A stretch of 42,832 bases of DNA from an uncultured archaeon (GCA_964534625.1 CAZHRF010000028.1:1-42832); one strand, 5' to 3'. Shown: positions 1 through 42,832, counted from the first letter of the stretch. Numbers and translations: made by a program. The notes: generated by a model from the letters alone, not told the origin.

Positions 1-141
1 ATTACCGAGTGGGAGGCGATGTCATAGGGGACTTTTACAATCAGTGTTTTTTTTTGCTTTTGTTGAATATTGCAAAAATATATCCAAAATAAGATACAAC
101 TTTATAAGTAAGTTTCAGAAAAAAAGAATAAAAAAAGTAGG

Positions 142-837
142 TCAATTGGAGAACCAACGCCAGAATTGCCACCATTTTTTATCAGACGTTTTTTTTGGTT
201 TTTCTGAAGTTACACGTCTGAGTTCTAATAGTTTGTCTGTACGGGCAATTTTGCTCAGATATTGCCAAAATCCTTCGGGTTCATCACCTTCTTCAACCGT
301 GTAAATTATAGGTAGTCTTTTTCTTTCTACTTCTAATAATCTACTGATGCGTCCTCCTTCATATTTTTCCTTTGCTTGACTATCTTTACCAATCCAAATA
401 TAGATCGTATCATGTGCATCTAAAACAAAGACATCCTCTGAAGAAAAAGATTCTTTCTCGATTTCAACTTCTTTTTGATGAATCTTTCCCGTATCATCAA
501 CCGTAAGACGTAATAATCTGTAATCTTTGATATTTTCTGGTTTATATTGTGTTAGAAAGCCCGGCGTATCTCCATCGACAACGGTATATTCTAATAGTTT
601 CTTAAATGATTCTGGCTCTTCTCCTTCATGGATTGTTTTTATATTCAACTTTCTATTTTTATCCTCAATTTGTTTGGCTGTCCATGCACCTACCGCCTTT
701 TCATCAGCGTAAGAATCCGATCCGATCCAGATCCAGACAGTATCTTTAGTTTCAATTACATAAACATCGCCATCTAGGAACCTATACGGCGTTTTAATCT
801 CTTTTAGTTCTTTTCTAATGACTTGATAGACTTTCAT
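142..837 (-). CDS. Two-domain gelsolin-family actin-regulating protein (Asgard type)
   Basis: Two gelsolin repeats (GDVYVIE..TVWIWIGSDS..DEK...EGEEPESF; SEDVFVLDAHDTIYIWIGKDS..KEK...EEGDEPEGFW) plus a basic/Trp-rich C-tail. Confidence 0.9.
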   Translation of the reverse strand: MKVYQVIRKELKEIKTPYRFLDGDVYVIETKDTVWIWIGSDSYADEKAVGAWTAKQIEDKNRKLNIKTIHEGEEPESFKKLLEYTVVDGDTPGFLTQYKPENIKDYRLLRLTVDDTGKIHQKEVEIEKESFSSEDVFVLDAHDTIYIWIGKDSQAKEKYEGGRISRLLEVERKRLPIIYTVEEGDEPEGFWQYLSKIARTDKLLELRRVTSEKPKKTSDKKWWQFWRWFSN

Positions 838-968
838 TCAATTACCAATTGCGTTAAATATTAAAAAGATTTTCCTAAAGAGTCTGTGTAAAGGGGTAGT
901 CTTCAGAGTTTTTATAATGAAGATAAAAATAAAAATAGAAAAGTTACTGATACATGAATAATAATACA

Positions 969-1730
969 TCAAAACTCTGATTGTATAGTTTCTATTATGA
1001 TATATTTTTCTTTTACTTCATCGTAACGAATAACTTCATCTAATAAATTGTTTAGTGTAGGCTGGACACGCACAGGAGGTAAATTTACTTTTTCCTTGAT
1101 TTCACTAATTGTTAATCCTTCCGGATATGCTGCAATTGTTGATACTATTTCTGCTTCTGGCACATCAAGTAAACCTGATTCCATTAGATATACAATAAGT
1201 TTGTTTTCATCTTTTGCTACATTTATTTTTTCTTTGTATTTGGTTACCTCATTTTCATCAGCAGAAATTTCTTCTTGAGCATTCTCTTCCAGCTTGTTCC
1301 ATTCATTCTTTTTTTGTGCAACAATATTTTTTAGCTCTTGTACTCTCTCTTCTAGTCTTATATTTTGTCCTTTATAGTCGGCGATAGTCTTAGTATATGT
1401 TTCAATTTCTTCTTGTATTGCTGTTAATCTTTCTAGTAAATTTTCTCGTTTTTCTTCTTCAGAAATTATTTCATTCTCCAACTGCTCTATCTGTTGTTTC
1501 CTGTTTTCTATTTCTGTTTCTTGATTTTTATTATCTGTCTTTATATTATGCAATGTTTTTTGGATATTTTCTCTGTGTTTGGGGATGCTTTGTGCATCGT
1601 TTTTTGTTTCTTCTATAGTTCTAGAAATATTTTCTACCTTAGCATCGAATCTTCTTTTAAGTTCCTCAATTTGCTCTTTTAAATGATTTAATGTACTGAT
1701 CATTCTCTCTTGACTCATTATTTTTTTCAC
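969..1730 (-). CDS. Long coiled-coil protein with C-terminal winged-helix-like domain
   Basis: ~180 aa E/K heptad-rich region followed by PEAEIVSTIAAYPEGLTISEIKEKVNLPPVRVQPTLNNLLDEVIRYDE (HTH plus wing). Confidence 0.7.
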   Translation of the reverse strand: MKKIMSQERMISTLNHLKEQIEELKRRFDAKVENISRTIEETKNDAQSIPKHRENIQKTLHNIKTDNKNQETEIENRKQQIEQLENEIISEEEKRENLLERLTAIQEEIETYTKTIADYKGQNIRLEERVQELKNIVAQKKNEWNKLEENAQEEISADENEVTKYKEKINVAKDENKLIVYLMESGLLDVPEAEIVSTIAAYPEGLTISEIKEKVNLPPVRVQPTLNNLLDEVIRYDEVKEKYIIIETIQSEF

Positions 1731-1732
1731 TC

Positions 1733-2485
1733 CTATAGGTCTAAATCCATTTTTACTTCTATTTTTTTGGAAAGAGGATCAAATGAAATTATCTCTCTTT
1801 CATCAAGATCTAATAAAACCCTGCGTACTAAGTCATGAGATACGCCTGCGGTTTTTACTATGTTTGTTTCTTCATCTAAACCTGGTCTGTTTAATGTTCT
1901 GATCACTTTTACCTCTGGTAATGAAACAATATCTTTTTTCAATAAGTACAACAATGCTTTTGCCTTTGACACAATTTGTATATATTCATTTTTATACTTC
2001 TCTAATTCTTCTTTCTTCTGTTTTTTGATATTTTCAGTGGTTTCTGTAGTCTCCCTAATTTTTTCATTAAGTTCATTTATCTCTTCTTCTTTATTATTTA
2101 TGACCTCCTTTTTTGTTCTAATTAGGGCTTCTAAATCACTTTTCTCAGCTTCAAGTTTAAGTTTCTCTTCTCTCTGCTTTGTTAAGTCAGTATTTTTTTG
2201 AATATTTTTAGTAGACAACAACTCTCGTTTCTTTGTAAGATTATTTATAACATTAGTCAATTCTTCTGATTCCTTGGCTAATTCATCTGATCTTTTTTCT
2301 GACTCAACTATTTCTTCGTTATTTTTTGAGATGTCTTCGAGTAAAGAAGTCAGTAAACCATCAAATTCTTGTACATACCCATCAAATGCTTCCTTTTGGG
2401 AAACTACCATCTGTAAGAGTTCTTCTATATCTGACTTTATCCTATCTGTATTATGTTTCGCAGACTCAATATCAAGTTTTGACAT
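1733..2485 (-). CDS. Long coiled-coil protein with C-terminal winged-helix-like domain (paralog of 969..1730)
   Basis: Coiled coil, then LLYLLKKDIVSLPEVKVIRTL...VSHDLVRRVLLDLDEREIISFD; 2 nt from the next gene; GAGGT SD-like motif upstream. Confidence 0.7.
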   Translation of the reverse strand: MSKLDIESAKHNTDRIKSDIEELLQMVVSQKEAFDGYVQEFDGLLTSLLEDISKNNEEIVESEKRSDELAKESEELTNVINNLTKKRELLSTKNIQKNTDLTKQREEKLKLEAEKSDLEALIRTKKEVINNKEEEINELNEKIRETTETTENIKKQKKEELEKYKNEYIQIVSKAKALLYLLKKDIVSLPEVKVIRTLNRPGLDEETNIVKTAGVSHDLVRRVLLDLDEREIISFDPLSKKIEVKMDLDL

Positions 2486-2508
2486 TTTTTTACCTCTAAA
2501 ATTTTTTG

Positions 2509-2545
2509 ATACTTTATTTATCTATTTTATACTTTATTTATCTAT
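2509..2545. repeat. Intergenic direct repeat, 17 nt x2, period 20
   Basis: atactttatttatctat at 2509-2525 and 2529-2545. Confidence 0.85.
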
Positions 2546-2719
2546 AAATAAATCTTTTCTGTCTGAAAACATATGATTTCTTTTTAATGTAGCGCAAAAA
2601 CAATAATCATGTTATTAAACCAGCAAGGAATAAAGATCAAGTTTATGTTTTTTACCTAATAGAACTGGTGTTTCAAGTATGTGAGAGATAGTTGAGGTAC
2701 GTAAATAGTTATATAATCA

Positions 2720-3655
2720 ATGGGTTTTAAGATAAATATGGAGGAGGAACATGCCATTCAATTTACTGATACAACCTTCATTGAGAAGGCTTTACGCAAT
2801 AAAGAGTTTGAATGGTTGATCGATGCTTTACCATTTGGTATTTCAATACAAACCAAAGATCGTATTGTTCTTTATGAGAATAAAGCAGTGAAAGAGCTAT
2901 TAGGAAATTTTAAGGGAAATTATTGCTATAGGCGGTGGAAATATCTTCCTGATGGAGGAAAAGAGCCTTGTAAAGATTGTCCGGTTTTTTTAGCTTTTGA
3001 AGACAAGACTCAACATAGCATTTTCAGAAAAACAGAGGATAGAAACGGTGATCCTTTGTTTCTAGAAGTGAGTATGGTTCCTATTTTAAATAAAGCGAAT
3101 GAACTTGAGTATTATATAGAAATTATTAAAACTGTAGATCTAAAGGATAAGAAAACAATTTTGGCTACGGAAAGAATAAACGATATTGTTAACAAACTGA
3201 AATTTTCTCTAGTCAAATTTGGTGAATCAGGGGCTGATGTAATTTATAAAGATAAATTGAATATAGAGGGTGTTAAAGATGAAGAATTATTTGTTATAAA
3301 ATTAACAGTGTATGTTTTTTCAGCTTTTGTACAAGGTAACAGAAATTCAGCTGGTTTTTATGGCCCTTTACCCGTGATGGATAAAGAAAAATATTTGATG
3401 TTCGGTTATTCATTCATTATTAGAGACAAGAAAGCTAAGGATCCACGAAAAAAAGGATATGAGCAAAGTATTTTGTTCTTTATTCTTCCCCGAAAGTATT
3501 ATTTCATTCTGAGCAACAGACGTCTATTTGAAGCCTTTATTTCACAAAATCTGTCTTCGTTCACCTTACTGGATCAAATAACGCTAGACGTTTATGAAAC
3601 TTTAAAAGAAGACATTAGGCAATATATAGTTAAAAATCTAGATGTACTAATGTAG
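2720..3655 (+). CDS. PAS-domain protein with C-terminal longin/uDENN-like domain
   Basis: PAS start LIDALPFGISIQTKDRIVLYENKA with Cys motif CY...PCKDCPV; C-terminal FSLVKFGESGA...FYGPLPV...YSFIIRDKKAKDPR. Confidence 0.65.
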   Translation: MGFKINMEEEHAIQFTDTTFIEKALRNKEFEWLIDALPFGISIQTKDRIVLYENKAVKELLGNFKGNYCYRRWKYLPDGGKEPCKDCPVFLAFEDKTQHSIFRKTEDRNGDPLFLEVSMVPILNKANELEYYIEIIKTVDLKDKKTILATERINDIVNKLKFSLVKFGESGADVIYKDKLNIEGVKDEELFVIKLTVYVFSAFVQGNRNSAGFYGPLPVMDKEKYLMFGYSFIIRDKKAKDPRKKGYEQSILFFILPRKYYFILSNRRLFEAFISQNLSSFTLLDQITLDVYETLKEDIRQYIVKNLDVLM

Positions 3656-3676
3656 ATATTCTCTCTTGTTTATCAT

Positions 3677-4126
3677 TTATTGTTCTTGTTTGGAAATCTT
3701 GCGTTTTTCGTGTTTGTCATGCAGATGTTGAAAAAAGGCATTATTTAATCCTTCTACGCATGTTATATCGAACTTTTGCATTTTTCTCCAATATCTAGAA
3801 GAAAACTGGTATCCATAACGTCCGAACTCTTGCTTAAGGGCTTTATGAATTCTTTTCCCCTCAGGATCTGCATCAAGCAGAGAAATAATTTTAGTTGTTT
3901 TTTTGGTTTTGTTTATAATGTTTTCTACAAACTGGAATATTGGCGGATTATAGCAGTATATTGGCTGTTTTATGTCCCAATACTTCAATGCTTTTTTATC
4001 TTTAGTGCCTTCAACAATTATTAAACCATCCATTTCTTTTTGCAATTTCTTTATAAATTCAAAAAAATCTTCTTCGCAAAAGCTACGTTCACGATGCGTT
4101 TTATACATTTTCTCTTGAATCATCAA
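3677..4126 (-). CDS. Small stand-alone Toprim-domain protein
   Basis: IIVEGTKDKKAL and LLDADPEG Toprim motifs. Confidence 0.85.
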   Translation of the reverse strand: MMIQEKMYKTHRERSFCEEDFFEFIKKLQKEMDGLIIVEGTKDKKALKYWDIKQPIYCYNPPIFQFVENIINKTKKTTKIISLLDADPEGKRIHKALKQEFGRYGYQFSSRYWRKMQKFDITCVEGLNNAFFQHLHDKHEKRKISKQEQ

Positions 4127-4249
4127 TCAATACAAAGTATAAAACAATAGTGAATGAGTCACTTTCAGCAGAAATCACAAAACCAAGGTAAACATGAAAA
4201 AGAAGAATCTAAATCAAAACAAACTAAAAAAAAAGAAAAAACAATGTAT

Positions 4250-5479
4250 TTATTCTTTAAAAGCATCAGGGCTGTCTTCTCCACCTTCAACATTATGGCA
4301 ATAAACCACATGAGTTTTTGAATACCATTTAGCTGGTGGTTGTTCATTTCTACAGATATCACTAACTAAAGGACATCTTGTCTGGAAACGGCAACCTGGT
4401 GGTGGGTTGATGGGTGTTGGTATATCTCCTTGTAAGAAGATTTTCTTTGACCTTTTGGACGGATCTGCTATAGGAACTGCAGATACTAGAGCTTTAGTGT
4501 AAGGATGTCTCATGTCTTCAAAAATGTCATCGCTTAAACCTGCTTCCATAATCTTTCCTAGATACATGACATAAACTTCATCGCATAATATTTTTACCAA
4601 CGCTAGGTCATGTGCTATGAACAGATAAGTCAGTCCCATTTTTCTCTGTAACTCTAGGATTAACTGAATTATTGCTGCTCTTACTGACACATCTAAGTTT
4701 GATACTGGTTCATCCATAATAATAAAATCAGGTTCTAAAGCTAATGCTCTTGCAATCCCTACTCTCTGTCTTTGTCCTCCACTAAATTCGTGTGGATATC
4801 TATATGCATGGTGTGGTGCCAATCCTACGTCTTTTAGTAATCTCAATACTCTATAACTTGCTTCATCACCTGATGCAACTCCATGTATATTAAATGGTTC
4901 TGCAATAATATCATGAGCTGTTGCTCTAGGATTCAAAGAAGCATATGGATCTTGGAAGACTATTTGTAGATGTCTTCGCATTTCTTTCATTTCTTCTGAT
5001 GTAAGACGATTGATATCAATTCCTCTGAAATATACACCGCCACCTGTTGGTTCAAGAAGACGAAGAATAGAACGTGCGGCTGTACTTTTTCCACATCCGC
5101 TCTCACCTACTAATCCTATTATTCTTTGTTTTTTTATCTGCATGCTTATTCCATCGACTGCTTTCAGATTGGCGAATTTTGGTCTTTTATTGAATGGAGG
5201 AACATACGGTAATGCGAAATATGATACAATAACTAATCCCATTATTATTAATCCTATTTGGGTCTCAAAAGCGAACACTACAAGCGAAATAACAAAAGCT
5301 AATAAGAACCAAGTTGTCTCTAATGGTATAGGAATCTTAAAATATTTTTTTAGGTTATCGATTTCGATAACTACGTCTTCATCCATTTCTTTTGTCCTTA
5401 TTCGCCCTAAAGCACTACCATCTGATTGTTTCTGTTTTATTCTCTCAACGATTGACGGAGTTGATGATCTATTTGACAT
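4250..5479 (-). CDS. oppF: Oligopeptide/dipeptide ABC transporter ATPase (OppF/AppF) with inserted hydrophobic hairpin
   Basis: GESGCGKST, YPHEFSGGQRQR, MDEP, HPYT and the C-terminal PGCRFQTRC...VYCH motif. Confidence 0.9.
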   Translation of the reverse strand: MSNRSSTPSIVERIKQKQSDGSALGRIRTKEMDEDVVIEIDNLKKYFKIPIPLETTWFLLAFVISLVVFAFETQIGLIIMGLVIVSYFALPYVPPFNKRPKFANLKAVDGISMQIKKQRIIGLVGESGCGKSTAARSILRLLEPTGGGVYFRGIDINRLTSEEMKEMRRHLQIVFQDPYASLNPRATAHDIIAEPFNIHGVASGDEASYRVLRLLKDVGLAPHHAYRYPHEFSGGQRQRVGIARALALEPDFIIMDEPVSNLDVSVRAAIIQLILELQRKMGLTYLFIAHDLALVKILCDEVYVMYLGKIMEAGLSDDIFEDMRHPYTKALVSAVPIADPSKRSKKIFLQGDIPTPINPPPGCRFQTRCPLVSDICRNEQPPAKWYSKTHVVYCHNVEGGEDSPDAFKE

Positions 5480-5494
5480 AATTTTTTCACCTTT

Positions 5495-6571
5495 TTAACT
5501 AGCTGTTGATTTTTGTTGTAATATAGGGTGCTCCAATGCTTCATAACCTACTGTACGGCCTGCTTTGTTAAGCGCTTTTTGACCAATTTCAGTGTACAAA
5601 TGACATCTAACATTATGGCCTGGTTCAAGCACTACTGTTTCTGGAACAGTTCTCTCACACACTCCTTGTATCCAATAATCACATCGAGGATGAAAACGAC
5701 ATCCGGATGGTGGATTAATTAGATTTGGAATGGAACCTCTAATAATGGTTAATGAATCACGTTCAGCGTCAGGTCGAGGGATAGCTCCTAATAGACCTTT
5801 TGTATAGGGATGGCACGGGGTTTGGAATATAGTCATTATATCTCCAACTTCTGCGATATATCCCGCATACATAACAGCTACACGGTCACACATTTCGGCT
5901 ATTACGCCCATATCGTGTGTAATAAGAATAATGCTCATATCGAATTCTTCACTAGTAGCTTTTAAAAGTTCAAGAATTTGAGCTTGAATTGTTACATCGA
6001 GAGCTGTAGTGGGTTCATCAGCAATTAAAAGTTCGGGATTGCAGCTTAAAGACATAGCAATCATAACCCTTTGTCGCATACCTCCACTGAATTCAAACGG
6101 ATAGTTATCTACCCGTTCATCGGCACTAGGGATGCCGACGAGTGACATGATTTTAATTGCTTTATCCCGGGCTTCTTTTTTGGATACTTGTTGATGAAGC
6201 ATAATTGCCTCACCTATCTGATCTCCTACAGTAAATACGGGGTTAAGACTTGTCATAGGATCTTGGAACACTTGTGCAATCTGATTACCTCTGACTCTTC
6301 TCATTTCTGCTGGGCTTAATTTGCGTAAATCTTGGCCTCTAAAAATTATCTCTCCTTCTAAAATTTTACCCGGAGGATCGGGAACTATACCCATAATAGA
6401 TAAAGCCGTTACGCTTTTACCAGAACCAGACTCGCCTACAAGCCCCATAACTTCGCTTTTATAAAGAACGAAATCGATACTTTCAATTGCCTTAACAACA
6501 CCCTCTTCTGTGAAGAAGTACGTCTTAAGGCCTTTGACTTCTAATAATATGTCTTCTGGCGGACGACTCAT
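5495..6571 (-). CDS. oppD: Oligopeptide/dipeptide ABC transporter ATPase OppD
   Basis: GESGSGKS, FQDPMTSLNP, FSGGMRQR, DEPTTALDVTIQAQ, HPYT, GCRFHPRC; AAGGAG SD upstream. Confidence 0.95.
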   Translation of the reverse strand: MSRPPEDILLEVKGLKTYFFTEEGVVKAIESIDFVLYKSEVMGLVGESGSGKSVTALSIMGIVPDPPGKILEGEIIFRGQDLRKLSPAEMRRVRGNQIAQVFQDPMTSLNPVFTVGDQIGEAIMLHQQVSKKEARDKAIKIMSLVGIPSADERVDNYPFEFSGGMRQRVMIAMSLSCNPELLIADEPTTALDVTIQAQILELLKATSEEFDMSIILITHDMGVIAEMCDRVAVMYAGYIAEVGDIMTIFQTPCHPYTKGLLGAIPRPDAERDSLTIIRGSIPNLINPPSGCRFHPRCDYWIQGVCERTVPETVVLEPGHNVRCHLYTEIGQKALNKAGRTVGYEALEHPILQQKSTAS

Positions 6572-6934
6572 AATAAATCTCCTTTTTTAAATTAGCTTAA
6601 TATAACTAGTTTTAACTATGTAATGCAACTAGTTTGTATTTTACTCTGATTGAATGCTCCGATAAACATTTAAAAATGTTGTTGTATCATTTTTTTCATA
6701 CTCTTCCTTTTCTTAATCTTAAGCGAAGCGTTTATCCCTCTAGTTTTTTACTCTAATATTAATGCTTATTTTATACTAAACTAGGTTATATTTTCCATCT
6801 CTTCCCTCTTTTTGAGTTTTTGCTGCTTTTATATTATTTGTCGGAACTTAACCGCTTATTTTTACTATCTTTAAATAGTAATATCTATCAAATAAAAAAT
6901 ATGTCATGTCTTGTACCTAGGAGCGGAGGTTATC

Positions 6935-7876
6935 TTGCAATATATTCCTAAGCATTATATTCTGACGAATCCTGCATTTATGGAAGAACCATTCATTAAT
7001 TGGACTTATACTGAGAGTATTTTGATTACCGCTTATGATCTTCTAAAAAATGAATCCTTGCTTTACTACCTAGATTCTAATTCTTTAACATTGCGAGAAA
7101 TGATGATTGAGCATGGCTTTCCACAAAAAACTAAAATTTTCGCTGATTCTGGTATTTTCTCGTTAGAATGGTTTAAGAAGATAAAAGGACGTACTTTCAA
7201 TAAGGATTTTTCGGCAGTTCAACTTAAACCCAAAGAGGTTCTATATGCATATGAGTTAATAGATCCTGATTATCTGTGCCCTCTTGATGAAATAATATTA
7301 CCCTCTGATAAGGAAGCGGTAATAAAACAGAAAAAATTAAAAATTAAAAATAATATACTTCTTGCATTAGAATGTTTTTCTAGTTCAAAGCTAATAGGAG
7401 TTTTACAAGGAATAAAATCTGATGATATCGCAGAACTTTTTGATTTTGAAAAAGATCAAGGTATCAGAAATTTTGCTAGAGGGGGCATAATTCCCTTATA
7501 TTATCATAAAGAGTACTGTGATTCTATTCGTTCTACACGCCTAATAACCAAACATTATTCCCTTCATGCATTTGGGCTAACAAACTTGAATCAAGTAGGC
7601 TGTTATGGGAAGTGTGCTGGAATGGATTCATTTGATACAACATTAATAAGATCTCTTACATCTCAGATGTTTTTTTTAACTAAAAAACTACAAAAGAAGC
7701 GCTTCCATGTTGATCTTCTCTCAGATTGTAAATGTCCCTATTGTATTGAAGCTAGAGAATACAACTATGAATATATGGATTATCCGCCCAGTCGCCTAAT
7801 CAAGAATCTTTATTTGCATAATATTTTAACATTAGCTAATTATTCAAATAATGTGGTCTCTGTACTTGAAATATAA
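6935..7876 (+). CDS. Divergent tRNA-guanine transglycosylase (TGT)-superfamily protein
   Basis: IFADSGIFS, PLDEI, GVLQG, ARGG, LHAFG, DSFDT and Zn site CKCPYC...LHN; probable TTG start at 6935 after GGAGGT SD (ORF track starts at 6911). Confidence 0.85.
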   Translation: MQYIPKHYILTNPAFMEEPFINWTYTESILITAYDLLKNESLLYYLDSNSLTLREMMIEHGFPQKTKIFADSGIFSLEWFKKIKGRTFNKDFSAVQLKPKEVLYAYELIDPDYLCPLDEIILPSDKEAVIKQKKLKIKNNILLALECFSSSKLIGVLQGIKSDDIAELFDFEKDQGIRNFARGGIIPLYYHKEYCDSIRSTRLITKHYSLHAFGLTNLNQVGCYGKCAGMDSFDTTLIRSLTSQMFFLTKKLQKKRFHVDLLSDCKCPYCIEAREYNYEYMDYPPSRLIKNLYLHNILTLANYSNNVVSVLEI

Positions 7877-7882
7877 ATTGTC

Positions 7883-9145
7883 CTATTCTAAAAGGAAATC
7901 TGACAAAAGTTTTTGATTGGCGTGCTGTTGAATTTTTTTCTCTTTAAGCTCTCCAGGCAATTTGTATTGCGGGTCATCAAGAATTTTTTGTAGAATCTTA
8001 TAAAAGACATATGTATTATGGAATCCTCTTCTTCTGTTTCTGTTATTTCCTCTGAAAACTATTACTTCCATACCTACTTCTTTGCATATTGGACAGGGGC
8101 ATTTTTCCCACGGACGATCTCTTAGCGTCTTTAGATACTTATTGGTTACATCCCTCCGTTGAATAAATCGCTGGTTTAAATGTTTAAAAGCCTCTATTAT
8201 TTCTTCTGGTGTCCTATTTTTTTTAAACTCAAACTTTCTTAGTAATACTTGTATTGCTCTTTCATATTCTTTTAATTCTTCAAAAGTTGTTTCTCCATCT
8301 TTTACTTTATTTTTGTATTTTTTACTTCGTGTTAGAAAGGGTAATCGTAATGCTGTGTAACCTTCCCAATTGTTCCCCCTGTAGTTTTTATTAGCTCCTA
8401 ACCAAGCGGATCTTAGTGGGGATGCACTATCAAAACTTGTGACACCTAGCTCTCTAAATGCACGTATTGCTTCAAGTCTTGCTACCCCAAATAAGTGCAC
8501 ATTGATTTTATTTGGTATAACTAAATCTTTAATGGATTGAAGGATACGAATAATTGATTCTGTTTTCTCTCTCGCTATTCCACCGATGGCAATATAATCA
8601 TATCCTATGTCTATTAATCGTTCAACAGAATCTCGGTAAGATTTGATGTCCCAACCTTGAGCTGACCCAACAGGTATAAAGTCATATTGATTATTCCCTG
8701 TTTTAATGTAAAACTCTTCCGCGTTTTTTATAGAAATATTTTTTCTGTATTCCCATTCGCTTTTATATTTTGGCACACAAAGATGATCTATTGATACTCC
8801 TATATCGAATCCTAGTTTATCATAATATCCAATTATTTCATCCGTATTGAAAGGGGGTTTTTTTTCATCAATATACCCCCAAGCTCCACAGTCACCAAAG
8901 ATTGGCCCATCAAATTTAAAATATTCATGGACACCCTTTTTTTGTATAGCTTCGTATTTACTTATAGTACTCTGTATTTTCATTCTTGATATTAAAAGAC
9001 CGTCATAGTTAGGACTATCATAGATCTCATGAGAATATATCTTTTTTGAATTCTGAAAAGGTTCATCATCCCAGAAATTATACTCTGAATCAACAAGATC
9101 ATCCCATTCAGGAATAAAGTATTGCATTGTTTCTCTTTTACCCAT
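7883..9145 (-). CDS. dpdA: 7-deazaguanine DNA insertion enzyme DpdA (TGT-like DNA transglycosylase)
   Basis: DpdA hallmarks YFIPEWDDLVD, YSHEIY..PNYDGLLISR, GDCGAWGY, GVSIDH, AQGW, HLFGV, SFDSAS, CPCPIC..GMEVIVFRG.NRN.RRGFHN; likely ATG at 9145 or 9127. Confidence 0.9.
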   Translation of the reverse strand: MGKRETMQYFIPEWDDLVDSEYNFWDDEPFQNSKKIYSHEIYDSPNYDGLLISRMKIQSTISKYEAIQKKGVHEYFKFDGPIFGDCGAWGYIDEKKPPFNTDEIIGYYDKLGFDIGVSIDHLCVPKYKSEWEYRKNISIKNAEEFYIKTGNNQYDFIPVGSAQGWDIKSYRDSVERLIDIGYDYIAIGGIAREKTESIIRILQSIKDLVIPNKINVHLFGVARLEAIRAFRELGVTSFDSASPLRSAWLGANKNYRGNNWEGYTALRLPFLTRSKKYKNKVKDGETTFEELKEYERAIQVLLRKFEFKKNRTPEEIIEAFKHLNQRFIQRRDVTNKYLKTLRDRPWEKCPCPICKEVGMEVIVFRGNNRNRRRGFHNTYVFYKILQKILDDPQYKLPGELKEKKIQQHANQKLLSDFLLE

Positions 9146-9152
9146 CTTTTTT

Positions 9153-10754
9153 TTACATAGTGTCTTCAATAATCTTTTCAAAGTTTATTCTTTTTTCTTC
9201 AATTGTTGAATCTACTTCTATATTAATTGTAAATTGCTCATTTAATGGTTGATAACTGTTCGTTCGCCATTCGATTGTTAAAGTACTATCGTCATTCATA
9301 GGCGCTTTAAGAAATGGAATTATTATCTCACCATTAGCTGTTTCTACAAGATAACCGTCTACATCTTTAATTCTTATTTTGTTATTGTCTTTGTCAAGTA
9401 GCTTCATAGTAATATTTTGTAAAGGATATTTCATTTTATTCTTTAGTTTCATCCTTACTATCCATAGTTCGTCTTTTTTCTCTTTCTTATCTACTTCAAT
9501 GGTAATTTCGGGAGTTGTTTGAATTGATTTTGCTTTCTTTTTCTTTTGTTTTTTTTGTCTCTTCTTTCGAGGTGAATAAACCGATTTTTTCTTTAACTCT
9601 TCGGGATTATTTTTCCAACGAATTATAGTTTTAATCGTGGCATATTTGAAATTATTAATTAATTTCGAAGTAATACCCATGTTTTCTTGATGTTCTCGTA
9701 TCTCATCAACATATACAGATCTCAGTCCTGTTTTTGAGTCTCCCGTTTTTTCGTTCAATTCATCAATAATATCCTCACAATGATCTGTAAGTTTTTCAAA
9801 AATAGGGAAAAAGTCACTAAACTCATCTATATAGTCTTCTCTAGATTCCTCGTTTTTTGTGTCTATTGTACGCAAATCTTCGCATGCGTCTCTAATTTCT
9901 TGAATTTCTTTTTTGCTAAAATTCTTGTTTATCTGTTTTTTAATTATTTCTTGATTTTCTTCTGATACCATTAGTTCGTCTCCTCTTCTTCTAATTATTT
10001 TATTTTTTTTCATCTTTTTATGCTGAAGTATTTGATGTTTTTTTAATAAATTTTTTTTTTCTTCCCACCAATCTAAAAAAGGTAGTTGTTTTATTGTTAA
10101 ATCCTTCTCTTTCAAATCCAATGCGTAATTTAATAAAATTGTTCCTTTAGCTGCTATGGTAGCACCAATAGGCTCTTTGAATATTTGTGATGAAAGGTCT
10201 GTTTGAACAAAAATCTGTTCATCATAAGCTCTTGAGTTTTTAGGAATATCTTTAAGATGTCTTCCGAAGTGTGCGATTTCTTTACCGATATCTTTATATC
10301 TAGATAAAGATCCAATGGTCATCATATATGTTCTGCCAAGCGCTAAGTAAACAAAGTCATACTTTTTTTTCATTAATGATAAAAGATTCTGTTTGATTTT
10401 TAAATTATCAGACATTTTTTGTATTTGTTTTTTTGTTTTTCCAGAAAAAGTACAATCATAGGGGGGTAGTAATGTGTCTTCATGTACTAAACCAAATCCA
10501 GCTGAAATAATATAGTAATCAACTTCATGATTCTCTTTTAGAAGATTGATTGCCTTAGCTATACTGAATGTTTGTGGTCCTGTATAGAGGGAACCGGCAC
10601 GGATAAGTTGTTGTTTAAATTTCTTTTTGATCTCTTTCCTAATTTTTTTTGTGGTTAAATCGTTACAATCTGGCTGGTTGGGACTATGTACTCTTTTTGC
10701 TTTTCCACAAGAGCTTATTATTAGTAAACGTTGATTTGAATTTGACATGAGCAT
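9153..10754 (-). CDS. DUF6884/YaaA-like N-terminal domain joined to uncharacterised helical and beta-sandwich regions (possibly two genes)
   Basis: LLIISSCGKAK...AGSLYTG...YYIISAGFGLV...PPYDCTF...LALGRTY; internal GAGGAG + ATG at 9971; co-oriented directly upstream of dpdA. Confidence 0.7.
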   Translation of the reverse strand: MLMSNSNQRLLIISSCGKAKRVHSPNQPDCNDLTTKKIRKEIKKKFKQQLIRAGSLYTGPQTFSIAKAINLLKENHEVDYYIISAGFGLVHEDTLLPPYDCTFSGKTKKQIQKMSDNLKIKQNLLSLMKKKYDFVYLALGRTYMMTIGSLSRYKDIGKEIAHFGRHLKDIPKNSRAYDEQIFVQTDLSSQIFKEPIGATIAAKGTILLNYALDLKEKDLTIKQLPFLDWWEEKKNLLKKHQILQHKKMKKNKIIRRRGDELMVSEENQEIIKKQINKNFSKKEIQEIRDACEDLRTIDTKNEESREDYIDEFSDFFPIFEKLTDHCEDIIDELNEKTGDSKTGLRSVYVDEIREHQENMGITSKLINNFKYATIKTIIRWKNNPEELKKKSVYSPRKKRQKKQKKKKAKSIQTTPEITIEVDKKEKKDELWIVRMKLKNKMKYPLQNITMKLLDKDNNKIRIKDVDGYLVETANGEIIIPFLKAPMNDDSTLTIEWRTNSYQPLNEQFTINIEVDSTIEEKRINFEKIIEDTM

Positions 10755-10889
10755 ATTCCCTTACACACAAATGTACACTGTATAATTTTCAGTTTATAAA
10801 TATCTAAAGAAATTGATATATAAAGTAATTGGCTAAGTAAGTAAAGCAATGTATATAAGTTTGTAAAGTGTTTTTCACCTTTCGTTTTT

Positions 10890-11180
10890 ATAGATTCCTT
10901 TTCTTTTTCTAAATTCAAAACTTCTGCCTAAAACATTATTTGATCTTTTTTTAGCTTGAGGTACATGTATCATAGCATTTGTTTTGTCCACAAAGACGAA
11001 CACGACATTTAGCATAGCTACTCAATAAAATCCGCGTGAATGACACTCCTCACAATTTTTGTCATCAAGCGCCACAATTTAGTCTCATTTAACCCATCTT
11101 TCAGCATTTCTTTGCCTTAAATCGTCATTATATATTAATTTGATTGAATAAGCTGGAAAAGTGTCACATTGCAAGCTACA
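10890..11180 (-). pseudogene. Decayed DUF3795-like Cys-rich protein gene
   Basis: Manual translation: CSLQCDTFPAY..NDDLRQRNAERWVK*D*IVALDDKNCEECHSRG / frameshift / LLSSYAKCRVRLCGQNKCYDTC; fits the CGLxCxxCPAY..NCxGCxS..CxIRxC pattern, with in-frame stops. Confidence 0.6.
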
Positions 11181-11267
11181 GAAAAAAAAAGTCGTTAAAA
11201 TATATAAATATGTGAACATCTCAATTTTAGAACCTAATAAAAAAATAGTAAGAGAGAAAGATGTGTT

Positions 11268-12344
11268 TTAATCTTTCAATCTTGGATCTAAAGCATCTCG
11301 GAGTCCATCTCCAAGAAGATTGAAGCCCAATACTGTGAAGAATATCATCAAAGCTGGAAACATTGGCATCCATGGATATTCCAAAAGATCATCTTGCCAA
11401 CGATTTAGGTCATCTCCCCAACTGACAGCGTTAGGATCTCCAAAACCGAAGTAAGCCAATGCTGCAAATGTAAAGATAGTTCCTGCTATACCCAAGGTTA
11501 CGATGATAATTAGCGGCGCTAATGAATTTGGTAGTATGTGTCTGAAGATAATTCTCATATCTCCTGCTCCTAAAGCTTTTTCAGCTTCAACGAAATCTTG
11601 TTCTTTCAATGAGAAGAAGTTCGACCGAACTATTAGAGCAATACCTCCCCACGAGATAAGCGAGAAGAATAAGACCACAACTGCATATCTACCACCGGGT
11701 ATGTTTACATCTTCGAATAATACAATTACCATTACCAGTAAAATGAAACCTGGCATAGAGTAAAGAAGTTCCACTAATCTTTGGATGATATCGTCTATTA
11801 TGCCCCCATAATAACCACTAATTGAACCTAAAAATGTTCCAATGATTAAAGTGATCATTTGTCCAATGAAACCTAATGCAAGAGAGATAGTGGCGCCAAA
11901 AAAAACTCTGGAAAACATATCTTGTCCAAGTTTATCAGTTCCAAAAGGATGATTTATTGATGGTGGTTGTGTTTTTACCTCGGTAAATTTATATTTTGGA
12001 TGTCGAAATAATATTACTACTTGGTCTTGTCTCATTCCGGGCACCCAAAATTCGACGTATAGGTTATTTTGGTTTAAAGGATTGGGGTTATATGGATCTC
12101 CATCTAACCATCCTCTTTGAAATACCCATTCATCGTATGTAATCAAGAACCACGATACAAATGCCATCAATATGAGGAATAATACGATATATAATCCTAT
12201 CATTGCCATCTTGTCTTTTTTTAATCTTCTCCAAACAATTGACCACTGACCGGCACCTTTCATTGATTCTATTTCACGAATGGTTTGTTCATCCAACACT
12301 AAGTCATCCATTTCTTCTTGATGTTTTTGTTCTGCTGTTGCCAT
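11268..12344 (-). CDS. oppC: Oligopeptide ABC transporter permease OppC
   Basis: WRRLKKDKMAMIG, HPFGTDKLGQDMFSR, EAA loop FVEAEKALGA, HILPN, FNLLGDGLRDALDPR. Confidence 0.95.
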   Translation of the reverse strand: MATAEQKHQEEMDDLVLDEQTIREIESMKGAGQWSIVWRRLKKDKMAMIGLYIVLFLILMAFVSWFLITYDEWVFQRGWLDGDPYNPNPLNQNNLYVEFWVPGMRQDQVVILFRHPKYKFTEVKTQPPSINHPFGTDKLGQDMFSRVFFGATISLALGFIGQMITLIIGTFLGSISGYYGGIIDDIIQRLVELLYSMPGFILLVMVIVLFEDVNIPGGRYAVVVLFFSLISWGGIALIVRSNFFSLKEQDFVEAEKALGAGDMRIIFRHILPNSLAPLIIIVTLGIAGTIFTFAALAYFGFGDPNAVSWGDDLNRWQDDLLEYPWMPMFPALMIFFTVLGFNLLGDGLRDALDPRLKD

Positions 12345-12354
12345 GATATAACAC

Positions 12355-13362
12355 CTAATATTTTATTCTTGGATCTATGAATGCGTAACTAATATCTGTC
12401 ATCAATCTTGCTATTAAGAACAAGAATGGAAAGATAGTATTGGTTGCCATCATCATAGGAAAGTCACGCATAAGTGCAGATTCTAGGAATATTGTTCCCA
12501 ATCCTGGCCATCCAAAGACAGCCTCAATCATAACAGAACCACTTAACAAACCAGGTAATGAATTACCAATAATTGTTACAATAGGTAAGAGTCCATTTCT
12601 AAATGCATGTTTGTAAATAACTGCTCTGTTATCTAAGCCTTTTGCTTTAGCTGTACGTACGTAATCTTGGCGAAGTATTTCTAATAGTTGTGAACGTACT
12701 AATCTTGCCATAAATACTAGACTACCTAAAGTCAAAGAAAGAGCTGGTAAGATCAAGAATATATAGAAATCTGGATTGAGTAATAGTGGTGTCCTAAATG
12801 CAGACTTATTTGCAACTCCTGTAAAGTTGAATAGATAGAAAGATACAAGCATTATTAACTTTGCTAGCCAAAATAAAGGCATAGAATAACCTAAAAGCAT
12901 AGCAAAGGTCAGGGTTCTATCCCAAAATGTGTTTTGACGGGTTGCAGATACAACACCGATTGCTGTTGATAATAGTAATGATGCAATGAAGGATAGAATG
13001 TTTAGTATAATAGTATACCACATATGTTGCTTTATAATTTCAGCTATTGGTTTACCTTCACCCGCTTGAGTAATGGTCCAACTTTTACCCAAATCAAAGT
13101 TGAGAACATTATTTAGGAACTCAACATATCTTTGGAACCATGGAACCGTATATCTGTCTCTATCTAAAAGTCCCATCTCAATGGCTTCTTTATTATAAGC
13201 TGCTGTCCCACATTCTGGGGTCTCACATTTAATCAACCCAACACGCACTAGTACTGGATCACCAGGAGCAATATTAATCAATGTAAAATTCATCAAAGTG
13301 ATGCCTATCATAATGGGCACGATATAAATTGTTCGCTTTAATATATAGCCTTTTAATGACAT
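12355..13362 (-). CDS. oppB: Oligopeptide ABC transporter permease OppB
   Basis: YILKR, PGDPV, DLGKS, DYVRTAKAKGL, HAFRN, VFGWPGLG, DPRIKY. Confidence 0.95.
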   Translation of the reverse strand: MSLKGYILKRTIYIVPIMIGITLMNFTLINIAPGDPVLVRVGLIKCETPECGTAAYNKEAIEMGLLDRDRYTVPWFQRYVEFLNNVLNFDLGKSWTITQAGEGKPIAEIIKQHMWYTIILNILSFIASLLLSTAIGVVSATRQNTFWDRTLTFAMLLGYSMPLFWLAKLIMLVSFYLFNFTGVANKSAFRTPLLLNPDFYIFLILPALSLTLGSLVFMARLVRSQLLEILRQDYVRTAKAKGLDNRAVIYKHAFRNGLLPIVTIIGNSLPGLLSGSVMIEAVFGWPGLGTIFLESALMRDFPMMMATNTIFPFLFLIARLMTDISYAFIDPRIKY

Positions 13363-13453
13363 ACTTTTTATGTCTCCTTTTAAGTTCTATAACTTCACAC
13401 TCGTAATAATACGAACATGAAGCAATCATACTTATAGAAGAAGAAAATTCACG

Positions 13454-13484
13454 CATTTATAAGAGTTACTTTTGACCGTCAAAA
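13454..13484 (-). promoter_or_regulatory. TATA-like box with adjacent 7-1-7 palindrome upstream of oppB
   Basis: ttttgac-c-gtcaaaa at 13470-13484 next to minus-strand cttataaatg (13454-13463). Confidence 0.4.
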
Positions 13485-13617
13485 AATAATATTTAACCTC
13501 ACTTATATTTTAATTTATAGTGGTCATTATCTAGTTTTAAATTCTTGTTGTTTAATATGTGTAATAGTATCGCAGAACAGTGTTGTACTGCACACAAAGA
13601 CCTATATGGCAAATACT

Positions 13618-14325
13618 TCACATAGTTAAAGTTGTATTTTCAACTTTTTCAACCCTTCCGTCTTTCATGTATATAATTTTTTCAGCTCGTTTAGCTGCCA
13701 TTAGATCATGTGTAACCATTAATATGGTGAGATTCTTTTCTCTATTAAGTTTTACAAGTAAATCTAATACTTTACTTCCTGTTTTTGTATCTAAATTTCC
13801 GGTTGGTTCATCCGCTAATAATACTGAAGGATTACTAATTAGCGCACGCATTATAGCTACTCGTTGTCTCTCTCCAGAACTTAATTCTTCCGGGAATTTA
13901 TCTTTAAGATATTCAAGATTGAATTCTTTAATTAAAAGAGCAGATCTGAGGTTACGTTCTTCTTTTTCCACATTGTCAAAAATGAGTGGCAGTTCGATAT
14001 TTTCTACTGCTGTTAAACCATCCACTAAATTAAAAAATTGAAATATAAAACCAATCTTTCTTCTTCGTAGTATGGCAAGTTGTTTTGAATTAAATGTAGT
14101 TACATTTGTGTCATCTATTATTACGTCTCCATTTGTTGGTCTTTCTAGAGTTCCAATTAAATTCAATAATGTAGTCTTTCCTGAACCTGAAGGTCCAACA
14201 ACGGAAACAAATTCTCCTTCTTGCAATTTTAGATCTACACCATTAACAGCTTTAACGACATTTGTTCCTACAGTAAAATATTTTTCAACATTTTTACATC
14301 TAACTACTGTACTCATTTCATACAT
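13618..14325 (-). CDS. ABC ATPase, LolD/MacB/FtsE family
   Basis: GPSGSGKTT, IGFIFQFFNL, LSSGERQRVA, ADEPTGNLD, VTHD. Confidence 0.92.
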   Translation of the reverse strand: MYEMSTVVRCKNVEKYFTVGTNVVKAVNGVDLKLQEGEFVSVVGPSGSGKTTLLNLIGTLERPTNGDVIIDDTNVTTFNSKQLAILRRRKIGFIFQFFNLVDGLTAVENIELPLIFDNVEKEERNLRSALLIKEFNLEYLKDKFPEELSSGERQRVAIMRALISNPSVLLADEPTGNLDTKTGSKVLDLLVKLNREKNLTILMVTHDLMAAKRAEKIIYMKDGRVEKVENTTLTM

Positions 14326-14389
14326 TATTCAGTTTAGATACTAATAAGTTTGTCTCATGTTCATGTTGTTTTCTCGCAAAGGAGGAAAT

Positions 14390-15859
14390 TCAAATTAGTT
14401 CTATCTGTCCCTGTAATCCCTTATAAACACCAGTATTATTGATATCCTTTCCTTCCTGCTCTCCCTTAATTTGAAATATAATAAGCGGTATGTATATGAG
14501 ATGGATTGTTGATTTTTGAATCCGTACTTTCGAGTTTATTTTAAATTCTGTTGTTTCTCCTAGTTCAATTATTTTCTCTATGTTTTTAATGATTTTAGTA
14601 CCGAATAATGATTTGATTTTTGAATTTGCTGAATCAACATCTTCACATTTCAAGATTTCTTTCCATTTTTCTAATAGTTGTTGTTTCTCCTTTAAGAGTT
14701 CAACCTTTGTTTTTAGTCCTTTTTTGAGCTTCTGAAATTCTTTAACATCCTCAGCTAATTTTCTTTTTTTTTCAGTTGTAATGCCTTTACCTTTTTTTTC
14801 ATGGTCTTTTAATTCACTAGTTTTTTTATCAACTATATCTTGGAATATTTGTAAATCCGTATACTTCTTTTGAATAAGTTTTTTTTCTTGTAATATTTCT
14901 GATTCAACTAGTTTTACACTCTTTGAAATAATATCATGTGCATTTAGATATTCAGATTGATCTTCCCATATGAATTCTTCATCTTGTATCCTAGAAATGA
15001 TTAACTCAAGATGATTAATGTAACTCTCATCGTCTTCAAATTTGTGTTGAAATTTTTTCTTAATATTATTCATGGCTTTCTTTATTTTAGTTAATTTAAT
15101 TGAGTCTAGAGGTATATCTGCAATTTTCTCTCTTTTTAATTGGGGTATTTTTTCTTGTTTAAATATTTCCACAAGCTTAAGTTGTTGTTGATTTATTAAT
15201 TGATCCCATTTTTCCGTTTGGTCTTTTTTTATATGTTTAATGGGAGAGTAAGAACCAACCTCTCTCAAAATTGGATATTCGTGTTTTCGTTGGATATAAA
15301 GAGGAAGAGAAATATTATCTATTTTAATGAATGATTCACTTTTGCATTCTCCATCAACTTGCATAAAAATATAGGGGTAATAAAACCTTTTTACTTCATC
15401 AACAATTAAGTTTTCTGCTCCAATGATTTTTTCTCGCACCATCTGCTCGATGTTTTCTAAATGTGGAATTTCTATTTGATAGAACAATTCGTTAATTTCA
15501 TTTTTAGTTTCAGGGTATGTTTTTTCAAGTTCTTTCTTTATTTCTTTTATATTCTCTTTTTGTTTTAGTCTGGGGCTTGATAGTGATTCTTCTCCTATAC
15601 TGTCAATTTTATCGGATATTTGGGACTTGTCATTTTTTATTATTGCTAAACTGTCCTCTTTATCTATTTCAATTGAACTTGAATTCTCTTGAATATTTTC
15701 AGCTTGTCCTTTTGTTTGTTTGGTTGAGTCTGAATGAAATTGTTGATTACTTATTTTCTTTTGTTTCTCTTTAGATCCATGGACAATTTGTTCAATCTGA
15801 TCAATGATACTAATAAAATCCTCAAATGTCACTGTCTTTTTAGACTTTGGATCACTCAT
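14390..15859 (-). CDS. Hypothetical protein with long coiled coil
   Basis: 489 aa ORF, K/E-rich; FYYPY and LIYIP motifs flank the coiled-coil region. Confidence 0.65.
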   Translation of the reverse strand: MSDPKSKKTVTFEDFISIIDQIEQIVHGSKEKQKKISNQQFHSDSTKQTKGQAENIQENSSSIEIDKEDSLAIIKNDKSQISDKIDSIGEESLSSPRLKQKENIKEIKKELEKTYPETKNEINELFYQIEIPHLENIEQMVREKIIGAENLIVDEVKRFYYPYIFMQVDGECKSESFIKIDNISLPLYIQRKHEYPILREVGSYSPIKHIKKDQTEKWDQLINQQQLKLVEIFKQEKIPQLKREKIADIPLDSIKLTKIKKAMNNIKKKFQHKFEDDESYINHLELIISRIQDEEFIWEDQSEYLNAHDIISKSVKLVESEILQEKKLIQKKYTDLQIFQDIVDKKTSELKDHEKKGKGITTEKKRKLAEDVKEFQKLKKGLKTKVELLKEKQQLLEKWKEILKCEDVDSANSKIKSLFGTKIIKNIEKIIELGETTEFKINSKVRIQKSTIHLIYIPLIIFQIKGEQEGKDINNTGVYKGLQGQIELI

Positions 15860-16063
15860 TTTCTTTCCATGTTTGATATAATCATACTAGTAAATAAATA
15901 CTCTTAATATTTTGATTTCAGAAGTTACCTTTTTGGATATTGGGATATAATCTCAAAACAGCCCAAAATAATCAAGACACTTTAATAAATGTACACTTCT
16001 ATCTAGCCACATATTATCTGTGTATTGCTAGTTTATATAAATTAAATAATTCTCTTTAATCTG

Positions 16064-17389
16064 ATGAATTCACCTTCTGTTAAGATATGTACTGTTTGTG
16101 AAAACATTGTTAGAAAGGAACTAGAAGTCCATTTCTGCCCTGTATGTGGTGCTGAGCTAGTTGAAGGAAAAATGAAGGACTCAGACCCCCATATTAATGT
16201 GTATGAGTCACAAAAGAAATTTAACAACATTTTAACAGAAGATGGTAATGAAACTCATTTTAATTATGAACTAGATAGAAAAACAATCGATAGTCTACCT
16301 TGGCAGATGAATGAGAATCAATCAGAAAATAAGGTGAAGAAGCATGAAACTGACTATTTAAGGAGACCAACAAGCATTAATAGACTTAATGGATCTTTTG
16401 CTTGGTATTCCTATATATTTGTTGTTTTGTGCAATTTAGGTGCAGTGATCTCTCTTTTCTTTATTGTAGGCGGGATGGGTTCTTATATATTATATAAAAC
16501 CAATCTAAGACTTGGTTATTGGATCTTATCACTTGGGGGTTTGTTAATAGGTGCAATCTTTGATTTTTTAAATGAAAATTTTGCTATAAATATGATTGGC
16601 CGGGGATCTGACATAAAAGTTAAGCAAAAGCAAGTTCAAAACATTAAAAAGCGCTTTTTAATATATCTTATCATATATATAATGCAAATTGGCGCTTGTT
16701 TTATCATTATTATATTTATTAAACTGTTTTACGATACCGTTTTATATAACACATCAAAAATGATTGAAGTAATCCTTAATCTTGGTTCATTTGCATTATT
16801 CTTCACTTTTCTCTCTCCAAGTTTTAAAATAGCCAAAGTATTTTCTAATACACGAGATGAGAGTATCTACCAAAATTTGTTTGATTCGTTTCAATTTCAA
16901 AAAATTAGTACAAAAAAAACCAGTAATCTAATCATTTACTGTGCCATTCTCCCCTTATTGTTATTCCTTGGTGGAATTTTTCCAATAACCCAAACATATA
17001 TGTTTCTATTAGATTCCCAAAGAATTTTCCTTTTAGATACATTAATTTACTTATTGATCACGATTCTTTTGATAATTTTTCTAATAGGATTTAAAGTGTA
17101 TATGAACACTAAAATTGTCTCAAATATTATTCTCTATGAATATGATTTGGAAAAAAGCTTTCAATCTCCTTTGATTACTTGGATTAGAAAAAGGGATAAT
17201 GAAGATTCTGTTTTGGAAAATAACCAATCTAATGAAGAAGGTCATTTTTGTAATCAAAAAATGGACCCAATTCATACTAAAGAGAATGTATATGGTGAAA
17301 TTGATGAACGATGCCCACACTGTTCGGCCTCTTTAATTGGTAAGGGACAACAATTTTGTGTAAATTGTGGAGCACAGCTTAAGCTATAA
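16064..17389 (+). CDS. Multi-pass membrane protein with N- and C-terminal double zinc ribbons
   Basis: CTVC...CPVCG at the N-terminus, CPHC...CVNCG at the C-terminus, ~6-7 hydrophobic segments between. Confidence 0.75.
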   Translation: MNSPSVKICTVCENIVRKELEVHFCPVCGAELVEGKMKDSDPHINVYESQKKFNNILTEDGNETHFNYELDRKTIDSLPWQMNENQSENKVKKHETDYLRRPTSINRLNGSFAWYSYIFVVLCNLGAVISLFFIVGGMGSYILYKTNLRLGYWILSLGGLLIGAIFDFLNENFAINMIGRGSDIKVKQKQVQNIKKRFLIYLIIYIMQIGACFIIIIFIKLFYDTVLYNTSKMIEVILNLGSFALFFTFLSPSFKIAKVFSNTRDESIYQNLFDSFQFQKISTKKTSNLIIYCAILPLLLFLGGIFPITQTYMFLLDSQRIFLLDTLIYLLITILLIIFLIGFKVYMNTKIVSNIILYEYDLEKSFQSPLITWIRKRDNEDSVLENNQSNEEGHFCNQKMDPIHTKENVYGEIDERCPHCSASLIGKGQQFCVNCGAQLKL

Positions 17390-17429
17390 AAATAAAAATA
17401 GGAAAAAGTTATGTAAAATAGCCAAAAAA

Positions 17430-18164
17430 TTATTGGATTTTTTTAATTACTCTTTTTAAAATATCTTGCATGGCATTGACTTTTTCTTCCAGTTTATTGA
17501 CTTGTTCTTTGAGTTTATCAAAATCTTGTTGAGAGATACCCTTGGCTGAACTACTACTGGGAATAGACATTGCTTTTCTAATGTCTATGATCTCTTTCGG
17601 TAAATCAAAGTCAGAACTTATTTCCGCGTTATTTGCTTTGAGCAATCTGTGTGCCAAGAGATCAAATGTTTCTTTTACATTTTGTCCTGTTAAAGCAGAT
17701 GTTTCACAATAGAAAAAATGAAATCCTGTTTCGGTTCCTAGACGGTGACAAAACTCAATAGCCATCTCCTTGGATACTTTCCTTGTCTCGACCAAATCCG
17801 CTTTATTTCCAATAACCATATACGTAAGAATAGCATCTTGGGAACCTTTTCTTGCCTCATCAAACCAGGTTCGGAGATTTGTCATAGTTTTTGGATCTTG
17901 AAGATCAAAAACCAATAAAGCTCCAATTGCACCCTTGTAAAATGTACCTCTTACAGCTGAATAAGAATCTTGACCTGCTAAATCCCAAACTTGAAATGTA
18001 ATATCATTGTCGCCCTTCTTTGTTTTATGAGAAGCAAAATCAGCTCCAATAGTTTTTAAATAATTACCTGTAAATCCTTTTCCCATATATCTTTCTCTTA
18101 TAGATGTTTTCCCCACAGCACCATCGCCTGCAAGAACAACTTTAAAATTAAATTGTTGTCCCAT
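17430..18164 (-). CDS. Rab-like small GTPase with C-terminal coiled coil
   Basis: G1 GDGAVGKTS, G2 KTIG, G3 WDLAGQ, G4 NKAD, G5 ETSAL; tail QQDFDKLKEQVNKLEEKVNAMQDIL. Confidence 0.93.
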   Translation of the reverse strand: MGQQFNFKVVLAGDGAVGKTSIRERYMGKGFTGNYLKTIGADFASHKTKKGDNDITFQVWDLAGQDSYSAVRGTFYKGAIGALLVFDLQDPKTMTNLRTWFDEARKGSQDAILTYMVIGNKADLVETRKVSKEMAIEFCHRLGTETGFHFFYCETSALTGQNVKETFDLLAHRLLKANNAEISSDFDLPKEIIDIRKAMSIPSSSSAKGISQQDFDKLKEQVNKLEEKVNAMQDILKRVIKKIQ

Positions 18165-18179
18165 TATTAATCACTCACT

Positions 18180-18884
18180 TTAATTCCCTTTTACTTTAGC
18201 AAGTTCTTCTTCTAATTCATTAATTCGTTCTTGCTTTGCTAATACTTTTTTCTGAAAGTCCTCTGCAACTTCTGCTTGTGTTTTTTCAAATCTCTTTTTT
18301 GCATCTTGGAGCTCTCTTTCCATTTTAGAATGTTGCTCACGTAATTTTTTCATTTCATTACTTTCTTTTGCTTCTTGAACAGCTTTACTTAAAGCTTCTT
18401 CTAAATTTGCATTTGTGTCGAATTTTGATGAAGTAAGCAATTTTAGTGCTTCATATTTTTCTGGTGCAATAGTTGGACGATTTGTTTGTAGGTCATTAAT
18501 TCGTTCTTCAAGCCCTTGTTTTTCGACCATTAACTCTGATACTTGTTCTTTTAGTTCTCTGTTTTCTTGAGATAATTGAGCAGAATTTTCAACTTCAATA
18601 TTTAACTGTCTACGAATATTTTCAATGTTTTGGCTAGAACCACCTAAATCATTCAAGTAATTAACTACTGTTATAATATACTCGCGAATCATAGGATGAA
18701 TTAAATGCCAATATTGTTGGAGATCTCGTTCAACATCTTTAAGCCTTGGGTCATGTTCTCCTTCAGGTAATTTCACAAAAGCAGGAGTATCAACATCAAT
18801 TAAGGCTTGGTATTGTGGAACAAAATTAAATATGGTATCCTCTTTGTATTTGTACTTTTTGTTCATACAAATAATTAGTAACAA
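18180..18884 (-). CDS. Coiled-coil hypothetical protein, probably co-transcribed with the GTPase
   Basis: Heptad-rich C-terminal two thirds; 15 nt from the GTPase start. Confidence 0.7.
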   Translation of the reverse strand: MLLIICMNKKYKYKEDTIFNFVPQYQALIDVDTPAFVKLPEGEHDPRLKDVERDLQQYWHLIHPMIREYIITVVNYLNDLGGSSQNIENIRRQLNIEVENSAQLSQENRELKEQVSELMVEKQGLEERINDLQTNRPTIAPEKYEALKLLTSSKFDTNANLEEALSKAVQEAKESNEMKKLREQHSKMERELQDAKKRFEKTQAEVAEDFQKKVLAKQERINELEEELAKVKGN

Positions 18885-18939
18885 TAGAATAAGAAAGTTT
18901 CTGTTAAGGTAGCATTATTCTTAGTTAATTTTATGTGAG

Positions 18940-19203
18940 TCATTTTTGTGCAGCTTGTGATATCTCTAATATTTTTTCGAATAATTTTTCATCCATAAGA
19001 ACTTTTCCAATATTCAAGTAATTTTCTATAATCCTTTTTCTAGTTGTTATGGAGATGGGAATTTCCTCAAATTTTCTTTCTAATGTGGATCTTATTTTTC
19101 TTTTTTTGTTGTTCATTTTTAATATATGATATTTTGCTTTGAATTTAGCATAGATCTTATATATAAATAGAGTTGACATTTGAAAAATTTTAGAAAAACC
19201 CAC
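18940..19203 (-). CDS. Small hypothetical protein (start uncertain)
   Basis: ORF in a co-oriented run; the C-terminal half looks helical and protein-like. Confidence 0.45.
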   Translation of the reverse strand: MGFSKIFQMSTLFIYKIYAKFKAKYHILKMNNKKRKIRSTLERKFEEIPISITTRKRIIENYLNIGKVLMDEKLFEKILEISQAAQK

Positions 19204-19214
19204 GTTTTATCCCT

Positions 19215-19544
19215 CTATTCTGATTTTTTCATAACTGACACAATTTTATCAATATTTGATGAATATTCTATAACAATTTTCTCTACTGTTTCTTCAGATA
19301 ATCCCTCACTTTTCAGTTTTTTGTATATTATAGCTATAGAATCTGCAAATTTTTCTGCTACCGTTTCATCGTAAATAGACCCTAAGAGTTGTTCAACCAA
19401 AACTCCTATCTCACTTGATAATACTTTGAGGAACTCTTTTGCTTGTGAGTAATCTTCTATGGTGCTTTTTGTGTCATCTTTAGGGTATTCATTAATTACT
19501 TTTTTATTTTTTGAGTTATAGTCCTTTTCTGTCAAATTATTCAC
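19215..19544 (-). CDS. Hypothetical helical protein
   Basis: 109 aa ORF; YKKLKSEGLSEETVEKIV helical motif. Confidence 0.6.
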   Translation of the reverse strand: MNNLTEKDYNSKNKKVINEYPKDDTKSTIEDYSQAKEFLKVLSSEIGVLVEQLLGSIYDETVAEKFADSIAIIYKKLKSEGLSEETVEKIVIEYSSNIDKIVSVMKKSE

Positions 19545-19648
19545 TTCTTTTGAACTTTCATAAATAATTTTGTGTCCTTCAAGAGTTCAATATATTTTGG
19601 CTTTAAAAATATAACTCAAGACTACAAATTAGATGGAAAGAAAAACAG

Positions 19649-20308
19649 TTATGCAATAAGCTCTTTTTTACTATCCTCTGGTTCTTTTAATTGAATACTT
19701 CCATATACAAATCTTTGAATTACTGTAATAACTGATAATGATGTGAGGATCATATATCCAATAGAGAAATATGAACCTTGGGTAAAACCAATCCAACTAA
19801 TCTGAAAGAATGGTTGATGAAATTCAGGGATAAGTAGATGCAAGAAGACTAGTAACATTAAAAACAACAATCTTTCAGCTCTCTCCATAATCCCAACAGC
19901 CATTTTCTCAATTCCAATGCTTTCTCCTTTGGCTCGAATATAACTAATTAGTAAACCTGAAGTTAACATAAGAATACCCGTTACACCATCTACTGTCCCA
20001 CTAAGAGCTATACCACCAAATATTGCTAAATCGCTAATTCTATCAGCAATACTATCTAAAAACGAACCTTTCTTTGAAGCAATATTATTATATCTGGCAA
20101 TTCCCCCATCTAAGAAATCACATATACCGCCTAGTATAATAAGTATAAAACCTGCCAAAAAGTTTACCATATAAAAAAATATACCAGCAGATATAGATAA
20201 AGTCATACCTAAAAATGTAAAAACATTTGGATGGATACCTAAATTGGCAAAGAAAATAATGATTGGCCTAAATATTTTTGTTATGTGATCCTTTATTTGA
20301 GAAAGCAT
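19649..20308 (-). CDS. CDP-alcohol phosphatidyltransferase (archaetidylinositol-phosphate synthase/PgsA-like)
   Basis: HPNVFT, DFLDGGIAR...GSFLDSIADRISD signature, SYIRAKGE, GIMERAER. Confidence 0.92.
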   Translation of the reverse strand: MLSQIKDHITKIFRPIIIFFANLGIHPNVFTFLGMTLSISAGIFFYMVNFLAGFILIILGGICDFLDGGIARYNNIASKKGSFLDSIADRISDLAIFGGIALSGTVDGVTGILMLTSGLLISYIRAKGESIGIEKMAVGIMERAERLLFLMLLVFLHLLIPEFHQPFFQISWIGFTQGSYFSIGYMILTSLSVITVIQRFVYGSIQLKEPEDSKKELIA

Positions 20309-20394
20309 GTTATCTTTTTAACACTTCTTATGGTATATTTTAAACTTTCTGTAAATAATTTTTTTGAGAGAGATGAACTTCTTAACCTATCTTT

Positions 20395-20775
20395 TTAACA
20401 AGAATTTAGTATTTCTTCCATTTCATCTTTTTTTACAAGTAGTATGGTTGTTTTGCCACTTTTATTAATGTCTCTGGTCATGTCAATTGCGTTCTGTGAG
20501 AATTCATTTCCAATAATTATAACTCCTTCACAAAAATATCCGTTATTATCACTATTCATATCCTCAAGATTATGTTCTGTTTTTATGATTGTATTTGTAC
20601 CTATGCTCTTATTCCAATGAAATGCAAACACAGCAAATTGTTGCTTGGCTCGTTCAACAATGAATGGGAGTATCTTTGTATTACTTCGACCCCAGTTAGC
20701 ATAATTTATTGGTATAACCTCTCCATATCTTTGCAAAAACTCAGATACGCTATGTTCAAATGTACTATTGCTCAT
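20395..20775 (-). CDS. Restriction-endonuclease-like (Mrr-type fold) protein, apparently catalytically degenerate
   Basis: TFEHSVSEFL..YG, FAVFAFHWNKSIG, GVIIIGNEFSQNA, ILLV pattern; the D and ExK positions are missing. Confidence 0.5.
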   Translation of the reverse strand: MSNSTFEHSVSEFLQRYGEVIPINYANWGRSNTKILPFIVERAKQQFAVFAFHWNKSIGTNTIIKTEHNLEDMNSDNNGYFCEGVIIIGNEFSQNAIDMTRDINKSGKTTILLVKKDEMEEILNSC

Positions 20776-21056
20776 ATTATCCTCATTAATCTTTTTTTGT
20801 CGGGATATTTGGATGTGCGTATCTCTAGAGTATTACAAGGTATATTGTGTTTAAAAACATAAGTAAGACAATAGTACTTCCGAATTATTGTGAATAGTAT
20901 ATTGCAGAGAATCTATACTGCTACAAATAAGTTTACACAATGATCATATCGCTTGTAGAAGTAAGAAAAACACGTATAGACAGATCCTCTTTATCAAAGA
21001 TAAAACAGTAGTACATTACACCTTATTGCTTATTTCGCATGTATTAGACAACAAGG

Positions 21057-21084
21057 CTATAAAATCAGTTCTATAAAATCAGTT
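21057..21084. repeat. Perfect tandem duplication, 14 nt x2, overlapping a stop codon
   Basis: ctataaaatcagtt ctataaaatcagtt. Confidence 0.9.
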
Positions 21085-21399
21085 TTTGTGTCTCAAAGAG
21101 AGCCCTTCCTCCTCTTCATCGGCCGAAATGTTTGTTCCTGCTTGTTTTTTACTTTGTTGAAAAACAGAACGTTGGGCCAATAATATAGTAGAAATCCCAA
21201 ATACCCCGAGTGCTATGATAAAAAGAATGTCACTGTCATATCTAGATGATAAAAACATAAGAGTTAAACCAGTTGCAGCAAAGATAACCGTCAACACCAT
21301 ATAAACAATTTTCGCCCATTTTTTCTCAAATAGAGGTACTTCTTCATTGTTTTCTAAATTTTTGTGAGTTTTTTTTTGCTTTTTATTCATATACTCCAC
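21079..21399 (-). CDS. Small two-TM membrane protein
   Basis: Two hydrophobic helices with charged termini. Confidence 0.7.
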   Translation of the reverse strand: MEYMNKKQKKTHKNLENNEEVPLFEKKWAKIVYMVLTVIFAATGLTLMFLSSRYDSDILFIIALGVFGISTILLAQRSVFQQSKKQAGTNISADEEEEGLSLRHKN

Positions 21400-21454
21400 T
21401 CTGTTTATGTCTCTGAATATATTCTATATGCTTTTTGTCTTGAATAGAAAATAT

Positions 21455-21829
21455 TTACCATTCGGTTGGTTCTGGAACCATCATTATATTAAACAACAAC
21501 GCCCATACAACGATCATTGTTATAAAGAATTGCATCATCCCTTTTGTGTAATAAGTACGAATTTTAACGCCAGGCAATTTATCTTTTTGTGTAAATGCCC
21601 ATATTGATGAGATTACCATATAAATTACAATCATTGTCAAAACAGCTGGCCACTTTACAAAATTTATTAAACCAAAAATTATACCTGTAATAATTGCTGT
21701 GATAACTTTGGACCAATAAATTTGTTCCATTGTGGGCATCATCTTTATTTTTTCTATGATATTTTTAGGGATAAAAGTATTTTTTATTCCCTCAATTATC
21801 TTTTTTCCATCAATCTTCAATATAGTCAC
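21455..21829 (-). CDS. EMC6/RAB5IF(OPTI)-like three-TM membrane protein
   Basis: EQIYWSKVITAIITGIIFGLI ... KGMMQFFITMIVVWALLFN resembles the Rab5-interacting/EMC6 family pattern. Confidence 0.65.
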   Translation of the reverse strand: MTILKIDGKKIIEGIKNTFIPKNIIEKIKMMPTMEQIYWSKVITAIITGIIFGLINFVKWPAVLTMIVIYMVISSIWAFTQKDKLPGVKIRTYYTKGMMQFFITMIVVWALLFNIMMVPEPTEW

Positions 21830-22172
21830 CGTAGTACTTATTATGAATCAATTAGTTCAAGACTAAGATATTAATCTTCATTTAAAGAGTTAAGCGAAAT
21901 GATGTTTATAGTTCTTTAGCTTGCTAATATCTATTCCTTCGGCAATAAACTGTTTATATTAAGGTTTCGAAAGACAAGAGAGAACCAAATTTTGCTGTAT
22001 TGGGAGGAAAAAAGTGATTTTTAAGAATGGTTTTACAAAAAACGTTTTCTTCATCTTCTTGCTTTAATAATATACTATCTCAATAAAATATCATATTTCA
22101 AAGCGTTTTTAATTGTATAACTTATTTTTCTCCTTAATTAGTATTGGTTAATATAACTCTTTGGTGTTTATC

Positions 22173-24185
22173 ATGAAATCCACTTTATCAAGTTTAGATA
22201 TCGCAGCCATTGTAGAAGAACTAAAACCAAAAATAGTTGGTTCATGGCTTAATAATATTTACTCACTTGGCAATCAATTATTTATACTGCGATTTAGAAA
22301 AGCAGGGGAAGACTCTATAGAAATATTAATTGAACTAGGGAGAAGATTTCATTCAACTAAGTATGTAAGAAATAAACCGGATGCTCCTAGTAATAAAGTG
22401 TCAACCATGCGGCAACATATACGTGATTTGCCTGTAGAGGCATTTTATCAACGAGGTATGGATCGGGTTATTGTATTTGAGATTGCTTATAAAGGAGGTA
22501 GATATAAATTAGTGTTTGAAATATTTGGTCAAGGAAATTTTGTACTTGTTAGCCCAGAAAACAAAATAATAACAGCAAAGTTCTACAGATCAATGAGGGA
22601 CAGAGATATTCACCCTGGAAAGAAATTTGAATTTCCTCCTTTGCCAGAATACAACATAAAAGAACTTACTGAAGATCTATATTATGAGAAAATAAACTCA
22701 TTTGATAATAAAGTTGTATATTTATTAAACACTTTAATGGGCTTAGGACCTATGTATTCAAAAGACATACTAAAAAAAGCTGGGGTAGAAAACATAAAAG
22801 CATCTGAGCTAAACGAAGAACAAAAAAAGCATATTCTCGTTGAATTATTCAAACTAAAGGATATAGTATTGACTTCAAATTATAACTCAGTAAAATATCT
22901 AGATCAAGGAGATATTGTAGAAATCGCTCCTATACCCTTAGAAAAATATGCTGATTTAGAAACTGAACAAGTGGATTCCATTAATGACGCTTTAGATAAT
23001 TATTTTAGTAAGCATGAGGAAAAACCAACACAAACTAGTGTTAAATCGAAAGTAGCGGGTAAAATTGAAAAATTGAAAAAGAATTTGTCAGATCAAAAGA
23101 AACATTTGGAACGATTAAAAGAACAAGAAAAATCTTATCAAAAGTTAGGTGATTTACTCTATCTCCATTTTACAAAAGTTGATGAACTAATTAACACAAT
23201 AATGGGGGCTAACAAAGCAGGTGTAACTTGGGAGGATATTGTAGAAAAACTAGAATATGGAAAAGAACAGAATATCCCTGCTGCAGAGGTGTATCATAAG
23301 ATCGTTCCCGATTCAAAAAAACTTTTTGTTGAGCTAGAAGATCAAACGGGAGACCCTTTTATTATTGAACTAGATTTTACACGTTCATTAGCTGATAATG
23401 CAAATGATTATTATACCAAGTCAAAAAAATCACGTAGAAAAATACCTGGTGCTGAACAAGCAATAGAAAAAACAAAGCAAATAATAGACGAGCTTAAAAA
23501 CCAGGAAGTAGAAGTTGTAGACGAAATAGAAAAGAAAAAATTGGTTGAAAAACGACCTAAATACTGGTATGAAAAATTTCATTGGATCATATGTAATAAC
23601 CATGTTATCATTGGGGGAAAAGATGCTAAATCTAATGAGCGAATATTAAGAACATATCTAGAAGATGAAGATTTATTTTTACACGCAGATATACATGGGG
23701 CACCTTATGTTGTAATTAAAAAGGGGCAAGAAGATTTGCCTGAAGATTGCTTGAGAAATGCCGCTATATTTGCACTAAATTATTCAAGTCTGTGGAAGGC
23801 GGGAACTCTTGTGGGTGATGTTTATTATGTATATCCAGATCAAGTTAGCCTTACAGCTCCGTCGGGTCAATATCTTGCAAAGGGAAGTGTTATGATTTAT
23901 GGGACAAAAAACTATCTTAACAATATTGAAATTGAGCATTATATTGGCGTCGTATTAGAAGAAAATTATGCACAAGTTCTAGGTGGTCCAAAAGCAATTG
24001 TCACTAATCAAGCTGATATGTGGGTGGAAATAAAACCTGGACGAATACCTAAGGGTTCAATTGCTAAAATCATTCATGAGAAAATGCTCAAACTCTGTCC
24101 AAAAGAAGAGAAATATAAAATTGACGCCTTAACAATTAATGACTATTTGCCTTTCATTCCCGGTGATTCGCGTTTAGATGAGTAA
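22173..24185 (+). CDS. rqcH: Ribosome quality-control protein RqcH/Rqc2/NEMF (NFACT)
   Basis: SSLDIAAIV, MDRVIVF, FEIFGQGNFVL, NANDYY, WYEKFHW, GGKDAKSNE, HADIHGA, QVS.TAPSGQYL.KG. Confidence 0.93.
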   Translation: MKSTLSSLDIAAIVEELKPKIVGSWLNNIYSLGNQLFILRFRKAGEDSIEILIELGRRFHSTKYVRNKPDAPSNKVSTMRQHIRDLPVEAFYQRGMDRVIVFEIAYKGGRYKLVFEIFGQGNFVLVSPENKIITAKFYRSMRDRDIHPGKKFEFPPLPEYNIKELTEDLYYEKINSFDNKVVYLLNTLMGLGPMYSKDILKKAGVENIKASELNEEQKKHILVELFKLKDIVLTSNYNSVKYLDQGDIVEIAPIPLEKYADLETEQVDSINDALDNYFSKHEEKPTQTSVKSKVAGKIEKLKKNLSDQKKHLERLKEQEKSYQKLGDLLYLHFTKVDELINTIMGANKAGVTWEDIVEKLEYGKEQNIPAAEVYHKIVPDSKKLFVELEDQTGDPFIIELDFTRSLADNANDYYTKSKKSRRKIPGAEQAIEKTKQIIDELKNQEVEVVDEIEKKKLVEKRPKYWYEKFHWIICNNHVIIGGKDAKSNERILRTYLEDEDLFLHADIHGAPYVVIKKGQEDLPEDCLRNAAIFALNYSSLWKAGTLVGDVYYVYPDQVSLTAPSGQYLAKGSVMIYGTKNYLNNIEIEHYIGVVLEENYAQVLGGPKAIVTNQADMWVEIKPGRIPKGSIAKIIHEKMLKLCPKEEKYKIDALTINDYLPFIPGDSRLDE

Positions 24186-24266
24186 CAAATTAGAAAAAGT
24201 ATTTTTAGTAAAGCTTTAAAGTGTTTGCGTTTACATGTTAACTAAAATAGAGAGGCACTAAAAAAC

Positions 24267-24854
24267 ATGAAATCAATATTTGACAGAAAAAAATTTGATA
24301 TGACAGTTGATGAAATAATGACTAAACACGTTATTACTGTTACACCTCATACGAGTGTTAAAGTCTGTGCTCAACTAATGATAGAAAATAAGATTGGTTC
24401 CGTTATTGTGTTTAATAAAGAAAATACCCTGTTGGGTATAATAACAAAAGAAAATATGATTAAACATGTTATCGCAGAAAGTGCTGATCCTGAAAAATTA
24501 AAAGCATTCGAAATTATGACTAGCCCAGTAATAACAGCTTCACCTAAGATGCCAATTATAAAAGCAATGGAAAAAATGTTCAAAGAAGGCATAAGACATC
24601 TATTAATTATGTCTCCAGAAAAAAAACTATTGGGGATCTGTACAGACACAGATCTATTCAAGGTAGTACCTGAATTGATACTTTTAGAACAAGAATATCT
24701 CAAATTTGTTGAATCAGAACAAGACATGCAAGAAGAACAAGATAATGAAGACTTTACAGGATATTGTGATGAATGTAAGGAATTTAGTGATCGCTTAAGA
24801 ACTGTGAATGGTATTTATATCTGTCCTCGATGTAACACAGACTTAGAAGATTAA
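24267..24854 (+). CDS. Tandem CBS-domain protein with C-terminal zinc ribbon
   Basis: Two CBS repeats (VDEIMT..VITV; IMTSPVIT) plus GYCDEC...YICPRC. Confidence 0.9.
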   Translation: MKSIFDRKKFDMTVDEIMTKHVITVTPHTSVKVCAQLMIENKIGSVIVFNKENTLLGIITKENMIKHVIAESADPEKLKAFEIMTSPVITASPKMPIIKAMEKMFKEGIRHLLIMSPEKKLLGICTDTDLFKVVPELILLEQEYLKFVESEQDMQEEQDNEDFTGYCDECKEFSDRLRTVNGIYICPRCNTDLED

Positions 24855-24940
24855 GATTAATTCTTAAAATCCTATTTCATTTTAACATTTATTAATAATG
24901 AAACATAAATGTAATATATCAATTATTCAAGATAATCAAA

Positions 24941-25564
24941 ATGAATGCTTTAGATATTACCTCTGAGATTGGTACATATTTAGTCAAACTTGCAAGAAAA
25001 GCAGCTGTATCTTGGATTGTTGCATGTGAACGTCTTGAAACACCTTCAGACCTTCCTGATTTAGCAAAAAAAGAAATAGGGGCTTTTGTCACCGTTAAGA
25101 AAATAATGAACGATCAAAAACAACTAAGAGGGTGTATTGGATATCCTTTAAGTATTGGACCTCTCTACCAAGAAATTATTGATCTGGCAAAATCAGCAAC
25201 ATCAGATGATCCTCGTTTTCCTCCTGTACAAGAAGAAGAATTGTCTGATCTGATATTCGAAGTTACAGTATTAACAACTCCAAAAGAGATAAATTACGAA
25301 ACTAATGAAGAGTTGCTTAAACAAATAAATATCGGAAAGGATGGACTAATAGTTAGTTATAAGGGTAGAAGGGGGTTGTTGTTACCTCAAGTACCAATTG
25401 AGCAAGAATGGGATGCGGAGGAGTTTTTAGCAAACACTTGTAGAAAAGCTTATCTACCAAAGTATATTTGGAAGGAAGAAAAAATAAAAGTAGAAAAGTT
25501 TTCAGGAGTTGTGTTTGGAGAGATGACTCCTAATGGTCAAGTAAAAGCATTAGAATTATCTTAA
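24941..25564 (+). CDS. AMMECR1-domain protein
   Basis: GAFVT, LRGCIG, DPRFPP, EVTVLT, GLLLPQV, CRKA. Confidence 0.93.
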   Translation: MNALDITSEIGTYLVKLARKAAVSWIVACERLETPSDLPDLAKKEIGAFVTVKKIMNDQKQLRGCIGYPLSIGPLYQEIIDLAKSATSDDPRFPPVQEEELSDLIFEVTVLTTPKEINYETNEELLKQINIGKDGLIVSYKGRRGLLLPQVPIEQEWDAEEFLANTCRKAYLPKYIWKEEKIKVEKFSGVVFGEMTPNGQVKALELS

Positions 25565-26485
25565 TGTCATTAATTCATCAATTTCATTTTTATTAAATTC
25601 CTCTACCAAATGTGGTACGAATAAAGGAACTTTTGGAGATACCACTTTTGAATACTGATGGAAGAGTGGTGTTGACATAGCTAAAGCAGAGCATTTACTT
25701 TCTTCATATTTTTTTATGATTTCATTAATCTCAAATATATCCGAATAAGTAATGGATTGTCTTTCTTTTTGTAATGTTTTTTGTATAGAAACTAACAGTT
25801 TAATCCTTTCTATAATGTATTTGGAAATATCACTCTCGTTTTTAATAAAATGAATTAACGTAATTGCACCTCTTTTGTATAATTGTAAAACTGTAGAAAT
25901 ATCTTCTAAATTATTCGAGCAAATAACAAGGACTCTACCTTGAGATCCCGCTGGTAACCCCCCTAGTCCCTGCATGATATCATCAAATAGATACACTTTT
26001 TCATCTCTGATTTCAATATTCAGCGTATACTCAGGAGATGAAAGATCAACTTTTGGAGGATTTTCAAGATTCTCTAAAATATACTCGCCAATTTTTGCAG
26101 CAAATTCAACACTAGTGAAAGGATGTTTGCCAACTCGCTTTACATTAACTGCAAAAGAGGAATGTTGAATAATTTTTGGAAAAAACTTTTCGTTAATCAG
26201 TTGATGAATCTTTTTTATATGTAATTCAGTATGAATAACTCTACTAACACTAGCTACACCAGGAATATAGTTGGCTATTATTTTTTCTGTTCTTATAAGA
26301 TTATCCGTAAAAACAAAAATACGACTATAATGTTTGTCTATCTTAATGTTTTTTATATTAAATTTTTCAAGAACATATTCAATGTTATTTACCAGTTCCC
26401 TAGTGAATCTAGCTCTAGTCCTCTTCCCTTTTATTGCTATTTCTGAAAATCGTACCATAATTGACTGGGTAAAACCATTACTCAT
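25556..26485 (-). CDS. ThiI-like THUMP-domain protein with degenerate PP-loop
   Basis: VRFSEIAIKGK.TR, FAVNVKRVGKHPFTS, VDLSSP, GLGGLPAG; the expected SGGxDS reads SNNLED. Confidence 0.8.
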   Translation of the reverse strand: MSNGFTQSIMVRFSEIAIKGKRTRARFTRELVNNIEYVLEKFNIKNIKIDKHYSRIFVFTDNLIRTEKIIANYIPGVASVSRVIHTELHIKKIHQLINEKFFPKIIQHSSFAVNVKRVGKHPFTSVEFAAKIGEYILENLENPPKVDLSSPEYTLNIEIRDEKVYLFDDIMQGLGGLPAGSQGRVLVICSNNLEDISTVLQLYKRGAITLIHFIKNESDISKYIIERIKLLVSIQKTLQKERQSITYSDIFEINEIIKKYEESKCSALAMSTPLFHQYSKVVSPKVPLFVPHLVEEFNKNEIDELMTLR

Positions 26486-26511
26486 TTATATTACCAGTTT
26501 TTGTTATAACT

Positions 26512-26772
26512 CTATTCTGATTCGAAGAAATCAATATTTTCAACAAATCGCTCTCTTCTTTCTTCTATTTCAGCTTCTGATAGACCGTCTTCGTCACTTA
26601 TCTCAATTACTTCAGTAACATCAGAAGAACGATGTTCAACCTTTTCCGCGACCTCATATTCTGAATCATCTTCAATTGCTTCTTCATACCCACACTTATT
26701 ACAAATAAGTACTCTATCTTTGTTTTTCTTTGTTGGATTTAGAATTTTTCCACACTCTGGGCAAAATTTCAT
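26512..26772 (-). CDS. TFS/RpoM-like N-terminal zinc-ribbon protein lacking the C-terminal ribbon
   Basis: MKFCPECGKIL.P...LICNKCGYEE followed by an acidic tail. Confidence 0.75.
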   Translation of the reverse strand: MKFCPECGKILNPTKKNKDRVLICNKCGYEEAIEDDSEYEVAEKVEHRSSDVTEVIEISDEDGLSEAEIEERRERFVENIDFFESE

Positions 26773-26839
26773 TTTATTCCTCTCTTATATGAAGTTTATA
26801 GTTGATTTTTGTATTGTTGTTTCTCTCTTTTGAAGTTTT

Positions 26840-26901
26840 CTATATTTGGTAATTTGGGTATTGTACAGTTTTGTATATTTGGTAATTTGGGTATTGTACA
26901 G
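26840..26901. repeat. Two intergenic copies (period 33) of a 28-30 nt sequence also present inside fni
   Basis: tatatttggtaatttgggtattgtacag at 26841-26868, 26874-26901 and 27390-27417. Confidence 0.95.
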
Positions 26902-26988
26902 GGTTTTAAGGATAATTTGTTTTTAAGTGTCTCATAATTTGTTTTACAAGTTGACAGAAATGTTATAACTAAGTAATTTAATCTTTAA

Positions 26989-37220: not shown

Positions 37221-38180
37221 TTAATGATAAATGTCCCCTTTTGCAGGAGAATCGGATATTCCTGCTGCTGTTACATAAAACACCGCTTCTTTTTCTGGCA
37301 TTCTAGAACTATCAAATAGTTTTGCTATTCTTGAGGTACCTCTAGACTTTCTTAGAAATAATCTCTGTTGGGGTCTATGTGCCCACGCAAATCCGAGCGC
37401 TGGTTCTTCAGCATTTCCATATAGAAATTGGTCGATAGAGGCAATAATCTGGTTCGTTACTACTACTGCTATATCGTAATTCACCGCTATGGCAGTTAAT
37501 TTTTCTGCAAGGTGCATAATTGCTTGTTGTCTTTCCACTAGTCTGTCTTTTCCAATATATTCTGATCTAAAGTGAGAGGCAAATGAATCAATAATTAGTA
37601 ATTTGATATTTTCTTTAGACACAATCTCTTCAAATTGATCAATTATTACTTCAAGATGATTGCTATTTCCCGCTGTAGAAATAAGGATATTCTCTAAAAC
37701 TTCATTAACTTCTAGATCCTTTTGCCAAGTAGCAATTTCACTTATTCTTTTTGGGGAAAAGGTTCGCTCTGTATCGATGAACAAAACCTTTGCTTCTAAT
37801 CCTCCTCTTTCTTTAGGCAGTTGAACATTCACACAAAGTTGGAAACATAGTTGAGTTTTTCCACTACTAAAAGCTCCTGCTAATTCAGTTATCTCCTGTG
37901 TCCATATGCCACCCCCCAAAATAGAATCTAACTCATTTGAACCAGTAGTGATTTTACCTCTGTTCTTTTCCATTTGGAGAAATTGTGATGCTGATATTGG
38001 TCGTATCCCTAGTTTGATCTGAGCTGCTTGGATGGCACTCTCTGCCAATTTTTCATCCATTCCTAATTGTGCCTGGATATCTTTAACGGTAGCGACTGAT
38101 AGACTCTCAACCGTGTAACCAGAAGAGGAAAGTGTTTTGATAACTTTCTTATCTAAGGTTTTTAGTTCCTCTATCTCCAT
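37221..38180 (-). CDS. radA: RadA/RAD51-family recombinase (possibly a paralog)
   Basis: N-terminal helical domain, ITTGSNELDSILGGG, GAFSSGKTQ, FIDTERTFSP, LIIDS, VTNQ. Confidence 0.85.
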   Translation of the reverse strand: MEIEELKTLDKKVIKTLSSSGYTVESLSVATVKDIQAQLGMDEKLAESAIQAAQIKLGIRPISASQFLQMEKNRGKITTGSNELDSILGGGIWTQEITELAGAFSSGKTQLCFQLCVNVQLPKERGGLEAKVLFIDTERTFSPKRISEIATWQKDLEVNEVLENILISTAGNSNHLEVIIDQFEEIVSKENIKLLIIDSFASHFRSEYIGKDRLVERQQAIMHLAEKLTAIAVNYDIAVVVTNQIIASIDQFLYGNAEEPALGFAWAHRPQQRLFLRKSRGTSRIAKLFDSSRMPEKEAVFYVTAAGISDSPAKGDIYH

Positions 38181-38185
38181 AAAAA

Positions 38186-38235
38186 TTAAAGAGATTTAAT
38201 CTCTTTAAAAATTGTGGTTAAAAATTGTGGTTAAA
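38186..38235. promoter_or_regulatory. 11-1-11 palindrome plus 13 nt tandem repeat between divergent radA and fprA
   Basis: ttaaagagatt-t-aatctctttaa (38186-38208); ttaaaaattgtgg x2.4 (38205-38235). Confidence 0.55.
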
Positions 38236-38295
38236 CACACTTTTTGTTTCAGCATAAAATTGAAAAGCAAGAAAAGTAGATATACTCAGATATAA

Positions 38296-39486
38296 ATGAA
38301 TGAAATAGCTGAAGGAGTATATTTTATTGGTGTAGATGATATAAAGACAGATTTGTTTGAAGGACTATGGCCACTTCCTGAGGGAGTTTCCTATAACAGT
38401 TATATTGTACAAGGCACTAATAAAATAGCTGTAATTGATACAGTAAAAAACATGTTTGCTACAGAGTATCTAAAAAGAGTAGAAGAAATAATTAGTTTTG
38501 ATAAAATAGACTATATTATCTTAAATCACATGGAACCTGACCATAGTGGGGCTTTACCTAACATAGCTGAAAAAGCTCCCCAAGCTGAAATAGTATGTAC
38601 TTCAAAAGCAGCACCTATGATCCATCACCTATATGAAGTGAGCAATAAAATAAGAATTGTAAAGGATGGAGAAAGTATAGATTTAGGGGAAAGAAAACTG
38701 ATCTTTACTGAAACACCTTTAGTACATTGGCCTGAAACTATGATGACTTATGATAATAAATCTCAATCACTCTTTTCTGGGGATGCCTTTGGAGGTTTTA
38801 AAACGATATGCGGAGAGGTTTGTGATGATTTTATTAATACTGAAGAATATGAAGATGAAATATTAAGATATTTCTCCAATATTGTGGCAAAATACACTAA
38901 ATTTGTTCTTAAGGCAATTGATAAGCTGAAAGATGTTAAAGTTAGAATGATATGCCCCACACATGGAATTATTTGGCGGGAAAATCCTAACTATATCATA
39001 GATAAGTACATTGAATATTCTAAGATGGAAGGGGAAGAGGGTATTACTTTCATCTATGGAAGCATGTATGGTAATACAACTAAATTAGTGGATGTAGTGG
39101 AACAAATAGCCAAGGAAGAGGATATCTCTATAATCACTCATGATGCTTCAAGAACAGATATTAGTTTCCTAATAAAAGATTCTTGGAAAAATAGAGGGAT
39201 CCTATTGGCTTATCCAACCTATGATGCGGGTATTTTTCCAAAATTAGCTAATTATATTGACATTATAACAAAAAAGAAACTCGAAAATAGAGTTGTAGGG
39301 TTTTTTGGTTCCTCATTATGGAGTGGGAGGGCGCTTGAAAAGGGTGCAAAACAACTAGAAGCGCATGGATGGGTTGTTGTTAGACCCATAGTTGAATTTA
39401 GAGGAAAGCCAGAAAAAGAAGATCAAGAGAGATTAAGACAGTTAATGAAAGAGATGATAACACGAATAAAAAAAACAACAGAATAA
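38296..39486 (+). CDS. fprA: FprA-type flavodiiron protein (O2/NO reductase)
   Basis: GVSYNSY, HMEPDHSG, HWPETM, FSGDAFG, PTHG, flavodoxin YGSMYGNT. Confidence 0.93.
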   Translation: MNEIAEGVYFIGVDDIKTDLFEGLWPLPEGVSYNSYIVQGTNKIAVIDTVKNMFATEYLKRVEEIISFDKIDYIILNHMEPDHSGALPNIAEKAPQAEIVCTSKAAPMIHHLYEVSNKIRIVKDGESIDLGERKLIFTETPLVHWPETMMTYDNKSQSLFSGDAFGGFKTICGEVCDDFINTEEYEDEILRYFSNIVAKYTKFVLKAIDKLKDVKVRMICPTHGIIWRENPNYIIDKYIEYSKMEGEEGITFIYGSMYGNTTKLVDVVEQIAKEEDISIITHDASRTDISFLIKDSWKNRGILLAYPTYDAGIFPKLANYIDIITKKKLENRVVGFFGSSLWSGRALEKGAKQLEAHGWVVVRPIVEFRGKPEKEDQERLRQLMKEMITRIKKTTE

Positions 39487-39491
39487 ATTCT

Positions 39492-39528
39492 ATTTTATAA
39501 ATGTGAGATTTTATAAATGTGAGATTTT
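39492..39528. repeat. Tandem duplication, 16 nt x2
   Basis: attttataaatgtgag attttataaatgtgag atttt. Confidence 0.9.
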
Positions 39529-39569
39529 TTATAGTCTAATCTTTTTTTGTTTTTGTAGGACGTTTTAGC

Positions 39570-40970
39570 TTGAAATCTGTAGAACTTAGTTTGGCTTTGT
39601 CTTTTGATTTGATTATTAAAACTACAGAAACAATTACTGAAGCGTCTATTTTAGATTATGTCAAGGCTAATCCAGAGAAACCCTTGGAGTATCGTTGTTA
39701 CCCTTATTTATATCAGAAGATGATTTCACTTTTTAGTAAACATGGTTATAAGATTCATTCAAACATATTAGAAGAAACGAATATTAATGCTGAGTATGCT
39801 GAGCGGTTTAATGTAAAATTAACTTTGCGAGACTATCAAAAAGAAGCATTAAATATTTTTAAGAAGCAAAACTTTCAAGGTGTCATAGTTCTCCCTACCG
39901 CAGCAGGAAAAACAATTATAGGTTTAAAAGCAATAGAATTGCTTAAACTTAAAACATTGATTATTGTACCGGTTATCAATTTAATGGATCAATGGATAGA
40001 ACGAATAGCTAGATATACCCGTCTAACTCGGACAATGATAGGAAAATATGGTGACACTGATAAGATCATAAAAGATGTTACTGTTACTACATATGCAAGT
40101 GCAAGACAAAATGTCAATGTTCTAAGACAACAGTTTGGTTTTCTTATTTTTGATGAATGTCATCATGCAGCTGCTAATAAAACTTTGCAGATAGCAGAAG
40201 GTTTTCCAGCTTATTGTCGATTGGGTTTAACTGCAACTCCTGAAAGAACCGATCAAGGGGAAGAGAAATTATTCCAGTTAATTGGAACACCTATCTACGT
40301 GGCTAAGTTATCTGATCTGTCTAAAAAAGGATATGTAGCAGATTATGAGTTAAAATCTATTCAAGTCCCACTAAATGATGAAGAGAGGCAGCAATATAAA
40401 GAACACATGAAAATTTATCGAGGCTACCTTAGAAAACATAAGATAAAAATTCGTAGTCCTCAAGATTTTAAAAAATATTTAATATTTCGTGTTAATCAAG
40501 ACCCAGAAGCAAAAGCAGCATTAGAATCTCACAGAAAGGCAAGAAATTTGGTGTTTTCGTCTGCTTCTAAATTAGAAATAGTGCTAGAATTACTAGAAAA
40601 ACATAAAGAGGATCAAGTAGTAATTTTTTCCGAATTTAATGATATGGTATATGAAATATCCACCAAATATTTAATACCTGCGATAACACATGAAACAAAG
40701 AATAGAGAGAGAATAGACATATTAGAAAAATTTAGCGACGGTACATACTCAAAAATAGTTACAGGAAAGGTGCTTGATGAAGGGTGGGATGTGCAATCCG
40801 TCTCTGTAGGGATAGTAGTAAGTGGAACCAGCCAATCGAGACAATTCATACAGAGGCTTGGTCGTTTGCTAAGACCAAAACAAGGAAAATCTCTCTTATA
40901 TGAATTGGTAACTCCGAAATCTTTGGAAACTAGAACGGTAAGACGTAGGAGAGATACAGAAGTGGTGTAA
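39570..40970 (+). CDS. xpb: XPB/Rad25-like SF2 helicase
   Basis: LRDYQ, LPTAAGKT, DECHH, GLTATPER, LDEGWDV, QRLGRLLRP. Confidence 0.9.
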   Translation: MKSVELSLALSFDLIIKTTETITEASILDYVKANPEKPLEYRCYPYLYQKMISLFSKHGYKIHSNILEETNINAEYAERFNVKLTLRDYQKEALNIFKKQNFQGVIVLPTAAGKTIIGLKAIELLKLKTLIIVPVINLMDQWIERIARYTRLTRTMIGKYGDTDKIIKDVTVTTYASARQNVNVLRQQFGFLIFDECHHAAANKTLQIAEGFPAYCRLGLTATPERTDQGEEKLFQLIGTPIYVAKLSDLSKKGYVADYELKSIQVPLNDEERQQYKEHMKIYRGYLRKHKIKIRSPQDFKKYLIFRVNQDPEAKAALESHRKARNLVFSSASKLEIVLELLEKHKEDQVVIFSEFNDMVYEISTKYLIPAITHETKNRERIDILEKFSDGTYSKIVTGKVLDEGWDVQSVSVGIVVSGTSQSRQFIQRLGRLLRPKQGKSLLYELVTPKSLETRTVRRRRDTEVV

Positions 40971-40972
40971 TA

Positions 40973-42691
40973 ATGAGAATTGCTTTAGCTGATTATAAAT
41001 ATGAGGTTGTTGGAACAGGTACGAGATCTATACTTCGCCCTACTTATTTAACTTTCAACAGTAGTGAAAGTGTAACTGTGCTCATTGATTTCTATGAAAC
41101 AAATGTAGGGAAAAGAAAGATAGAACTAGATTTTTCCGAACTAGATTCATTGGATGTGGATGACAAGATTCTTTCATCATTGCAGCGGTCAATAAAGCGT
41201 TATTACTCTTTTGAACAAAAATCTGTCAACGAACTTATAAAAAGTGATAAGTCTGAAAACAAAACCAAAAAATCTTTCAAGGATATGGCACAATTTCTTG
41301 AACAAAATCCATCCTCCATAGATGTAAAAAGGCTCGAACCCATCTCGTTTAGGAAAGAAGTATTTAAGTTTGTAAATCAACAGTATTGTGGGTTTGTAAA
41401 TCCAAATCAAAGAGAGACCGTAGTTAAGCAATTCACAGATCAATTTATGTTTGAGAAGTATAAGTTTGATTTGTTGTTATTTAGTGATTTAGAAGCTAAT
41501 CTTTTTTTAACCAAAAAAAAGAGACCCACCGCTATAGAATTGATAAGCAACTATAATATGGATGCTATTGAAACTGCATTATACCATTCTTCAAGTATAA
41601 CTATTTCACTAAATAAATTATCTGGTGAGATTGCTAAAAATATCGTTTTCATTTCAAAGGTTAATTGCGTTTTTTCTTCTATTGAAAAAACCGCAGATAA
41701 CTATTTTATTTCAATTGAACCTCCATTTGAAGCGTATAAAAACAGTAAAAGATGGAGTAAGAATCTTTGTTCTGTAGCAAAGTACATTATACGTGCTGCA
41801 TTAAAGAATAGACTGACTTTGGAAATAAAAGCCGTTGTACAATTACGTAAAAGAAAACTTCTATACAAACTCAATATATCGAAACAGACATCATTTCCTT
41901 TACCCTCTTTAGAAACCATATTTCCTGAAGAAGAATTAGCCTTGGATTCAAAGGTTGAAGAAGAGTTTTATAAAACATGGAAAAACTATTATGGTTGGCA
42001 AACGACCGCTGAACCAGAAGTAATCATGTTAGGGAACAGATTGATGATCCCTGATTTTGTATTAAGAAGAGGGAACATAGAAGTGTATTTAGAGATTGTC
42101 GGATATTATACATCAGAGTACATTCTAAAAAAGAAAAAAAAGATGGAAGCATTAGCTAAATTAGAATTACCGATTATCTACCTCATTAATGAAGAATTAA
42201 AAGAACATTTCAAGGATATACGTAATATAGATATTGTGTATTATTCAAAAAATTTCATTCCTAATAGGAAAATATTGAAGACACTCGATGAGAAATATTC
42301 TGATTATGAAGAAAGAGAACCTAAATTAAGAAATAGATTTAAGAGTATTAGTTATGAAAATCTACAAAAAAATCGTGTTCTAAGTTTTGCAGATTTTATG
42401 CGTATACTGGATACTTATTCTTTAGCAGAGGTTAAAAAATTTCTGAATTCTCCTCAAACAACCCCTCTAATCAAGGAAAAAAATCTTGTGTTTATACCGA
42501 GTTTTGGTTGTGTACTATATGATTTAATTAATGAAATACAAGCAGAAATCGAAGAAAACAACATTACTTCTGTTAATACACTGAAACAGAAATACAGTGA
42601 GATTTCAGAGATAATTTTACCCATATTGCAATTTTTAGATTACAAGACAAAATGGCATTCGATAAATGAGATCATAATTATCAAAGAGTAA
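40973..42691 (+). CDS. bax1: Bax1/DUF790 endonuclease (XPB partner)
   Basis: LFSDL, YNM, DSKVEEEF, EPEVI...MIPDF...YLEIVGYYTSEY; 2 nt downstream of XPB. Confidence 0.85.
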   Translation: MRIALADYKYEVVGTGTRSILRPTYLTFNSSESVTVLIDFYETNVGKRKIELDFSELDSLDVDDKILSSLQRSIKRYYSFEQKSVNELIKSDKSENKTKKSFKDMAQFLEQNPSSIDVKRLEPISFRKEVFKFVNQQYCGFVNPNQRETVVKQFTDQFMFEKYKFDLLLFSDLEANLFLTKKKRPTAIELISNYNMDAIETALYHSSSITISLNKLSGEIAKNIVFISKVNCVFSSIEKTADNYFISIEPPFEAYKNSKRWSKNLCSVAKYIIRAALKNRLTLEIKAVVQLRKRKLLYKLNISKQTSFPLPSLETIFPEEELALDSKVEEEFYKTWKNYYGWQTTAEPEVIMLGNRLMIPDFVLRRGNIEVYLEIVGYYTSEYILKKKKKMEALAKLELPIIYLINEELKEHFKDIRNIDIVYYSKNFIPNRKILKTLDEKYSDYEEREPKLRNRFKSISYENLQKNRVLSFADFMRILDTYSLAEVKKFLNSPQTTPLIKEKNLVFIPSFGCVLYDLINEIQAEIEENNITSVNTLKQKYSEISEIILPILQFLDYKTKWHSINEIIIIKE

Positions 42692-42832
42692 AAAACTCAT
42701 ATTTTTAGCGCTTTTGTACTCTACTTTTTATCTAGACTTAAAAGTATTATATTTGCAATACTCTTACCTTACCATTGATACAATAAAAAGATTTAAAGAT
42801 TATCAATTATATATTAACTTGGTCTTTGTCTG

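Follow-up and report, generated by a model that had tools for sequence, protein, structure and literature searches.

A block of three genes in the genome of a Heimdall (Asgard) archaeon raises the question of whether it encodes a 7-deazaguanine DNA-modification system and, if so, from which components. The block occupies positions 6935-10754 of a stretch of 42,832 nucleotides, here called the window, and the initial annotation had described it as a new archaeal module made of DpdA, a second TGT and a DUF6884-like protein, without DpdB or DpdC. The three open reading frames, here named TGT2, dpdA and ORF3, are all intact, and together with the genes that flank them they give the following map:

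6935..7876, plus strand: TGT2, a 313-aa minimal TGT-fold enzyme of an Asgard-specific clade
7883..9145, minus strand: dpdA, predicted DNA-guanine transglycosylase (preQ0 insertase) of 420 aa, matching NF041059 and 7UI4
9153..10754, minus strand: ORF3, whole gene, directly upstream of dpdA
10014..10754, minus strand: N-terminal DUF6884/YaaA-fold, DpdC-type domain of ORF3 (PF21818, PADLOC DpdC, YaaA 5CAJ)
9579..9971, minus strand: middle helical domain of ORF3 (model helices, residues 263-385), followed by a Lys-rich linker
9165..9512, minus strand: C-terminal beta-sandwich of ORF3, generic Ig- or adaptin-ear-like (model strands, residues 415-527)
5495..6571, minus strand: oppD (ABC ATPase), right-hand edge of the inserted block (Pfam ABC_tran and oligo_HPY)
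11268..12344, minus strand: oppC (permease), left-hand edge of the inserted block (Pfam BPD_transp_1 and OppC_N)

Judging from the sequences, we read the block as a restriction-less and DpdB-less variant of the Dpd system, composed of a dpdC-like ORF3, dpdA and the converging TGT2, with a probability of about 0.6.

By its sequence, the central gene is a true DpdA. Its product scored 398.9 bits against the NCBIfam equivalog NF041059 (cut-off 200), with positions 1-405 of 406 matched, and it matched the PADLOC DpdA model with an E of 5e-107. In phmmer it aligned with the solved DNA-guanine transglycosylase 7UI4 (E 6e-68), the alignment pairing the GDCG, SIDH, GG, SFDS and CPCPIC...FH motifs. The residues with described roles in 7UI4 are the general acid/base Asp95, Asp130, Gly206/Gly207, the nucleophile Asp256 and the Zn site (PMC10164549); the window's DpdA keeps the equivalents of D95, D130, G206/G207 and D256 as well as the Zn-binding Cys and His, and from these conserved residues preQ0 insertion into DNA is predicted as its activity. 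His181 of 7UI4 is replaced by Gln, like in tRNA TGTs. The ATG at 9145 gives the 420-aa protein, the reading frame being open as far as a TTG at 9181. In a tree with 14 Asgard sequences, the Asgard DpdAs, including that of the window, formed one monophyletic clade with a support of 0.91.

ORF3 ends with a stop codon at 9153-9155, 7 nt ahead of the dpdA ATG, and its N-terminus scored 37.9 bits against Pfam DUF6884 (PF21818, cut-off 30), so that the arrangement first noticed, a full-motif DpdA directly downstream of a DUF6884/YaaA-like gene, is borne out. The motifs of the domain are SCGKAK, SAGFGLV and LPPYDC, with SCGKAK and ISAGFG conserved in the alignment of homologues, and the motifs described for the family are CxxxK and SAGxG / LSAxxG (PMC11701544). 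PADLOC DpdC models matched ORF3 residues 8-121 with E of 8e-10 and 1e-9, a match confined to roughly the first third of the models, and ORF3 reached none of the NCBIfam models; the modelled structure of residues 6-239 resembles YaaA 5CAJ (Z 9.9 over 186 aligned residues). Because DpdC models match, the fold is that of YaaA and the DUF6884-to-dpdA order is the one of canonical clusters, we take ORF3 as a DpdC-type partner and, on this sequence and model evidence, its DUF6884/YaaA-fold domain is DpdC-type at the domain level; a preprint likewise states that Pfam DUF6884 includes dpdC (10.1101/2025.02.24.639861).

The remainder of ORF3 is lineage-specific in part. The helical domain, modelled at a pLDDT of about 85-93, was found only in Heimdall-type homologues, where it shows conserved blocks; it matched no known family, and its sole structural match was a weak one, the CHD1 C-terminal domain 2N39 (Z 6.9). 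The best structural matches of the beta-sandwich were Ig-like domains (Z 8-10, non-specific); it bears conserved YPLQN and APM motifs and is absent in the 394-aa homologues of Ca. Heimdallarchaeum. In six relatives the N- and C-terminal parts of ORF3 are separate genes, and in some relatives the helical domain forms a gene of its own.

The pairing of DpdA with DUF6884 is near-obligate, with the caution that co-occurrence counts overstate the case because related genomes are not independent. It is widespread in bacteria: among the 80 DpdA loci of other genomes that are nearest to the window's, 70 have it (DUF6884 fused to DpdA in 58, encoded by a separate gene within 8 kb in 12), and the module can thus not be called a new archaeal one. 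Canonical clusters with DndB, DpdE and DpdF are among these loci, and in them a DUF6884 gene immediately precedes dpdA or forms one gene with it. In one bacterial fusion (L140), the PADLOC DpdC models matched the DUF6884 part with E of about 1e-10 to 1e-11, and this locus is without DpdE/F and without DndB. Of the same 80 loci, 22-26 encode QueC/D/E, 19 a YhhQ-type preQ0 transporter and 30 a further TGT that is short (about 300-320 aa). Among 301 sampled Asgard genomes, 18 carry DpdA and 17 of these also PF21818, the two being fused or at most 0.5 kb apart in 13-14 genomes and no more than 4 kb apart in two others, across six families.

The second TGT-fold gene starts, as proposed, with the TTG at 6935, which has GGAGG 5 nt upstream and agrees with the N-termini of its homologues (M-x-[FY]-IPKHY), and with its end at 7876 it comes within 6 nt of the stop (7883) of the converging dpdA. 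Its product scored 35.8 bits against Pfam TGT (cut-off 26.3), and across an 18-sequence alignment of the family the DSG motif, the Asp of PLDE, QG, GG, HxFG, SFD and CxCxxC...H vary little or not at all, the same holding for the catalytic and Zn residues of the aligned Heimdall and Thor members. The AlphaFold model (pLDDT 87) consists of a TIM barrel with a Zn subdomain and nothing beyond, PUA and other tRNA-binding domains being absent; intact catalytic and Zn motifs without a PUA domain are what had been claimed for this gene, and judged from its sequence TGT2 appears catalytically active. Its identity as DpdA was rejected (NF041059 21.8 bits against the cut-off of 200; position outside the DpdA clade), and so was its identity as TgtA: the equivalog TIGR00432 was not among its NCBIfam matches at E <= 0.1, and the 313-aa protein is without the C-terminal C1-C3/PUA domains. 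Against the genome's own TgtA it scored 27.6 bits or less. The clade that it forms with Heimdall and Thor sequences is Asgard-specific (support 0.98-0.995) and would represent an Asgard family not described before, made up of small enzymes with predicted guanine-exchange activity.

Does TGT2 belong to the module? A possible but doubtful alternative is that only dpdC and dpdA form it, TGT2 being a neighbour unrelated to them, namely a paralogue of the tRNA enzyme with lineage-wide occurrence in Asgard archaea, which modifies another tRNA position or another RNA. In Foldseek, TGT2 is about equidistant from ArcTGT 1J2B, QTRT1 7NQ4 and DpdA 7UI4 (E 4e-10 to 2e-9), with the tRNA-bound archaeosine TGT 1J2B as top match, and both hhalign (TgtA 9e-15 versus DpdA 1e-10) and the tree, the latter with weak support, place it nearer TgtA than DpdA, all of which would suit an RNA substrate. 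Its distribution, mostly independent of DpdA, points the same way: about 40 Asgard genomes have TGT2 without DpdA, 33 of 76 Thor genomes hold it in one conserved housekeeping neighbourhood with neither DUF6884 nor DpdA beside it, and it is absent from the two complete Ca. Heimdallarchaeum genomes, which bear DpdA and DUF6884. Against this alternative, TGT2 is without the tRNA-binding domains found at the C-terminus of ArcTGT, and the genome already holds a TgtA (contig C1, 460 bits) and an ArcS-like gene (contig C9, 365 bits).

The linkage of TGT2 to DUF6884, which where its context is informative accompanies DNA-directed Dpd genes, also argues against an RNA enzyme. In two genera (G034 and G037) TGT2 and DUF6884 form a single ORF, 594-643 aa long when counted from its first start codon, within open frames of 611 and 651 aa; adjacency recurs in the window, in a JGI contig where the two are convergent neighbours in the absence of DpdA, and in a further genome (G077) where they share a strand two genes apart. 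The two also co-occur across genomes: 15 of the 33 Thor genomes with TGT2 encode DUF6884, against 3 of the 43 without TGT2, and in one family of 29 genomes 10 have both, 2 only TGT2, 4 only DUF6884 and 13 neither. Additionally, in 5 of 8 Thor loci TGT2 follows directly on, or overlaps, the gene for the ATP-dependent DNA ligase, and of the profiles compared with TGT2 that of the bacterial short TGT found beside DUF6884-DpdA matched best (E 1.6e-20); this neighbourhood and this match are hints of a DNA context. The pairwise links of DUF6884 with TGT2 and with DpdA hold, and the triad as a unit, whose conservation across archaeal genomes had been put forward at the outset as a check, is not conserved, TGT2 mostly occurring without DpdA.

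We then consider the partners that other Dpd systems possess. DpdB/DndB was sought with the models NF041060 and PF14072, neither of which matched in the genome, 89.8% complete (among controls, PF14072 matched in B. subtilis and NF041060 nowhere). The initial statement that the module is without DpdB and DpdC is supported in this scope for DpdB and not supported for DpdC, because the DUF6884 domain of ORF3 is itself DpdC-type. DpdA of Salmonella requires the DpdB ATPase for preQ0 insertion (PMC10164549), which counts against a module working without DpdB here. Restriction genes (dpdD-K) were searched for with the DpdD, DpdE and DpdF models, and their proposed absence was upheld in that scope: DpdD and DpdE had no match in the genome (the DpdD model matched no control either), and the DpdF model gave generic helicase-level matches alone (E 4e-10 or weaker), as in all 14 controls. 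The expectation that the host would supply preQ0 is supported by a queC-queD-mptA-queE cluster elsewhere in the genome (QueC 159 bits, MptA 283 bits, QueD-like and QueE-like).

It is unlikely, in our estimate, that the block is the self-marking half of a defence system of the restriction-modification kind, with an effector that is not linked to it or that belongs to a type not recognised so far. Such a role would fit the bacterial loci of the same DpdA clade, 45 of 80 of which adjoin HerA/NurA-like genes, UvrD plus PD-(D/E)xK, DpdE/F or DEAD helicases, and it would fit the insertion of the block at a variable spot of the opp operon, relatives carrying it at different locations; on contig C13, moreover, another pair of TGT-like genes adjoins a PLD-type nuclease gene. 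However, no nuclease, helicase or ATPase adjoins the module in the window, nor lies within about 8-10 kb in Ca. Heimdallarchaeum and G034 and at the examined DpdA loci of Thor (three) and f20 (one), the genome's HerA/NurA-like genes sit in a housekeeping herA-nurA-mre11-rad50 operon, and the searches for DpdD, DpdE and DpdF had the outcome given above. As no nuclease is linked, the mark would be an orphan modification, epigenetic or protective, and not half of a local restriction-modification system.

The gap between oppC and oppD is 4.7 kb in the window versus about 360 bp in a relative (G001), oppC orthologues share 73-79% identity across the family, and the surroundings in the window are a chromosomal transporter operon with no viral genes around the block. 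In G001 only a 148-aa N-terminal TGT2 fragment and a truncated DUF6884 gene are left and DpdA is gone; both this decayed copy and the patchiness of DpdA, which 6% of Asgard genomes carry, would agree with an accessory element that can be dispensed with. The same decay and rarity, with the absence of a partner ATPase and nuclease, would be expected if the block were a remnant of a formerly complete Dpd island with no current function, which we consider improbable: all three genes are intact, Heimdall and Thor homologues with 30-65% identity keep the catalytic residues, and the Asgard DpdAs, one clade, retain their DUF6884 neighbour across six families. Hardly credible is the version first proposed, in which no DpdC is present and an ArcS/DUF5591-like domain with the second TGT turns dPreQ0 into dG+: ORF3 does have conserved Cys residues (SCGK, PPYDC) and archaea make archaeosine from preQ0, but neither Pfam nor NCBIfam gave a DUF5591 or ArcS match at E <= 0.1, the domain is a YaaA-fold DUF6884 matching DpdC models, and the ArcS-like gene is a separate one.

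For the Dpd variant that we favour, the following course would be consistent with the genes present. PreQ0 would flow from the host queC/queD/mptA/queE cluster, and DpdA would exchange guanine in double-stranded DNA for preQ0 by an Asp-nucleophile double displacement like that of 7UI4. The DUF6884 domain of ORF3 may next act on the inserted base, the simplest reaction by homology to DpdC being a hydration that turns the nitrile into the amide and yields dADG, and the Heimdall-specific helical and beta-sandwich domains might, speculatively, be accessories for binding DNA or a partner. TGT2 could be a second active base-exchange enzyme that likewise works with the DUF6884 protein, probably exchanging bases in DNA at other sites or using another 7-deazaguanine.

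Among known systems, the DpdA/DpdB/DpdC set of Salmonella enterica serovar Montevideo (7UI4; PMC10164549, PMC5699537) shares with the window an orthologue-level DpdA match, a DpdC-type DUF6884/YaaA-fold gene directly upstream of dpdA and a predicted dependence on preQ0. It differs in that the window is without a DpdB/DndB-like ATPase, DpdD and DpdE were not found, the host is archaeal, an extra TGT paralogue adjoins, DpdA has Gln for H181, and ORF3 has about 290 residues (helical domain and beta-sandwich) beyond DpdC. Outside the Asgard archaea, the DpdA of the window has its nearest relatives in bacterial DUF6884::DpdA fusions of about 675 aa (44-50% identity), as in Desulfosporosinus fructosivorans, Paenibacillus tyrfis and many cyanobacteria, which NCBI labels DpdA and of which we found no published description as a class. 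Their two domains and the order of these are as in the window, and the 30 of 80 loci with a short TGT also show the same three-part make-up. The domains are fused there, whereas they are separate in the window and in all 14 Asgard sequences of the tree, and the fusion loci usually carry preQ0 genes and HerA/NurA-like, UvrD, DpdE/F or helicase genes, all of which are missing from the window. DpdA is matched better by the bacterial short TGT (E 1e-34) than by TGT2 (E 1e-10), and the relation between these two short enzymes may be one of similarity rather than of orthology.

DpdA of phages and archaeal viruses (phage 9g, CAjan, iggy) works without DpdB or a restriction partner, the modification being protective (PMC6884629, PMC10516641, PMC10484667), and the window resembles these systems in having DpdA without either. 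In a tblastn search of 50,697 phage records, TGT2 and ORF3 had no match and DpdA one weak match at 30% identity. Like TgtA and the eukaryotic QTRT1-QTRT2, TGT2 has a TIM barrel and a Zn subdomain, and it keeps every catalytic residue of the fold; it differs from TgtA, which the genome encodes separately, in lacking PUA or C-terminal tRNA-binding domains. The two adjacent TGT paralogues of the window recall the QTRT1/QTRT2 pair and, unlike QTRT2, TGT2 keeps its catalytic Asp residues.

The three genes at window positions 6935-10754 (the dpd block) most likely form a restriction-less, DpdB-less modification module of the Dpd type. The initial annotation had placed a DpdA, a second TGT and a DUF6884-like protein at this site, and all three genes are indeed present and intact:

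6935-7876, + strand: TGT2, the small second TGT-fold enzyme (313 aa); TTG start at 6935 with GGAGG before it, fitting the M-x-[FY]-IPKHY start of the homologues
7883-9145, - strand: dpdA, converging on TGT2 with a stop-to-stop distance of 6 nt
9153-10754, - strand: ORF3, a three-domain protein encoded 7 nt upstream of the dpdA ATG

The block occupies the oppC-oppD gap in an operon for an oligopeptide ABC transporter. This gap (window 6571-11268) is a variable spot: 4.7 kb long here, it measures about 360 bp in G001, another of the genomes compared, and in a neighbouring genus it contains another ORF, of about 280 aa. Neither target-site duplications nor terminal repeats were found around the block, only short AT-rich chance repeats, and no integrase or tRNA gene was found at it; the window as a whole contains neither a tRNA gene nor any Rfam match. 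A virus origin is unsupported, the phage search having given no match for TGT2 or ORF3. The module behaves as an accessory element, yet one that has been retained within Asgard lineages. The window also encodes a gelsolin-repeat protein (142-837), a Ras-family small GTPase (17430-18164) and an EMC6-like protein (21455-21829), which are eukaryote-signature genes typical of Asgard archaea, and likewise carries an NFACT gene. The host is itself an Asgard archaeon, and its nearest homologues bear the label Candidatus Heimdallarchaeaceae.

Judged by sequence comparison, the 420-432-aa product of dpdA is a true DpdA. Its score with the NCBIfam equivalog model is 398.9 bits (cut-off 200), and it matches the PADLOC DpdA model with an E value of 5e-107 and aligns with the solved DNA preQ0 insertase of Salmonella (7UI4) with an E value of 6e-68. 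In the latter enzyme Asp95 is the general acid/base, Asp130 and Gly206/207 bind the base and Asp256 is the nucleophile (PMC10164549). The window DpdA aligns at all these positions and at the Zn ligands, and the sole replacement among the named residues is that of His181 by Gln, as is typical of tRNA TGTs. DpdA was detected in 18 of 301 Asgard genomes, and the 14 Asgard sequences placed in the tree form a single clade (support 0.91), none of them being fused to DUF6884.

The structure model of ORF3 (pLDDT 84) resolves three domains, all encoded on the - strand:

residues 1-245: alpha/beta domain
residues 260-390: helical domain, followed by a Lys-rich linker
residues 413-528: beta-sandwich

The first domain scores above the Pfam cut-off for DUF6884, bears the CxxxK and SAGxG motifs of that family (PMC11701544), can be superposed over 186 residues with YaaA of E. 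coli (Z 9.9) and is matched by several PADLOC DpdC models with E values of about 1e-9. DpdC itself is described as a DUF328/YaaA-family protein (PMC5699537, PMC12839542), and according to a preprint the Pfam family DUF6884 covers dpdC (10.1101/2025.02.24.639861). The absence of DpdC in the initial annotation therefore proved wrong, since ORF3, with its DUF6884 domain, occupies the dpdC position upstream of dpdA, an assignment that follows from the fusion or proximity of DUF6884 to DpdA in the survey described below, canonical Dpd clusters included. The proposed likeness of ORF3 to the DUF5591 domain of ArcS found no support in Pfam or NCBIfam searches; an ArcS-like gene lies elsewhere in the genome, on contig C9. 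For residues 255-531 a protein-atlas look-up returned sub-threshold matches only (0.81 or lower), structure searches gave no family name for the middle helical domain, and the beta-sandwich matched generic Ig-like domains alone. A predicted complex of the ORF3 N-domain with TGT2 scored 0.00, which counts neither for nor against binding. At the junction of the DUF6884 domain with the rest of ORF3 there is a T10 run (window 10051-10060; A10 in the coding strand), where at least 6 relatives have two separate genes and where one slipped base would split ORF3. The fusion is not an assembly artefact, because several other genomes also encode fused forms, with lengths of 521-565 aa.

The DpdC assignment was tested on the 80 DpdA loci nearest to the window's DpdA protein (L067-L146), all in species-representative genomes. 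In 58 of them DUF6884 forms the N-terminal part of a DpdA fusion protein, and in 12 more it is a separate gene within 8 kb, so that DUF6884 appears to be the partner that regularly accompanies this DpdA clade, in most bacteria as a fusion. Some of these loci are canonical Dpd clusters with the order DndB ... queDCE - DUF6884 - dpdA, while another canonical pattern joins DUF6884::DpdA with DndB, DpdE (E 2e-235) and DpdF (E 3e-224). In 30 of the 80 loci DpdA has a second, short TGT nearby (about 300-320 aa), and therefore the combination of a DpdC-type domain, DpdA and a second small TGT recurs well beyond archaea. None of these 30 loci carries a DndB-type gene, which is present in 11 others; from this mutual exclusion, the second TGT and DpdB may be alternative helpers of DpdA. 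The remaining companions are HerA with a NurA-like gene (16-18 loci), UvrD (14 loci), preQ0 genes (22-26 loci), a YhhQ-type transporter (19 loci), DpdE/F and an unnamed protein of about 1,060 aa (15 loci, every one with the short TGT). Taken together, the survey suggests that the published DpdA/B/C scheme is only one of several architectures.

Within the TGT superfamily, TGT2 represents a branch not described before, and its catalytic residues are intact. The TGT2 model (pLDDT 87) consists of the TGT TIM barrel and the Zn subdomain with no further domain, and is about equidistant from archaeosine TGT, QTRT1, bacterial TGT and DpdA (E 4e-10 to 2e-9, 13-19% identity). The DSG Asp, the PLDE Asp, QG, GG, HxFG, the SFD nucleophile Asp and the CxCxxC...H site vary little or not at all among 18 Heimdall-type sequences, and the same catalytic and Zn motifs are retained in the Thor homologues. 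In the superfamily tree the TGT2 clade (support 0.98-0.995) falls outside the DpdA clade and nearer TgtA, the latter placement with weak support (0.69-0.76). Among the profiles tested with hhalign, the bacterial short companion TGT was the best match (E 1.6e-20), followed by TgtA (9e-15) and DpdA (1e-10); in the tree, however, TGT2 and this possibly orthologous companion are not joined. A profile search of the 301 Asgard genomes found TGT2 in 12 of 29 genomes of the window's own family, in 3 of 11 of a sister family and in 33 of 76 of one Thorarchaeota family, whose assignment rests on contig SHMX01000002. The last figure refutes a confinement to Heimdallarchaeaceae, which 15 word-based matches had indicated. 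Of 8 Thor loci, 5 have the TGT2-family gene immediately 3' of an ATP-dependent DNA ligase gene or sharing a few bases with it (loci listed for this arrangement: L154-L157, L159 and L050); downstream of the Thor TGT2, the next genes encode a conserved protein (about 130-150 aa) and one with a metallo-beta-lactamase fold.

Across the Asgard genomes compared, the three genes are not conserved as a triad; what holds are two strong pairwise links, DpdA-DUF6884 and TGT2-DUF6884. As for the first, PF21818 is found in 17 of the 18 DpdA-positive Asgard genomes and lies within 0.5 kb of DpdA, or is fused to it, in 13-14 of them, from six families. The two complete Ca. Heimdallarchaeum genomes lack TGT2 and carry DpdA and, about 3 kb away, a DUF6884 protein of 394 aa. 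Conversely, 8 genomes of a neighbouring genus have TGT2 without DpdA, 7 of which also have a DUF6884 gene, split into N and C parts; on a JGI contig lacking DpdA, TGT2 converges on DUF6884 and its C-terminal partner gene, and in a further genome (G077) TGT2 and DUF6884 lie on the same strand, two genes apart. In two genera TGT2 and DUF6884 are joined in one ORF, which spans 594-643 aa when counted from its first start codon (open frames of 611 and 651 aa); the domain order, opposite to that of the bacterial DUF6884::DpdA, indicates an independent fusion. TGT2 and DUF6884 co-occur across Asgard genomes, but since related genomes are not independent samples, the counts exaggerate this association. 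The Thor genomes have TGT2 and DpdA on separate contigs. G001 carries a decayed copy of the block (contig C37:11775-12842, L031), in which a 148-aa N-terminal TGT2 fragment converges on and overlaps a truncated DUF6884 gene (238-249 aa), DpdA and the C-terminal parts being deleted; the window's arrangement therefore once existed in a second genus. TGT2 is probably a second base-exchange enzyme with the same DUF6884 partner, and its substrate is somewhat more likely to be DNA than RNA.

The search for the remaining Dpd parts and for a supply of preQ0 covered the window's genome (G000; 3.37 Mb, 120 contigs). DpdB, DndB-family, DpdD and DpdE genes were not found in this 89.8%-complete assembly, the DpdB and DpdD models having matched no control, and DpdF models gave generic helicase matches alone. 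The HerA and NurA-like genes on contig C86 were rejected as a bacterial-type effector pair; they belong to a housekeeping herA-nurA-mre11-rad50 operon. Contig C1 carries a preQ0 cluster (queC, queD-like, mptA/folE2, queE-like), so preQ0 should be available, and with a full-length TgtA also encoded, the synthesis of tRNA archaeosine is covered separately.

In the proposed restriction-less, DpdB-less module, DpdA would place host-made preQ0 in DNA, and ORF3, through its DUF6884 domain, would process the modified site or assist at it, most simply, by analogy with DpdC, by hydration to dADG. Three main objections bear on this reading: Salmonella DpdA depends on DpdB for preQ0 insertion (PMC10164549) and none was found here; the match of ORF3 to DpdC is at the domain level only; and the distribution of TGT2 is largely independent of that of DpdA. 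The initial interpretation is partly supported: the evidence agrees with it on DpdA, on the second TGT and on DpdB, for which no gene was found, and does not support it on the missing DpdC, the ArcS likeness and the triad.

To our knowledge, the DNA 7-deazaguanines documented so far come from viruses and from bacteria that carry Dpd restriction-modification islands. A dpdC-dpdA pair on the chromosome, accompanied by neither DpdB nor nuclease and passed down as a single clade in Heimdall, Thor and Loki-type Asgard archaea, would extend this modification to cellular archaea and to a restriction-free setting, and would offer a natural test of DpdA's need for DpdB in the presence of a DpdC-type partner or a second TGT. 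A bolder and rather doubtful extension is that Heimdall and Thor write chromosomal 7-deazaguanine without a restriction partner through the unrelated DpdA and TGT2, both needing the shared DpdC-type DUF6884 protein, the mark being an epigenetic or genome-maintenance signal. If so, TGT2 would be a new family of DNA base-exchange enzymes, co-transcribed with DNA ligase in Thor, and the mark would be present in the closest prokaryotic relatives of eukaryotes.

Outside the window, contig C13 of the same genome (41779-44067; L002/L003) carries two tandem, divergent TGT-like genes (392 and 389 aa), which bring its TGT-superfamily genes to five. The pair scores about 100 bits with the TgtA model and 21-31 bits with the DpdA model, and in hhalign comparisons the bacterial short companion TGT comes closest to it (E about 1e-22 to 1e-24). 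The adjoining genes encode a PLD/NucT-like nuclease of 448 aa and an unnamed protein of 341 aa.
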